This document shows, in pieces, positions 1 to 64,000 of a stretch of DNA of 64,000 nt (within the stretch, counting starts at the first letter, position 1; every line of letters starts with the position of its first letter). A model generated the notes under the pieces. That model ran no database searches. It had not been told where the DNA came from and was given only the letters and a program-made list of their open reading frames with translations. The stretch comes from an uncultured Chloroflexia bacterium. Its GTDB lineage: Bacteria > Chloroflexota > UBA6077 > JACCZL01. Made by a program: the position numbers and the translations under genes. The stretch is taken from positions 64,001 through 128,000 of the forward strand of contig CAVXYC010000027.1 of assembly GCA_963765765.1 (NCBI GenBank), written 5' to 3'.

Positions 1-420
1 CTGGCCGAGTAAGGCGATCATCTTACCGCCCATGTCCATCCATGTGTCTCGCTTGGTGGCAGAGAGTACACCAATAGGGACCGCCAGGAGAATGCTGAAG
101 ATGATGGCGAACGCGGCCAGCTCGAGCGTTGCGGGCAGCCGCTGGAGCACCAGGCCCATCGCGGACTGACCTTGCCACTTGAACGACTGACCGAAATTGC
201 CCTGCACGGCATTCGTAATGAAGGTGAAGTACTGCTCGTGCAGCGGACGATCGAGGCCCCAGAGCTTGGTAAGTCGCTCAAACGCTTCAGGTGGCGCTTC
301 AGGCGGCAACAGTACGTACAGAGGATTGCCAGAGATACGGGCCATCATGAATACGATGAGGCTCACGCCGAGAAGAGTAATGACACTCTGGCCGAGCCGA
401 ATCAGAATGTAGCGCTGCAT
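1..420 (-). CDS. Peptide/nickel ABC transporter permease (DppB/OppB family), runs off window start
   Basis: Not in ORF track; manual minus-strand translation from ATG at 420: MQRYILIRLGQSVITLLGVSLIVFMMARISGNP...GLDRPLHEQYFTFITNAVQGNFGQSF...RLPATLELA, a typical DppB N-terminus. Confidence 0.9.
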   Translation of the reverse strand, partial: MQRYILIRLGQSVITLLGVSLIVFMMARISGNPLYVLLPPEAPPEAFERLTKLWGLDRPLHEQYFTFITNAVQGNFGQSFKWQGQSAMGLVLQRLPATLELAAFAIIFSILLAVPIGVLSATKRDTWMDMGGKMIALLGQ

Positions 421-526
421 CGTTGAGCCTCGCTTGTCCTCATCTTCGAGAATGCTGGGGGATCATTAGCTTCGGTGCTCGCGCTCTCCAAACGCGGCAC
501 AGGTCCGTGGATCGATACTAACCGGT

Positions 527-2040
527 TCAATCGTCACGCGCCAGAATATTGGCGCCTCTAAAGGGTAGCGGCTCAGCGATGAGCTGACGAATCTGGTCCA
601 CGATGTCACTCCGGTTGTAACCAAGATACAGGTTGGTCTTGTTCCGCGTGATATCTCCTCGGTGCCAGTACTCGTAGATCTCCTGTCGAGCTCCGAACCC
701 ATCCGCCGCAAGATCCCAGGCAAGGCGGAACAGACGGGACTTTTCATCAACGTCAATATTTCGACCCCGCATGTATCGTTCCAGAAACGGGCGCAGCTCA
801 GGATTGCGAGATCACGCTCGCTTGGCTGCATGATGATGCCCGAAGCCCCTATCTTCCGCAGAATCTCGAGCACTCGCCCCGAGAACTGTGCTCCAAAGAT
901 ACCCAATGGTTGCCCTGGTGCGGGAGCAAAAAGACCACCGGGCGTCATTGCTCCGCCGGACTCCATGCCGGCGAGACCAAGTCGGAGGACCTCCGAATAC
1001 ATGATCTGCTCGCCCATCACATCGCGGATCTCACGGAAGCCGTCGACGCCAATAGCTTCCGCGATCATCGTCGTCACACCGATGAAGGTGCGCCAACGGT
1101 ACCAGAGACGACAGAGGCTGCTGTAGCTGCTCCACGGCGTGATTTGCCCGAGACCGCGTAAAGCAAGCGGCCCATCGTAGAGCAGGAAGACCCGCTCCCA
1201 CGGGATCAGCACGTCGTCGAAGAACAGCATCGAGTCCTGCTCGTCGTACCGACTTGCAAACGGGTGTGCGTGCCCATCCGCGGTCCACTCGAGCGAATGG
1301 CGGCACAGCGTCTTCAACCCGGGAGCATTCATTGGCAGCGCGAACCACAGGACGAACTCTCGAGCGCCACGCAGCGCGAACGAAGCCGAAAGATACGAGA
1401 GCACTTCGTTCGAGATCGGGGCGAGCGTGGCGAGCTGCTTGGCCCCGCGGACCACGACGCCGTCCTCCGTCTCTTTTACGATTCGCAGACCAAGGTCGGG
1501 CTCATCGACGACGTTGCTGGATCGATCGATCTGAGGGTCCCCGAGCGCATGCGTAAGAGCCAGATCGTTCTCAGCGCAATATCGGTAATAGTCAACCGCG
1601 TGCTTGCCGAAGCGAGGATCGTTCTGTTCAAGCTCGGCTCGAAAGTTGTACAGGCCCACGCATACGTTGGACATGAAGTCCGGGGCCCGACCGATCTGCC
1701 CGAAGCTCTCTCGAAACCACGCTTCGGAATTTCGGCGCTTTAGTCGAAGGTCCTCGAGCGAACGCGGGAGAACGTAGGACCAGCTCATCCGATTCCCCGT
1801 CTCGGCCGAATCCACCGTCATCACATCACGATACTGATCAGTGAATTGAAGATCGTAGAGTCGCGCCATCTCGTGGATGGTTCCCTGGAATGCCGGGTGC
1901 GTTGTAACGTCAACGCGCTCACCGTCGTACCAGACCTCACGACCGTCACGGAGGCTTTCGATGAATCGCTCGCCGGTCATGGCACCCCGGGCTGACGAAG
2001 TGACCTCGGGGACCATCTTGTTCATTTCCGCGACGGGCAC
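527..2040 (-). CDS. hpaB: 4-hydroxyphenylacetate 3-monooxygenase-like oxygenase component (HpaB family); frameshift near 795
   Basis: MTGERFIESLRDGREVWYDGERVDVTTHPAF, GRAPDFM, DPQIDRS, GVVVRGAKQLATLAP, YDEQDSMLFFDDVLIPWERVF; true C-terminus (KSRLFRLAWDLAADGFGARQEIYEYW) lies in ORF 527..772. Confidence 0.88.
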
Positions 2041-2142
2041 ATTGTGCTCCTTTGAGCGGCGGATGAAATCCTGGACTTGACTCGACTCGTCCAGAGCCGT
2101 GGGAGAGATTTGAAGAGCTCGCCAGCGCTTCTAAGTCGGATT

Positions 2143-2655
2143 CTACGTCGCCGCGGGCTCCCAGTCTCGGACGCCGCGGTAATTGCCATCGAAGTACACC
2201 AGGGGTGCCCCATCCATCGACCCTGCGCCAACGACCGAGCCAATGAAGATCGTGTGATCGCCGTCGGCGTGAAATTCCTGCACTTCGCAGTCAAAGTAAG
2301 CCAGGCTGCCAAAGATCACCGGCGCTCCGGACTGATCCACGACTGTTGGAACATCGGGAAACCCGTCCGATGCGCGCTGCGGCTCCCGACTTGGCGTGGC
2401 GAAGTATTGGGAGACCGAGCGCTGCTCCTCGCGCAGGATGTTGACAGCAAAGCGGCCTGAACTAGTGATCATGTCCGTCAACCGATTGCCCGTTCGAATG
2501 CAGACCAGCACGAGCAAGGGGTCAATAGACAGTGTGGAGAATGCGGATACGGTCAGACCGTAGATAAGGCTATTCTCCTCCGTGGTCACCACGGTGACCC
2601 CGGAAGCAAATCGCCTGGCGGACTGCTTGAATAGTTCGGCGTCGGCTTTTGCCAC
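2143..2655 (-). CDS. hpaC: Flavin reductase (HpaC/DIM6-NTAB family)
   Basis: FASGVTVVTT, GLTVSAFSTLSIDPLLVLVCI, GDHTIFIG, PLVYFDGNY; adjacent to hpaB; AAAGGAG RBS before GTG at 2655. Confidence 0.88.
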   Translation of the reverse strand: MAKADAELFKQSARRFASGVTVVTTEENSLIYGLTVSAFSTLSIDPLLVLVCIRTGNRLTDMITSSGRFAVNILREEQRSVSQYFATPSREPQRASDGFPDVPTVVDQSGAPVIFGSLAYFDCEVQEFHADGDHTIFIGSVVGAGSMDGAPLVYFDGNYRGVRDWEPAAT

Positions 2656-2862
2656 CCGCGCTCCTTTCATCGGCGCTCCACGGACTGGCGCCCGCTGGAC
2701 TGCCACTGAGGTCGAATTAGCAGAGCATTCTAGCATCAACACTGGTCGAATGCGTGTAATGATTTCGCATCCTGGAATGCGTTCCACATCACGGTAGACC
2801 GACCATTGTTCCGCTAGATATGCACTCGGAACTTTTCGTCAAAGTGCAGGAATGCGATGCCA

Positions 2863-2963
2863 GAACGACCCCACCCCAGCCCTCCCCGCTGCGGCAGGGA
2901 GCGGATTCTCGAGATTTCTGTTACGCTCCTGCCGCAGCGGGGAGGGCTGGGGTGGGGTCGTTC
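2863..2963. repeat. Intergenic palindromic (REP-like) element, ~40-bp inverted arms
   Basis: GAACGACCCCACCCCAGCCCTCCCCGCTGCGGCAGG(G)AGCG ... CGCTCCTGCCGCAGCGGGGAGGGCTGGGGTGGGGTCGTTC; shares core ACCCCAGCCCTCCCCG with 14652..14786. Confidence 0.85.
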
Positions 2964-2976
2964 CTGGGGTCTGGCC

Positions 2977-4722
2977 CTAGCTCGCCGCCGGCTTGATGTT
3001 CTGCACGTGCGTCCACGTACCGGTAATCGACCCAGGGAACACCCAATCACTGACGACCTTGGGATTCACGACAATCTCTGCCGGCAGCCAGAACAGTGGC
3101 GCGTGCATCTGCTTGTCGAACATCGCGTTACCCATCTCACGAAGTGCCGCGTCCTGCTGATTGTCCTCGAGCGTGGCTCGCGCCTTGTCCAACAGACCAT
3201 CAACCGTCGGATCCTCGATGGCCCCGCCGCGTGGACCACGAGACGTTGTGTAGGCCGTTGAGCCAATATAGATGAACGAGCTGGTGCCGCCGATCAGCAT
3301 GTGGTTGTCGAATCCGCGCTCCCGCTGGCGAGCCGCTCGCTGGGCGGCGTCCATCTGAACGCGCTCGACATTGATTCCCACCTTCTCCATATATCCGGCA
3401 ATCGCCTCAGATACGTCGTCAGCGCCGGCAAACTGTGGAAGGTTCGCAATGTGCACGTTCGTTGAGATGGGCTTTCCTACCTCGGCCAGCAACGCGCGAG
3501 CCTTAGCGGGATCGTAGCCATACTCATCCGGGAAGCGCTTCTCCCAGTCCGGATTCCAGCCAGAGCGTGTCGGATGGTAGTGATTCAGAATCATGGGCTC
3601 CGCTTTGCCAGCAAAGAATGCCTTGTTGAGCTCATCGCGATTAATCGACTTGTTGATGGCCTGCCGAACTTTGATGTCCGCAAGCGGAGAGTTCGGATAC
3701 TTGTAACCCTGCGACGGGTCTTTGATGTCGTTCAGGAAGCAGCACTGGAAGCTCATGAACGTGCGCAGGCCTGCATTCTGGCCGGTGATAACCTTCATGC
3801 CCTTTCCTACCGCGTCCTTGAGCTGATCCTCGGGCAGTACCGCCATCTGCACTTCGCCGGCCTGCAGCGCGGCAAGTCGAGTAGACGCTTCCTGCCGAAG
3901 ACGGAACTCGAACTCGGGGAAGTCGGCATTTGCTCGCCAGTGCTGGAATGGCACTTTCTCGAACAGAATGAATTGAGACTGCTGGCGCTGCTTGAACTGG
4001 TACGGGGCGGTGCCTGCGTACGGCTCAGTCTCCATCGTGGGTGCGCCCATCTTGTCAGCATGGGCCTTACTTCGGATCTCCATGCCGTATTCCGGTTCAC
4101 CGACAGCTCTGAAGAAGTTGCCGTCCACTCGATTGAGATGGAACACAACCTCGTAGTCGTTGACCGCCTCGATGTCTTTGACAATTCCGCGCCAATACGG
4201 CGATTCGCCGTGCTGTGAGTCTTCTTTGGCAACGTCCTGCCAGGAGAAGATCACGTCCTTGGCGGTGAATTCACCGTTGCCCTTGTGGAATTGAACGCCA
4301 TTACGGAGCTTGAATCGGATGTCTTGGCCGCTGTTCTCGACTGCCCACTCCGTGGCGAGCTGAGGCTCGAGAGCGCCCGTCTTCGCATTCATACCCACGA
4401 GGTACTCGTACATTGGCTTGAGCTGCCAGGCGATTGTCTGACCCAGATGGCGGATCTCGTTACTCTCCAGACCACTGGGAGCTGGCAGCGCGATGGCGAC
4501 CCGATTGACCGATGGCTTTACTGCCGCGGCCGGGGCATCCTTGGCGGGAGCATCCTTCGCGGGCGCGGCCGGAGCGCTCGTTGGGGCTTTAGCGGCGGGC
4601 TCCGTCTTGTCTGCCGGCTTCGCCGGTGCTGCCGCGGGCGAGCCACAGGCTACGGCGAAAGCCATCCCGAGCAGAACGGCCGGCGTAGCCGCCATCTTCA
4701 CTGCCCAATGCCGAGTCAACAT
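2977..4722 (-). CDS. Peptide/nickel ABC transporter substrate-binding lipoprotein (family 5, DppA-like)
   Basis: Lipobox-like FAVAC, Ala/Pro/Lys linker, EPQLATEW...FKLRNGVQFHKG..FTAKDV, KVRQAINKSINR, YDPAKARALLAE. Confidence 0.9.
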   Translation of the reverse strand: MLTRHWAVKMAATPAVLLGMAFAVACGSPAAAPAKPADKTEPAAKAPTSAPAAPAKDAPAKDAPAAAVKPSVNRVAIALPAPSGLESNEIRHLGQTIAWQLKPMYEYLVGMNAKTGALEPQLATEWAVENSGQDIRFKLRNGVQFHKGNGEFTAKDVIFSWQDVAKEDSQHGESPYWRGIVKDIEAVNDYEVVFHLNRVDGNFFRAVGEPEYGMEIRSKAHADKMGAPTMETEPYAGTAPYQFKQRQQSQFILFEKVPFQHWRANADFPEFEFRLRQEASTRLAALQAGEVQMAVLPEDQLKDAVGKGMKVITGQNAGLRTFMSFQCCFLNDIKDPSQGYKYPNSPLADIKVRQAINKSINRDELNKAFFAGKAEPMILNHYHPTRSGWNPDWEKRFPDEYGYDPAKARALLAEVGKPISTNVHIANLPQFAGADDVSEAIAGYMEKVGINVERVQMDAAQRAARQRERGFDNHMLIGGTSSFIYIGSTAYTTSRGPRGGAIEDPTVDGLLDKARATLEDNQQDAALREMGNAMFDKQMHAPLFWLPAEIVVNPKVVSDWVFPGSITGTWTHVQNIKPAAS

Positions 4723-5029
4723 TTTCGTCACTCCGTGCAACCAGTTGGTTGATTTCGGAACACGTGCGGACCGCACGCTTCCCATCCACAGGCGAGACGG
4801 CTCTCGCCCGTTAAAAAGTGCATCTCCAACATCGAGGACACGGGAATCAGTCGTCAAGTATTAAATGGAATCGTTCAACATCTTCGAACGAAGCCTACGA
4901 GGCACCCGCGCCGTTCATTCGTAAGAGGGTCTCTTCGGTCTTACGTGCGGCGTGGTCGTGAGTTTGAGGTCCTGGCTAGGACTCGAGACTCAGGCCAACA
5001 GATCCGTGGTTGAACCCGGGCGGGTCAGA

Positions 5030-5392
5030 TTAGCAACCGTGGAAAGGATAGACACCCAGAGCCGGGTTCTCAACGGCGATACCGCTCTTTACGGCGTGGT
5101 GATAGAACCGCCGCAGCACCAGCAGCTTGTGTGACACAACGCGCGGATCCAGGCCTTCGGTCGCCAGCAGGCGACGATAGTGGCGGATGTCTACGACCGT
5201 CGCTTCGGACACGCGGATCTGGCGCTCGTGGCACCAGAGCAGCCACGCGGTGATGTGCGATCGATAACCGGGCATCGCCACAGGCGAAGAGCCATCGTCG
5301 GCCAGGTGGTCGCGCAGGAACGCTAAAAACGCCTGCTCTCGATCATCGGCGGTGGTCGTCTGGGACGCACGTCCGGGGTGCGACGCATCCAT
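5030..5392 (-). CDS. Stand-alone tyrosine-recombinase core-binding (integrase N-terminal SAM-like) domain protein
   Basis: FLAFL...YRSHITAWLLWCHERQI...ATVVDIRHYRRLLATEGLDPRVVSHKLLVLRRFYHHAVKSGIAVENPA then stop; no catalytic domain follows. Confidence 0.7.
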   Translation of the reverse strand: MDASHPGRASQTTTADDREQAFLAFLRDHLADDGSSPVAMPGYRSHITAWLLWCHERQIRVSEATVVDIRHYRRLLATEGLDPRVVSHKLLVLRRFYHHAVKSGIAVENPALGVYPFHGC

Positions 5393-5594
5393 CTGCCTGC
5401 CTCGCTTTCTGAGCGATGCCCTATCTGCTCTGGAGTCTAGCACCCGGTGGCCAACGGATCAATTATCCCGCCGGTGATGCGGCCGTTCTCGAGAACACCG
5501 CCCCAGCGCGTATTTCGAAAACCGCTCATCCTTTAGGAGTAGTCTTGTCCACTTAGCACTTGAGTCGCGCCAACAGGAGGCGCATCTTTCACAG

Positions 5595-7343
5595 CTAGCG
5601 AGTGCCGCTCAAGCCAACTCGCAAACCGAGCAATCGCGCTGTCACTGCAACCCCAACCGTCATAAGTAGGATGAACACACCAATGACCGAGGCGGCCTCG
5701 AAGTCATTGTGAGAGAGAAGGTTGAGCTGGAGAATTGACAGCGGCTGATTTCCTTGCGTCGCCAGGAGTGCTACATGGCTCGTGGACGCGGCCGCCGAGG
5801 CAAAGGCCAGCACGCCGACCGCGGCAATCGCTGGTGCAATCAAAGGCAGAATGACCCGGCGAAATCCGTACCACCATGAAGCACCGCTCGCCCAGGAAGC
5901 CTCTTCAAGCTCCGCCCCAAGCTGCAAGAGGTTGCTTTTGATGATCTGTGAGGTTAGCGTGATACTGCCCAGCGTAGCCACCAGGACAAGCAGGAAGGTC
6001 GTTCCGTAAATCGGTCGAAGCCACGGTGTCCCGAGAAAGAGCCAGAGATAGCCGAGACCGATCACGATGCCCGGGAAGGTAGAGGGTAACCACACCAGGA
6101 AATCGAGTGCGCCCCGACCGCCAAACGCGGAGCGGACGACGATGTACGCAACGGCGGAGCACAATGCCATGGCCAGCAAGGAAGCTCCACCGGCAATCAA
6201 TATCGAGTTCAGCATCGCGCGCATGAAGTTCGCGCTGCTGAGCGCCGTTCGCCAGTGCTCCAGTGTCCAGGCATCAGAGATGCCGAACTGACCAAAAATC
6301 TTCATGAATGTGCCCATGACAACCAAGCCAATTGGCAATACGGTGATGGTCAGCACCAGGGTCGCCACCAGTCCGAACAGTGGCCATTTCCACGAGCCAA
6401 GCTTAGTTTGCTGCGCTCGAAATTTGCCCGACACCGTTGCGAACGAGCGTCGACTTGTGTACCGCTGCTGAGCGATCACCAGCGGAAGCATGATCGCCAG
6501 AATCATCAGGCTCAGAACTGTGGCTTCGCCGAATTGAAGTGGCGGGCGCAACACTGAGCGGTAGATAAGCGTGCTGTAGACATCAATGTTGGCTGGCGTA
6601 CCCAGGACGAGCTCAATCTCGAAAGCCTCGAGAGATCGGATCATTCCGATGAGTAAGACCACCAGCACAGTTGGCGCGATCAGAGGGATCGCCACACGAA
6701 AAAGGGTTCCGAACGTGCCAGCACCGGCCGTACGGGACGCTTCTTCTAGCGACGCGTCCATATTGCGGAATGCCGGCGTGAGAAGCATGACCTTGATCGG
6801 CAGTGTTCCCGTGACCAGATGAACCCAGACGATGCCCCACCACGAAAAGACGTCGAACGGCCCGCGACTAATGAATGGGACCTGCTCAAGCAATCGATTC
6901 AGGAGACCACCGTGACCGTCCAAGAGCATGATCCAGCCGAGCGTCACTGTCAACGACGGCAGAAATACGGCCACCCAGAAGCCAAACTCGAACCAGCCGC
7001 GCCCCGGCAGATCCGTCCGAGCGAGTAGCCATGCCAGCATGATGCCCAGCACGATGGCGATTCCCTGACGCGTCACAGCCAGGCTCATAGTGTTCCAGAC
7101 AGCAGCCAAAATCCCCGGTGTCTCGAAGGCCGTTCGCCAGTTGTCCAGCCCCCAGTGCGTTGTCCGCCCTAGAGGTCCTACCTCGAAGCTGTGGAGTAGC
7201 AAGAGCAGGATCGGATAGACCACCAGGAAGCCGACGGTCAACAAGATTGCGACGCAGAGGGTTGTTGAAAGAGAAATCCGCCGGATCGACGGCAGGCTTA
7301 TTCTCGATCTGACTGGGGACGTTGCGGGACTTACGGCGGCCAT
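5595..7343 (-). CDS. Fe3+/FbpB-type ABC transporter permease (two TM domains)
   Basis: Two EAA motifs (LEEASRTAGAG, LEEASWASGAS), many TM helices, LLARTDLPGR. Confidence 0.9.
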   Translation of the reverse strand: MAAVSPATSPVRSRISLPSIRRISLSTTLCVAILLTVGFLVVYPILLLLLHSFEVGPLGRTTHWGLDNWRTAFETPGILAAVWNTMSLAVTRQGIAIVLGIMLAWLLARTDLPGRGWFEFGFWVAVFLPSLTVTLGWIMLLDGHGGLLNRLLEQVPFISRGPFDVFSWWGIVWVHLVTGTLPIKVMLLTPAFRNMDASLEEASRTAGAGTFGTLFRVAIPLIAPTVLVVLLIGMIRSLEAFEIELVLGTPANIDVYSTLIYRSVLRPPLQFGEATVLSLMILAIMLPLVIAQQRYTSRRSFATVSGKFRAQQTKLGSWKWPLFGLVATLVLTITVLPIGLVVMGTFMKIFGQFGISDAWTLEHWRTALSSANFMRAMLNSILIAGGASLLAMALCSAVAYIVVRSAFGGRGALDFLVWLPSTFPGIVIGLGYLWLFLGTPWLRPIYGTTFLLVLVATLGSITLTSQIIKSNLLQLGAELEEASWASGASWWYGFRRVILPLIAPAIAAVGVLAFASAAASTSHVALLATQGNQPLSILQLNLLSHNDFEAASVIGVFILLMTVGVAVTARLLGLRVGLSGTR

Positions 7344-7390
7344 TGGGTGCTCTACTGCCAGACTCGATGATGTAGCAAGCGGGAGAACGA

Positions 7391-7433
7391 AGGCTTGACA
7401 GTCCTGGCGCGATTGTTACGGAGTGTCAAGCCT
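7391..7433. terminator. Intercistronic hairpin between solute-binding protein and permease genes
   Basis: AGGCTTGACA ... TGTCAAGCCT 10-bp perfect inverted repeat. Confidence 0.45.
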
Positions 7434-7450
7434 CAGTTCCCGGGCTCTCG

Positions 7451-8590
7451 CTAACGCGGAGCGTTCTTCGTTAGCGCCAGTGTCTTATTTAGCACGGCGT
7501 CACCAGATGCGGTGCCCTGGATGACTTTGTACTTGCCCATGTTTGGATAGTCCGGCGTATCGTCCGGGTTGTAGACCTTCACGTCCAGGCGCCGACTGCT
7601 CGATTGAACGGTGGAGGTGGATGCCCACGTGTCCTGCCCTTCCTGACTTAAAAACCAAGCCAGGAAGACCTTCGTGGCATTGGGATGGGGAGCGTCCTTC
7701 AACACGCTGATCCCATTGGCAAGTACCGATTGGCCAAAGCTCACGCGCTCCACATTCTTCCCAACGCCACCTTCTTGAAGATCGGCAAGATGCGTCACAT
7801 CGGCGCCAAAGGCAATCGCGTAACGTCCCTGAACGACCCATTCGGTTGCCTGCCGACTCGTCTCGACCTGCACCATCTTCTGATCATTCACAAGCTTCTT
7901 CACGAACGCCTCGTCCTTTTCCGCCATAATTGCCGCCAGGCTCATGGTCGCGGCATTGGAAACGCTCAGAATCTGGCTCACGAATTTTCCGCTGTATTTC
8001 GGGTCCACCAGTTCATCGACGCTTGTGAGCGTTCCCGGGGGAATGAGCTCCCGATTGATGAGTATCTCGCCGCCCAGTGAAAGCTGATTGACGAATGACA
8101 CTGGATTCGCCGGGTCGGTGAACAGCTCGAACCCACCGGCCCACTTACTAGCGTCTCGCGATTCGGCGGGAAGTGAGTCCAGGAATGGGGAGATCGGCTG
8201 GAGCGCTCCAGCCGGTGTCAGCACAGTGAAAATGTTGGAAAGCGGTCCAACGTGCAGGTCCCAGAGGTACTGTCCGTTCTGTTGCTCAACGATAGAGCGA
8301 GCCGTGAAATCGCTGGCCTTCATCGAGGTCGCCTGAATCTGAAGCCAGGGGAATTTCTTCTGTGCCTTCTCAGCGAACTCGACATAGCCTGAGCCAACGT
8401 GCGTGGCCAGGACGAGCGTCCCTTCCGCACGAGCGGCGGACTCAATGTCAGGCCAGCTCGCTGGACCCGCCACCGGGGCATTCGCCTGAGGAGCTGTGGC
8501 TCCAGCACTGCAAGCGGCTAGCCCTATGGTGACCGCGAGCGATGTCGCTGTGATAAATAATCGAAGAACTGGGCTGAGACTCCTGGGCAT
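7451..8590 (-). CDS. ABC transporter substrate-binding lipoprotein (AfuA/FbpA-like)
   Basis: Lipobox LAAC, AARAEGTLV, LVDPKYSGK, APHPNATKVFLAWFLSQEGQ. Confidence 0.88.
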   Translation of the reverse strand: MPRSLSPVLRLFITATSLAVTIGLAACSAGATAPQANAPVAGPASWPDIESAARAEGTLVLATHVGSGYVEFAEKAQKKFPWLQIQATSMKASDFTARSIVEQQNGQYLWDLHVGPLSNIFTVLTPAGALQPISPFLDSLPAESRDASKWAGGFELFTDPANPVSFVNQLSLGGEILINRELIPPGTLTSVDELVDPKYSGKFVSQILSVSNAATMSLAAIMAEKDEAFVKKLVNDQKMVQVETSRQATEWVVQGRYAIAFGADVTHLADLQEGGVGKNVERVSFGQSVLANGISVLKDAPHPNATKVFLAWFLSQEGQDTWASTSTVQSSSRRLDVKVYNPDDTPDYPNMGKYKVIQGTASGDAVLNKTLALTKNAPR

Positions 8591-8748
8591 GGCTCACCAG
8601 CCTTTCATTCCTGGCGGTCTCCTCGCTAGCAACCCGTTCGCAAGTTACCTGACCAGGAGCTTCGTGCGATTAACGAGACGTTCTCACGATGTCAGACGAT
8701 GAGAATTGGTCCTCCCCAATGGAACAGCGAAACGAAAGCCGCGGCCCG

Positions 8749-9774
8749 TCAATTCAGTCCATACAGCGCCCGAGCGTTTTGTCCGAGCAGCTTTGTCTTT
8801 TGCTTGTCGGTTAAATCCTTGCGCTCCTCCAGCTCATGCAGATTCTTGGGAAAGCTCGAATCCCAGTGTGGAAAATCGGAAGCGAATACAACCACGTCTT
8901 CGCCAACCGAATTCAGGACTTCGGGAATGAGCCGCTCCTCGGCTTCGCATGAGAAGTACAACTGGCCGCCTCGGATGTAATCACTAGGCTTCCTTGTCAA
9001 CAAGGGCGACTCACGCTCGCCACGCAGCTCGTAGTGCTCGTCCATGCGGTCCATCCAGTAGGGCACCCAGGTACAGCCGGCTTCAAGAAACGCCAGCCGC
9101 AGATTGGGGAATTTCTCGGGAACTCCTTCGAAGATCACGCTGGTGATCTGCTGCATTTGAGCGAACGAGTGCGCCATCATGTGGGCCTGAATAAAGCTAT
9201 CCACCTGCCATTCATACGTGCCGAACGGGTTGCTTCCCGATGCGTGGACGGCGAGCATCGTCTCGAGCCGCTCAGCCTCGCCGAACAACGGATCGAAGTC
9301 AGGTTTCCCGAGCAAGTACGGACCGTGCGCGGCCAGCATGCCACCCACCATGCCGAGCTCCGTGCAAGCTCGGCGGAGCTCGGCTGCCGCCGCGGCCGGG
9401 TCCTGCACCGGAAGAAGCGCCACCGCTTTGAGTCGTGGGCTCTTGCGGAGGTACTCGGCGTGCATGAAGTCGTTGTAGGCGCGACACAGGGCCACCGCCA
9501 GAGGGCGCTCACGGACGAAACCTAATCCAAGACCACCGCTTGGATAAAGAATTGTTGCCTCGAGGCCCGCTAGATCGAGCTGCTCCAGCCACACGTCTGC
9601 ATCCACGTGCTCTGTTCCTAGCGTTCCATTCATGCGGCGGTCAAAATTCTCCCCACGTGAGAAGAGATTTCCAGTGCGGCTCTTGAACGGCTCCTCGAGA
9701 TACGTACGATAGTTACGGTCGCTATCGCGAACGTGTCCGTCAGCGTCAATGTACCCGCCGGTTCCCGCTGCCAT
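8749..9774 (-). CDS. Amidohydrolase family protein (ACMSD/LigW-like)
   Basis: IDADGHV, CRAYNDF, LAVH, FPNLRLAFLEAGCTWVPYW, VFASDFPHWD, LLGQNARALY. Confidence 0.9.
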   Translation of the reverse strand: MAAGTGGYIDADGHVRDSDRNYRTYLEEPFKSRTGNLFSRGENFDRRMNGTLGTEHVDADVWLEQLDLAGLEATILYPSGGLGLGFVRERPLAVALCRAYNDFMHAEYLRKSPRLKAVALLPVQDPAAAAAELRRACTELGMVGGMLAAHGPYLLGKPDFDPLFGEAERLETMLAVHASGSNPFGTYEWQVDSFIQAHMMAHSFAQMQQITSVIFEGVPEKFPNLRLAFLEAGCTWVPYWMDRMDEHYELRGERESPLLTRKPSDYIRGGQLYFSCEAEERLIPEVLNSVGEDVVVFASDFPHWDSSFPKNLHELEERKDLTDKQKTKLLGQNARALYGLN

Positions 9775-9938
9775 GTCACACCTCTCAAGCCGACTGAGAA
9801 CGCTCAAGCGCTCAGTCCAGTAGGCGACGTCCGCCGCGAGCGACCTGCACTCAGCTCTAATCGGTCGGTAATGAAATTCGAAGCATCAGCGGAGATGCCG
9901 AGATCCCAACTCCGCAACTCCAGAACGCGCGATTCGCG

Positions 9939-10391
9939 CTAGGCTTCATCACCGAAGAATTTGCCTGGGATCTCAACGGGCTTACCAAGGCGCTCGAAGG
10001 TCGGGACAATCCCTTCAGGCCAGATCCGATCATCGCGGCGAGGCCCATGCTCGGCCACGGTGCTCGCGCCCACACGAAGCAGGACGAGCGGCCGGTCTCC
10101 TGTGTTGGTGAACCAGTAGAAGGCGCCCCGTGGTTGGAGAATTCCCTCATTCTTTCGACGCACGATCACGTTGTCGTCTTGATCGTGAAAGGTCGCTTCG
10201 CCATCGAGGATGATGAAGGCGTGATCTTCCTCGGTATGCGCGTGAAGGTGATTCTCGCCGCCCTCCGCGTACACTTTCACCCAGATCCAGAGTGAATCAG
10301 TCTGGGCAACGACGTTGTTCAGTCCTCCACGCTCCAGAAGCGGCGTTTTCAAGGTGAACGTCTGAGCCGGTGCGGATGTCTCCACGGTCAT
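9939..10391 (-). CDS. Cupin domain protein
   Basis: GGENHLHAHTEEDHAFIILDGEATF ... PRGAFYWFTNTGDRPLVLLRVG. Confidence 0.85.
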   Translation of the reverse strand: MTVETSAPAQTFTLKTPLLERGGLNNVVAQTDSLWIWVKVYAEGGENHLHAHTEEDHAFIILDGEATFHDQDDNVIVRRKNEGILQPRGAFYWFTNTGDRPLVLLRVGASTVAEHGPRRDDRIWPEGIVPTFERLGKPVEIPGKFFGDEA

Positions 10392-10510
10392 GGACGGAAC
10401 CTCCAGGAACAACTCTGTGCAAGGAATCTTCCCCACTGTAGTGTGGCCGTCCAGATGTGTCAACGAACTTCGCGGCGTGACTGGAGTGCTGGGGTCCAAG
10501 TGTCAATCTG

Positions 10511-11898
10511 CTATTGCTCTAGCGAAGCAAACAGGTTGTTGAAACCTTCGGCCAGCGTCGGATGCGCAAAGATTCCATTCCGCAAGGCCTGCCAGGGTAG
10601 ATTGCCCATCATGGCAATCTCGATCATCGACATGATCTCGCCGCCCTCTATCCCCAGTGCCGCGAAGCCGAGAATTCGGTCGGTACGAGCGTCGACGACC
10701 GCCTTCAACAGTCCCCGAGGCTCGTCTACCTCCAGGGCTCGAGCGACGCGAGACATGGGCATGGAGGCAACGCGGATCTCCATCCCGCGCTTTCTCGCCT
10801 CGGTCTCAGTCATTCCGACCCTTCCAAGCTGTGGGTCGATATAGACGGTGTATGGAACGAGTCGGTCCGTAATTGAAGCGGTTCCGCCATCGATGAGATT
10901 GGTCTTGATGACTCGGAAGTCGTCGTAGGAGATGTGCGTGAATTGTGGTCCACCCTTTACGTCGCCCAGCGCGTAAACGCCAGGAGCGCTCGTCTCGAGT
11001 CGATCGTTGACCACGATCTCCCGGCGCTCGTTCACTTGCACCCGGCAGCTTCGAGGTTGAGGGTCTCTGTGTTGGGCGATCGACCTACGGCCACAAGGAG
11101 GTGCGAGCCCGAAACGCTGCGCTCTCCAGAGGGTAACCCCAGATGCATGTGAATCTCGCCATCAACGGATTCGACGGACTGCGCATCTGCTTGATAGATC
11201 AGCTCGATCCCGTCTTGCTCCATGATCTGAGCGACTTTTTGGCAGACATCATCATCTTCCCGCGCAAACAATCGCTCGCCTCGCTGGATCACCGTTACGC
11301 GGCTTCCGAGCCGGCGGTAGAGCTGGCCGAATTCGAGTCCGATGTACCCGCCGCCCAGTACCAGAAAATGATCGGGTACCGTATCGAGCTCTAGCACTGA
11401 CGAGGAGTCGAGCCAGGGGACTGTGTCCAGCCCCGCAAGCTTTGGGCGCGCGGGGCGGCCGCCGGTATTGATGAAGATCAGGTCGGAGTCTATCGCCGAT
11501 TCACCACCGCCGCTGAGCTTCACGCTCATTGACCTGGGCCCGGTGAAGCTCGCCTCCCCACGTACGATCTGAACCCCACCTGTCTCGATGGACTTTTCGC
11601 TGCCGCTCCGAAACTGATCGACGATGTTGCGCTTTCGGTCGCGCACTTTTTGCATGTCGATCTCAATGGGTCCAGTGATGACGCCAAAGTCCGCGCCCCT
11701 ATGAGCCAGATATGAGACTCGCCCACTTGCGATCAGCGTCTTCGTGGGTGTGCACCCAACGTTGATGCAGGTACCACCTACGTGTTCCCGTTCCACCAAC
11801 GCGACGCGGCGCCCCTTTTTCGCAAATGCCGTAGCAAGCGGTCCGCCCGCTTGTCCCGAGCCGATGATGACGACGTCATAGTGTGTTGAGGAAGCCAT
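10511..11898 (-). CDS. Pyridine nucleotide-disulfide oxidoreductase (MerA/RclA/Lpd-like); frameshift near 11040
   Basis: [21 protein letters not shown] redox motif, [20 protein letters not shown]-terminal FAHPTLAE; split over ORFs 11032..11922 and 10511..11041. Confidence 0.88.
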
Positions 11899-12051
11899 GC
11901 CACACTCCCGGAGCCTGCTCAAGCATTCGGCAAGCTCAGCTACAATTTTGAGTTCTCAGTGATCGGCAACCTGCCGTTCTATCGAACAAGTCAATAGTAG
12001 TACCGATGACCGTAGCGGCCCCTCGGCCAGCGCATCCAAAGGAGCACTTTT

Positions 12052-12267
12052 ATGCCACCAGGCTCAGATTCGTCCCAGGAGGAAATTCGCGCTGGTCTCG
12101 CTTCCGCGCATGCCGCGAAGTTCGGCGCACGGGCGGATGACGCGTTAGCCGCTGCGCTGGATGCGACTGCTCAGGCAATCGCAGTGATCTCCAGTCAGCC
12201 GATTGGCGCCTACGGCGTTGAGCCCGACTTCATCACAGGGTCGTCCGAGAACGAGGCCGCCTCATGA
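12052..12267 (+). CDS. Small protein coupled to amidase (possible GatC/AtzG-like partner)
   Basis: AAAGGAG RBS, Ala-rich 71 aa with VEPDF near the C-terminus, ATGA overlap with amidase start. Confidence 0.55.
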   Translation: MPPGSDSSQEEIRAGLASAHAAKFGARADDALAAALDATAQAIAVISSQPIGAYGVEPDFITGSSENEAAS

Positions 12268-13604
12268 GCGGTCTGCACGAGCTCGGTGTCGTGGAGATTG
12301 CCGATCGAATTCGCGCAAAGGACATCTCGGCGGTTGAAGTCGTCGACGCCGTGCTCCAGCGCATCGAATCAACCGAGCCAACGATTCGCGCCTGGGTTAC
12401 GGTGGATCCAGAGGGCGCCCGCGCGCAGGCGCGGCAGGCGGATGACGCCACCGCGCGCGGAGACGGCGGTCCCCTGAATGGCGTTCCCGTGGGCCTGAAA
12501 GACATCTACGACGCGGCTGGGTTCTCCACGCTCTGTGGCTCAACGTTTTTACTCGACGAGCACCGTCTGACCGACGCGGCATCGGTTGCGCGTCTCAAGC
12601 GCGCGGGTGCTATCGTCATCGGTAAGACGGTCACCACGCCTTTTGCCCTGGCTGATCCACCGGTCACGCGCAACCCATGGAATCCGGGGCGTACGCCGGG
12701 CGGATCGAGCAGTGGATCGGCGGCATCGGTTGGCGCCTGGCAAATCCCCGCGGCTATGGGCTCGCAAACTGCCGGCAGCATCTGCCGACCCGCGGGCTAC
12801 TGTGGCGCCGTGGGACTCAAGCCGACCTTTGGAAGAATCAGCCGCCAGGGCATTCATCCGCTGGCATGGTCGCTGGACCACGCGGGGCCGATCACGCGCC
12901 GCGTAGCGGACGCCGCGGCGCTCCTGCAGGTGCTGGCCGGCCATGATCCGACCGACCAGGGCTCGCGTGACCGCCCAGTTGACGATTACGTTGGCGCCGC
13001 GGCCACATCTGCCGCGCCCCGACTTGGGCTGCTTACCGACATCGTGGAGCTAAGTCAGCCCGACGTTCGCGCGCACATTCTCGAGGTAGCGGAAAAGCTG
13101 CGGCACGCCGGTGCCACCGTGGTAGAGATGACGCTGCCAGAGCCCTTTGAGCGTATGCTGGCAACGCAATTGATCACTATGCAGTCGGAGGCTGGCGCGA
13201 TTCACGCGATGCAGCATCGCCAGTTTGCTGATCAGTACCCGCCTCGTCTGCGAGCAGCAGTTGAGCTAGGACAGCTCGTACCGGCAGAGGTCTATCTCCA
13301 CGCCCAGCGATTACGGCGACGGATTCGAGTCGCGACCCTGGAGCTTTTTGAGACCGTGGATGCTCTGCTCATGCCCACTGCCGCAAACCTGGCCCCTGAG
13401 CCTGCCACCACGGGCGACAATCGGTTCCAGGCGATTTGGAGCGTGATCGGCTTTCCAACGCTGTGCGTTCCCAGCGGATTGAGTGCCGAGCGTTTGCCAT
13501 TCTCAACGAAGCTCATTGCACGTCCATGGGCCGAAGCAAAGCTCTTTAGCGCGGGAGCGTGGTGTGAGTCGGTGTTTGGCCCACTTCCTGATCCATGTCA
13601 GTAG
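12264..13604 (+). CDS. Amidase signature family enzyme
   Basis: GPLNGVPVGLKD, TRNPWN..RTPGGSSSGSAA, GSQTAGSICRPA, GLKPTFG. Confidence 0.93.
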   Translation: MSGLHELGVVEIADRIRAKDISAVEVVDAVLQRIESTEPTIRAWVTVDPEGARAQARQADDATARGDGGPLNGVPVGLKDIYDAAGFSTLCGSTFLLDEHRLTDAASVARLKRAGAIVIGKTVTTPFALADPPVTRNPWNPGRTPGGSSSGSAASVGAWQIPAAMGSQTAGSICRPAGYCGAVGLKPTFGRISRQGIHPLAWSLDHAGPITRRVADAAALLQVLAGHDPTDQGSRDRPVDDYVGAAATSAAPRLGLLTDIVELSQPDVRAHILEVAEKLRHAGATVVEMTLPEPFERMLATQLITMQSEAGAIHAMQHRQFADQYPPRLRAAVELGQLVPAEVYLHAQRLRRRIRVATLELFETVDALLMPTAANLAPEPATTGDNRFQAIWSVIGFPTLCVPSGLSAERLPFSTKLIARPWAEAKLFSAGAWCESVFGPLPDPCQ

Positions 13605-13654
13605 GGAAAGAAGCACGGACCTTGTCTAGCATCGGGCAATACTCAACGTAGCCA

Positions 13655-14335
13655 ATGTCGATCTCACATCGTGCACGCGGCTGGTGGGTTGGCTGGCCAC
13701 GCTTTATCCTTCTCCTGGTGGGCCCGGTGATTATTTCAGTTGGGTTCACCATGAACATCCAGGCGAACGTCGGCCAGGGTCCGTGGCAAGCATTCCACGT
13801 GGGCATTGCACTTCAGACGCCTCTGACGATCGGAATGGCGGGCCAGGTGGTGAGCGTCATTACGCTGGCCATGGCCTGGGCACTGAGCGTGCGCCCTGGA
13901 GTTGGCACAGCCGTGAACATAATCCTGGGCGGCGTCATCCAGGATCTCCTCATCTACAACCATGTCATTCCCGAAATGAACGACCCGGTTACCGGTTACG
14001 TGATGATGCTGGCGGGTGCCGTTGTCATGGGCATGGGAACGGCGCTCTACGTGAAGGCACAAATTGGCGCGGGGCCGCGCGACAGTCTGATGGTTGCGCT
14101 CTCCCGTCGCTTGCACCGGGATGTTGGACCCGTTCGCATTGCGATGGATGGGTTGGCCGTATTCTTTGGCTGGATGATGGGTGCTCCAATCGGCCTCGGG
14201 ACGGTGGTCTTCGTCATCACCCTCGGCCCCATCCTATCGTTCTGGTTCCGCGTCCTGCGGGTGCCAATGCGTCGACCGGTCCGTGCGCCTGCGGCGGCGC
14301 CAATCGCGCGGGCGGACCTTGCATCTCAATCATGA
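13655..14335 (+). CDS. YczE/YyaS family membrane protein
   Basis: ANVGQGPWQAFHVGIA, RPGVGT, IGAGPRDSLMV, IGLGTV. Confidence 0.85.
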   Translation: MSISHRARGWWVGWPRFILLLVGPVIISVGFTMNIQANVGQGPWQAFHVGIALQTPLTIGMAGQVVSVITLAMAWALSVRPGVGTAVNIILGGVIQDLLIYNHVIPEMNDPVTGYVMMLAGAVVMGMGTALYVKAQIGAGPRDSLMVALSRRLHRDVGPVRIAMDGLAVFFGWMMGAPIGLGTVVFVITLGPILSFWFRVLRVPMRRPVRAPAAAPIARADLASQS

Positions 14336-14366
14336 CCGCTGTCGATATCAGGAGAGTGTGAGCAGT

Positions 14367-14621
14367 ATGCCGTCGATCCAGTGCCGTCACTGTGGGCTAA
14401 ACCGCGATGCGTTGACCGAGGCGCCGATGCCCGGCGAATGGGGCGAGCGTATCATCGCCGAAACGTGTGAGCCTTGCTGGCGCGAGTGGCAAGAGGAGCA
14501 GACCCGACTCATCAATCACGAAAACCTGCGGCCGTACGTCCCCGCCGATAAAAAGCTCCTCTACCGGAAGATGCACGAGTTTCTGAAGCTATCCGGGGAG
14601 GCTCCTGGGCAGGGGTTCTGA
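14367..14621 (+). CDS. yggX: Fe(II)-trafficking/oxidative damage protection protein YggX-like
   Basis: PMPGEWGERII...CEPCWREWQEEQTRLINHENL...MHEFL. Confidence 0.8.
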   Translation: MPSIQCRHCGLNRDALTEAPMPGEWGERIIAETCEPCWREWQEEQTRLINHENLRPYVPADKKLLYRKMHEFLKLSGEAPGQGF

Positions 14622-14651
14622 GAGACCGGAATGACGTAAGTCCCAAGAGGA

Positions 14652-14786
14652 GACCCTACCCCAGCCCTCCCCGTGCGCGGGGAGGGGGCCTGGTTTGAGG
14701 ATTCCTGGATGCGGCTCGCAATCGGATTTCCAGATTTCACAGAATCCGGCCCCCTCCCCGCGTACGGGGAGGGCTGGGGTAGGGTC
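14652..14786. repeat. Intergenic palindromic (REP-like) element, 39-bp inverted arms
   Basis: GACCCTACCCCAGCCCTCCCCGTGCGCGGGGAGGGGGCC ... GGCCCCCTCCCCGCGTACGGGGAGGGCTGGGGTAGGGTC; each arm is itself a hairpin. Confidence 0.85.
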
Positions 14787-14855
14787 GGCTCTCCAGGATC
14801 TCCTCAACTTGGCCGAAGAATTGCATTAACGGCGACCACTTTCTGACGGGAGCGA

Positions 14856-15783
14856 ATGATGGGTCGCATGTTTGATGACAACGCCAACCTCGACACGTCG
14901 CAGGTCGAAGACCGACGCGGCGGGGGACGCCGTGGTCCGTCCGGCCGCACCGGCGCGGTGGTCGGAGGTGGCGGACTTGGACTGGTCATCCTTCTCGTGG
15001 CGACACTATTGGGCGTGAACCCCTCGCAAATTCCGGGTGGCGAGTCGGCCATTGAAGATGTGCTCTCTCAGCTCGAAGGTCAATCCGCGAGCGAGGACCA
15101 GGCTCCTGAGACAGTCGCTCAAAACTGCCGCACTGGCGCGGATGCCAATGCGCGCGAGGATTGTCGCGATTGTCGGATTCGTTAATAGTATCCAGAAATA
15201 TTGGAGCACTGAGCTGCCCGCGCGCGGCGTGCGCTATACCCAGGCGAAGACGACCTTCTTCAGTCGAGCGACTCAAACGGGCTGTGGGAGCGCAACGTCC
15301 CAGGTCGGGCCGTTCTATTGTCCCGAGGATGGAAGCGTCTATATCGACCTGGGATTCTTCAATGAGCTTCAGACGAAGTTCGGCGCACGGGGTGGACCAT
15401 TCGCTCAGGCCTACGTGATCGCTCACGAATACGGTCACCACATTCAGGATATCGTTGGGGTCCTAGACCAGATCGGAAACGACCGTGAAGGTCCACAGAG
15501 TCGAGCAGTCCGAGCTGAGCTACAGGCCGATTGCCTTGCCGCCGTGTGGGCGAACCATGCCGTGGAGACGGGGTTCATCACGCAGCTTAGCGATACCGAC
15601 ATTCAGGATGCCTTGAGTGCGGCTGCCGCGGTTGGCGACGATCGTATTCAGAAAGAGTTCCAGGGCCGCGTCACTCCCGAAACCTGGACTCACGGATCAA
15701 GCGAGCAGCGCCAGCGTTGGTTCATGGCGGGCTATCGGAGCGGTACTCTCGACTCGTGTGACACATCACGCGGTCAGGTCTAA
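14856..15783 (+). CDS. Neutral zinc metallopeptidase YpfJ family; frameshift near 15169
   Basis: [60 protein letters not shown]. Confidence 0.9.
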
Positions 15784-15841
15784 GACGCACCATTTGAGCG
15801 ATGATTAAACCCATGATCTCACTTGTGGGCATTCGTCTCTA

Positions 15842-16351
15842 GTGCGAGCCGACCGGATTTACCACGTCATTTCCGGTACCACCACCGCGTATCGCGCCCC
15901 GGAGATCATCCGAGCCCTTCAGCCACTTACGGATGACGTCATCACACTGATGACGCCCGGAGCATCCCGAGTCATCAGTCCACGCATGCTGATGCTCGAA
16001 CCCGGCCACCGTCATGTCGAATCGTATTTCGACTCTTTGATTCTGCCGCGCCCCGCTGATGGGCCGGCGATTTTTGCACCATGCAGCTTCAATAGCTTGA
16101 ACAAGCTAGCGCAGGGCATCGCCGACTCACTGGCGCTGTCGATTATTGCGGACTTGATCGGGCGTCAGCTCCCCATCGTGGTAGCACTTTCGCTAAACCC
16201 GGCACTGTTGGCCCATCCACGGACGCGCACATCTGTAACGACACTACGAGAATGGGGCATTTCAGTGATCGAGCCCGCGTCCGTGGGAGACGAGCTCACG
16301 CTGGCGCCAACCGACGAGATTATCAGGGAGCTGACTCGGAGACTTAGCTAG
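15842..16351 (+). CDS. Flavoprotein, HFCD (CoaC/LanD) fold, stand-alone
   Basis: FAPCSFNSLNKLAQGIADSLA and LNPALLAHP motifs. Confidence 0.7.
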   Translation: MRADRIYHVISGTTTAYRAPEIIRALQPLTDDVITLMTPGASRVISPRMLMLEPGHRHVESYFDSLILPRPADGPAIFAPCSFNSLNKLAQGIADSLALSIIADLIGRQLPIVVALSLNPALLAHPRTRTSVTTLREWGISVIEPASVGDELTLAPTDEIIRELTRRLS

Positions 16352-16556
16352 TCGCTACTGGATAGTCTTCCTCGGCCAGCGCTTCCTTGAACTTGTCCAC
16401 TGAGACCTTACCGGCATCATAGGTCACGGTGACGGCCTTCGTTGGGATATCGACCTGGACGAGCTGAACACCCTCGATCGGTGAGAGTGCTTCGGTGATC
16501 GCGTGCTCACAGTGCTCGCAAGAGATGTCCGGTACGTTGAGCGTTGTCTTTTCCAT
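16344..16556 (-). CDS. copZ: Copper chaperone
   Basis: VPDISCEHCEHAITEAL heavy-metal-associated domain, directly downstream of copA. Confidence 0.9.
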   Translation of the reverse strand: MEKTTLNVPDISCEHCEHAITEALSPIEGVQLVQVDIPTKAVTVTYDAGKVSVDKFKEALAEEDYPVATS

Positions 16557-16578
16557 GATGGCTGCTCCTTGATGCAGT

Positions 16579-19500
16579 TCAGGGGACGGACAAGACATAG
16601 CTTGCCGTCATGAGGTTTGAATTGACGTCGAGCGTTTCAACCCAGATCTTATAGAGTCCCGATGTGGGGAACGTGTAATCGAACACGATGTTCGGTCCAA
16701 ATTGCCCCTGGGGCGGTCGGGCACTGGGCGCGTGCCCGTGATCGCCGGCGGCGTCAGGAAGGCGTCCGTGGAGATGCGCAAATGAGCTCTGTTGCTCACC
16801 GATAACCACAACGTGTGCCGCGGCGCCGAGATACGGACGGAGGTCGACGCGTGGCACACCCGTTCTCGAGTCATCCGCTGCCACGCGAAGCTGTACGGGC
16901 GCTCCCGCTGTCACGCCGGCCGTGTCCTCCAGGTACAGTCGAGTCAGGCCGAATGTCTTTGGTGACAAATCCTGCTCCAACGCCAGGCCCGGGGTCATCT
17001 CTGACCCGACGTTGAGATCCTGTCGCCCAACCGCGACGCTGCCATCGGCACGCTCGGACTCCGTGTAAACGAAGAATTGACCGTCCCGCGGAAAGCTTAC
17101 GTCGAGCGCAAAAGTCCCTGGCCCACCGGTTGCCTGCGGGTGGATGTGCTGAAAGTTGCGCATGTCATCATCCACGACGATGGCATGGACCAGATGGCCA
17201 TGACTCAGCACAACGTCATCCACGGGCTCGGAGGTCGCCGGGTCCGAGAGGTGGAACGTGAGCTGCGCTGGCGTGCCAGCCGTGAGCGGCGGAAGCGGAT
17301 CCATGGTCCATACGGGGGACGATGTTCCGATCGGCGCATACGTTCCGTTCTGAGCAAAGGCGCTGTGGCGCGAGAACGTCAGCGCCACGAACCCAACGGC
17401 GAGAGCAACCAGTGCTATCCCCGCGAGGTAGGCATATTCCCCAATTCGTTCGCGGACGGGCGGATGGAGAATATCCGCCGTTGATCGCGGTCGACGGAAA
17501 CCGCGCAATCGGAGCGCGTTCGTCACAACGCTGACGCTGCTCATGGCCATGGCGGCCGCGGCAAGCACGGGATTCAAGAGAACCCCAAACGCTGGGTAGA
17601 GTGCGCCCATGGCGACCGGAATCAGGACCACATTGTAGGCAAAGGCCCAGAAGAGCCCTTGCTTGATCACCCCCACCGTTTTGCGTGAGAGCGCGATAGA
17701 GCTGACGATCCCGCGCAAATCGCCGCCGACGAGCGTGATGTCAGATGCCGCCATGGCAACGTCTGCACCCGTTCCGATGGCAATACCAAGATCTGCTTGA
17801 GCCAGAGCGGGCGCGTCGTTGATGCCGTCGCCAACCATCGCGACGACGTGTCCTGCTGCCTGGAGCTCGCGAACTCGCTCAGCCTTCTCGTGCGGCAGGA
17901 CCTCGGCCAGCACGTCGGTAATTCCGACCTCCGCGGCAATTGCGTCGGCGGTGGCCCGATTATCTCCAGTAAGCATGAAGACGTCGAGCCCCAGCGCCCG
18001 GAGCTGCCGTACGGCGTCGGCCGATTCTGGCTTGAGCGTATCGGCCACGCCAATGACACCGATCAACATGCCGTCTCGCGCGACGAATAGTGGCGTCGCA
18101 CCATTCCGTGCCATGCGCTCGGCATGCTCTTCGCCAACCGTGAGGTCCACACCCTGTTCCTCGAGCAGCGCCCGATTCCCAATGATTACATCGGCACCCC
18201 GGACGGTCGCCGAGACGCCGAGTCCACTCAGCGCCGTGAAGGAGTTCGCCGCGGGGAGGCTCTGCTCTAGCTCTCGTGCGCGATTGACAATCGCCTGACC
18301 TAGCGGGTGTTCTGAGCCGACTTCCGCCGCGCCAGCGATCACCAACAGCTCTTCCTCCGAGAGTCCCAGAGATCGAATCGCTGTCACTGAAGGCGCGCCT
18401 CGCGTCAGGGTCCCGGTCTTGTCAAGGACGATCGTGTCGATCTTGCGCGCCTGTTCCAACGCCTCGCCGCCACGGATCAGCACTCCGAGCTCGGCCGCCT
18501 TGCCCGTGCCAACCATGATGGCAGTTGGCGTAGCAAGACCGAGCGCACACGGACAGGCGATGATCAGCACGGCGATTGCAACCTGAATCGCCAGGGTCAG
18601 ACGTGGTTCGGGACCAAAACTGAGCCACGCGACAAAAGCCAGCGCAGCAAGTGCCAGAACAACGGGGACGAAGTACGATGCGACTTCATCGGCCAATCGC
18701 TGGATGGGCGCCTTAGATCCCTGAGCTTCTTCAACAAGCCGTACGATCTGCGCGAGCGCCGTGTCTCGCCCCACTCGAGCTGCTCGGAACACGAACGAGC
18801 CGGATGTGTTCAGTGTTGCCCCGATAACCTGTGTCCCCGCCTGCTTTTCGACAGGCAGGCTCTCGCCCGTGAGCATGCTTTCGTCAACGGCAGAACTACC
18901 ACTGAGAACGATGCCGTCCACCGGAACCTTCTCGCCAGGGCGAACTCGGATCTCATCGCCAACTTGCACTGACTCAATCGGCACGTCGTGCTCGACGCCC
19001 TGACGGATCACTCGAGCGGTGCGAGGCTGCAGTCCCACGAGCGCAGTAATTGCCGCGCTCGTCTGTCCTTTGGCGCGGGCCTCCAGCCAACGCCCCATCA
19101 AGATAAGAGCGACAATGATGACCGAAGTCTCGAAGTACAGGTGCGCGGGAAATCCCCATCGCGCCGCCAGACCCGGCCATAGCGTGACGAACGCACTGTA
19201 CCCAAACGCGACACTGGTGCCCACGGCCACCAGCGTGTTCATATTCGTCCCGCCGTGACGTCCGGCCGCCCATGCGGCGCGATAGAACTCGGCCCCCGCC
19301 CAGACCTGGACGAATGTAGCCGCGATCAACAGCACCGGCCCCCAGATCGCCATATCGATGTGAATCGGCAGATACATGATGGCCATCATGGCCACGCCAA
19401 TGACCAAGCTGACTATCCACTTTCGGCGCAGATCGGCGACCTCACGGGCGCGCTCCTCAATGAGAGGGTCTACAAGTGGTGCACTAGTCTGAGATTGAGC

Positions 19501-19740
19501 TGGTTCAACGGGGGTAATCCCGTAACCGGCCTTTTCAACCGCCGCGGTCAAAGACCCCAGCTCCACCAGATTGGGATCGAAAACGACGGTCGCTTTTTCG
19601 GTCGCGAGATTGACCGACGCGTCATCCACGCCGTCAACGCGCTTGAGCGCTTTCTCAACGCGCCGAACACACGACGCGCAGGTCATTCCCGAGACACGGA
19701 ACGTAAGGTCCCGTGCGTGGGGACTCGATAGGTGACTCAA
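16579..19740 (-). CDS. copA: Cu(I)-translocating P1B-type ATPase with long C-terminal extension
   Basis: [44 protein letters not shown]. Confidence 0.95.
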
Positions 19741-19752
19741 CTGCCATAACGA

Positions 19753-20019
19753 TTACCGTCGCGCTAACGTATAGAGCTCCGTGAGCTCACGGATCATGTC
19801 TTCGGAGCGCCCGGCCTCGAACCCCTCCGGGACACATCCCTGGAGATGCCCCTCGACCAGTACTGCCTCGAGCTTGTGGATGGCCTTCTCGACCGCATAC
19901 GTTTGCTTCAAGACGTCCACGCAATACTGATCTTCCTCGATCATCTTGCGGATACCGCGCAAATGCCCCTCGATGGAGGCCACGCGGTTCAATACATCTT
20001 TCTTTTGTGCTACTGCCAT
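19753..20019 (-). CDS. csoR: Copper-sensing repressor CsoR family
   Basis: RVASIEGHLRGI, YCVDVLKQ, GHLQGCV (C-H-C ligands). Confidence 0.92.
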   Translation of the reverse strand: MAVAQKKDVLNRVASIEGHLRGIRKMIEEDQYCVDVLKQTYAVEKAIHKLEAVLVEGHLQGCVPEGFEAGRSEDMIRELTELYTLARR

Positions 20020-20029
20020 TGCTAATCCC

Positions 20030-20049
20030 ATCCCCCCTGGGAGGGGGTC
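20030..20049. promoter_or_regulatory. CsoR-type operator
   Basis: ATCCCCCCTGGGAGGGGGT C-tract/G-tract pseudo-palindrome immediately upstream of csoR. Confidence 0.7.
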
Positions 20050-20339
20050 AGCAATATGCTAACACATGTTTCGAGAGCGGCGTAGATCTCGACGGGCCTA
20101 CGTCAGGCTGCGTTCTCGAGGCTCCGTATGCCCAGGCTCAGCAGCATCAGCACCCGCGTCTTTTCCCATCGTCACCAAGCGCCGGACTACGACACCCGGC
20201 TCGGACGCCGAAGCGTGGCAGTAACGGCCGCGGTGATGCCCTCGAGCCGGAACCGCTCAGTCTGCGCGGTGTAGAACGGCTCAAGCCAGTTCGCGGCCAT
20301 CCCCCACCTCCCGACTCACCAACGGGTGTCCCATACTGA

Positions 20340-20367
20340 AGTTCCGATAACCCCCATTATCGGAAAC
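20340..20367. other. Xer/dif-like recombination site A
   Basis: AGTTCCGATAA-CCCCCA-TTATCGGAAAC (11-6-11 inverted arms). Confidence 0.65.
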
Positions 20368-20708
20368 AAGCAAGCGCGCAGCAGCGGCACGGACCCGCAA
20401 TCGTGGCTATGGGCGAAACCCTATTAATGGCTCGACCGGGCTACATCGAACGCTCGCTCTACGCGCTGGCCATCAGGGAATGCTTCAACTATTGTGAAGT
20501 CTCCCCTGAGCGCCTCGAGACAGTATTTTCCCGCGTCGATCTCTTTCCGTGAGCGCACGCCGAAGCGACGTAGGAGCGGCAGGGCCGGCACCAGCCCTGG
20601 ACTGCGTGCTAACAGTAAAGGACGAGGACTCAGGGAACAATCACCTAGTGCCGCTAGCCCGCGACGAGGGTCAGCATCGAGTGCGTCGCGCCATGGCGGC
20701 CAGCTAAC

Positions 20709-20924
20709 TCACGGATATCGAATCTTTAAGAGACAGGCATCGAAGGCTTGTTCCGATAACCCCCCTGTTATGCGAACCGCGGGGAACGCGGAACGGCGAA
20801 ACGTTGATCGAGCGCGTGCATCGAAGTAGGTGTAGATCGCGAACGTACCAAACCATACAACCCCGATCATCACGATCCCGATGAGAAAGGCGACATTCGC
20901 CTTACGCTTGAGCGCACGTTTCAA
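20709..20924 (-). CDS. Small single-TM protein downstream of cydB
   Basis: KRALKRKANVAFLIGIVMIGVVWFGTFAIYTYF; start and end uncertain, reading frame runs through site B. Confidence 0.35.
   Translation of the reverse strand: MKRALKRKANVAFLIGIVMIGVVWFGTFAIYTYFDARARSTFRRSAFPAVRITGGLSEQAFDACLLKIRYP
20749..20778. other. Xer/dif-like recombination site B
   Basis: TGTTCCGATAA-CCCCCCTG-TTATGCGAACC (8-bp spacer); right arm reverse complement GGTTCGCATAA differs by 1 nt from the E. coli XerC arm GGTGCGCATAA. Confidence 0.6.
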
Positions 20925-20942
20925 CAGGTCATAGCTGCTCCT

Positions 20943-21974
20943 TCATGGCGATCGGTGCCGAAGGTCGGGTGCGCTCGCCGGATTTCGGCCCTTGAAGACC
21001 ACGAACAAGAGCCAGAGCGATGGCAGCAACAGCCCCATGCCCGGCACAAGCGTCCAGAGCACGAAGCGGAGCGTGGGCGCCGGTGCCGCCGAGTCGATCA
21101 CGGTCACATCGGGATAGATAATGTATGGCCATTGGGCCAGCGCCCAGCCCACCACCAACAGGATCACCTGGCCGACCGCCAGTGCTCGTGCCGTCGCGAA
21201 CCGATGCCTCCACATGGCCAAGGCGGACAGCGGCGCCAGCAGGATGCCACCGGCCACCACGGGTGCCGCCCGCAGGCTGGTCAGCCCTGTCCAGAGCCGT
21301 GGAGCTTCGACATAGGTTAGCAGCAGCGTCCCTATTGAGATGAGGCCTGCCGCCAGCCATGCGCCGAGCGCTCGGCGGCGGAAGTCCCCGCGCAGCTCGC
21401 CCTCGGTCTCCAGGGTCAGATAGACGGCGGCCAGATAGGCGCAGAGCGCGAGGGCCAGGGCACCGATCGCCAGTGCGAGCGGGTCGAGCCAGGCCCATGC
21501 CGCTTCCGGCGCCACCCGCCCGCTCTCGACTCGGATCCGCCCGTTCGAGACGGCGCCCAGGCAGACCCCGAGGAGGAACGGCGTGATAACGCTCGCGCCG
21601 CCGAAGACGTGCCCCCAGCTCAGGCGCGCGCCGATCGCCGCGTGTCCGTGCGCGCGGAACACGAACGCCGCCCCTCGCAGCACGACCCCCAGCAGGACCA
21701 GGTGGAAGGGGGCGAAGAATGCCACGCTCAGCGCCGCGAAGGCGGCCGGGAAGCAGGTGAAGAGCAGCACGATCAGGAAGATCAACCAGACGTGGTTGGC
21801 CTCCCAGACCGGCCCCATCGCGGTCGCGATGGCCGCGCGCTGCTTCCGGGCGCGTGGCCCACGGGCAAACAGGTCCCAGACTCCCCCGCCGAAGTCGGCG
21901 CCGGCCAGGACCGCATAGGCGACGAGCGTCCCCAGCGCGACGACGCCGACGACTTCGGGGAGGTACTCAGGCAT
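20943..21974 (-). CDS. cydB: Cytochrome bd ubiquinol oxidase subunit II
   Basis: YAVLAGADFGGGVWDL, MGPVWEANHVWLI, VLRGAAFVFR, GWALAQWPY. Confidence 0.95.
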   Translation of the reverse strand: MPEYLPEVVGVVALGTLVAYAVLAGADFGGGVWDLFARGPRARKQRAAIATAMGPVWEANHVWLIFLIVLLFTCFPAAFAALSVAFFAPFHLVLLGVVLRGAAFVFRAHGHAAIGARLSWGHVFGGASVITPFLLGVCLGAVSNGRIRVESGRVAPEAAWAWLDPLALAIGALALALCAYLAAVYLTLETEGELRGDFRRRALGAWLAAGLISIGTLLLTYVEAPRLWTGLTSLRAAPVVAGGILLAPLSALAMWRHRFATARALAVGQVILLVVGWALAQWPYIIYPDVTVIDSAAPAPTLRFVLWTLVPGMGLLLPSLWLLFVVFKGRNPASAPDLRHRSP

Positions 21975-23331
21975 GGACGGGTGGAGCCTCTGGATCGGCC
22001 GCTGCGTGCTCCATCGGCTCGTCGCCACGCGCCAGGCGACGGAGCAGGATGATGAGGGTGACCGCCAGGCCGGCGTAGAGCAGGCTAAACCCGGCCAGGG
22101 ATATCCCGACCCCGCCGGCGGGCGTGACAGCGTCGGACGTGCGCATGACCCCGTAGATCACCCAGGGTTGGCGACCAACTTCGGTGACGATCCAGCCGGC
22201 CTCCAATGCCAGGAATCCGAGCGGTGCAGAGAGCACCAGCACCCAGAGGAGCCTCCGGCGGGCGGCCCAGTCGAGCCCGCCGCGTCGGCCGCGCCACCAC
22301 GCCCACCAGTACCAGAGCGCCACCCCCATCATCTCGAAGCCAGACCCGACCATTACCTGGAACGCCGGATGCACGATGCGCGACTCCGGCCACTGGTCGC
22401 GTGGGAATGCCTCCAGTCCGAGCACCTCGGCGTTCGGATCGTGGGCGGCCAGGACGCTGAGCAGGTACGGGATCTCGATGGCCCAGGACGTCTCCCGGGT
22501 ATTCGGGTCCGGCCAGCCGAAGATCCGCAACGGCGCGCCGCGCTCGGTCGTGAACTGGCCTTCCAAGGCTGCCAGCTTGGCTGGCTGATGCTCGTGTGCC
22601 CGCTGGGCCAGGAAGTCGCCAACGATCGGCTGGAGCACCGCCGAGATGCCGCCTAAGAGCATGGCGATAACGACGGCGAGGCCGTTGTAGCCGGCACAGT
22701 TCGAGCGTCGGTTCTTGAGCAGCGCCCAGGCGTAGATACCGGCGGCCGCAAACCCGACCGCCTGATACGTTGAGAGCGTCGAGTGCGCGGCCATCAGGGG
22801 CCAGGCCGGGTTGAAGAGCGCAGCCATCGGGTCGATGTTGATCGGCATGCCGTCTGGCCCCAGGTCGAAACCGACCGGCTGCTGCATCCATGAGTTCGCC
22901 GAGAGCACCAGGATGCCGGAGGCTGCTCCGCTGAGCGCAACGGGCCAACCACATAGCCAGTGAGCGAACGGTCTCAGGCGATCCCAGCCGTACAGGTACA
23001 GCCCGAGGAAGATCGCCTCGATGAAGAACGCGTACCCCTCCAGCGCGAAGGCCGGCCCGATGAGCGGCCCGGCGAACTCCATGAAGCGCGGCCAAAGCAG
23101 GCCGAGTTCGAACGAGAGCGCCGTGCCCGAGACGGCGCCGATGGCGAACAGAACGGCGGTGACCTTTGCCCAGGTCTTGGCGAGACGCAGGGCATCCCGA
23201 TCTCCCACCCGCAGCCAGCGGCCCTCGGCGATCAGCATCATCAGCGGCATCGCCATCCCGACCGCCGCGAAGACCATGTGGAACGCGAGCGAGACCTCCA
23301 TCTGGATCCGGGCGGCGGTGAGCTCGCTCAC
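21967..23331 (-). CDS. cydA: Cytochrome bd ubiquinol oxidase subunit I (short Q-loop)
   Basis: AFHMVF, GAVSGTALSFELG, FALEGYAFFIEAIFLG, ANSWMQ, QPAKLAALEG, GWIVTEVGRQPW. Confidence 0.95.
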   Translation of the reverse strand: MSELTAARIQMEVSLAFHMVFAAVGMAMPLMMLIAEGRWLRVGDRDALRLAKTWAKVTAVLFAIGAVSGTALSFELGLLWPRFMEFAGPLIGPAFALEGYAFFIEAIFLGLYLYGWDRLRPFAHWLCGWPVALSGAASGILVLSANSWMQQPVGFDLGPDGMPINIDPMAALFNPAWPLMAAHSTLSTYQAVGFAAAGIYAWALLKNRRSNCAGYNGLAVVIAMLLGGISAVLQPIVGDFLAQRAHEHQPAKLAALEGQFTTERGAPLRIFGWPDPNTRETSWAIEIPYLLSVLAAHDPNAEVLGLEAFPRDQWPESRIVHPAFQVMVGSGFEMMGVALWYWWAWWRGRRGGLDWAARRRLLWVLVLSAPLGFLALEAGWIVTEVGRQPWVIYGVMRTSDAVTPAGGVGISLAGFSLLYAGLAVTLIILLRRLARGDEPMEHAAADPEAPPVHA

Positions 23332-23559
23332 GGCGGCGATCCTCCGAAGGGGGCAAGAGAGGCGGGGACCGCGAGCCGCCCGCGCACTCGATGCCACTGA
23401 TTGCCGTGGATATGGTCCCACAACGCTACGCCTGGGCGGGGCTGGAGAATCCCCCCAAGGGGGCGGGAATTCCCCTCTCCCGTTGTGAACGCGACGCCTG
23501 TGGGCGTCACCCATTGCTCACCGGGGCTCACTGCACTGCCTGAGCCTCCGCTCCGGAGA

Positions 23560-23760
23560 TTAGGAGTTGGTTGGCAACCATCATGCCTGTGGCCACGTTC
23601 GACCCGTCGAGTGCCAATCTCGTGCCCATCGCCACCTGAACCGGCACGCCCCATGAGGTAGACAAGGATCGGCACCGTCAGGATCGAGCCGCAGGCACCA
23701 AGCGTCCCCGGCAACAGGCCGATCACGACCCCAAGCCTCAGAGCGAGCACGGCGTGACCC
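23560..23760 (-). pseudogene. TauE/SafE sulfite-exporter N-terminal remnant
   Basis: LGVVIGLLPGTLGACGSILTVPILVYLMG resembles the TauE GxGGxIxxVPxLxY motif, then degenerates; boundaries approximate. Confidence 0.55.
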
Positions 23761-23789
23761 AACTCAGGCACGATCCGCTGATTCCAGTT

Positions 23790-24119
23790 CGGGAGCAAGC
23801 TGAGGGGCCAAGGTCGGGCGCAGCAGGTCGCAGGCGTCTGCGATGGCTGGGGTAGGCCAAGCCGTAGAAGTTTCTGTTCGCTTCGCGGCGGGCGGTCACC
23901 ATACCCACCTCGCGCATAACGGTCGGGTGCTGCGAGACATTCGGTTGGCGGACGCAAGCGCCGCGACCAACGATTAACGGTGCCCTCTCCGTCTCTGAGC
24001 AGGGGGATGATCGCCAGCCGCTTCGGGTCCGCCAGCGCTTGGCACAGCAGAGCCTGGCGCTCGAAGAGCGCCCTCGGCAGGTCGAGCCGCGGGGAAGATG
24101 CGCCGGATTGAATATTCAT
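23790..24119 (-). pseudogene. ArsR/SmtB family regulator remnant
   Basis: LFERQALLCQALADPKRLAIIPLLRDGEGTV, then frameshifted pieces (NVSQH...MREVGMVTARREANRNFY); boundaries approximate. Confidence 0.65.
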
Positions 24120-24176
24120 GATACCGACGGCTGTAGTAGCAATGGTTCAACTAACTGTGTCTGCAAGAATAGTATT

Positions 24177-24204
24177 CGTTCCGATAACCCCCATTCTCGG
24201 AACG
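24177..24204. other. Xer/dif-like recombination site C
   Basis: CGTTCCGATAA-CCCCCA-TTCTCGGAACG; same spacer and orientation as site A. Confidence 0.65.
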
Positions 24205-24240
24205 ACCAGCTCCGGATGTGAACTCGGAGACTGATTCCTT

Positions 24241-24279
24241 GGTTCCAGATAATGGCCTATTGACGTGGTTATCGGAACC
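24241..24279. other. Degenerate Xer/dif-like site D
   Basis: GGTTCCAGATAA-16 bp-TTATCGGAACC; intact arm reads GGTTCCGATAA on the minus strand. Confidence 0.45.
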
Positions 24280-24693
24280 ACATTTTCGTGCGTCGATCAT
24301 TTGCCAAAAGCGGCCGGCGAGAGATTCCCAGTGACGGGCGAGACTGGCTACGCTAATCCGGCTTAGCGCTCACGCTAGCCCAGGCCGTCTCAATACTGGC
24401 CGGGCGGGGTGGTCACTGAGACATTGTTTACTTGACGGGTTGTGAGACCAAGCGTCGAGCTCGGCCGCGGGGGTTCAAGGACAGTCGGAGCTCCGTCCAA
24501 CAAACGGCCGTTTTGTGAGACGTCGGGATCCGCGCCGCGCGGACGACGCCATCCGAGCGCGGTCTTGAGCTCGCGGTGTCCAGACTGGAGAGCGAGATCG
24601 CCCCGAGGGGCCGGCGCTGCACAACGGGATCGATCATCCCTCCCATCCTCCAATTCATTGTATGTAACGGGCGCTCCCCGCTCAGGACATGCG

Positions 24694-25575
24694 TTACTGA
24701 CGAAGCTCTACCCAGCCTTCGCGGATCCGCGCCGTGAAGCTCGGCTGCGGATACACTGACGGACCGTCGAGCAGCTCGCCGGTGCACACATTGAACCTCG
24801 ATCCGTGCCAGGGGCACGTGATCACGTCACCGTCCAGCTCGCCTTCCGACAGTGGGCCCCCCAGGTGAGCACAGCTTTCGGCGATGGCGGTAACCTGATC
24901 GCCTCGTCGGAAGAGCAGGATCCGCGCGCCGTTTACCTCGCCCTTCCGGACCTGCCCATCTGGCAGATCTGCCTCCAGCATGACGCGCTTGAACTCGGGC
25001 GGTAAGCTGGTTCCTTTTGCGTGATCGACGCCGATTCCCTCGCTAAAAACGAGCGCTCCGCCGAGATAGGCGGACACATTTGAGATGGCAAACCCAGTCA
25101 TCGAAAGAACAATGCCGCGGCCTCGATGTCCTGATTTACGCGCCGCCATCGATGCGAGATACGCCATTGTCACCGATCCATTCAGAAGACCATGAACCAG
25201 ACCTATTCGCCGCGATGATCCGGATGTGTATTGCCAGTCGTTCCAGCCGGCGACGATTGCCGCGGCTGCGCCCGCTAGACCAACGGCCACCGTTGAGTCG
25301 CCAACCTTGCTGAAACTGCGCATCGAGCTCAGCTCCAGTAAATCGGCCAGAAACGTGACGCTCCACGCCCCGATTGGAACGTCCGTGAGAATGGGATGCA
25401 ATGGATGGCCGAGCCAGGTACCGTGGAGCACGTTCCTGGCACCGCTGCCAAGCTTCGTCGTGACGTCGCCGACGACTTGCGACACCCGATCGGCGAGACC
25501 ATCGAGCTGCTCCAAACTACCGATCCGCTCGGCGATCGACATCGGCAAGTGTGCCGCGTTTCTGGACATTGCCAT
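24694..25575 (-). CDS. DUF2231 membrane domain + Rieske [2Fe-2S] protein
   Basis: LHGTWLGHPLHPILTDVPIGAW, GLVHGLLN, CAHLGGPL...CPWHGSRF. Confidence 0.88.
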   Translation of the reverse strand: MAMSRNAAHLPMSIAERIGSLEQLDGLADRVSQVVGDVTTKLGSGARNVLHGTWLGHPLHPILTDVPIGAWSVTFLADLLELSSMRSFSKVGDSTVAVGLAGAAAAIVAGWNDWQYTSGSSRRIGLVHGLLNGSVTMAYLASMAARKSGHRGRGIVLSMTGFAISNVSAYLGGALVFSEGIGVDHAKGTSLPPEFKRVMLEADLPDGQVRKGEVNGARILLFRRGDQVTAIAESCAHLGGPLSEGELDGDVITCPWHGSRFNVCTGELLDGPSVYPQPSFTARIREGWVELRQ

Positions 25576-25699
25576 GTTCCCTCCCACGCTGAACCCGACA
25601 GAGCGGCGCAATACGCATGCCAAGCCACCCGAAAGTGTGGGTGGATTGACAGCCCGCCGAGCGCCGGTCGCCTACAATTTCTGCGTTGGGAGTTGAGCC

Positions 25700-25795
25700 A
25701 TGACCATGGATGAGAACGACGTCTTCATCGATCTAGCACTGGAAATCGCCCAGGACGAATCGCCGTCCGAGCTGGAGCCAGTCGAAGGGGAGTAG
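25700..25795 (+). CDS. Putative 31-aa acidic small protein
   Basis: MTMDENDVFIDLALEIAQDESPSELEPVEGE; GGGAG RBS, upstream TACAAT, GC hairpin right after the stop. Confidence 0.4.
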   Translation: MTMDENDVFIDLALEIAQDESPSELEPVEGE

Positions 25796-25837
25796 CGGCC
25801 GGCAGGTCGTTGACGACCCACCGGCCCGAGCTGCGTA

Positions 25838-27157
25838 TCAGGGCCTCAGAACGACGGCCGTAAACTTCTCAGGATCGAGATAGGTCTCGACCACCCGCTG
25901 CACGTCCGCCGCAGTCACGGCGCGTATGCGATCGCGGTGGTCGTCAAGGGTCTGGCCGTTGTAGGCCAGGGCACCCAGGGCCATCGCATCGTCGGCGTAC
26001 TGCTCAAGGCCCACGACGAATGTCCCAAGAAGATACCTCTTGATGGCTTCGACGCTGGCCTCGGTGATCTTGTCCCCGCGCATATTGCGGACCTGTTCGA
26101 GTGCGATGTCCCGCAATCGTTCCGCGTTTCCGGCTTCCGTGCCCGCCGCGATCGACCAGTCGCCGGTCTCACGAAACGTCATCATCCCGCTACCCACGGA
26201 ATAGGCCAAGCCATAGCGATCGCGCACTTCGCCGAACAGGGGTCCGCTGGGGAGACCCATGATGCGGTCGTAAATCAGCAGAGGATAGTAGTCAGGGTGA
26301 AGACGACCAACAGCCGGCACACTCAACACAACCTCAGCTTGATCGGACCCCGCTTTAACCTCTTTCCAACCAGGCTTTGCCTCAACCGGTGGAAGCGGCG
26401 TGCGGACAGGACGCTGACCCGACGGGACGGCGCCTAGCGCATTGCCGACCATAGCCACGGCATCTTCGTGCGAGACGTTACCGACGACCGAGACAATCAT
26501 GTTACTGCCGAGAAAATGCTGAGCATGAAACTGGCGCAGCGCATCAGGTGTGAGCGTTTGCAGGCTCTCGGCATCGCCAGAAGGCGTCCGTCGAGCGATC
26601 TCATGACCGTAGAGCTCCTCAAGCTGCACGTCCCGAATCCAGCGCGCCGGGGCGTTCTTTCGCCTCGCCACGTCATCCAGCGACGTGCGACGCGCACGCT
26701 CGATGAGGTCATCGGTGGATCCCGAGCTCATCAAAATATCGGCCAGCACGTTGAGCGCTTCAGGAAAGTCGGGACCACGCGCCACCGTGCTGAGCGAGAA
26801 ATTCTCCCAGCCTGCTCGAGTTCCCAGCATGCCACCCGTGATACTGAAGTGGCGCAGGACGTCTCCAGGAGTCGGCCGGGTGGGCGTGCCCTGGAGCATG
26901 AGCTGCTCCCAGAGCTTGGTGGCGCCCGCCTCATCGTCGGCTTCATCCCGGGAGCCGCTGCCCACCAGAACTTGCATGGCGATCACATCAGCGCCTTCAC
27001 GTTGTCGCGTAAGGACGACGATCCCGTTGGGTAACACGGTCTGCAAAGAGTCGGCGCCACCCGGGGCACTACCGGGCATAACTGCCATCGGCAAAGTGAC
27101 GCTGGCAAACACGTATGGAGCGGCGAAGAGAGCCGATGTTGTGCTGAAGACAGTCAT
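25838..27157 (-). CDS. M16 family peptidase, non-catalytic partner subunit
   Basis: LPNGIVV, GSRDE, GATKLWEQ (HxxEH lost), LFGEVRDRYGLAYSV, VTAADVQRV. Confidence 0.88.
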   Translation of the reverse strand: MTVFSTTSALFAAPYVFASVTLPMAVMPGSAPGGADSLQTVLPNGIVVLTRQREGADVIAMQVLVGSGSRDEADDEAGATKLWEQLMLQGTPTRPTPGDVLRHFSITGGMLGTRAGWENFSLSTVARGPDFPEALNVLADILMSSGSTDDLIERARRTSLDDVARRKNAPARWIRDVQLEELYGHEIARRTPSGDAESLQTLTPDALRQFHAQHFLGSNMIVSVVGNVSHEDAVAMVGNALGAVPSGQRPVRTPLPPVEAKPGWKEVKAGSDQAEVVLSVPAVGRLHPDYYPLLIYDRIMGLPSGPLFGEVRDRYGLAYSVGSGMMTFRETGDWSIAAGTEAGNAERLRDIALEQVRNMRGDKITEASVEAIKRYLLGTFVVGLEQYADDAMALGALAYNGQTLDDHRDRIRAVTAADVQRVVETYLDPEKFTAVVLRP

Positions 27158-28455
27158 GGTCGTACCACGACGACGGCAAGCTGCTCTGGGTCCAGATACT
27201 GGCGGGCAACCGCCAGTACATCGGCCGAAGTAACCTTGCGCACCCCCGCGAGATACACGTCAAGTCCGGCAGCAGGCCCCAGTGTGTGGGGACCAGCGAT
27301 GGTTCCGGCCTGACGAATCGAGCCCTGCATGCCAAGCTCGGTTCTTCCTTCTATAAATCGCACGGCATTGGTGACCTCTTCGTCCGTTGGCCCCGTGTCC
27401 CGCATGAGTCGCAGGTGCCCTAGTAGCCCTTGCAGGGCCTCTTCGGTTTGAGTGGGCGCTACCGTGGCGGAAAGCTCGAACAATCCTACGTCGGTGAGTT
27501 GATATGAGCTGCTCCCCGCGTCGGCGACGATTCCGCGCTGATCACGGAGATCGGTCATGAGCCGGCGCCCCGATGAGCCCAGTATCTCCGCCAGTACATC
27601 CAGAGGGTACTGCTCCTGGCTATTGAGTCCGGGCACCGCGGTGCCGACGAGTACCCGCGCCTGGCTCGAGCCCGCTTGTAAATCGATGCGCTGGGAGCGG
27701 GCCGCGGGTGGTGGCACAACTGGTCGATCATAGAACGGACCCTGGCGCATGTCCGCAAACGCGGGGGCGACCTTGGCCAGCACTTCCTCATGTGTCATTG
27801 GTCCTACAACAGCAATGACCATGTTGTTGGAGACAAAGTATTTGTCGCGGAAATCCACCAGGACTTCGCGCGTCGAATTGTTCACCGTCTCGCGACTACC
27901 AATGGGTAGTCGTTCGGCTGGATGGCCCGTAAGAACGGCTTTGGTGAGAACTTCATCGGCGTAGCGCTCAGGGCTATTTCGACCGCGATTCAGCTCTTCC
28001 AGGACAACCGCGCGTTCTTTATCCACTTTGTCCGCGGGGAATGTGGAGTTGACCAGGATATCGGAGAGAACGTCTAGACCGACGTCAAAGTCATCAGCAG
28101 CCACGACGACCTGAAATGCGATCTGCTCAAAGCTCGTGTACGCGTTGATCCAACCACCGCGAGATGTGACGCTATCGAAAATTGCAGCCTGATCGGCATA
28201 CCTCGACGCACCCTGAAAGAACATGTGCTCCATGAAGTGCGCCGCGCCCACGGTCTCGTCGTCCTCGTCACGCGATCCGCCGCGGAACGCCGCGTGGAAA
28301 GCAACCACCTGACCCTCCGGGCGCTCGCTTGTCAGGACCGTGATGCCGTTTGCAAGCTCGGAGCTGCGGACGTCGCTGTCGTCTGCAAACCCAGGTCGCT
28401 CACCGGATGTAACTGACGCCAATAAGGCCAATACGACCCCCCACGATTTGAGCAT
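27154..28455 (-). CDS. M16 family zinc peptidase, catalytic subunit, probable signal peptide
   Basis: GAAHFMEHMFFQG, INAYTS, ERAVVLEE; ATGA overlap with partner gene. Confidence 0.92.
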   Translation of the reverse strand: MLKSWGVVLALLASVTSGERPGFADDSDVRSSELANGITVLTSERPEGQVVAFHAAFRGGSRDEDDETVGAAHFMEHMFFQGASRYADQAAIFDSVTSRGGWINAYTSFEQIAFQVVVAADDFDVGLDVLSDILVNSTFPADKVDKERAVVLEELNRGRNSPERYADEVLTKAVLTGHPAERLPIGSRETVNNSTREVLVDFRDKYFVSNNMVIAVVGPMTHEEVLAKVAPAFADMRQGPFYDRPVVPPPAARSQRIDLQAGSSQARVLVGTAVPGLNSQEQYPLDVLAEILGSSGRRLMTDLRDQRGIVADAGSSSYQLTDVGLFELSATVAPTQTEEALQGLLGHLRLMRDTGPTDEEVTNAVRFIEGRTELGMQGSIRQAGTIAGPHTLGPAAGLDVYLAGVRKVTSADVLAVARQYLDPEQLAVVVVRP

Positions 28456-28849
28456 TCAGGCTCCCAGCCAATCTGCTAAGGAGATAATCAATTCGATTAT
28501 ACCGACCTGTCTTGCACGGCCCTGGGGCGTTCATTAGACTCGACGCTGGGATGATCGTCGGCAGACGATGTGTCGCCCTCAAGGAGAGCGCCATGGCGGA
28601 TGTCCCGATCACCCCCTTCCTTCACAAGCTCCAGGAGATGGACCCAGCATTTTGCGGAGTCGGTGCTCAAGATGGTCCATGGATGAGCTCGCAAAGCCGC
28701 CGCCCGACGACTCCGGTGGGCACCAACGTCAATACAGCGAGGAATGAGGGCCGGAACTGGTCGTGCCAGTCAACTTCGCGTAGAGAATAGCTTCTTTCCG
28801 CGATCGACCTGGCAGGTCCAGAACCGCTCCCAGCAATTGGGGGCTAGCC

Positions 28850-29373
28850 ACACGGAGAGCTTCCTTCCCTGATCTTCACGACGATCCGTGCTGCGCGAGG
28901 CGTCGGTACCAGCACGGCCATGACATCGTCGTGGGTCTCGGCGTGAGCAGCCAGGTCGACGTGGCCATGGAGGTCCTGGAGGAGCGGCGCGGCGTGCTGA
29001 GCGTCGTGAGCCAGCGCGAAGAGCACTTCAGCGAACACGACCAGCGCTTCCTCACCGCCGTGGCCGGCTGGATTGGCCACTTGACCCATCGGAGTGAGCT
29101 GGTCAAGCAATTGGCCGGCGGGATCGCCCAGCAGGCGCGGCGGGAGGCCGGCGACGAGCTGGCCCGAATCACCCGCCGACAGCAGGAAGTAGCTGCGCTG
29201 GTGGCGGAGTGCCTGAGTAACGAGGAGATCGCGGCACGGCTGGTATTGACGCCGGGCACGTGGCCAACCACATGGAAAACATCCTCACGCGGCTCGAACT
29301 GCCGAATCGGACGAGTCTGGGGGTCTGGGCGGTGGAGCGCGGACTGTATCGTTCGGAGTGGGCCAGGGAGTAA
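28850..29373 (+). pseudogene. GAF-LuxR transcriptional regulator, 5'-truncated/frameshifted
   Basis: GVLSVVSQREEHFSEHDQRFLTAVA (GAF end) + ITRRQQEVAALVAECLSNEEIAARLVLTPGT/ANHMENILTRLELPNRTSLGVWAVERGL. Confidence 0.7.
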
Positions 29374-29430
29374 TTCGGGGCGGCACGACATCTGCAGGGC
29401 CGTCGCCATCCCCGCACGATCGGAGTCCCC

Positions 29431-29802
29431 ATGGAATGGCCGGAGTTGGACGCCCTTGCCGATGAGCTTCGACGGACGCTGGCACGCGGGTCCCTGCGAG
29501 GTTGCCCCGCTCTCGGGGAGGTTGCGAGCCGAACACTGGACGCGGAGCGTGTTGCGCGCATCACGTTGGCCGACATCGATCATGTGCGCGCCTGGGAGCG
29601 GTCTGATGCCTTCCCCCGCTCCGGCCGGGTCGGCGCTGTGAGCTGGGACGGAGCGCGCGCCAGTTGCTCCACGGGGCGTAGCACGGTCCCGACTGTGAGT
29701 GCAGACGACGCCGATGGCCCCGGGCGATGCCATGGCGGAGGCGCTTCAAGGACCGCGTGGACTGCGCCCTGCGTCACGCCGAGCCGTCCGAGGGCGCCAT
29801 GA
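29431..29802 (+). CDS. Hypothetical protein, repeat-domain copy 1 (3' end uncertain)
   Basis: GGAG RBS; DALADELRRTLARG...LDAERVARITLADIDHVRAWER similar to the 30194 and 32700 copies. Confidence 0.5.
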   Translation: MEWPELDALADELRRTLARGSLRGCPALGEVASRTLDAERVARITLADIDHVRAWERSDAFPRSGRVGAVSWDGARASCSTGRSTVPTVSADDADGPGRCHGGGASRTAWTAPCVTPSRPRAP

Positions 29803-30172
29803 CCTTCCCGTCGGTCGACAATGCGGACGGGTGGTTGTTGGAAGAAGCGGCGCCGAGCGTGGTGCACGTCCGCTGGAACAACGTCTATGGCTCTCGCGGT
29901 CCCGGAGACGACGCGCTGCGGGCGAGGCTGCTGGATCCGGTCGAGCAGTTCCTGCATTTGACGCAGTACGCCGTGACGCGGCATCGCGACGAACGAGGTC
30001 CCTACGTTCGTGTGACGCGATGGCGGTTTGCCGGGTCCGCTTCCGCCGACGGCCGCCTTCGACTCAAGTCCTGCGGATCCGATTCCCGCGCGGCATCGGA
30101 AACGGCATCGGGCGCGAGATACGTATGGAGCTGCACATCATCCCATGCAGCGTTCGGATCACTCTTAGCTGA
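29799..30172 (+). CDS. Hypothetical protein (probable frameshift near 30050)
   Basis: GAGG RBS + MTFPSVDNADGWLLEE...; probable C-terminus QVLRIRFPRGIG...RITLS in another frame, ending just before the next RBS. Confidence 0.4.
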
Positions 30173-30193
30173 GCACCAGGAGGGGAGCTTTCA

Positions 30194-30960
30194 ATGCCGC
30201 CAGCTGAAGTTATCGCGCTCACGGACGAGATTCACGCACGGATCGAGCAGGGCGAATTCGCCGGGCTGGGCCCGATCGCTGGTGGAGGGCGGGAAGTTCT
30301 CCCCGACGCGGAGGTGGTCGCCCGGATCCTGCTCGCCGACGTCGAGGATTGGACGGAACGCGAGTCACTGGGATCACGTCAGCCCCCCGCAGTGGAACCA
30401 CCTCACCGCGCAGCTCCGCGCCTTCCTGCGTGAAGTGGAGCACTTTCGCGGCGCGCACGGCGGTGAACTCGAGTCCCGGCCGGTCGAGGCGGCTTCCCGC
30501 TCCATCATCCAGCGGTTCGAGCTGGCGCTCCAGCGATCGCCGATCGTCGTCTACAGTCAGGACACGGAGCTGCGCTACACCTGGGTCTACAACCCGCACC
30601 CGGATTTCGATGCCCGAGAGCATCATCGGCACGACGGACGCGGCGTTCTACCAGCCGGACGAGCTGGAGCGGCTACAGGGCATCAAGCGGCGCGTCATGG
30701 ATACGGGCGTGGGGACCCGGGAAACGATCTCGCGACCCTGCATGGCACGCCCACGTACTATGACCTGACGGTCGAACCGCTGTACGACGCACACGGCGTG
30801 ATCATCGGCGTGACCGGCGCGGCAACGGACATCACGGCCCTCATGCGCACCGAGCAGGCGCTGGCCCGGAGCGAGGCCCAGCTCAACGAGGCGCGGCGGA
30901 TCGCGCAGATCGGCAGCTGGGAGTGGAACGCGGTCACCGAGCAGGTGACCATGCAGGACC
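30194..30960 (+). pseudogene. Repeat-domain copy 2 fused to PAS domain(s), truncated
   Basis: AGGAGG RBS; SPIVVYSQDTELRYTWVYNP...YDLTVEPLYDAHGVIIGVTGAATDIT, then SEAQLNEARRIAQIGSWEW (start of a second PAS). Confidence 0.65.
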
Positions 30961-31060
30961 TACTGGAGCTGCGGCGGCTGGCTGGCGATCCGCCACCGAG
31001 CGACGTGACCGGGTTTCCTGCTGAAGCGAGCGAGCGGACACCGGAATCAGCCGGAGCCAC

Positions 31061-31634
31061 GATGACAGGAAACGAATCGCGACAGCCCCCGGGGCGCCGA
31101 GCACGAAGCTACGCCCTCCAGCACTTCCATCGGATTTCATCCCGACGACCTCGGGTGCACGAGCGGCTGACGGAAGGCTGGGGGCGCCCCCTGATGCTCG
31201 TCTGCGCACCGGCCGGATTCGGGAAGACGATCGCTCTCGCCGGCTGGCTCCACGACGCTCGGCGGCCCTGGGTTTGGGTGAGCCTCGACGAGCTCGACAG
31301 TGACCTCGTCAGCTTTACCGGCGTGCTCGTCTCGGCGCTCGGCACTGTCATTCCGGATGCCGGACGCCAGGCGCTCGACCTTGTCGCGCAGACCGAGAGC
31401 CCTGCGCTCAGCCAGCTCAGCGCCCTCCTGGCCAGCGATCTCGCGGCGGTCGGCCATGAGCTGGTCATCGTGCTCGACGACTTCCACCTGATTCAAGAGG
31501 GGGCGATTCATGCGCTGCTATCGCTCCTCGTGCGCCGCCTGCCGCCCACGATCCAGCTGGTGATCGCCAGCCGCGAGGAGCCGCTGCTGCCGGTGGCCCT
31601 GACGCCAAAGCCCAGCCGGTTCACGAAGGGGTAA
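31061..31634 (+). pseudogene. MalT-like STAND ATPase N-terminal fragment
   Basis: LVCAPAGFGKT, WVSLDELDSD, LVIVLDDFHLI, LVIASREEPLLP, then abrupt end. Confidence 0.75.
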
Positions 31635-31636
31635 AG

Positions 31637-31907
31637 ATGGCAGAGTTGCGATTGGGATCCGATCGTGCGCTGCAACGTTTTCGTGCCGCTCTCGCGGCCG
31701 CTGAAGCGGCACCGACCGAAGCGTCCGTCGCTGCGCTCCACGAGGCAGCGCTTCTGCTGAAGAACGAGCTTCGCGCTGCGTACATGGCTGCCGGGCAGTC
31801 CGTACGGCAATGACCGTGCGGGCATGTACCGCTGGATCCGAGAGGTCATGGCGCGACGGGGCCTGGGACCTGATGAGATGCAGAGCGATGGCTCCATGGC
31901 GAACTAG
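31637..31907 (+). CDS. Small hypothetical helical protein (frameshift near 31796)
   Basis: MAELRLGSDRALQRFRAAL...LRAAYMAAG/SPYGNDRAGMYRWIREVMARRG; GGGG RBS. Confidence 0.4.
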
Positions 31908-32194
31908 GGCTTATAGCTCGGAAGGTGCCGTGCCGGCCGGTAGCCACGTCGTCACTCATAAACGATTGCCGTCTAAATGAAGAAGCGACAAGAAACTCGT
32001 TAATGGAAACCAAACGAGCTTCGCACCGGATCTCGCGCGGATTACCGCTAGCCCGGCTTCGCAGACCGCGGCTCGAAGGCCCAGTGCTTTACGTGCTCTT
32101 CGGTTTTACAAGCGCCGCCCGGTAGGGCGCCCAACCGGGGCTGAGCTGGGTGATGTCGGAGTACGCGGTGGTTCCACCGCCGCAGTGACGATGG

Positions 32195-32437
32195 TCAACG
32201 GTGCAATCCGTGCTCAATTGCCCACACTGCAATCTGTACGCGGGTGAAAAGTTCCAACGCCCGGAACACGTGCGTAATCTCGTTGGATACGGCTTCGGGC
32301 GCTAACGCGAGTCGCGCGGCAATCTCGCGGTTCGAGAGGCCTTGAGCCACGAGTGCGGCGATGTCCTCCTGGAGTGGAGTAAGCACTCCTGGTCCATCAT
32401 CGCCGGAATTCGAGGTCGGATCGGGGTCGCTCCCCAT
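32195..32437 (-). CDS. Solo LuxR-type HTH protein
   Basis: LTPLQEDIAALVAQGLSNREIAARL...RVQIAVWAIEHGL; paralogous to the 29160..29373 domain. Confidence 0.75.
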   Translation of the reverse strand: MGSDPDPTSNSGDDGPGVLTPLQEDIAALVAQGLSNREIAARLALAPEAVSNEITHVFRALELFTRVQIAVWAIEHGLHR

Positions 32438-33013
32438 TGCGCCACTCCTCGTCACAGGCCGACTGATTTTGTCATCGGCGGGCCAGAACGGACTTCCATG
32501 CACGATGGCCCGGTGGCAGGCTTGACACCAGCAACGCTGCCGAATCCGAGGATCTCAAAAGCAGGTTTCATGCCTGCGAGAAATTACCGAAATTGGGCTG
32601 CGCAGGGTCGCGCTTGTTTCGGACCGTTGGAGGAGCTGCCCGGGCATGCGTTGCAACCGCTTGCAGTCGCCTGCTCGCCAGTCTGATCCGTCAGGTGCGT
32701 ACGGTCCCACTCGTGGAGATACTCGATATTGGCCAGGACAATCCGCACCATGACCCGGTCTTTCAGGTGCGGGCGGACCCCGTCCGAGCGCTGTGTAGCA
32801 CGGTGGGCTGGAACGAATCTGTCAACTCGTTGCCAGTTCTCTTGTCGAGTTCATCCGTTCTGGATCCTTTGCGAACCGATACCAGTCGAAACGGGATTGC
32901 ATGGAAGCGAGCAGATTCGCTGCCGTCCCGAGCTTGCGGATCTGGGAACGAATACCGACAGGACCGGTAATTTCCATTTGGAGCGAAGGGTGCTGCTCGC
33001 GACCGCCATCACA

Positions 33014-33700
33014 TCACGGACGGTCCAGACAGCGAACGAAATCCCCGTCGACCGGACTTCGCATCCGCTCCGTTGAGCGTGGCTTGGTCTTTACCAACGC
33101 CCGCTGTACCGCGGCGCTGAATTCCGCTTCACTTGCCGAGCCTGCCTCCAGTCCGCGCTGCTCCAGCTCGTCGGCCGTCGCACGTACCGCCGAGACCGGT
33201 GGGGCGGTGAGCTGAGTAATGGCGACGTTCCGCCGCCATACGGTCGGGCCATGTCCCAGAAACAGTGGCGGACCAACATTGGTGTCCACCGGGACCACTG
33301 GTGGTCCGCTGGCTACCCCATGCTCAGATGCAAACCGCTCTGCTTGATCGGTGACCCGCGTCAGCCGAGCCCCTTCCTGAAATGTGTGCTCGGCCTCCGC
33401 TATCGTTGGGAACACGAGGGTCGTCAGCGATCGACCATCGTCGCGCGCTGTTTCGCCGGCGTCACGCACCACGAAGAGCGTCACCGTATCGGGCCGCTCG
33501 ATCGGCGTGAAGCGAGGGAGCAAGGTCGCGGGATAGTTGCTCACCTGCCCCGACGGGATGACTTCGTATCCACACGCTTTGAACTGTTGTTCAGCAGCAT
33601 CAGGGCTAAGACTCCCCCCTCCCTGAGACGCTTCGGCGAACCGAGTTGTAGAGATTGTTGCCACGAGCGTGGCTGTTACGGCGAGTCGGTGAGCGTTCAT
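33014..33700 (-). CDS. Hypothetical secreted protein
   Basis: Signal-peptide-like MNAHRLAVTATLVATISTTRFAEA; two Cys; no family recognised. Confidence 0.55.
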   Translation of the reverse strand: MNAHRLAVTATLVATISTTRFAEASQGGGSLSPDAAEQQFKACGYEVIPSGQVSNYPATLLPRFTPIERPDTVTLFVVRDAGETARDDGRSLTTLVFPTIAEAEHTFQEGARLTRVTDQAERFASEHGVASGPPVVPVDTNVGPPLFLGHGPTVWRRNVAITQLTAPPVSAVRATADELEQRGLEAGSASEAEFSAAVQRALVKTKPRSTERMRSPVDGDFVRCLDRP

Positions 33701-33899
33701 GGCTGACGTCCTCGGGCTGAATTTGGATGGATGCCGCTCGTCCTCCTTCCCCGAAAGGCCTGCAGAATTCATTCCGTGGTGGCGCGTCAGTGGAGGATTT
33801 CCCTCGATTTGCCATTCTCCAGGGGGAGTGGCTCCCTGGTCTCGGCTGACGACGCCATTCGGTTAATTTCCGGAGCCCCGTGCGCCGCGGAGGAAGCTC

Positions 33900-34201
33900 T
33901 CCGGAAGGCCGGGCGAGAATTGGAAGGCGTATCAGGGCTCTGCGCGCTTCCGTGGCCGAATTGGAAGCCCGAGCGCTGCCGGGCCTGACAGATGCCGACG
34001 TAGACGCTATCGAGCGATTCGCTGCCGGCGTTCGGGAACGCATGGACGTCGCTGAGCCGGATGACCGGGCATCGAATTTACGAACTGCTCCACTTGCGCG
34101 GCACGGTCCACCATGATCCCGACGGCGGCTTGCAGTTCGGGAAGAAGCGATTCAGTATTGAATGGACGGCGCTAGTCTCACTACGCATCCAAGAGCGATA
34201 G
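33900..34201 (+). mobile_element. C-terminal remnant of a probable large serine recombinase
   Basis: RIRALRASVAELEA...DAIERFAAGVRERMDVAEPDDR/RIYELLHLRGTV coiled-coil tail resembling serine integrases; no catalytic part. Confidence 0.5.
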
Positions 34202-34269
34202 ATTGCAGCGCCTCTCCATCGCCATGGAAGCCCTGTCAGACTGAACAAAGCTAGACGAGGAGTCCCACA

Positions 34270-34959
34270 ATGTCGCTGTTCTGGACGAAGAACGCAGTCA
34301 AGGAAGTCGTGCGGCGGCATTGGTCGGGCCGGGCCGAGACGTTTGACCAAGGAATCACTCACGCCCCACAGTCAGCCGAGCAGCTCGAGGCATGGCAGGC
34401 GCGTATGAAAACCTGGGCTGGCGATGCGCCCATTGATGTGCTGGATATGGGCTGCGGAACAGGCTTTCTGGCTCTGGAGCTTGCCGCGCTCAGCCACCAC
34501 GTCACGGGGGCTGATTTCTCTGAGCAGATGATCGAGCGGGCTCGAGCGAAGGCGGCTGAGCGGGCGCTCGATGTGCGATTCGACGTCGCCGACGCGGAGA
34601 ATTTGCCCTATCCTGACGCCTCATTCGATCTCCTTATCGAGCGTCACGTTGTCTGGACGTTACCGGACCCGACCGGAGGACTCATCGAGTGGCATCGCGT
34701 GCTCCGACCAGGCGGGCGGCTCATCCTCATCGAAGGACAGTGGTCCAGTCCTGATGCGCCGAGCTCCCCGATGCATGCGGACTATCAGGAGATCCGCGAG
34801 ACGCTCCCGTTCTATGGCGGCGCCGCGGCAGCCGACTTGAGCCTCGCCGTGAAGATCGCGAAGTTCTCTTCGACCGCCGTCGAGCCACTCATGGATGCGG
34901 TGCTGTGGGGTGGACCAGTGGATCGCGAACGGTACGCACTCCACGCAACCAGGGGCTGA
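34270..34959 (+). CDS. Class I SAM-dependent methyltransferase
   Basis: VLDMGCGTG, GADFSEQM, DAENLPYPDASFD, WHRVLRPGG. Confidence 0.92.
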   Translation: MSLFWTKNAVKEVVRRHWSGRAETFDQGITHAPQSAEQLEAWQARMKTWAGDAPIDVLDMGCGTGFLALELAALSHHVTGADFSEQMIERARAKAAERALDVRFDVADAENLPYPDASFDLLIERHVVWTLPDPTGGLIEWHRVLRPGGRLILIEGQWSSPDAPSSPMHADYQEIRETLPFYGGAAAADLSLAVKIAKFSSTAVEPLMDAVLWGGPVDRERYALHATRG

Positions 34960-34967
34960 GCCGCCAC

Positions 34968-36077
34968 TTAGTCGCGTTCTCCTGATCCTCTCCAGAGCAT
35001 TTCAAGCTGAAATGGCTGCCCTACCTCTGCAAAGCGACTGACGCGAAGGCCCAGCAGGCGAAGGGCACGATCCCGATCCCAGGCGCGCCGCATCAGGGAC
35101 GCCGCGGCGTTGGCAATAACATCCGCGTTCGCCGAAGGCGACGGGAGTCGAGTCTGGCGAACAGCATCTTCCCAATCCGCGTAGCGCAGTTTCACGGCCA
35201 CTTCCGTCGCGACCAGACCTCGCCGTTCGAGTCGTTCGGCAAGGCTTGCGGACTGATGCTGCATCGTTCGCCAGAGCTCCGCCCGATCTGATACGTCCCC
35301 AGGGAAGGTCCGCTCGGTAGAGAAGCTTTTCGGCGCTCGCACTGGCGCCAACTGCGATTCATCGAGTCCCCGGCTGTGGTCCGCGAGAATCCTGCCGTGG
35401 CGTGGGCCAAAGGAATCCTGCAGCCGATCAATGGACGCAGCCGCGATTGCGCCAACGGTCTCCAGGCCAAGGGACCGTAAGCGGTTTGCCGTTTTTGGGC
35501 CAACGCCCCAGAGTGACTCAACGGGCAGCGGCTCCAGAAAGGCCTGGACGCCATCCGGAGTCACAACGAGCACGCGGTCGGACGTGGCCTTCGCGGCTTC
35601 CGTGGCCATCTTGGCTAACAGCTTGGTGGGAGCCACGCCCACGGACACGGAGAGGCCAGTGGCGTCGCGTACGTGCGCTCGAAGACTCATAGCGGATATT
35701 GAATCGAAACCGTAAGCCTGCCAGTTCAACCATGCCTCGTCGACGGAAAGCTGCTCGAGACTATCTGTCTCTGATCTCAGCGCGGCCATCAATCGTCGTG
35801 AGTATTCACGGTAGATCTCCATGCGTGGGGGCACGAACATCGCATTTGGAGCGCGGTTGAGGGCGACCCGGCATGAGAGCCCGCTATCGATGCCGAGCGC
35901 GCGGGCGGCATCGTTCGCCGTGGTGACAACCGCCCGTGGAGACTGGCGCGGATCATGCCCGATGATTACGGGACGATCGAGACGCGCCAGCTCAGGGCGC
36001 TCGACTGCCTCCACCGCGAAGTAGAACCTGTCCGCATCGGCATGCAAAATACAACGTTGCTCTGGACCACTTGACAC
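34968..36077 (-). CDS. dinB: DNA polymerase IV (Y family)
   Basis: ILHADADRFYFAVE, LSVDEAW, SVGVAPTKLLAKMA, LWGVGPKT, VKLRYADW, LRLLGL. Confidence 0.92.
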   Translation of the reverse strand: MSSGPEQRCILHADADRFYFAVEAVERPELARLDRPVIIGHDPRQSPRAVVTTANDAARALGIDSGLSCRVALNRAPNAMFVPPRMEIYREYSRRLMAALRSETDSLEQLSVDEAWLNWQAYGFDSISAMSLRAHVRDATGLSVSVGVAPTKLLAKMATEAAKATSDRVLVVTPDGVQAFLEPLPVESLWGVGPKTANRLRSLGLETVGAIAAASIDRLQDSFGPRHGRILADHSRGLDESQLAPVRAPKSFSTERTFPGDVSDRAELWRTMQHQSASLAERLERRGLVATEVAVKLRYADWEDAVRQTRLPSPSANADVIANAAASLMRRAWDRDRALRLLGLRVSRFAEVGQPFQLEMLWRGSGERD

Positions 36078-36204
36078 GCGCGAAGTGTAGCGCCCTCAGG
36101 CGCGGAACGGCGGCGTCCGGTCGATTTCCAGACTCACGAGAATCACAACAAGTGGGTCGGTAAGAAGATTTCAGAAACACAACTGGTCAATCAGTGATCC
36201 TCTT

Positions 36205-36771
36205 GTGGGATGGCGAGTTTCTAACGACTTCGCCTATGCTCGCGATGTGACCCATGTACTGTTACGCACCGCGCTATTGGTTGCGGTCCCTGAAGCTGAG
36301 CCCGTGGTCGGTCGGTGGCGCTCACTCTTCGATCCGAGTGCCTTGCACGGTGTCCCACCGCACGTGACTCTGATTTTCCCGTACCTCTCGTCCGATCGAT
36401 GCGATGCAAGAGCGTTGGCGGAGCTCCGCGACATTTTTCGCCGGACGGCTCCGTTTGACTTCCAGCTCACCGGGGTGGGCGAGTTTCCTGGAATCCTTTA
36501 CCTCACACCGGCTCCGCATGAGCCGTTCAGAGATTTGATTCAGACGTTAGTTGATCAATTCCCTGATGCCCCGCCCTACGGCGGGATGCATCCGACCATC
36601 ATTCCGCACCTGACGGTCGCCCACTCAAGCGACGATGCCACACGAGCTCTAATGATTGAGTCCGTGAGCGCGTCGCTGCCCATTCAATGTCTCGCGCATG
36701 AAGTCCAGCTCATGCGCGAGAACATCAATGGTGAGTGGCAGCTCAATGAGCGCTTTCCACTGGGCGGCTAG
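36205..36771 (+). CDS. 2H phosphoesterase (2'-5' RNA ligase family)
   Basis: Two HxT motifs: PPHVTL and PHLTV. Confidence 0.85.
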   Translation: MGWRVSNDFAYARDVTHVLLRTALLVAVPEAEPVVGRWRSLFDPSALHGVPPHVTLIFPYLSSDRCDARALAELRDIFRRTAPFDFQLTGVGEFPGILYLTPAPHEPFRDLIQTLVDQFPDAPPYGGMHPTIIPHLTVAHSSDDATRALMIESVSASLPIQCLAHEVQLMRENINGEWQLNERFPLGG

Positions 36772-36824
36772 CGTATCGGCAGCTCGAGATACGGCCTGCC
36801 GCGATACTCGAGCTGCCGATACGC
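36771..36824. terminator. Bidirectional hairpin between convergent genes
   Basis: GCGTATCGGCAGCTCGAG ... CTCGAGCTGCCGATACGC 18-bp perfect inverted repeat. Confidence 0.7.
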
Positions 36825-36834
36825 TTGCCTGTGC

Positions 36835-37875
36835 CTACTCCAGGTAGCCTACCAGTGAATCCACATCAGGCTCCTGGCGCAAACGGAAGATTGCCTGCCG
36901 CTCGAGCTGGCGAACCCGCTCACGAGTGAGCCCCAGACTGCGACCGATGTGCGCCAACGTGTGCTCGTGGCCATCAGCCAGCCCGTATCGCAGCTCCAGG
37001 ATACGCCGCTCGCGGAGAGGTAGTCGATCTAGTAGATGCACCACGTCATCCCGCATGAGATCCTCGATGGCTTCGTCGACGGGCCCCGGATCGCCATCTT
37101 CCAGAGAGGCGCCCAACTCCTCACCGTCGTCTTCATGGCGGACCATTTCGAGACGCGCGGGCTCGCGATCGGATGCGCGTAATGCGCGCAGCGAGTCAAC
37201 AGAAATGTTGAGCTCCTTGGCGAGCTCCGCTTCAAGCGGCTCTCGCCCGAGCCGACGGTTCATGTCCTCTTCCAGCCAGGCGAGCCGCTGCTTCGCCACG
37301 TGGAGGTGGACTGGCAAGCGAATAATTCTGGAATGATCCGCTAGAGCCCTACCCACCGCCTGCATGATCCACCAACAGGCGTAAGTTGAGAACTTGAAAC
37401 CGCGGCGCTCGTCAAAGCGCTCCACGGCGCGCATGAGTCCGAAGTTGCCTTCACTCACCAGGTCCTCGAGCGAGAGTCCACGCCCCTGGTACCGCGAGGC
37501 AATTCGAACGACAAGTCGCAGGTTCGATTCGATCAAACGCTGCCGAGCCGCTTCCCCACGCGCAATGACACCCTCGAGCTCCTCGATCTTCTCGAGAGTC
37601 AGACCGGGGCCATCAAGCTGTTCCGTGGCCTGAACGCCAGCACGAATCGCCTCGGCAAGCTCCACTTCGTCGGCCTGCGTGAGAAGATTGACCTTCCCAA
37701 CTTCACGCAGATAGCTTCCGAGGCTATCCCGCATCGTGCCACGCGCTGGTGACACGGCGCCTCTTGCGCCGTCATCAGTCCAACGGCCTAATGGTCGAGC
37801 AGCCGGTTCAGACGACTCTCCGGCCAGTGAGCGCGTAACAATCTGTCGCTGTCGGGTTCGCGGATTTACAACCAT
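36835..37875 (-). CDS. Sigma-70 factor, RpoD/SigB-like (no region 1.1; start uncertain)
   Basis: YLREVGKVNLLT, SNLRLVV, GLMRAVERFD..RGFKFSTYACWWI, RIIRLPVH, GLTRERVRQLE. Confidence 0.92.
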   Translation of the reverse strand: MVVNPRTRQRQIVTRSLAGESSEPAARPLGRWTDDGARGAVSPARGTMRDSLGSYLREVGKVNLLTQADEVELAEAIRAGVQATEQLDGPGLTLEKIEELEGVIARGEAARQRLIESNLRLVVRIASRYQGRGLSLEDLVSEGNFGLMRAVERFDERRGFKFSTYACWWIMQAVGRALADHSRIIRLPVHLHVAKQRLAWLEEDMNRRLGREPLEAELAKELNISVDSLRALRASDREPARLEMVRHEDDGEELGASLEDGDPGPVDEAIEDLMRDDVVHLLDRLPLRERRILELRYGLADGHEHTLAHIGRSLGLTRERVRQLERQAIFRLRQEPDVDSLVGYLE

Positions 37876-37960
37876 GATTCCGTGTGACCGCCGGCTTTTG
37901 TATCGGGCGCGGTGCCTTGCGTTCGCAAGATTGTGACCGTTGAGCCAGTGAAGTCGGTAG

Positions 37961-38029
37961 AGGGGAAAACCCTGAATTCCGAACTGCCGCGTCAGGAAAA
38001 ACCTGACAGGGTTGTAGGGCACACCTGGC
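37961..38029. promoter_or_regulatory. Three palindromic operator-like boxes upstream of the sigma gene
   Basis: AGGGGAAAACCCTGA, GTCAGGAAAAACCTGAC, GTAGGGCACACCTGGC. Confidence 0.5.
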
Positions 38030-38237
38030 CCGATCCTGCTGGTGAGCGCCCAATGCTCGTAGCAAGTGCATCAGCGCTATTTCGGCGATCAACACTAGCG
38101 GAGCGAGGCGGCGGGAATATGCGACAAGAGCCCACTACGAACGGATGAGCCTTGAGCTCTCGTAGCGCGCGTCGCTTCGCTGCTGGCTCACCGCGAAAAG
38201 CGCTTCACTGAAGCGCTCACTACATGCCCTGTGCAGC

Positions 38238-38900
38238 CTAGATGAGGCCTTGTTCCATCGCGTAGCGCACTAGAGCAGCGCGACCGCGGACGCCGAGCTT
38301 CTCCATCACTCGTGCCTTGTACGTCTCCACGGTCTTGACGCTCAGAGCCAGTTGATCGGCGATCTGCTGATTGGTGTGTCCGAGCGCAACGAGCTGCAAG
38401 ACCTCACGCTCGCGATCACTCAAGGCTGGCACCTTCACCGAAACCGCGTTGTCGTCCCCTCGCCTGAAGAGATTATTCACCACCAGACGCGTCAGCATGG
38501 GCTCGAGATAGACCTCTCCACGCGACACCGCTCGAATTGCGGAAAGCAGCTCGACGTCGGCGGCTCTCTTCAGTACGTATCCTGATGCGCCGGCTTCGAG
38601 AGCTCGGCGAAGATAGCTCTCGTCATCGTACTGACTCAAAATGAGCGCCCGTGTAGACGAGCCGTCTCGCTTGATGAGCCGAAGAGCGTCCAGGCCGCTG
38701 GTGCCAGGCATGGCGAGATCGAGCAGCACGACATCCGGCTGGAGCTCGCCAACGAGACGCACCGCCTCGGCACCGTCCGAAGCCTCGCCAACGACGTCCA
38801 TGTCCTGCTGCGCTCCGAGGAGCATGCGCAGGCCAGACCGTAAAATGGCGTGGTCATCCACGATGAGCACGCGAATCACGCGAGGAGGGCTGATACTCAT
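38238..38900 (-). CDS. NarL/NreC-family response regulator
   Basis: VLIVDDHAILRSGL, DVVLLDLAMP, GYVLK, LSDREREVL...SVKTVETYKARVMEKL. Confidence 0.95.
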   Translation of the reverse strand: MSISPPRVIRVLIVDDHAILRSGLRMLLGAQQDMDVVGEASDGAEAVRLVGELQPDVVLLDLAMPGTSGLDALRLIKRDGSSTRALILSQYDDESYLRRALEAGASGYVLKRAADVELLSAIRAVSRGEVYLEPMLTRLVVNNLFRRGDDNAVSVKVPALSDREREVLQLVALGHTNQQIADQLALSVKTVETYKARVMEKLGVRGRAALVRYAMEQGLI

Positions 38901-40558
38901 TAGACGGCCTTGGCGCGGGATTCGATCGGCGTCTCGACAAACACCGAGGCACCGCTGCCGGGCGTGGACTCGATGGTCAGCTTTGCCCCTACCAATGTCG
39001 CTCGCTCGTGCATCCCGTATAGACCTAGGGAGCGATCGCGCATGGAGGAATCGAGCATCTGATCCACGTTGAAGCCTTTACCGTTGTCCTCCACGATCGC
39101 GATGATGGAGTCGGCGCGGCGCTCCAGCACGACGCTGGCCTCTGTCGCCTCGGAATGCCGGACGACATTGGTGAGTGCCTCCTGGATGATGCGGTACATG
39201 GCCGTCTCACGCTCCGGAGCCAACCGCGTATCCTCCATCCCGGCAACGTGAAAGTCAACGTCCAGGCCGCGCTGGGAGAGCGAGCGACAATAGCGTCCGA
39301 CCGCGGCTACCAGGCCGAGATCGTCAAGGACGCTCGGTCGCAGCTCAAATGCGAGCGTGTGGACGGCGCGAATCGTACTGGCGGCCAGCTCGCGCAGCTC
39401 GGCGGCATGCGCCCGCATGCGATCCTGATCGGGCGTTCCCTCGAGCAGCTTCAGGCCAACGGCGAGCGATGTGAGCATTTGACTGGTCTCATCGTGAAGC
39501 TCGCGGGCGATGCGCTTGCGCTCCTCTTCCTGTGCGCTGATGACCTTTTGCAGAAGCCCCGCGCGAACTTGCTCCTTCTCCTGGAGCTGCTCCCAGAGCT
39601 GCGCCTTCTCAATGGCCATCCCGATTTGATTACCCACAGCCTGGAGCAGCCGCTGATCTTCCGCCGAGGGCGCGTTCTCTCTCTGCCCTGCCAGGGCCAT
39701 GACGCCCAGAGTCCGCTCACTCGCCACGAGCGGAACTGTCAGCAGAACTCGGAGAGCAATCTCCCGCATCCCGAATTGGCCGGATTTGAGCGTTTCCGAG
39801 GCGCGCTCACCCAGCTCCCAGGCCTCGGTATCCTCCACTGACGTTGACAGCGGCGAGCGACGCGCGGTTGCGCTCACCAATCGATCAACACCATCGCCGA
39901 TGTAAACCCGTCCATGATCCAGGTTCATCACCGAAAGCACGGCACGCAACGCTTCATCCAGGGCGTCGCGCAGGTACGGGGATCGATTCACGATCAGAGC
40001 AATGGCGTTGAGCGTTGAGAGCTCCTGGTTACGGCGGACGACCTCCGCGTGTGAGCGCTGAAGCTCGACCTGAGACCGCTGAAGCGACTCGATCATGCCG
40101 TTGAACGCTCCAGAGAGGCGGCCAATCTCATCGCGAGTACGAATCCGTGCGCGCAAAGACAGGTTGCCTCGCCCTGCTGCGTCTACAACGTCAACCAGCT
40201 CTTTGATTGGCTGTGTCAGGAGATAAGTGAGCACCGTGGCCGCCGCTATTCCGATCAGCCCAGTGCCAATCGTTGCGACCACTACGCCTCGCGATACGAG
40301 CTCTGTCACTTGTGCCGCTTGAGCTTCAGGAAGCGTTTCCAGCTCGGATACCAGGGACGAGCGCATGCTCATGAGCATGCTCAATCCGAGGAGCAACACG
40401 ATTGCCAGCACCATGCCCATAATCTTGAGCCGGACGGGGACCGCTCCGGCCACGCCGAGAAAGATCTCGAGCGGCTCAGGAAGTGAGACGTTAGCCGACG
40501 TAGCGGGCTTGGTCGCGAGCTCTTCTGATGCCCCCTCGCGCAGGACCTGCACGCCCAT
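38900..40558 (-). CDS. Membrane sensor histidine kinase (HAMP-GAF-HisKA_3-HATPase)
   Basis: 2 TM, DEIGRLSGAFN, GAF, EEERKRIARELHDETSQ, IQEALTNV, DNGKGF; TAATG coupling to the regulator. Confidence 0.93.
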   Translation of the reverse strand: MGVQVLREGASEELATKPATSANVSLPEPLEIFLGVAGAVPVRLKIMGMVLAIVLLLGLSMLMSMRSSLVSELETLPEAQAAQVTELVSRGVVVATIGTGLIGIAAATVLTYLLTQPIKELVDVVDAAGRGNLSLRARIRTRDEIGRLSGAFNGMIESLQRSQVELQRSHAEVVRRNQELSTLNAIALIVNRSPYLRDALDEALRAVLSVMNLDHGRVYIGDGVDRLVSATARRSPLSTSVEDTEAWELGERASETLKSGQFGMREIALRVLLTVPLVASERTLGVMALAGQRENAPSAEDQRLLQAVGNQIGMAIEKAQLWEQLQEKEQVRAGLLQKVISAQEEERKRIARELHDETSQMLTSLAVGLKLLEGTPDQDRMRAHAAELRELAASTIRAVHTLAFELRPSVLDDLGLVAAVGRYCRSLSQRGLDVDFHVAGMEDTRLAPERETAMYRIIQEALTNVVRHSEATEASVVLERRADSIIAIVEDNGKGFNVDQMLDSSMRDRSLGLYGMHERATLVGAKLTIESTPGSGASVFVETPIESRAKAV

Positions 40559-40677
40559 ATGGATCAAAAAAGTGTACCACGCAAGTGCGAGGGACCGTGT
40601 TTTCACGCCGTCGTAATCGCGGTGGGTGTGGATCTGCACACGCGCAGCCGAAAGGATTTGGTGCACTGGGGGACGAG

Positions 40678-41190
40678 ATGATTGACTCGGGCCTGTTGGT
40701 GCTACGGCTTGGGCTGGGCGGCTCGTTGATGGCTCACGGAGGTCAGAAGCTCTTTGGCTGGTTCAATGGGCCGGGACCAGAAGGAGCTGGACACTGGCTC
40801 GAATCGCTCGGACTTAGACCAGGGCGCCCCTGGGCCATCCTGGCTGGCTTATCGGAATTCGCCGGCGGTGGAATGACTGCGCTGGGACTCTTACATCCGC
40901 TGGGGTCACTGGCAATCCTCCGCTCAATGATCATGTCTTCAGTAAGGGCGCACGCTGGCCGACCGATATGGGTGACGGAGGGTGGCGCTGAGCTTCCCTT
41001 GACGAATTCGATCATAGCCGCCTCACTGCTCCTTACGGGCCCTGGCCGGTTATCAGTCGATCGCGCCCTGGGGCTTCGGATGTCACCAATTTCGGAGGGG
41101 CTATTAGTTCTCCTCGGGGCCGGCGCTCTGGTCTTCGGTTTCCAGCCGTCCACGGCACTCACGACTACCAACGCTAGTAAGTCCCATTGA
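40678..41190 (+). CDS. DoxX family membrane protein
   Basis: LRLGLGGSLMAHGGQKLFGWFNGPG, SEFAGG, GGAELPL, TGPGRLSVD. Confidence 0.9.
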   Translation: MIDSGLLVLRLGLGGSLMAHGGQKLFGWFNGPGPEGAGHWLESLGLRPGRPWAILAGLSEFAGGGMTALGLLHPLGSLAILRSMIMSSVRAHAGRPIWVTEGGAELPLTNSIIAASLLLTGPGRLSVDRALGLRMSPISEGLLVLLGAGALVFGFQPSTALTTTNASKSH

Positions 41191-41278
41191 TAGCTCAGTC
41201 GACGTGAAACGGCTCTGATCTGTAGTACGCGCCAGCCGTACAATCTCCGCAGCGGCCCGCTGATGGAGGTCCTTACAC

Positions 41279-41641
41279 TTGGCGCTCATTCTTTATGTAA
41301 GTACGTTCGGGTCTGATGATCCAACTCGGGCAACTCTGGCATTTGGCGACGCCCTCGGAGCGATTGAGGCGGGTCACCAGGCGATGATCGCCTTGGCCGG
41401 CGAAGCGACCTACCTTATGAAGGACAGCGTCGCGGCGGCCGTACAGGGCGTGGGTTGGCCAACCGTGCGTGAGCTGCTCGAGAAGGTCATCGAGCACAAG
41501 ATCCCCATCTATGTTTGAGGCACCTGCAGTGGCGCCCGTGGGGTGTCTGAGACGGACCTGACCGGTAAGAACGCGCAGTTCATGAACCCAAAGCTTTTCG
41601 CCAATCTGGTTGTTCAGGCGGATCGGGTGGTTAGCCTGTAA
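41279..41641 (+). CDS. DsrE-family selenoprotein (in-frame UGA at 41516..41518, UxxC)
   Basis: STFGSDDPTRATL...LAGEATYLM...KIPIYV-UGA-GTCSGARGVSETDL...ADRVVSL stop; UGA sits at the conserved Cys of the DsrE VCxxC motif. Confidence 0.85.
41519..41547 (+). promoter_or_regulatory. Bacterial SECIS-like hairpin
   Basis: GGCACC TGC AGTGGCGCCC GTG GGTGTC-type stem starts immediately after the UGA. Confidence 0.5.
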
Positions 41642-41643
41642 CG

Positions 41644-41898
41644 ATGCTCTGGATTTCAATAGGGGCGTATTTCATGGGGCTCGTTGCCGGAGTCTTCGCG
41701 AGCCAGGTACTGGACGTCCAGCTCCGCCGACCGGGAGTTAAGCTCTCGATCGTACTGGCGATGCTCGGCACACTCCTTACGATCTTCCTGATCAACACCA
41801 ATACCACGATGCCAGACTGGCTGCTCATGATCCTGTGGGTAGGCATCGGTCTGCTTGCTGGACTGGGAAGCCGGGACCCGCGCTCGGTAAGCATTTAG
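41644..41898 (+). CDS. Small 3-TM membrane protein
   Basis: Hydrophobic 84 aa, starts 2 nt after the read-through dsrE stop. Confidence 0.6.
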   Translation: MLWISIGAYFMGLVAGVFASQVLDVQLRRPGVKLSIVLAMLGTLLTIFLINTNTTMPDWLLMILWVGIGLLAGLGSRDPRSVSI

Positions 41899-41949
41899 CA
41901 CGTTACTGGGGACGCAGATGATGGCAAAGCCTCGGACCTCTGCCCGGTA

Positions 41950-43215
41950 TCAACCGTTTACTGCCACTTGGTGATTTGTTGATCGGCCCGCGAGCCACAC
42001 CAGTATCGCGGCGAGAATCATGGCTATTCCGGCTCCGGAATAGAGCCAGTGGAGTCCATACCCAACCATGAGGCCTGAGATGTAGGGACTCGCAGCCCAG
42101 CCCAGCATGCCGATGCTGGTGGCAACACCAACCGCCGTAGACCGTTGAGATGCCGGAGCCTGATGGGCCGCGGCGCTGAATGCCAGCGTGGGAACGGCCC
42201 CAGCAACGAGCGCGATGAGAATCCGGACCGCGACGAACTGCCACCACAGGGTCACGAATAGAAGTCCGAAGACCAGCACAGCCGCGATGGCCAGCGCGGG
42301 CGCGATGAAGGTAAACGCCGGGATGCGACCATCGAGTCGTCCGGCGAGATTTGCTGCAACCACCACAGCTAGCCCAGCGAAAGAAACGCCTGCGCCAGCG
42401 ATGAGCGTGAGCGACTCCTCAGGAGCGCCCAGCGGCCCGATGACCACGGGCAGCAGCGACATGAAGCTGCCGTCCACAAAGTTCGCGATGAAGAGCGCCG
42501 CCAATGGCGCCCAGAATCGCAACGTGCGAGGCCTGGCGCCTGAGGGTTCTCCGGCCCGTGGAGGCGACGCCTCCACGGGAGGCGGATTGCGATACATCAT
42601 TCCAGTGACGATGCAAGCCATTCCAAACAACCCCGCGGCCACGACGAAGCTCGCACGAAAGCCAAATACCGTCGCCAGCGCGCCACCCAGAAGCGGCCCG
42701 AGCGTCGGCCCGAATTGTTGCGCTGACTGAAGCATTGCGATCGCTCGCCCCAGCTCATGACGTCGGGATGACGCCGTGATCGCTGCCATCGATGCGACAG
42801 GTATCCCGCCGAACAGGCCGATAATGATTCGATCAAGGACCAGGTGAATGGGATGCGTCGCAAAGGCCATAAGCGCCGTGGCAAAACCAATGAATGCGAC
42901 CGAACGCATAAGCATGGCCTTCTGGCCTACCCGCTGACCGATCCAGACCCAGAGCGGCCCGGTAGAGGCAGAGAGAAGCGGCGAGACACCAATTGCGAGC
43001 CCAGACCAGGCCGCCGCCTCGGCAAGATCACCATCAATGAGTGTGTGGATATAGAGGGGAAAAATCGGCATTACAAAGAGAAAGCCGATCGATGCAATGG
43101 CCGAAGCGAGGCATGTGACCAGGACGTTCCGCCGCCGAGCGCTCGCCGGAAAACCGGCATCATCGCCCTGTTCGACGATTGTCGACTTCAGATTGGCGGT
43201 GGACTCTTCAATCAT
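41950..43215 (-). CDS. MFS transporter (DHA1/MdtG-like)
   Basis: ~12 TM, FVMPIFPLYI, GPTLGPLLGG, GRLDGRI. Confidence 0.88.
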   Translation of the reverse strand: MIEESTANLKSTIVEQGDDAGFPASARRRNVLVTCLASAIASIGFLFVMPIFPLYIHTLIDGDLAEAAAWSGLAIGVSPLLSASTGPLWVWIGQRVGQKAMLMRSVAFIGFATALMAFATHPIHLVLDRIIIGLFGGIPVASMAAITASSRRHELGRAIAMLQSAQQFGPTLGPLLGGALATVFGFRASFVVAAGLFGMACIVTGMMYRNPPPVEASPPRAGEPSGARPRTLRFWAPLAALFIANFVDGSFMSLLPVVIGPLGAPEESLTLIAGAGVSFAGLAVVVAANLAGRLDGRIPAFTFIAPALAIAAVLVFGLLFVTLWWQFVAVRILIALVAGAVPTLAFSAAAHQAPASQRSTAVGVATSIGMLGWAASPYISGLMVGYGLHWLYSGAGIAMILAAILVWLAGRSTNHQVAVNG

Positions 43216-43429
43216 GATGAGACGCTCTGATCGCTAAGTCGGCGAAGACTCATGGCGTCAGGTATGAAGGACATGCGAATACAGAACATACGGTAAGGGG
43301 GAGTTTAAGCTCCCTCTTACCGTATCACGACCATGCGCGTGCTGGCCTTTCCAGTTGCGGGACCGCCGATATCCGCTCGACTCGGCCGGACTCGGGCCAG
43401 CGACATTCCCTTCGGGAGGCACCGCGGAC

Positions 43430-44131
43430 CTAATTCTTGCCGCGCTCCCGCTCCGTTTCTTCCCGGTCACTCTCGTCTTCCTGGCCCTCGCTCCCACCAC
43501 TCGAAACGTCCTCGGCCACCGCGTTGAACAGGGAGGAGCCAAGAGGGAACTTTCCATTCTGCACGGCGCCCCTGGGCGTAACCCACCGGCGCTCTCCCGG
43601 GCCAAGCTGCTGGCCCGGGCCGGGAAAGTCCACCGTGCCATCAGCAACGGCAACAGATACGTCTCCGGCCGGGTCTCTCCGATGTCCAAATTCCGTCCCC
43701 CGGACGGCCGCCACCGTATTGGGCGTCTCGATGAGGTAATAGGACACAGGATCGGTGAACTGGATGACGCGGTGCACGGATGAGCCAACGATACTTTCGA
43801 TCCGGAAGCTCAGTGACGTGCCCTGGCGGGACATCTCGCGGATGATGATCGCCGCGTCCGAGCCCAGCTCAATCTCAGAGCCATCGAAGAACGTGACCAG
43901 GGCGCCGGAGCCCGCGAGGGTCGCGACTTGATCATTGACGCCCAGCATCAGACCACTGGGCGCTGGCGATAGTGGCGAACCGTCGGCCTTGAGCACGGCC
44001 GCGGAGCCGCGCAGCACCGTCAGGCTCGCACCGGTGTTGCGCTGAGCATGACTCGTCAACGGAGCGAACATGGTCACCATCGCGATGCATATTCCCAGCG
44101 CCGTGATTCCAAAGAGCCTGAATGCGCTCAT
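43430..44131 (-). CDS. FecR-domain secreted protein
   Basis: Signal peptide; VTFFDGSEIELGSD, IETPNTVAAVRGTEF, VAVADGTV; acidic tail. Confidence 0.75.
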   Translation of the reverse strand: MSAFRLFGITALGICIAMVTMFAPLTSHAQRNTGASLTVLRGSAAVLKADGSPLSPAPSGLMLGVNDQVATLAGSGALVTFFDGSEIELGSDAAIIIREMSRQGTSLSFRIESIVGSSVHRVIQFTDPVSYYLIETPNTVAAVRGTEFGHRRDPAGDVSVAVADGTVDFPGPGQQLGPGERRWVTPRGAVQNGKFPLGSSLFNAVAEDVSSGGSEGQEDESDREETERERGKN

Positions 44132-44215
44132 GCCCTGCCACCTCCACACCACCCGAGCGGCGTCGCCGAATCCTACACATTCAATTGAAGGGCGGCATCC
44201 CAAGAGCCGCGGCTT

Positions 44216-45415
44216 CTAGCTGGTAAGAGCTTGTCGCAGATCGCCCGACGAAGTTGTTATGACGTCAATTAACCTTCGGTCGAAGACGGATGGATCCTTG
44301 AGCCCGTGACCGGTGAGGATAAGTGTGACCCGCTCCGACGGCCCTACAAGGCCTCGGCGAAGCGCGCTGGTGAGACCGGCGAGGCTGGCGGCTGCATCCG
44401 GCTGAACAAACATGCCTTCCTCTTCGGCCAGGAGCGCCTGAGCGGCCTCAATCTCACGATCAGACACGGCAATCACCATCCCGCGTTCACCGACCCTCAG
44501 CTCACGCAGCAAGCGCGCGCCACTGGGCGGGTTTGGGTTGCTGATGGCGTGCGCAATCGTATGGGGCTGGCCCACACTCGCCGGGATCAGTTGAGATTCG
44601 TCGTATGCCGTTGCAATGGGTGCGCATCCTGTGGATTGGACGCAGAGCAATCTCGGTAAGGACTCGCAGAGTCCCGCCTGCGCCCACTCTCGAAAACCTT
44701 TCAGGAGTGCCGACGCATTTCCTCCTGAGCTTACGGGCACCACAACGACGTCCGGCGGCTCCTGAGCACATTGCTGAAGAAGCTCCAGCGCGAGTGTCTT
44801 TTGACCTTCGACCCGAAACGGATCGTCCGAGTTGATGAAGTAAGTACCGGTTGTCTGTCGAAGTCGGATCGACGTGTCATAAGCGTCACCGTAGCCATCG
44901 GTAAGGCGGAGCAGAACAGGTCGGTGGATGCCAATTGGACCGAGCTTCTGAGAAGGAATGTCCGGACTCGTGATGACCGTGCAGGGCAGGCCAGCTCGCG
45001 CCGCGAATGCCGCGACCGAGCCTCCCATGTTGCCCGTGGAGACGGTGCCAATGCGCCGAATCCCGCGAGCCATACTCCAGGCCACACCGGCCACGGTGCC
45101 ACGATCCTTGAACGAGCCGGTTGGGTTCTGCCCTTCCACTTTCAGGCTGAGCGAGCCGATTCTCAGAATCGCACCAATCTGCCTGGCACGTATCAGAGGC
45201 GTATTTCCCTCTCCGAGGCTCAGATGAGGGTCGATGTCGGAGAACGGCAGGAACTCCTGAAATCGTTCAAGGAGGGTTCCATTTGTGTGCAGCCGTGCAT
45301 CGCGCACGTCTCCTCGGACTTCGACCGGTTCATTGCAGACCTGGCAGCGCTGAGTCAGGCTGTCAATCGCATAGTTAGCGCCACAAGCGGTGCAGACGAG
45401 GGAGGCGTTTCGCAT
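44216..45415 (-). CDS. thrC: Threonine synthase
   Basis: SLGEGNTPL, EGQNPTGSFKDRG, STGNMG, EGQKT, VPVSSGGN, ILTGHGLKD. Confidence 0.88.
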   Translation of the reverse strand: MRNASLVCTACGANYAIDSLTQRCQVCNEPVEVRGDVRDARLHTNGTLLERFQEFLPFSDIDPHLSLGEGNTPLIRARQIGAILRIGSLSLKVEGQNPTGSFKDRGTVAGVAWSMARGIRRIGTVSTGNMGGSVAAFAARAGLPCTVITSPDIPSQKLGPIGIHRPVLLRLTDGYGDAYDTSIRLRQTTGTYFINSDDPFRVEGQKTLALELLQQCAQEPPDVVVVPVSSGGNASALLKGFREWAQAGLCESLPRLLCVQSTGCAPIATAYDESQLIPASVGQPHTIAHAISNPNPPSGARLLRELRVGERGMVIAVSDREIEAAQALLAEEEGMFVQPDAAASLAGLTSALRRGLVGPSERVTLILTGHGLKDPSVFDRRLIDVITTSSGDLRQALTS

Positions 45416-45458
45416 GACGCGATTGTATAGAAGGGCCTCAGACAGCCCGGGCGACTGT

Positions 45459-47603
45459 CTATGGGTTCGCGTTAGGAGCGGATGCGATCATCCCCGCATC
45501 CGCTTCGGCGTCTGGTGGAACCATCGGTAACCGGACGATGAAGGTAGCTCCACCACCTGGTGTCGGCTCGTAGCGAATCGTACCGCCATGCGCATCCACG
45601 ATTTGACGCGTGATGTACAACCCGAGTCCAGTTCCCTCGATGGGACTCTCACGAGCCGTCACGGTCCTACTGAACGGACGAAAGAGCATGTCCCGCTCGT
45701 CCTCGGTGATGCCCATGCCATGGTCTGCAACACGGAGCTCAGCCCAGTCGCCCGCTCGGTCAAGGACGATGTCAACATCACCACCATCCGGACTGTACTT
45801 GACCGCGTTTGAAAGCAGATTCGTCAAAACCTGGTCGAGCCGGGACTCATCTCCCTGAAACAGCAGCGCGCCAGTCGCGAGACGTAGATGGATCTGATGC
45901 CCTGAGTCCTCTGGTAAAGCGTCGGTCGTTCTTTCAACAGCGGCCGAGACGAGCTCATTCAAATTCACCGTTTGCCGGCGAATAGTTGGGCCGCTCCTCT
46001 GCAAGCGCGACACTTCCAGAAGATCGTTGATGAGGTCACCGGCGCGGTCAACCTGTCGAATCATCCCTCGAACGCTCCGCTGTAATCGCTCAGTGTCCTC
46101 GCCGCCTTCTCGGCGGCTGAGAACACGGTCAATCATCTGCGCGGCTAACGCCAACGCAGTCAGTGGCGTCTTTAGCTCGTGGCTGGCGGTTGATAGGAAC
46201 TCGTCCTTCTCGCGTTCCATACGCAGGCGAGTGTGCACCGCGTCGGTTGTCTCCACCGCGATGACCAGTACCCCATCGGGATGCCCGTGGACGTCATCGT
46301 ATGGGGCATAAACAATCGTAAAATAGCGCTCTTCGTTCGTGGAGCTCGGCGTTGCGAACATACGCGCCTGGTCGATCGCCGTGAATTCACGCCCTGTCGG
46401 TGAATGCCTCATTGAGACGATCGACCAGGCCTTGCTTGATGACTTCAGGAAAAATCTCCGCCATCGTTTTCCCCACCATGTCTGTGCCGGGCTTCAACAT
46501 CTGGTAGCTTGGGTTGACGGATAGCACTCGATGATCGGGCCCCTGGGTAATCGCAATCGGGATAGGCGCTGAGACGATCAAGCGTTCGAGAAATCGGCGT
46601 CGCTGCTCATTCTCGCTGGTCACCACTTCCAGCTCGGCCGCGTAGCGCTCACTGGCCGTTCGGGCCGTTCGCTCCCGCTCGTACGATTCAGAAAGGCGGG
46701 TGCCCAGGTAAGCTCCGATCGTGATAGCGATGCACGCGGCAGTGGCTAGGAGGCCCGCTCCAGTGGCGAGGTCCCGCCAAGCGGCGTCCAGTGCCAGCGC
46801 GGTGGGCTGCTGAATGAGCAGCGCCCACTGCGTACCCGGAACAGGCGCATAGGCGCTGAGAATCTGCTGGCCATCCATATCTCGATCGACAACGCTTCCC
46901 GCCGCCCCACCAAGCGCCGCATCGACGTCATGTCGACCCCGAAGAGACGGCATCCGCTGCACGACCGAAGGGTCCGGGTGCAAGATGACCTGGCCGGCGG
47001 CATCGACGATGAGAATCGACACACCTCGTTCCGCGAGGTGCGCCTGGAGGTCCTCGCTGAGCCGCTGCATCGACACGCTTCCAACCAGCACAGCCGGCGG
47101 ACCTTCTGTGAAGTCCTCACGCGTGGCCAGTATCAGCGTTGGCTGCTGGGAGATCCGTCCCTGTAAAGCAACTCGGCTGACGGCGGTTCGCTGTGCTAGC
47201 GCGTCTCGGAAATATTCTCGGTCGCCTATTTGAACAGTGCGTGACGGAAGCCCGGATCGCTTGCGGCAATGTTCCCACCGGAGTAGTCAAAAAGTATGAG
47301 CTGGCTGATATTGGACTCAGCATCCACCAAGTCCCGTAGCTCTTGTCCTTCCACGTCAGCGCCCTGTCTGAACTGCGCGGAAATGGCCTGGCCAGCAAGG
47401 CGCAAGCTCCTGAGATCGGCGTTGATTGATTGGCCGGCGGTCAATGCCGCGGCGCGTGCTAGCGCGACACGCTCCGTGCTAACTCGGTCCTGCGCTTCGC
47501 CAACGCTCTGCCAGAGGTTGACAGCGGCCAGCAATAGCAGCGGCAAGCTCACCAGAGCGATGATTCCGAATACTCGCGTGCGCTCCGACACGCCAAATGT
47601 CAT
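45459..47603 (-). CDS. Sensor histidine kinase (Cache-PAS-HisKA-HATPase), several frameshifts
   Basis: Pieces 47226..47603, 46387..47091, 45459..46412; FLSTASHELKTPL, NLLSNAVKYS, GTGLGL. Confidence 0.85.
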
Positions 47604-47672
47604 GGAAATCTCAAGTCAAGAGCTGCTGGCCGGACATTCGCCGCGCACACGTGGCTCGTGTCAACTCGCCAG

Positions 47673-47886
47673 TCAGGGATTTCGTATCGTAATGACCACA
47701 GACCGGCCGTTCGGTGTGGAGGAGGCAGACCATAGGATTGTGCCAATGACCACCAGCAGCACAAGCGCGGCCGCGATCATGGCTATGAGACTCTGGCTCT
47801 CTTTTGGCCTCTGTGTTTACCTTCGAAGGGCTCGCATCGATCACCGCCCCCTCTGCCGCTGTTTCGGAAATAGTCTCAGCACTCAA
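47673..47886 (-). CDS. Small single-TM protein (frameshifted)
   Basis: MSAETISETAAEG.../...LIAMIAAALVLLVVIGTILWSASS. Confidence 0.35.
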
Positions 47887-49447
47887 TGAGAGTCGCTCCC
47901 CCCAGGAGTCAATCGAAACGCCCCATACCGTCGGCCGCTACCTGATGCCGAAAGCTCTATGGCCCCGGTTGCGGTGATATTCGCCAATCGATCCACCTGT
48001 TGCCGTTTTCGAACATCCATGATTACGACTGCGCTTTGCCCGTAGCGCGGCGTATTCCCGGATACCATCGGCATTGAGCTTCGCCACTTCATACCGCAGG
48101 CCACGCGCCTCGAGCAGCATACGTAACGCCTTCAGGTCGTTCCCTCCGCCGGTGAGCGGCTCTTGCTCCAGAACCTCATCGAGAAATACGAGATCGCCCG
48201 ATTGGAAGAGAGCCCTGGCGCTATCTGCGAGCGAGTAAAGCGGAGCATTTGTCCGATCATCCGCCAGTACTTCCTGGTAGTACCAGTGAAGGTGAATGAG
48301 CGGGAAGCATACAGCGAGCACGCCGAGACTGGCTCGCACGGTCCGCGCCGACGGAAGTCTCTGTGCAATCCAATCGATTGCTACACCGATAGCAATGAAG
48401 CAGAACGGCAGCAGCGGTATAAGGTATCGCCCGCTCAAAATGGGTCCGTAACGCGGGATTGAAATAGGGGAGAACCAGGACGGCTGACGCGCAAAACAGG
48501 AGCGGCAGCCACATATTGCGGGCTGCCAGTAGCCCGAGACCGAGAGCAGCCGCGAGACTGTAAATGAAGCGCGATGGACTGTTGGCGATATCGATGGTGC
48601 CGCTGAGCAGCCGTGCAAGCGACTGTAGCAACGCTTGCATATTCGTGAGATAGAAGGTCAGATCCGCTCGCTTGCCTTCGGTGTAGCCCTCCTGCAAATG
48701 CTGAGCATGGACGAACGAATAGAAGTTATTTTGAACGTTGTAGAGAATCATGTTGCTGTAGCCGATAAGCACCCCGGCTATCGCACCCAGAATCCATGGG
48801 CTGACGAGAAGTTTCGGCCGACCAATCAACAGCGCCAAGCCTAGACCGGGTGCAAAGGCAATGACGGAAATGTGTGATTGCATCGCCAGGGCAAAAAGAA
48901 ATCCCGCGGCGACGAGATACCGGCCGTTGTCGCGCTGAATCGCCCGTAAGAGCACCCAGACCACGAGCATGAGCAGCAACGGGGTCGTTCCATTGGAACG
49001 CGCCGTATGACTGGTGATGATGATGTGGCCACCAGATGTGAGCATGAGGGCAGCGCCCACGAATCCGGCCCATCGCCCCGCGATCTCCCGGCCGATCAGG
49101 TAGGTGAGCCCGACCGTGGCCGCTGCGAGAATCGTGGCGACCAGTCGTGGGGCCCAGTCGGAGATCCCCACGACTTTAAACACAGCGGCGAGCAGGTAGC
49201 TCCACAACGGACCGTAATACGAATCCACCGCGGTGAGCGGAAGAATCTCACCGCGCGTGATCGAAAGAGCCCAGAGGATTTCCTGAAGCTCATCCGTCAG
49301 CCTCGGTATGTCCCAGAGGTACGGAAGCCGCAGAATGAATGCGAAGAGAGCGAGACCGCCTGCGATGAGGGCATCGCGGGCGCCCTCCGACGCGATCATA
49401 GGACCAGCCCTGGGACGAGCAGCGCTTTGCGCTAGGACACCAGCCAC
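47883..49447 (-). CDS. GT39/ArnT-like membrane glycosyltransferase (frameshifts)
   Basis: LRLPYLWDIPRLTDE, PLTAVDSYYGPL, SHTARSN, GRYLIPLLP; paralog of 56049..57740. Confidence 0.75.
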
Positions 49448-49489
49448 GAGGTTAGTCTAACGATACAGGCCCCGCCGCGGCCTCAACAG

Positions 49490-49543
49490 TCCATCACGCC
49501 GTAGAGCGGGCGGACAGGGACGCCCGCTCTACGGCGTGATGGA
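49490..49543. repeat. 23-bp perfect inverted repeat (GTAG-type REP-like/terminator)
   Basis: TCCATCACGCCGTAGAGCGGGCG-GACAGGGA-CGCCCGCTCTACGGCGTGATGGA. Confidence 0.75.
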
Positions 49544-49551
49544 GGATTTCG

Positions 49552-50547
49552 CTATTTCGACCGCAGCTTGGGCAGTACCTGCTCGGAGAACTGCTTGATG
49601 AAGCGCGTCTGGTCATCTCCTGGATGATGGAACACCAGGTGGGTGAAGCCGAGGTCGAGATACGGCTGAATGGCCGCCACCACCTCGTCAGGCTCACTGG
49701 CGACAATCCAGCGCTTATGAGCATACGGCTCCGCGAGCCGGGCTTTTTCTTCCATATCTCTGGGATTGTCGATACCCACCTTGTCTTCCGGCGCCAGCGC
49801 CAGAGCAGCCCAGATCTTGGTGTCCTCCATGGCCTGATTCTTATCAGAGTCATAGGAGACTTTAATCTCGATCAATCGCTCCACCGTACCTTCAGGTCGA
49901 TTGGCTTGAGCCTCGCCCTCTCTGACCGCTGGAATAAGCGTCTCGCGATACAGCTCCCAGTTTTTTCCGCTGGTGCAAATAAATCCCTCAGCCTCGCGCC
50001 CAGCGAGTTTGGCCGCCGCGGGGCCGGCCGCCGCGACGTACACCGGCACTGGCTTCTCCGGTCGATCGTAGATCGTGGCCTTGTACGTCTTATAGAACTG
50101 ACCTTCGAAGGTGACCAGATCATCCGTCCAGAGCTTTTTCATCAGCGCGATGGCCTCTTTGAGACGCGCAAATCGCTCCGAAGTGGCTGGCCACTCAACG
50201 CCGGTGGCGGTCACCTCGTTCATCCCCTCGCCCGTGCCAACGCCTAGGAGAACTCGATCGGGGAACATAGCGCCCAGTGTGCCCATGGCCTGCGCTACGA
50301 TCGACGGGTGGTAGCGAAACGTGGGTGTCACCACGCTGGTTCCGATGGCAATGGACTTCGTAGCCTGCCCTGCCGCGCCCATCCATGAGAACGAGTACGG
50401 GGAATGGCCGTCTGTATGCCGCCACGGCGAGAAGTGATCGCTTACCCAGACGCTGTCAAACCCATGCTCCTCGGCGAGCACGCTGAAATCGATGAGCTCC
50501 CGCGGCCCGAACTGTTCGGCCGAGGCTTTGTATCCAAGCTTGAGCAT
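49552..50547 (-). CDS. fgd: F420-dependent glucose-6-phosphate dehydrogenase family
   Basis: LKLGYKASAEQFGPREL, SDHFSPWRH, GTSVVTPTFRYHP, LGVGTGEGMNE, FICTSGK, LVFHHPGDDQ. Confidence 0.88.
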   Translation of the reverse strand: MLKLGYKASAEQFGPRELIDFSVLAEEHGFDSVWVSDHFSPWRHTDGHSPYSFSWMGAAGQATKSIAIGTSVVTPTFRYHPSIVAQAMGTLGAMFPDRVLLGVGTGEGMNEVTATGVEWPATSERFARLKEAIALMKKLWTDDLVTFEGQFYKTYKATIYDRPEKPVPVYVAAAGPAAAKLAGREAEGFICTSGKNWELYRETLIPAVREGEAQANRPEGTVERLIEIKVSYDSDKNQAMEDTKIWAALALAPEDKVGIDNPRDMEEKARLAEPYAHKRWIVASEPDEVVAAIQPYLDLGFTHLVFHHPGDDQTRFIKQFSEQVLPKLRSK

Positions 50548-50642
50548 GTGTTAGTTCCTTTTATCGACTGCCCCGACTCTCACGACAACCAATTCGGACT
50601 GTAGCACCCACCCCCAGCACCTTCAAGTCACGTGCCAGCGCA

Positions 50643-50824
50643 GGGTGTGCCCAGAACTTGTGCAACCCGTCCGGGCAGGGCAGTGACTTGTGATAGGACT
50701 CGCGGCAGGGGTGGGACAGGCACCTCACCTAACCGGTCTCCGCTTTCGCCAGGCAGAACGGACAGGCCAGGCGCCTCTCTCACGAGTACGAGCCGAAGAA
50801 ATGTCACAAGTTTTGGGCGCACCC
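50643..50824. mobile_element. 182-bp MITE, IS256-like ends
   Basis: TIRs GGGTGTGCCCAGAACTTGTG / GGGTGCGCCCAAAACTTGTG (18/20), flanked by direct repeat GCCAGCGCA at 50634..50642 and 50825..50833. Confidence 0.85.
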
Positions 50825-50852
50825 GCCAGCGCATCCGGTCGGCCAGAAGCCA

Positions 50853-51380
50853 TCAATCTTTGAGCCCAATCTCCGTGATGAGCTCATAGCCGCAGAGATC
50901 GGTACGGCGCCCCAACCCCAACTGGTCGAGCTCCGACCGTTGGGACAATCGCCAGAGCGACATCAGAGAGACGGTTCCAGACGTCTGGGCCATGTCGCGA
51001 AATTGCGCCTGCGGAGGAGTTGGGAATCCCGGCGATGAAGAATCAGTCATTGCGCGCGCCAAGAACTGCCCCGTTCCAAAGCTCTGAACCGCGACCGTTG
51101 ATAACCATTCCTGGACGGCAGTGTTTTCCCACAGCGGTGTCGGGGGGCGATTCGCAGCGAACGCCTTCGCCGCGTCCGAGGCGCGGTAACGAGCGTGAGC
51201 TTCGGCATCCCGCCATGCACGGGTGACCATGTACTTCGAGAGATCGCTCACATCCGCCCACATCTGAGCACTCAAAAAACCATCAGCCTTCGACATCAGA
51301 CAGTGAAGGCGACTGAGACGTTCAACTGCCTGGTTACGCAGATTTGGAGACACAGTCTTCAACTCGAGATGGACGTACAT
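50853..51380 (-). CDS. Antibiotic-biosynthesis-monooxygenase (ABM) domain protein
   Basis: MSKADGFLSAQMW...YMVTRAWRDAEAHARYRAS. Confidence 0.65.
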   Translation of the reverse strand: MYVHLELKTVSPNLRNQAVERLSRLHCLMSKADGFLSAQMWADVSDLSKYMVTRAWRDAEAHARYRASDAAKAFAANRPPTPLWENTAVQEWLSTVAVQSFGTGQFLARAMTDSSSPGFPTPPQAQFRDMAQTSGTVSLMSLWRLSQRSELDQLGLGRRTDLCGYELITEIGLKD

Positions 51381-51463
51381 CAAATTTCTCCCTGGCAGTG
51401 TCACTAGGCGCGAAATTTTCGAACCGCCTGAGCGGCGAGCCGCGTCGTCCGGCGGCCCTTTGA

Positions 51464-53579
<2,116 letters not shown>

Positions 53580-53603
53580 GAACTCCGTTACACTGGCCGG
53601 GAC

Positions 53604-54119
53604 ATGGCTTCACCGGCACCCATCCCAGCTCCGGGCGACATCCTCACCGTCCGGAAACTGCTCCATGGTGGAGACCCTAGCTATGTCTGGGATGGAACCG
53701 TCATCCACTCCACGGACGAACTGCTTGTCATCGAGGCGAGGTTCACGCGCGGACCGCGCGATCTCGGTTACGTCGTGCTCGAGCCCAACGATCTATTCGT
53801 CGAGTTCTATTACTACGACCACTGGTTCAACATCTTCCAGATCTTTTCTGATGGCGGCGTACTGAAAGGCTGGTACTGCAACATCGGGAGACCACCCACG
53901 CTTCATCCCGGCGAGCTTCACTACATTGATCTGGCACTTGATCTCTTCGTGTATCCCGACGGTCGTGAGGTCGTCCTGGACGAGGACGAATTTCAGGAGC
54001 TGAGTCGGGAAGCGTACGCGCAAGCCGATATTGACGGCGCAATTCAGGGTCTGGCAGAGCTGCAGAACTGGACACGCGATCGCAAGCTGCCGGATCGCAG
54101 CTTGCTTCCCACGTGGTGA
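53604..54119 (+). CDS. DUF402 family protein
   Basis: EFYYYDHWFNIF, GWYCNI, YIDLALDLFVYPDG...LDEDEF. Confidence 0.85.
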   Translation: MASPAPIPAPGDILTVRKLLHGGDPSYVWDGTVIHSTDELLVIEARFTRGPRDLGYVVLEPNDLFVEFYYYDHWFNIFQIFSDGGVLKGWYCNIGRPPTLHPGELHYIDLALDLFVYPDGREVVLDEDEFQELSREAYAQADIDGAIQGLAELQNWTRDRKLPDRSLLPTW

Positions 54120-54985
54120 CGCGGGAAGTCAGGTCATTTCTACCTAATCTGGTACTTGTCGCTGCCGTCCTGGGCGTTTCCACGTCGGGACTGTTCATCC
54201 GACTCGCGGAATCACCATCGCTTGTCATCGCGACATACCGCATGGTGTTCGTTACGGCGCTCCTCATACTGCCGCTCATGCTTACCGGACGAGAGGATCT
54301 TGCGCGCGTCAAAGCGCGTGACGCCGTGCAACTCGTCGCCTCGGGTCTATTTCTCGCCGCCCACTTCGGCCTCTGGACGGCGTCACTGCAGTTCACGTCG
54401 GTCGCAAGCTCCGTGGTACTTGTCAGCACGCACCCCGCGTTTGTCGCGCTTGCGGAGGCATCCTGGCTGGGGCGGGTGGTCCCCACGCTCGGCATTCTCG
54501 GCATTGTTCTTACGATGCTGGGAAGCATCGTCATTGGGATCGATGAGCTTTCCAGAGGTGGCGCCAATGCGCTCGGCTGCGTACTGGCCCTCGGAGGCGC
54601 GGTGAGTATGGTGGGCTATCTCATCATCGGGAGGACGCTTCGCGCCCATCTCGGGCTCATGAGCTATACCACCGTGGTCTACGGCGTGTGCGCCGTGGCT
54701 TTAGGCGCGGCCTCGGTCATCAGCGGAGCATCCCTGGTACCTCCCGCCAAGGATATTCCGCTATTCCTTGCACTGGCCGTGGTACCTACGATCTGCGGCC
54801 ACACCTTATTCAACTGGACACTGCGTCACTTACCCGCCTCCATCGTGTCAACCGCGTTTCTCGGCGAACCGGTGGGGGCATCGCTACTTGCCTGGGCATT
54901 TCTCGCTGAGGTTCCGGCACCGGCCACAATGCTCGGGGGCAGCATCATCCTTATTGGGCTCTTTTTGACGCTCAGAAGCGCATGA
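54113..54985 (+). CDS. DMT/EamA family transporter
   Basis: LAAHFGLWTASLQFTSVASSVVLVSTHP, GHTLFNW, GEPVGASLLA. Confidence 0.88.
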   Translation: MVTREVRSFLPNLVLVAAVLGVSTSGLFIRLAESPSLVIATYRMVFVTALLILPLMLTGREDLARVKARDAVQLVASGLFLAAHFGLWTASLQFTSVASSVVLVSTHPAFVALAEASWLGRVVPTLGILGIVLTMLGSIVIGIDELSRGGANALGCVLALGGAVSMVGYLIIGRTLRAHLGLMSYTTVVYGVCAVALGAASVISGASLVPPAKDIPLFLALAVVPTICGHTLFNWTLRHLPASIVSTAFLGEPVGASLLAWAFLAEVPAPATMLGGSIILIGLFLTLRSA

Positions 54986-55744
54986 ACAAGCGGCTACTGA
55001 GGATTCTCGGTGGGCTTGGACTAGCCGGGAGCGTGGCGAGTTTGGCGGAGCGGCGAGGCAGCCTTTCACCATCTGGCGGTGTGGCAGCGACCCTGGTCGG
55101 CGCCCTGGCCTTCAGCAACGGATGGCCCGCCGCTCGGGAATTGATGGTGTTTTTCACTACATCGACCGCGCTCTCCCACCTTCCGCGCGAAGGGAAGCGA
55201 CACGCGCCGGCTCGAACCGCGACTCAAGTGCTGGCAAACGGAGGCGTTGCCAGCATCGCCTGGGGCGGGCGTCTGCTCGGAGCTCCAGCCTATTGGAGCT
55301 CTCTTGCGTCAGCCGCGCTCGCAGTGGCCGCGGCGGATACCTGGGCTACCGAGATAGGGCTACGTTGGGGAGGCACGCCGCGGCTCATCACATCGCGACG
55401 AGCCGGTCGAGGCTGGGGAATCTGGCGGAGTGACGAGCATCGGGACACTTGGCGCGATTGGCGGTGCATTCATCGTCGCCATGTCGATAGGCGATAAACG
55501 GGAGATATCCCCCATCGTATTCGCCGGAGTGCTGGGGGCAATTGTCGATTCGCTGCTGGGAGCATTAGCCCAAGCTCGGTATTGCTGCTCCGCATGCAGC
55601 GCGCGCATCGAGAATCCCGTTCACTGTGGCAAACCGGCCGAGCTCATGAGTGGCTATGCCTGGATGACTAACGACGCCGTGAACTTCGCGGCCACGCTGG
55701 TAGGCGGATTTGCGGGATTGGGATTGCGGCAACTTCGACGCTAA
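54982..55744 (+). CDS. DUF92/TMEM19 family membrane protein; frameshift near 55400
   Basis: QVLANGG, AADTWATEIG, SGGVT, VDSLLGALAQ, MTNDAVNF. Confidence 0.85.
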
Positions 55745-56048
55745 GGTGAAACTGGGCGGAACCCCGGCAGCTCAGGATTGTCGTAGCGGACGCCCGGCGT
55801 AGTACACCCTCTTACGGCGCACCTGGAAATCAGACAGACGATCGCGGTGAATAACCATGTGGCACCCGGAAAGGGCCGCATATATCGCCGCAATCGACGG
55901 TTGCACTACGCCTCTTTCTTCAGCGCAAAGAATTCCGAGTTGGCCCCGGTAGACCCGAACTGCTGTCGGGCGGTGATGGCGCCTTCACGCGGCTGCATTT
56001 GAATGGATAGCTAGGCATATGGCACAAGGCTCCGTGCTATGAGGCGCT

Positions 56049-57740
56049 CTACTCCGCGGCTGTAGCTGCGCCCTCTTCAGGCGGTGTCTGCGCGGCAGAG
56101 CCAGGGCTTTCTACCAAATAAATCTCATACAGCGGCCGATTGCTTGACGCCGGATCCATCGGTAGGGGCGCATCGGAAGAGCGAACCGCCGTCACTCGAC
56201 CGGCTTGAAGCTCTGAGCGATAACCCGGCGGCACGATGACGAATAGACGGTCACGACGCCGCAATCGCTCCTCCACCGCACCACGCGAGACCTGCGTGGT
56301 GATGATGCGGATTTTTTCAAACGGTAACAGATACGAGAAACCGTCGTAAGCGGCACGCGTCTCTCGCAGGCTGGCGATGTTCCTCGCGCCGAGATTCAGT
56401 CTATTGTCCAGAAGTACAACATCGTCATCGCTGGCGCGCGAGTCGATGAGCGCCACCGATCGAGCGATGTCCTGGTTGGTTGGAGACTCCAATGAGATGC
56501 GCCAGACGTACCTCAGCATCGGACCGACTGGCTGAATCAGGAACACGACGGCCAGAAGTGCTACGGCCCCTGAGAAAAGCCAACGTCTTCCCGAGATCGA
56601 GAGAATCATTGCCGCGATGGCTGCGTAGCACAGCGGCAGAAGTGGGCTCACGTACCGGCCATCGGTGATCGTCGAGTAACGGCCGGGGTTCGCTACGGGA
56701 AGAATAAGCAGCGTGCCAAGCAGCGCGAGCAACGGAAGCGGCTGTCCTAGCTTCGCGGCCCAGAGAAGGGCCGCCACAGCTGTACCAAGTCCGAAACCCA
56801 CCAGCGCGATGTCGACCGGCAAAGGCCAATCGTCAACCGTGCTCATTGACGTCACGAGCGTCTCACCGAGCATTCCGAGGGATCGTCCGACATTCCGCAC
56901 AATAGCCATGAAGTCCGACTCAGGCAGTGGGCCATCCGCCAGGTAATTTTTCCGGGTACGAATGTATTGCGCGTGAGTGAGCGTATCGCCCAGGTACATC
57001 AGGTTGTGAACGAGGACACTTGCGTACGCGAGCATGAAAAGCCCGATGCCAACGTAGGTCCATCGGCTGCGCAGCAGCCACGGCGCCTTCACGATGACGA
57101 AAAGGATGATCGCGGGAATGAACATCCCTGCAAGTAGGTGAGTCTGAAGTGCAAGGCCGAACGAGAGGCCCGCAATGACCATTGGCCAGGCGGCCCGAGT
57201 TCGCACGACGCGCATAACCAGCCAGAGACCCAGCGTGGTGAAGAATGGCGTCATCGAATTCGACCAGGCGATGTGACTGTTCACGATGACGTGGACGCCG
57301 GCCATAGCCAGCATCATGGAGCTCAACGCTCCAACCAGGCGCGTCCGCGTTAATCCGACCGAGCGAGCGATCTCCATACCTAGCGGGTATGTCAAGCCGA
57401 CTGTAAGTCCGCCCAGGAACCACGAGATAAGCCGAGGCGACCAGGGATTCTGGCCGCTGACCAAGAAGACGAGCGCAACGGCATAGTTCTGGATTGCACC
57501 GATGTAGGAATCGACACTGGTGAGCGGGAGAAGCCGCCCCTGGGAGATCAACAGGCCCCGTAGGACTTCTTGAATCTCGTCCGTGAAGCGCGGGGCGGTC
57601 GATAGGTACGGCCACCGGACCACGAGAGCAAGGGTGACGACCGCCAAGAACGCAATGACGTCGATTGTCCGTTCGCCAAGCAACATTGCGCTCGATCTGG
57701 GCCGAGCGACGGACCGAGCTGTGGAGAGAACCGCGGCCAT
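56049..57740 (-). CDS. GT39/ArnT-like membrane glycosyltransferase
   Basis: VRWPYLSTAPRFTDE, PLTSVDSYIG, NSHIAWSN, LALQTH, DGRYVSPLLP. Confidence 0.75.
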   Translation of the reverse strand: MAAVLSTARSVARPRSSAMLLGERTIDVIAFLAVVTLALVVRWPYLSTAPRFTDEIQEVLRGLLISQGRLLPLTSVDSYIGAIQNYAVALVFLVSGQNPWSPRLISWFLGGLTVGLTYPLGMEIARSVGLTRTRLVGALSSMMLAMAGVHVIVNSHIAWSNSMTPFFTTLGLWLVMRVVRTRAAWPMVIAGLSFGLALQTHLLAGMFIPAIILFVIVKAPWLLRSRWTYVGIGLFMLAYASVLVHNLMYLGDTLTHAQYIRTRKNYLADGPLPESDFMAIVRNVGRSLGMLGETLVTSMSTVDDWPLPVDIALVGFGLGTAVAALLWAAKLGQPLPLLALLGTLLILPVANPGRYSTITDGRYVSPLLPLCYAAIAAMILSISGRRWLFSGAVALLAVVFLIQPVGPMLRYVWRISLESPTNQDIARSVALIDSRASDDDVVLLDNRLNLGARNIASLRETRAAYDGFSYLLPFEKIRIITTQVSRGAVEERLRRRDRLFVIVPPGYRSELQAGRVTAVRSSDAPLPMDPASSNRPLYEIYLVESPGSAAQTPPEEGAATAAE

Positions 57741-58085
57741 AATAGAGGAAGAGCCTATGTTACGCGACGGAGCAGGTATGGAACGAGGCGCCTATTTGCG
57801 CTGCCTGCACGATTCGCAATGCAAAGTGGCATTATGTCAATAGATCCTGTGTGCGATTGGAGCGAGCATGGGCCTTTTGTCAAGCGTTTCGGCGTCACAG
57901 AAGCGTAACACTTGACATCGGGTGGGACGGTCACCTTTAATCAGGCGTCGCGAAGTAGGAATCCGACTGGAGAGACGGGGTAGTATCCGAGCGGGAATTT
58001 GAAGCCGGGAGCTGCTCGGCGCGCATTCCCCCGGATGTCCCGTCTTTTTTGATGTGCGACGGGCACACCACCCAGGGAGACAGCA

Positions 58086-59216
58086 ATGGCCATTGCAAAC
58101 GCACTTGGAACGACCTATCAAGTCGATTCCTATCTGAATTTCGTCAAGAGTGAGAACATTCCCATCTACGACGTCTACGCTGTCGACACGCTTACCGTGG
58201 ATCTCGAGCCCTGGGAGCGGGTGGGAGGTCTTGGGGCCTATGTGCACCTGGCTGGACGCAGTGACTATCTGAGCTGCTACGTGTCGGAAATCGCTGCGGG
58301 TGGTCATCTGAAATCGGAGCGCCACGCGTTCGACAAGCTGATCTACGTCGTCAAGGGTCGCGGCGCTACCACGATCGAGCTTGGGAACGGCAAGAAACAT
58401 ACGTTCGAGTGGGGCCCGGGGAGCCTGTTCGGCATCCCGATGAACGCCCAGCATCAGCACTTCAATGGCTCAGGAACTGAGACGGCACGGTTTGCTGCCG
58501 TCACCAACCTGGCCATCATCATGAACATCTACCACAACACCGACTTCATCTTCGACAACCCATTCGTCTTCAACGACCGAGCGGGCGAGGATCGGTTCTT
58601 CCAGGGTGAGGGCGAGTACCACCCGGTGAAAGCCGGCCGCAATCACTGGGAGACAAACTTCGTGCCCGACCTGGTCAATTTCGAGCTGCCAGAATGGCAT
58701 GCACGGGGGGCGGGAGGCAACAACATCCAGTTCCTTCTCGCGAACTCGACGATGCACGCGCACATTTCCGAGTTTGGTCAGGGCACGTACAAGAAAGCCC
58801 ATGCGCACGACGCGGGCGCACACATCTTTTGTGTGACCGGACAGGGATACTCACTGCTATGGCATGACGGTGAGAATCCGATTGATACCGTGCGCGTGGA
58901 CTGGAAGCCCGGAACGCTTTACGCGCCACCAGACGGGCCCACAATCCACCAGCATTTCAACACCGCAACCGCAACTTCACGGTATCTCGCTCTCGACTTT
59001 GGCGGCATTCGTTATAAGGTGACCGAGAAGAAGAGCAAGAACTACGAGGGTATGGACGTGTCCATGAAGGACGGCGGCATTCAGATTGAGTATGAGGATG
59101 AGGACCCGCGCATTCTCGAGCTCTTCGAGAGGGAGTGTGCCGGGGCTGGGGGCCAATCGAAAATGCGAGAGTGGATTTCGGACTACGTGGCCAATAGGCA
59201 GGTGGCCAGGACATGA
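58086..59216 (+). CDS. Bicupin (gentisate 1,2-dioxygenase-like fold)
   Basis: ERHAFDKLIYVVKGRG...HQHFNGSG and YKKAHAHDAGAH...GYSLLW...HQHFNT. Confidence 0.8.
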   Translation: MAIANALGTTYQVDSYLNFVKSENIPIYDVYAVDTLTVDLEPWERVGGLGAYVHLAGRSDYLSCYVSEIAAGGHLKSERHAFDKLIYVVKGRGATTIELGNGKKHTFEWGPGSLFGIPMNAQHQHFNGSGTETARFAAVTNLAIIMNIYHNTDFIFDNPFVFNDRAGEDRFFQGEGEYHPVKAGRNHWETNFVPDLVNFELPEWHARGAGGNNIQFLLANSTMHAHISEFGQGTYKKAHAHDAGAHIFCVTGQGYSLLWHDGENPIDTVRVDWKPGTLYAPPDGPTIHQHFNTATATSRYLALDFGGIRYKVTEKKSKNYEGMDVSMKDGGIQIEYEDEDPRILELFERECAGAGGQSKMREWISDYVANRQVART

Positions 59217-59255
59217 ACATGAATGTGGCACACGAACTAAAGGAGCACAGCATCG

Positions 59256-60794
59256 ATGCCACCTGAAGCGGTACAGGTCGACGTCTGGCACGCGTTTTAC
59301 AGTAGCCTTTTCCAGATTCTGGAATGGCCGACCATCGGGTACATGTTTATCGGAATGTTTATCGGATTCTGGGTCGGCATCTTGCCCGGAATTGGCGGCG
59401 CGGCAACAATGGCGCTCATGCTGCCTTTCGTCTTCAGCATGACGCCCGTTGCCGCAATTGCATTTCTGCTGGGGATGTACTCGGTCACCGCGACAACAGG
59501 TGACATCACCTCAGTTCTTTTTGGTGTCCCTGGTGAAGGAAGCTCAGCCGCGGTCATTTTTGACGGCTTCCCGATGGCCAAACGGGGTGAAGCCGGGCGG
59601 GCTCTCGGCATCGTGCTCTTCACGTCGCTCGTTGGCGCGATCATCGGCGCGATAGGACTGGCGCTGGTGATCCCATTCGTGCGCCCCATTGTGCTGAGCT
59701 TCGGACCACCCGAATTCTTCATGATGGCGGTGCTCGGACTGAGTTTCGTCGCAGCGTTGAGTGGTGGGTCGATTACCAAGGGGCTTTTGATGGCTGGCTT
59801 CGGTCTCATTCTGGCGACAGTTGGCCAGGACCCAGGCACCGCGCGGCTTCGCTACACCTTTGGTGAGCCGTATCTCTTCCAGGGCGTGCCGCTTATCCCG
59901 GTTGCGGTCGGCTTATTCGCCGTACCATCCATCGTAGAGATGATGTGGCAGAAGACCTCCATTGCTCGAGTAAAGCCTACGGAAATCCATGGCGCCATGC
60001 AGGGAGTGAAGGACACGTTCACCTATTGGTGGCTGACCGTCCGGGCAAGCCTCATTGGCCTTGTCCTGGCTATGATCCCGGGGGTAGGCGGCGGCACGTC
60101 GCAGTTCGTAGCCTACGCGCACGCTTACCAGACATCGAAGAACAAAGAAGCGTTTGGCAAAGGCTCCATCGAGGGTTTAGTCGCGGCCGGTGCGGTGAAC
60201 AACTCTCGCGAAGGCGGCCATCTCATTCCAACGGTAGCTTTCGGTATTCCCGCGGGCGCAGCCATGGCCCTGCTTCTGGGAGCGCTACTCATCGTTGGGA
60301 TCACCCCAGGCCCCGCCATGTTGACTACAAACCTGGACGTGACGTTCAGCATGGTCTGGACGATGGTCGTGACCAACATCATCACGGTGATATTCTGCTT
60401 AATTTTTGTAAAGCAACTCGCCTGGATCACGTTTGCCAAAGGCTCTGTCTTGGTGCCGTTTCTGATCTTCCTGGTTGCCATTGGCGCATTCACCGCGAAC
60501 AATGCCTGGCTGGATATCGTAGTGATGCTCTTCTTCGGCGTAATGGGCATGCTTATGACGATCTGGCGCTGGCCTATCCCACCGTTGTTGCTTGGTCTTG
60601 TCTTGGGAGATCTCGCGGAGCGGAATTACTTCCTCTCGCAATCCCTGTGGCCTGGTGGCGAATGGGTCACGCGACCTCTGGTCATCGTGCTTGGCATCAT
60701 CTCGATCTTGGGTCTCGCTGGCCCGCTGATTTCGGACTTTCTCAAGAAACGAACGATGCGCGCGTTGAAGGTAAAGGAGGTGGACGTTGTCTAG
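59256..60794 (+). CDS. tctA: Tripartite tricarboxylate transporter large permease
   Basis: GILPGIGG, FGVPGEGSSA..FDGFPMAKRGEAGRAL, IPTVAFGIPAG, GITPGP. Confidence 0.93.
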   Translation: MPPEAVQVDVWHAFYSSLFQILEWPTIGYMFIGMFIGFWVGILPGIGGAATMALMLPFVFSMTPVAAIAFLLGMYSVTATTGDITSVLFGVPGEGSSAAVIFDGFPMAKRGEAGRALGIVLFTSLVGAIIGAIGLALVIPFVRPIVLSFGPPEFFMMAVLGLSFVAALSGGSITKGLLMAGFGLILATVGQDPGTARLRYTFGEPYLFQGVPLIPVAVGLFAVPSIVEMMWQKTSIARVKPTEIHGAMQGVKDTFTYWWLTVRASLIGLVLAMIPGVGGGTSQFVAYAHAYQTSKNKEAFGKGSIEGLVAAGAVNNSREGGHLIPTVAFGIPAGAAMALLLGALLIVGITPGPAMLTTNLDVTFSMVWTMVVTNIITVIFCLIFVKQLAWITFAKGSVLVPFLIFLVAIGAFTANNAWLDIVVMLFFGVMGMLMTIWRWPIPPLLLGLVLGDLAERNYFLSQSLWPGGEWVTRPLVIVLGIISILGLAGPLISDFLKKRTMRALKVKEVDVV

Positions 60795-61407
60795 GGCTGA
60801 CTTCTGGATCGCGAGACTACCTGCCATAATGAGCCTCTTCGTGCTGCTTGTATTCATCATCGCCGTTGTACAAATCCAGAGCTTTCCGGCCAGAGCAAAG
60901 GCCTTCCCATTAGTCGTTGCCTGGCCCATGCTTGCGCTGGCAATCGTGCAGCTAGGCATGGATCTCTTCAAACCAAGGGCACGGGGTGGGCCCGCTACGT
61001 CTATGGCAATGGGGATGTCAACGGGCGCAGTTCCCGACGATGTCCGCCAGGCTTCCGTAAAACCGGCCACCACGGTCAGCGAGGCCGATCGGCTGGCCCA
61101 GCTCAGGGTCGAGCTTGACGAGCTTGCAGCACTCGAAGATGCTGAGGTCGTCCCGCACACGCGCAAAGACATTGTTATTGCGCTTACGTGGTTCTTCGCG
61201 TTCTTCGTGGTCATCTGGCTCATCGGCATGCGCATCGGGATTCCGCTCTATACCGCGATCTACCTCTTCGTCGTTTCGAAGGAAAAGTGGTGGGGGGCTC
61301 TATTGGGCGCTGCCGGCGCGTACGCTTTCATCTTTTTCATCTTTGACCAGATCGGGCACCTGCCCTTCTTCCCAGGCGAGCTCATCAAGATGTTGGGTCT
61401 CGACTAG
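60787..61407 (+). CDS. tctB: Tripartite tricarboxylate transporter small subunit
   Basis: ~4 TM, AKAFPL, lies between tctA and tctC. Confidence 0.8.
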   Translation: MSRADFWIARLPAIMSLFVLLVFIIAVVQIQSFPARAKAFPLVVAWPMLALAIVQLGMDLFKPRARGGPATSMAMGMSTGAVPDDVRQASVKPATTVSEADRLAQLRVELDELAALEDAEVVPHTRKDIVIALTWFFAFFVVIWLIGMRIGIPLYTAIYLFVVSKEKWWGALLGAAGAYAFIFFIFDQIGHLPFFPGELIKMLGLD

Positions 61408-61545
61408 GCTGCGATCCGGTCCGGTAACATAGCAGCGCGGAGCCACAACCACGCTGCCCGATCTACAGGTACGCGGCGCGCCGAGCTCGGCGCGCCGCGT
61501 ACGTTTGTGTGGATAGTTGATGTCCCAATCCCAGGAGGTTTCAAG

Positions 61546-62778
61546 TTGATCCAGTCCCGTCGGCCGCGCGGCGTAGCGCTCTCCGTTCTAGGTTCCATGG
61601 CGGGCGCCTTACTTGCAGCATGCTCACCGAGCGCGCCGGCGAGTCCCACTACTGCACCCAAGCCCACCGCGGCAGCCGAGAAACCAGCCGCATCTCCGGG
61701 AGCCGTCCCCGCTGGCTCCCCATTCGCATCACCGGTCGCATCTCCCGCCGCGGGCGCACCTGCCGCCGCGGCCAAGACATCCACGTCCACAGTAGATCCA
61801 TCGCTCGCATCGACCTGGCAGGGCAAGACCCTCACCATCGTGGTAGCCGAAGCTCCTGGCGGTGGGTATGACAACTGGGGACGCCTTGTTGGTCGACATC
61901 TCGGAAAACAGCTTCCCGGCAATCCGACCGTCATAGTGGAGAACATGCCCGGCGGATCGCACCGGATCGGCACCAATCATGTCTATCAGTCCAGAGCTGA
62001 CGGTCTGACTATTGGCCTGGTGGACCGTTTTATCCCGGGCTACCAGCTACGCGGCGAGGGCCCCGAAGAAGGCGTTCGCTACGATGCCAACAAACTCAAC
62101 TGGCTTGGTAGCACCGCGACCGAGACACAGGCATTGACCATGACAAGCAAACCAGAGGTGACCAGTTGGAAAGACCTGGCCACCAAAGAGGTCAAGATCG
62201 GACACACGGGTCCTGGAAGTTCGCCGCACACCTACCAGTTGCTGCTGAACAAGGCCCTGAACCTCAAGACTCAGCCGATCTTTGGCTACAATGGCACGGC
62301 CTCCATTCTTCTGGGCATGGATCGTGGCGAGGTCGATGGCATCGTCATCTCGTACTCGTCGCTCGCCATTCAGAAGGCGGATGACCTCAAGGCAAAGAAC
62401 CTCATTCCGCTTGTGCAGTTTGGCGATGCCCGCATCAAGGACCCGTTGTCCGGAATGCCACCGGCCGCGGAAGATCTTTTCAAAGAGGCCTCACCTGAAT
62501 ATCAGCAGCTCCTCGCTCTCGCACAGCGGCCATTCACCTGGTCTCGAGCCTTCGTCCTGCCGCCCAATATGGATGCCAAGGTGCTGAGCACGATGCGCGC
62601 TGCATTCATGAACACTATGTCTGACGCCGACTTCCTCTCTGATGCTCGTCAACTCAAATTCGATGTGGACGCGGTGTCAGGCGAACAAGTGCAGTCGCTC
62701 ATCGAGGAGTACATGAAAACCCCGCGGCCCATCGTGGACCGATTGACTGAGCTAATCGAGGCAGACACCCCACACTGA
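61546..62778 (+). CDS. tctC: Tripartite tricarboxylate transporter substrate-binding lipoprotein
   Basis: LAAC lipobox, APGGGYD..GRL, LPGNPTVIVENMPGG, DGLTIG, RGEVDG. Confidence 0.9.
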   Translation: MIQSRRPRGVALSVLGSMAGALLAACSPSAPASPTTAPKPTAAAEKPAASPGAVPAGSPFASPVASPAAGAPAAAAKTSTSTVDPSLASTWQGKTLTIVVAEAPGGGYDNWGRLVGRHLGKQLPGNPTVIVENMPGGSHRIGTNHVYQSRADGLTIGLVDRFIPGYQLRGEGPEEGVRYDANKLNWLGSTATETQALTMTSKPEVTSWKDLATKEVKIGHTGPGSSPHTYQLLLNKALNLKTQPIFGYNGTASILLGMDRGEVDGIVISYSSLAIQKADDLKAKNLIPLVQFGDARIKDPLSGMPPAAEDLFKEASPEYQQLLALAQRPFTWSRAFVLPPNMDAKVLSTMRAAFMNTMSDADFLSDARQLKFDVDAVSGEQVQSLIEEYMKTPRPIVDRLTELIEADTPH

Positions 62779-62827
62779 GCACAAATCGGCGGTAGGATAC
62801 GCACCTATAGGAGGAAAGAGGACACAG

Positions 62828-64000
62828 ATGTTTGACGAGCTACGCGAACGGTTTCAGCATGACTGGGACTTCGACCACGACCACGAGGATTTCGAGGACG
62901 AGGACTGGTCGCCGCCCACATCAAAGAACGATTTTTACTATGCCGACAATATCGAGCTGACCACGGTCGGAATTGATATTGGCTCGTCGACATCGCACCT
63001 GATGTTTTCACGGCTCCATCTACAGCGCCTGGGGCAGTTTCTTTCCAGCCGCTATGTGGTCGTGAATCGCGAGGCCCTCTATCGATCTGAAATCCTACTC
63101 ACACCTTACCGATCTGACAATACGATCGATGCTGAGAGCCTGGGCAACTTCATTGCCACGGCCTACCAGGAGTCCGGGCTCTCACCCGACGACATCGACT
63201 CCGGCGCCATCATCCTCACAGGTGAGGCCATCAAGCGAAGTAACGCACGTGCAATTGCGGACCTCTTCGCCACTCAGGCTGGAAAGTTCGTCTGCGCATC
63301 GGCCGGTCACAACCTCGAGGCTATCCTGGCGGCCAACGGCTCTGGTGGCGTGGCGCTTTCCCGCGACCCTGCCCAAACGGTGCTCAACATCGACGTTGGC
63401 GGTGGCACCAGCAAATTCGCGCTCATCACCAACGGCAAGGTTCTCGAAACGGCCGCTATCAACGTCGGTGGACGTCTTGTGGCCGTTGACGAAAATCGCA
63501 AGGTGACTCGAGTTGAGCACGCCGCCCACATCGTTGCCGATTCGATCGGAGTGCATCTCAAGATCGACGAGACTCTGTCAAAGGAAGATGAAGAGAAGCT
63601 TGGCGACCGCCTGGCCGAGTGCATCTTCGAGCTTGCCAATCGGCAAAAGCTCAGCCCTCTGGCTCAAGAGCTCATGCTTACACCAGAGCTCACGATAGAC
63701 TTACCCGTGGATTTGGTCACCTTCTCAGGTGGTGTCTCCGAATACATCTACGAGCGTGAGAACACCGACTACGGCGACCTTGCCCTCTCTCTTGCGGCCT
63801 CAGTGCGCAAGCGCATCGCGGACGGCCGCTTACCCGCCGCTATGAAATCTACGGACGAGCGTATTCGCGCAACGGTGATCGGCGCCTCGCAGTTCACCGT
63901 TCAGGTCAGCGGCAACACGATCTCCATCAGTGATGAGTCCGTTCTCCCCTTCCACAATCTTCAGGTCATCTACCCGCACTTGCCCGAGCGTGAAGACGTC
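62828..64000 (+). CDS. eutA: EutA-like (ethanolamine ammonia-lyase reactivase family) ATPase, runs off window end
   Basis: Not in ORF track; manual translation: MFDELRERFQHDWDFDHDHEDFEDED...TVGIDIGSSTSHLMFS...ILLTPY...IDSGAIILTGEA...AGKFVCASAGHNLEAILAANGSG...NIDVGGGTSK...FSGGVSEYIY...IRATVIGASQFTVQVSGNTI. Confidence 0.88.
   Translation, partial: MFDELRERFQHDWDFDHDHEDFEDEDWSPPTSKNDFYYADNIELTTVGIDIGSSTSHLMFSRLHLQRLGQFLSSRYVVVNREALYRSEILLTPYRSDNTIDAESLGNFIATAYQESGLSPDDIDSGAIILTGEAIKRSNARAIADLFATQAGKFVCASAGHNLEAILAANGSGGVALSRDPAQTVLNIDVGGGTSKFALITNGKVLETAAINVGGRLVAVDENRKVTRVEHAAHIVADSIGVHLKIDETLSKEDEEKLGDRLAECIFELANRQKLSPLAQELMLTPELTIDLPVDLVTFSGGVSEYIYERENTDYGDLALSLAASVRKRIADGRLPAAMKSTDERIRATVIGASQFTVQVSGNTISISDESVLPFHNLQVIYPHLPEREDV

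Follow-up and report, generated by a model that had tools for sequence, protein, structure and literature searches.

A cytochrome bd oxidase operon in an uncultured Chloroflexia bacterium lies between the csoR and Rieske genes with short inverted-arm sites on both sides of it, and the question raised by this locus is what these sites are and how the operon came to lie between them. An initial annotation of the 64,000-nt stretch of DNA analysed here (the window) had proposed that four dif-like sites bracket a GC-rich arsR'-tauE'-cydA-cydB block, and that a tyrosine recombinase acting in trans moves this block as a gene cassette. The best explanation of our results, to which we would assign roughly even chances, is that recombination takes place at the sites and that they belong to a lineage-specific system of gene cassettes, served by a Xer-kind tyrosine recombinase encoded elsewhere in the genome. 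The features of the locus, by position in the window, are as follows.

16579..19740, minus strand: resident copA-type P1B ATPase gene (PF00122, PF00702, PF00403), its DNA 73.6% identical to that of the same-genus genome G001
19753..20031, minus strand: csoR, copper-sensing repressor (PF02583), the left resident neighbour, syntenic with G001:C331
20341-20366, plus strand: site A, GTTCCGATAA-CCCCCA-TTATCGGAAA, nhmmer E 2.4e-07, lying 309 nt upstream of csoR
20367..20749: A-B module, 383 nt, GC 0.598, no supported gene
20709..20924, minus strand: ORF of 71 aa, downstream of cydB, with a single predicted hydrophobic helix and a 3' end that crosses site B
20750-20777, plus strand: site B, GTTCCGATAA-CCCCCCTG-TTATGCGAAC, with an 8-nt spacer and two arm mismatches
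20943..22028, minus strand: cydB, cytochrome bd oxidase subunit II (PF02322, E 1.8e-66)
21967..23514, minus strand: cydA, cytochrome bd oxidase subunit I (PF01654, E 5.9e-143), given as the longest ORF
23328..24146, minus strand: decayed leader region upstream of cydA, with a weakly TauE-like fragment and, over two frames, what may be an ArsR-like helix-turn-helix
24178-24203, plus strand: site C, GTTCCGATAA-CCCCCA-TTCTCGGAAC, nhmmer E 1.5e-07
24241-24279, plus strand: site D, GGTTCCAGATAA-N16-TTATCGGAACC, a second site class with a 16-nt spacer
24694..25623, minus strand: Rieske/DUF2231 gene, resident neighbour on the right, with 92% identity to metagenome contig L078

The four sites can be read directly from the sequence, and the claim of dif-like inverted arms around a 6-nt spacer describes a real structure. 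The core consensus, GTTCCGATAA-CCCCCA-TTATCGGAAC, is a 26-base palindrome with a 10-6-10 layout, in which the inner GATAA/TTATC is conserved at 0.82-1.00. Sites A, B and C are repeated in direct orientation; for A and C this had been noted before, as had the identity of their spacers. Both A and C fold into stable DNA hairpins (site A, as single-stranded DNA, at -7.0 kcal/mol, z -4.6). Site B folds into no stable hairpin (z -0.74); it keeps an intact left arm and C-tract next to the degenerate right arm TTATGCGAAC, and nhmmer matched only its left arm and spacer (E 0.16). Site D had been taken for a degenerate copy, a reading that we rejected: it represents a second, conserved site class whose pattern has 12 matches, 11 of them in the genome and one on metagenome contig L093, and a recognisable core site lies 36-40 nt upstream in 10 of the 12. 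The gap between C and D is 37 nt, and the pair forms a composite (core+D) like that found at the right-arm side of arrays.

The block enclosed by the sites differs in composition from its surroundings, in agreement with the initial annotation: GC is 0.670 in the B-C module and 0.688 across cydB-cydA, against 0.606 in the window and 0.61-0.62 in both flanks. The gene content attributed to it held only in part. Both cyd genes are supported by Pfam, and the true start of cydA probably lies further in, since the Pfam match begins only at residue 68; the TauE-like fragment (Pfam E 0.0026, 17.9 bits) falls below the cut-off of 32.6, and the ArsR-like piece, read by eye from two frames, has no Pfam or NCBIfam support. 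Pfam and NCBIfam searches with the 71-aa ORF gave no match. The A-B module is possibly an empty or decayed cassette, and near-identical pieces of it occur in contigs from two soil or rhizosphere runs. In G001, copA-csoR lies 440 nt from the Rieske gene, compared with 4680 nt here, and the locus has neither sites nor cydAB; the block whose ends had been said to be marked by the sites is thus missing there. CydA was found in none of the nine other genomes of the family (E<=1e-40), and the closest DNA match of the cydAB block is in G011, a member of another family (76% over 2348 nt; CydA protein 78% identical; GC of the G011 locus 0.74). Together with a GC of 0.69, these findings mark the cydAB block as foreign.

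We then considered how far the sites extend beyond this locus. Searching the window for the 10-mer with at most one mismatch gave eight matches; two of these (40849 and 59347) are lone half-sites and the remaining six fall within 20341-24278, which confirms the earlier statement that the window holds no further full copy. Shuffled windows gave a mean of 2.28 matches and reached eight in one of 100, and taken alone this window statistic is weak. The genome statistic is strong: 45 sites with at most four arm mismatches occur in the genome and six in the reversed genome, and nhmmer at E<0.01 returned 34 loci in the genome and none in the reversed-genome control (best control E 4.2). Most of these 34 sites (24) are grouped in eight clusters. 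The system extends beyond the locus, which is one of at least eight arrays, and variable, mostly single-gene modules lie between the sites. All 16 adjacent site pairs are co-oriented regardless of the direction of the genes between them. The arrays hold from 2 to about 9 sites and are many and dispersed on large chromosomal contigs; their intervals carry, among others, many PF04392 solute-binding genes, ars genes, PFK and cydAB. Compact, co-oriented arrays of mostly single-gene cassettes are found on contigs C23, C27 (the contig of the window) and C7, and on C23 a site stands in each of seven consecutive intergenic gaps, every interval having a single gene (ABC_sub_bind, PFK, an unknown gene, SnoaL, an unknown gene, ABC_sub_bind). 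A manual reading of the matches placed a core+D composite at the right-arm side of seven of the eight arrays, six composites being complete and one (C1:19788) having only the left arm of D.

Several observations indicate that homology ends at the sites. A 1.24-kb ABC_sub_bind (type-1) cassette occurs in four different neighbourhoods, and in three of its four copies the limits of homology lie within 5 nt of the sites; in the fourth, on C27, homology begins 163 nt inward of the left site. Flank families are combined mosaically across sites. In one ABC_sub_bind subfamily the 3' site occurs in either orientation with unrelated linkers, which shows that the mosaic is also the work of gene conversion or simple duplication among paralogues. 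A metagenome contig of about 92% identity, L078, runs from a glyoxalase gene and the site C27:45973 through a GNAT cassette into the Rieske flank, and its homology stops at the outer edge of the site, a synteny break at the site itself. This contig should be interpreted cautiously, however, given that it is only 2.4 kb long, that a chimeric join at the 26-bp repeat is possible, and that its right-hand break lies about 140 nt past D, away from any site.

If the sites do serve a cassette system, two inverted 10-nt binding arms would flank the conserved 6-nt overlap CCCCCA, in which strands would be exchanged. Since the sites of an array all point the same way, any two of them could excise the intervening DNA as a circle bearing one site, and the circle would re-enter at another site, most likely the core+D composite at the right-arm side. 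In the window, two pieces would have been added in this manner between the resident csoR and Rieske genes: from A to B a remnant of 383 nt, and from B to C the foreign arsR'-tauE'-cydAB block. Against this interpretation, no recombinase is linked to the sites and site B is degenerate. Circles, deletion joints and reads of an empty site were likewise not obtained; of the ~3.8-kb circle between A and C, proposed earlier on the grounds of two direct sites with identical spacers, neither the circle nor its deletion joint was seen.

The 250-kb contig that carries the window has no PF00589 match and no recombinase gene, so any enzyme would act in trans, as the initial annotation had supposed. Candidates for such an enzyme exist: the genome contains three Xer-type recombinase genes, and no serine recombinase was found in it. 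Two of the genes, XerD-like (C29) and XerC-like (C10), score below the equivalog cut-offs. The third starts about 185 nt from site C30:95083, is frameshifted in the assembly, and scores 162 bits with the XerC model and 161 bits with the XerA model, both below cut-offs; it has orthologues in G001 (87%, with one internal TAG) and G029 (69%), with no sites near either, and homology with G001 ends 154 nt short of site C30:95083.

One may postulate an alternative scenario, unlikely but deserving serious consideration, in which the palindrome is a REP-like selfish or structural element that spread through intergenic gaps, especially behind amplified ABC_sub_bind paralogues, with the cassette appearance as a by-product. 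It would then act at mRNA ends or as a cruciform at most, and be a place where RecA-dependent or illegitimate rearrangements are frequent, a role that we consider doubtful though credible. REP repeats alternate in BIMEs, and their hairpins are kept by compensatory changes. Like them, the core site is a short (26-nt), extragenic, species-specific palindrome, often behind genes: exact pattern matches occur in two of 40 relatives and a few degenerate copies in G001, about 18 of the 34 sites adjoin 3' ends of ABC_sub_bind genes, and the subfamily with sites in either orientation carries them behind the stop codon. Yet the tandem ABC_sub_bind paralogues of G001, with overlapping stop and start codons, have no palindrome, from which it follows that this family did not carry the site at its 3' ends ancestrally. 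The hairpins of A and C would suit such an element, but pairing is not preserved: in 28 ungapped sites, picked by likeness to the consensus and therefore yielding biased figures, we counted 49 one-sided arm changes against two compensatory ones, and mismatches per position came to 0.057 for the left arm and 0.139 for the right, with the spacer in between at 0.113. One-sided, uncompensated changes are the behaviour of a protein site rather than of a hairpin, and the spacer, mostly CCCCCA, is conserved where a REP element would have its loop. The stem also lacks the T-tract that follows the GC-rich stem of an intrinsic terminator, and a terminator scan flagged none of A, B and C, only a 6-pair stem inside D. 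The deletion in L078, or a chimeric join there, could also be explained by 26-bp repeats; on the other hand, clustered copies are co-oriented with whole genes between them rather than alternating within one gap, the copy number (34) is low, and the three matches to the Y1 transposase PF01797 (C18, C20:197.9 kb and C23:350.6 kb), the RAYT partner expected of REP/BIME elements, lie far from the sites.

A second alternative, which we regard as improbable, is that the palindrome and core+D are operators of a dimeric transcription factor with a scattered regulon, to which the cyd operon and csoR-copA would belong at this locus. The one-sided arm changes point to a protein-binding site and would agree with this, as would several positions: A is upstream of csoR, C overlaps the sole promoter-like match for the minus-strand cyd operon and supplies a -10-like GAGAAT within its right arm (GATAAT in the consensus arm), core+D composites stand upstream of diverse genes (PhoX, amidohydrolase, Exo_endo_phos, SBP_bac_5), and the single copy in G029 lies between divergent genes. 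A manual reading of ORF maps, however, places at least seven of the 34 sites between convergent genes, 18-60 nt past stop codons, and a polar conserved spacer with uniform array orientation regardless of gene direction is not a feature of operators. Synteny breaks at sites and foreign cargo would also be left unexplained. The initial annotation had named an operator, with cydAB synteny conserved in relatives lacking the sites, as the outcome that would speak against it; G001, nearly without sites, has neither that synteny nor cydA, the reverse of that outcome.

Improbable as well, finally, is the idea that each module is a passenger with 10-nt terminal inverted repeats TTATCGGAAC ... GTTCCGATAA and the sites the abutted ends of transposase-less mobile insertion cassettes, each 'site' being then two neighbouring ends around a duplicated 6-nt target CCCCCA. 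On this view a target duplication would account for the constant spacer, the stacking of modules in tandem would be accounted for as well, and lone 'left arm + CCCCC' half-sites do exist (e.g. C1:182033, C30:97328, C32:217233 and site B), but every array opens with a full two-armed site rather than a single end, most have the special core+D composite at the right-arm side, the half-site-containing repeats on C4, C5 and C11 lie within duplications of at least 3.9 kb, no autonomous element with such ends was found, and IS110 copies and Y1 genes are distant from the sites.

With a cassette system as the preferred interpretation, three known systems invite comparison. A chromosomal dif site pairs inverted arms of about 11 nt, with ATAA/TTAT at their inner ends, with a centre of 6 nt; the Xer recombinases of the host bind and cut it, and it is present in single copy at the replication terminus, where GC skew turns. 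The core sites resemble the dif sites of XerA, XerH and XerS in their near-symmetric arms and 6-nt spacer, but they occur in 34 copies, and cumulative skew falls steadily in the window and across its contig; the skew check suggested earlier thus revealed no turn, and the core sites are not a chromosomal terminus or dif. A crude search found no canonical dif site.

Integrons offer a closer parallel in arrangement. Their attC sites are 57-141-nt imperfect hairpins with R/L boxes and extrahelical bases, and attI is a complex site with extra binding sites. As in integrons, cassettes here are co-oriented, tightly packed and mostly single-gene, a given cassette can be found in several arrays, accessory functions make up the cargo, and a more complex site stands on one side of the array, core+D in place of attI. 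In contrast to integrons, the sites are 26-bp near-perfect palindromes that need no bulges, and the arrays are many, short and dispersed. IntI was not found among the five recombinases scanned (best TIGR02249 score 93.8 bits, cut-off 265), and no recombinase lies beside any core+D composite, the adjoining genes being unrelated.

The initial annotation had likened the system to the dif modules that XerC/XerD move in Acinetobacter, and according to the available portions of two accounts (PMC6449649, PMC13141974) this likeness holds for the inverted arms and for modules in varied contexts. Both systems have short dif-like sites with an inner palindromic ATAA/TTAT and more variable outer positions, and small accessory-gene modules that recur in different contexts, end at sites and depend on an enzyme in trans, here a putative one. 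Arm asymmetry is also common to both, given that one arm of the Acinetobacter pdif sites is the better conserved; their 6-bp centre is the more variable part in the available portion of PMC6449649, whereas the spacer is conserved here. Orientation differs as well: in Acinetobacter, as far as the corresponding portion of PMC13141974 describes it, sites alternate (C/D then D/C) and the sites bounding a module are inversely oriented, so that a single module cannot excise, whereas every adjacent pair in the present genome is direct. The system described here is further distinguished by near-symmetric arms, by its host, an unrelated soil bacterium in which the sites lie on large chromosomal contigs, and by the second site class D, part of a composite that stands to one side of the arrays and may there mark the point at which cassettes enter.

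Reading the window sequence directly, we found all four of the sites that the initial annotation had described. Sites A, B and C are dif-like core sites of 26–28 nt, each built of an arm, a spacer and a second arm, and lie mutually in direct-repeat orientation; D belongs to a second site class. The sites and the two cyd genes, in window coordinates, are as follows.

20341-20366, site A, GTTCCGATAA-CCCCCA-TTATCGGAAA, sequence read directly
20750-20777, site B, left arm as in A, 8-nt C-rich spacer, right arm degenerate
20943-22028, cydB, identity as in the initial annotation
21967-23514, cydA, identity as in the initial annotation
24178-24203, site C, GTTCCGATAA-CCCCCA-TTCTCGGAAC
24241-24279, site D, class pattern GGTTCCAGATAA-N16-TTATCGGAACC

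Besides these four sites the window holds two lone half-sites with one mismatch each, and the statement that it contains no further full copies therefore stands. Arm matches in the window number 8 against a shuffle mean of 2.28, a weak statistic in which 8 was reached in 1 of 100 shuffles. The stretch between B and C is GC-rich, as had been noted (0.670, and 0.688 over cydAB, versus 0.606 for the window), and is bordered by copA and csoR on the left and a Rieske/DUF2231 gene on the right (Pfam). Its content had been given as arsR′-tauE′-cydA-cydB, of which cydA and cydB hold, tauE draws a weak Pfam match below cut-off, and arsR is not recovered: no ArsR match was found by Pfam between cydA and C even at E ≤ 10, so the arsR label goes back to a by-eye reading of two frames. 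Genes split into two adjacent frames are numerous in the source assembly, G000 (MIP, C7:38384-39241; PhoX, C7:45513-47499; sigma-70, C7:44161-45089), with one inside the window (Pyr_redox, 10511-11922); the splits may stem from indels in the assembly or mark genuine pseudogenes.

The genome scan suggested in the initial annotation revealed a genome-wide family, the window itself being C27:64001-128000 of G000. In G000 (6.49 Mb, 33 contigs, 91.8% complete, 6.9% contamination), nhmmer with a profile built from the sites themselves found 34 loci at E < 0.01 and none in the control, whose best E was 4.2; perfect 9-nt arms with a 4–10-nt spacer occur at 8 places versus 0 in the control, and sites with up to four arm mismatches number 45 versus 6 in the reversed genome. 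The core consensus is GTTCCGATAA-CCCCCA-TTATCGGAAC. Among 28 ungapped copies, which were picked by consensus likeness and are biased accordingly, the mismatch rate per position is lowest in the left arm (0.057), higher in the spacer (0.113) and highest in the right arm (0.139), and arm changes comprise 49 that are one-sided and break pairing versus 2 that are compensatory. Folding predictions for single-stranded DNA give −7.0 kcal/mol for A and −8.5 kcal/mol for C (z about −5) and no stable fold for B. Judged from the sequences, the pattern is that of a putative protein-recognition site with a fixed polar centre, rather than of a selected hairpin. Site orientation follows no pattern of GC skew (11 loci agree and 6 disagree, by our own count), and a search for the canonical dif site by a core motif gave one poor, unusable match.

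Eight clusters account for 24 of the 34 loci, and within them adjacent pairs are co-oriented in 16 of 16 cases, regardless of the direction of the intervening gene; weaker profile matches occupy additional intergenic gaps. At C23:452,364-458,935 there is a site in each of seven consecutive intergenic gaps, with one gene per interval. Two site pairs lie 9–10 nt apart (C23:455220-455277 and 456162-456217), the second member having the spacer YCCGCC, and may represent slots without a cassette or another subclass of site.

Site D had been taken for a degenerate copy of the core, which proved wrong: the D pattern defines its own class with 12 matches, 11 in G000 and one on a metagenome contig. A core site precedes D by 36–40 nt in the same orientation in 10 of the 12 (6 good, 4 degenerate). 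By our own reading of the site maps, such composites stand on the right-arm side of seven of the eight arrays (two each on C7, C27 and C1, one on C23); six are complete, and that at C1:19788 has D's left arm only. C and D in the window are the right-arm-side composite end of their array. Single sites lie beyond a composite at C27:51247 (composite at 48702) and C1:183139 (composite at 191213), and lone composites occur also on C6 and C10.

Some further features accompany D. The string CTTGACA(A) follows 19–22 nt to its right in 8 of 12 cases (for example C7:45216, C6:22550, C1:3220 and, on a metagenome contig, L093:2123), and the window's own D has TTGCCA (24311-24316) in place of TTGACA; a promoter −35 box was considered and rejected, as no acceptable −10 stands behind it in the alignments. 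Downstream of several D sites is a second repeat family of ~80–90 nt, partly in inverted pairs ~130 nt apart, which looks MITE-like and includes the hairpin CCCGGTTTATCACCGGG followed by CAATATGCATCGGGATGAC (C1:3282-3540, C1:190961-191121, C6:22415-22497, C6:36471-36552, C15:607758-607832, C20:11220-11317, C23:468613-468700 and C32:296750-296960). An Rfam scan of eight array loci returned one tRNA alone and no match to this repeat family. A tRNA gene at C6:22070-22143 lies ~440 nt downstream of the composite C6:22578-22679.

A Pfam scan of 170 ORFs placed many ABC_sub_bind genes (PF04392; 67 matches in G000, many fragmentary) around the arrays, and about 18 of the 34 sites adjoin the 3′ end of such a gene. 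Other modules carry two ArsC-type phosphatases, an aquaporin fragment, methyltransferases, an MDMPI-family (DinB-like) protein, phosphofructokinase, a SnoaL-like protein, an AurF-like oxygenase, an ECF sigma factor and, in the window, cydAB. Left- and right-flank families mix mosaically across sites. One 1.24-kb cassette, bounded by two sites, with 57 nt between the first and an ABC_sub_bind gene on the other strand and 24 nt between that gene and the second, recurs at 82–89% identity in four neighbourhoods (C23:452,364; C23:457,689; C27:45,973-47,318; C1:191,293-192,542); its homology ends at most 5 nt from the sites in three copies, and the C27 copy begins 163 nt inside the left site. In another ABC_sub_bind subfamily the 3′ site occurs in either orientation with unrelated linkers, so gene conversion or ordinary paralogue duplication also feeds the mosaic. 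In G001, a relative of the same genus, ABC_sub_bind paralogues follow one another directly, the stop codon of one overlapping the start of the next, and have no palindrome; the site is therefore no ancient 3′ trait of this family. An ABC_sub_bind cassette with two sites (550707, 551909) has a phage-type integrase and a small terminase subunit as neighbours on its two sides (C20:548503-552899) and may belong to a prophage or border on one. A 97%-identical stretch of at least 3.9 kb is present in three copies on small contigs (C4:24126-28000, C5:25760-29629, C11:72468-76335) and may reflect strain heterogeneity or contamination (estimated at 6.9%).

Of 40 relatives, two (G007 and G029) have the exact site pattern, in one copy each; it is absent from G001, where a looser search and the profile gave a few degenerate copies. 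The distance from copA-csoR to the Rieske gene is 440 nt in G001, on one contig, versus 4680 nt in G000. The G001 locus is empty and has no site between csoR and the Rieske gene; the intergenic DNA there is too diverged to align with G001, so the exact insertion ends are unreadable. Empty alleles were also sought for two other arrays: the flanking genes of the C7 array sit on different G001 contigs, and a G001 LigB contig considered as the counterpart of the C23 array turned out to be orthologous to another G000 locus, on C2. At E ≤ 1e-40 CydA was found in none of the nine other genomes of the family; the nearest homologs, in other families of the order, are 78% (G011), 76% (G022) and 71% (G014) identical. 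The cydAB DNA is 76% identical to that of G011 over 2348 nt, and the G011 locus has a GC content of 0.74 and none of the sites. The distribution of CydA, the G001 locus and the DNA match to G011 together indicate that the cyd block is a lateral acquisition of the G000 lineage. The unpublished genome G006 underlies none of the claims made here.

Among public metagenome contigs, 19 loci contain the 18-mer, of which two are true sites (contigs L093 and L078); the other 17 are without a right arm and were rejected as chance matches. L093 carries a core-plus-D composite. L078, ~92% identical to G000, reads in order a glyoxalase gene, site C27:45,973, a GNAT cassette, a D-like element and the Rieske flank (C27:88,419 onward), so that 42 kb of G000 is absent; part of this is the window's initial 20 kb, whose synteny with G001 marks it as native to the genus. 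The left break is the outer edge of the site and the right break falls ~140 nt past D. L078 looks like a site-associated deletion with a different cassette; the contig is short, however, and the 26-bp repeat may have produced a chimeric join. In public genome contigs, 41 loci with perfect arms and any 6-nt spacer, from many unrelated phyla, were taken to be uninformative chance matches, given how numerous hairpins are; the CCCCCA spacer occurs in none, and several are A-tract/T-tract terminators. Viral contigs gave 9 matches, none with a right arm, and no phage att site. Twenty public runs each contained at most 0.27 of the sampled words; the contigs of four, compared with window 17500-26500, are short low-depth pieces. 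None of them spans or skips the interval from one site to another, and the joints listed for them, 13 in number, fall inside copA or cydAB with short sides. For window 23888-24038, a sequencing run of a different study yielded a contig that is identical and gap-free.

From the site anatomy, the enzyme would be a trans-acting tyrosine recombinase of the Xer type. G000 has no PF00239 match for a serine recombinase and 21 PF00589 matches, none on C27. Three genes have Xer architecture, one XerD-like (C29:40995-42026), one divergent XerC-like (C10:276983-278098) and a third on C30 (93979 to about 94900), all scoring under the NCBIfam equivalog cut-offs. The third begins ~185 nt from site C30:95,083 and is frameshifted in the assembly; among 38 further genomes of the order, its orthologues occur in G001 (87%, with one internal stop, TAG) and G029 (69%) only, with no sites nearby in either, and G001 homology around the gene ends 154 nt before the G000 site. 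The gene adjoins a small putative zinc-finger gene (C30:93657-94900, G001:C647, G029:C15); the pair aligns between G000 and G001, and in G029 the recombinase alone aligns, its open frame being 211 aa and perhaps also interrupted. No Y1 transposases or IS110 copies were found near the sites; three IS110-family matches with identical scores (C16:28272, C30:283948, C32:95394) are probably one active insertion sequence.

The best-supported reading is that the sites are recombination sites of a gene-cassette system. The observation in the initial annotation is confirmed, and its interpretation is partly supported. DNA between direct core sites would be excised as a circle, the fixed CCCCCA serving as the overlap for strand exchange, and the circle would re-enter, probably at a core-plus-D composite. 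One may instead postulate a REP-like palindrome merely marking rearrangement hot spots; the absence of compensation, the conserved centre, the shared orientation and the arrays with one site per gene gap argue against this. A transcription-factor operator would suit site C, which overlaps the sole promoter-like match for the cyd operon (window 24193-24222, minus strand), whose −10 (GAGAAT) comes from C's right arm; with GATAAT as the same-strand sequence of the consensus arm, a −10 box facing the left-arm side could be supplied by any of the sites. However, convergent genes enclose 7 of the 34 sites, and an operator leaves the synteny breaks and foreign cargo unexplained. Abutted ends of insertion cassettes without a transposase fit poorly, as arrays open with full sites and a search of G000 for an autonomous element found none.

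Extending the cassette reading, we tentatively propose, with rather less than even confidence, an integron-independent cassette platform in which dif-like 26-bp cores with a fixed polar overlap, scattered core-plus-D docking sites and a trans-acting recombinase bring about shuffling and capture in this large-genome soil bacterium. Docking composites would occupy a dozen positions in the chromosome, recombination may be the work of the housekeeping Xer pair or of a third Xer paralogue, and the system would shuffle the large solute-binding-protein gene family and capture foreign operons (cytochrome bd oxidase, arsenic resistance genes).

Through gene-cassette systems bacteria trade ready-made functions, and these systems are a main route for the movement of adaptive genes; to our knowledge, good descriptions exist for only two site-specific kinds, namely integrons and the plasmid-borne dif modules of Acinetobacter. 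Integrons require an adjacent IntI and long attC hairpins. The G000 arrays resemble them in their co-oriented single-gene organization and in the complex site on one side, but are dispersed, with no recombinase gene alongside, no adjacent IntI and no long attC hairpins. In Acinetobacter dif modules, sites alternate in orientation, so that single modules cannot excise, and the 6-bp centre is the variable part (PMC13141974, PMC6449649). Site layout, unequal arm conservation and modular cargo are shared with G000, whereas the G000 sites are direct and their 6-bp centre is conserved. In a full-text literature search, covering mostly listings and abstracts, cassette arrays with dif-like sites in direct repeat were not described beyond these two systems. 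If the sites are active, they would show that cassette arrays dispersed over the chromosome of an ordinary soil bacterium can be organized by short Xer-type sites and that cargo can extend to an entire respiratory operon, and they would offer a simple, testable 26-bp substrate for asking how Xer-like enzymes came into gene capture; direct orientation would also permit the single-module excision that is impossible for dif modules. The platform, if true, would add to integrons and Acinetobacter dif modules a third way of moving gene cassettes by site-specific recombination.
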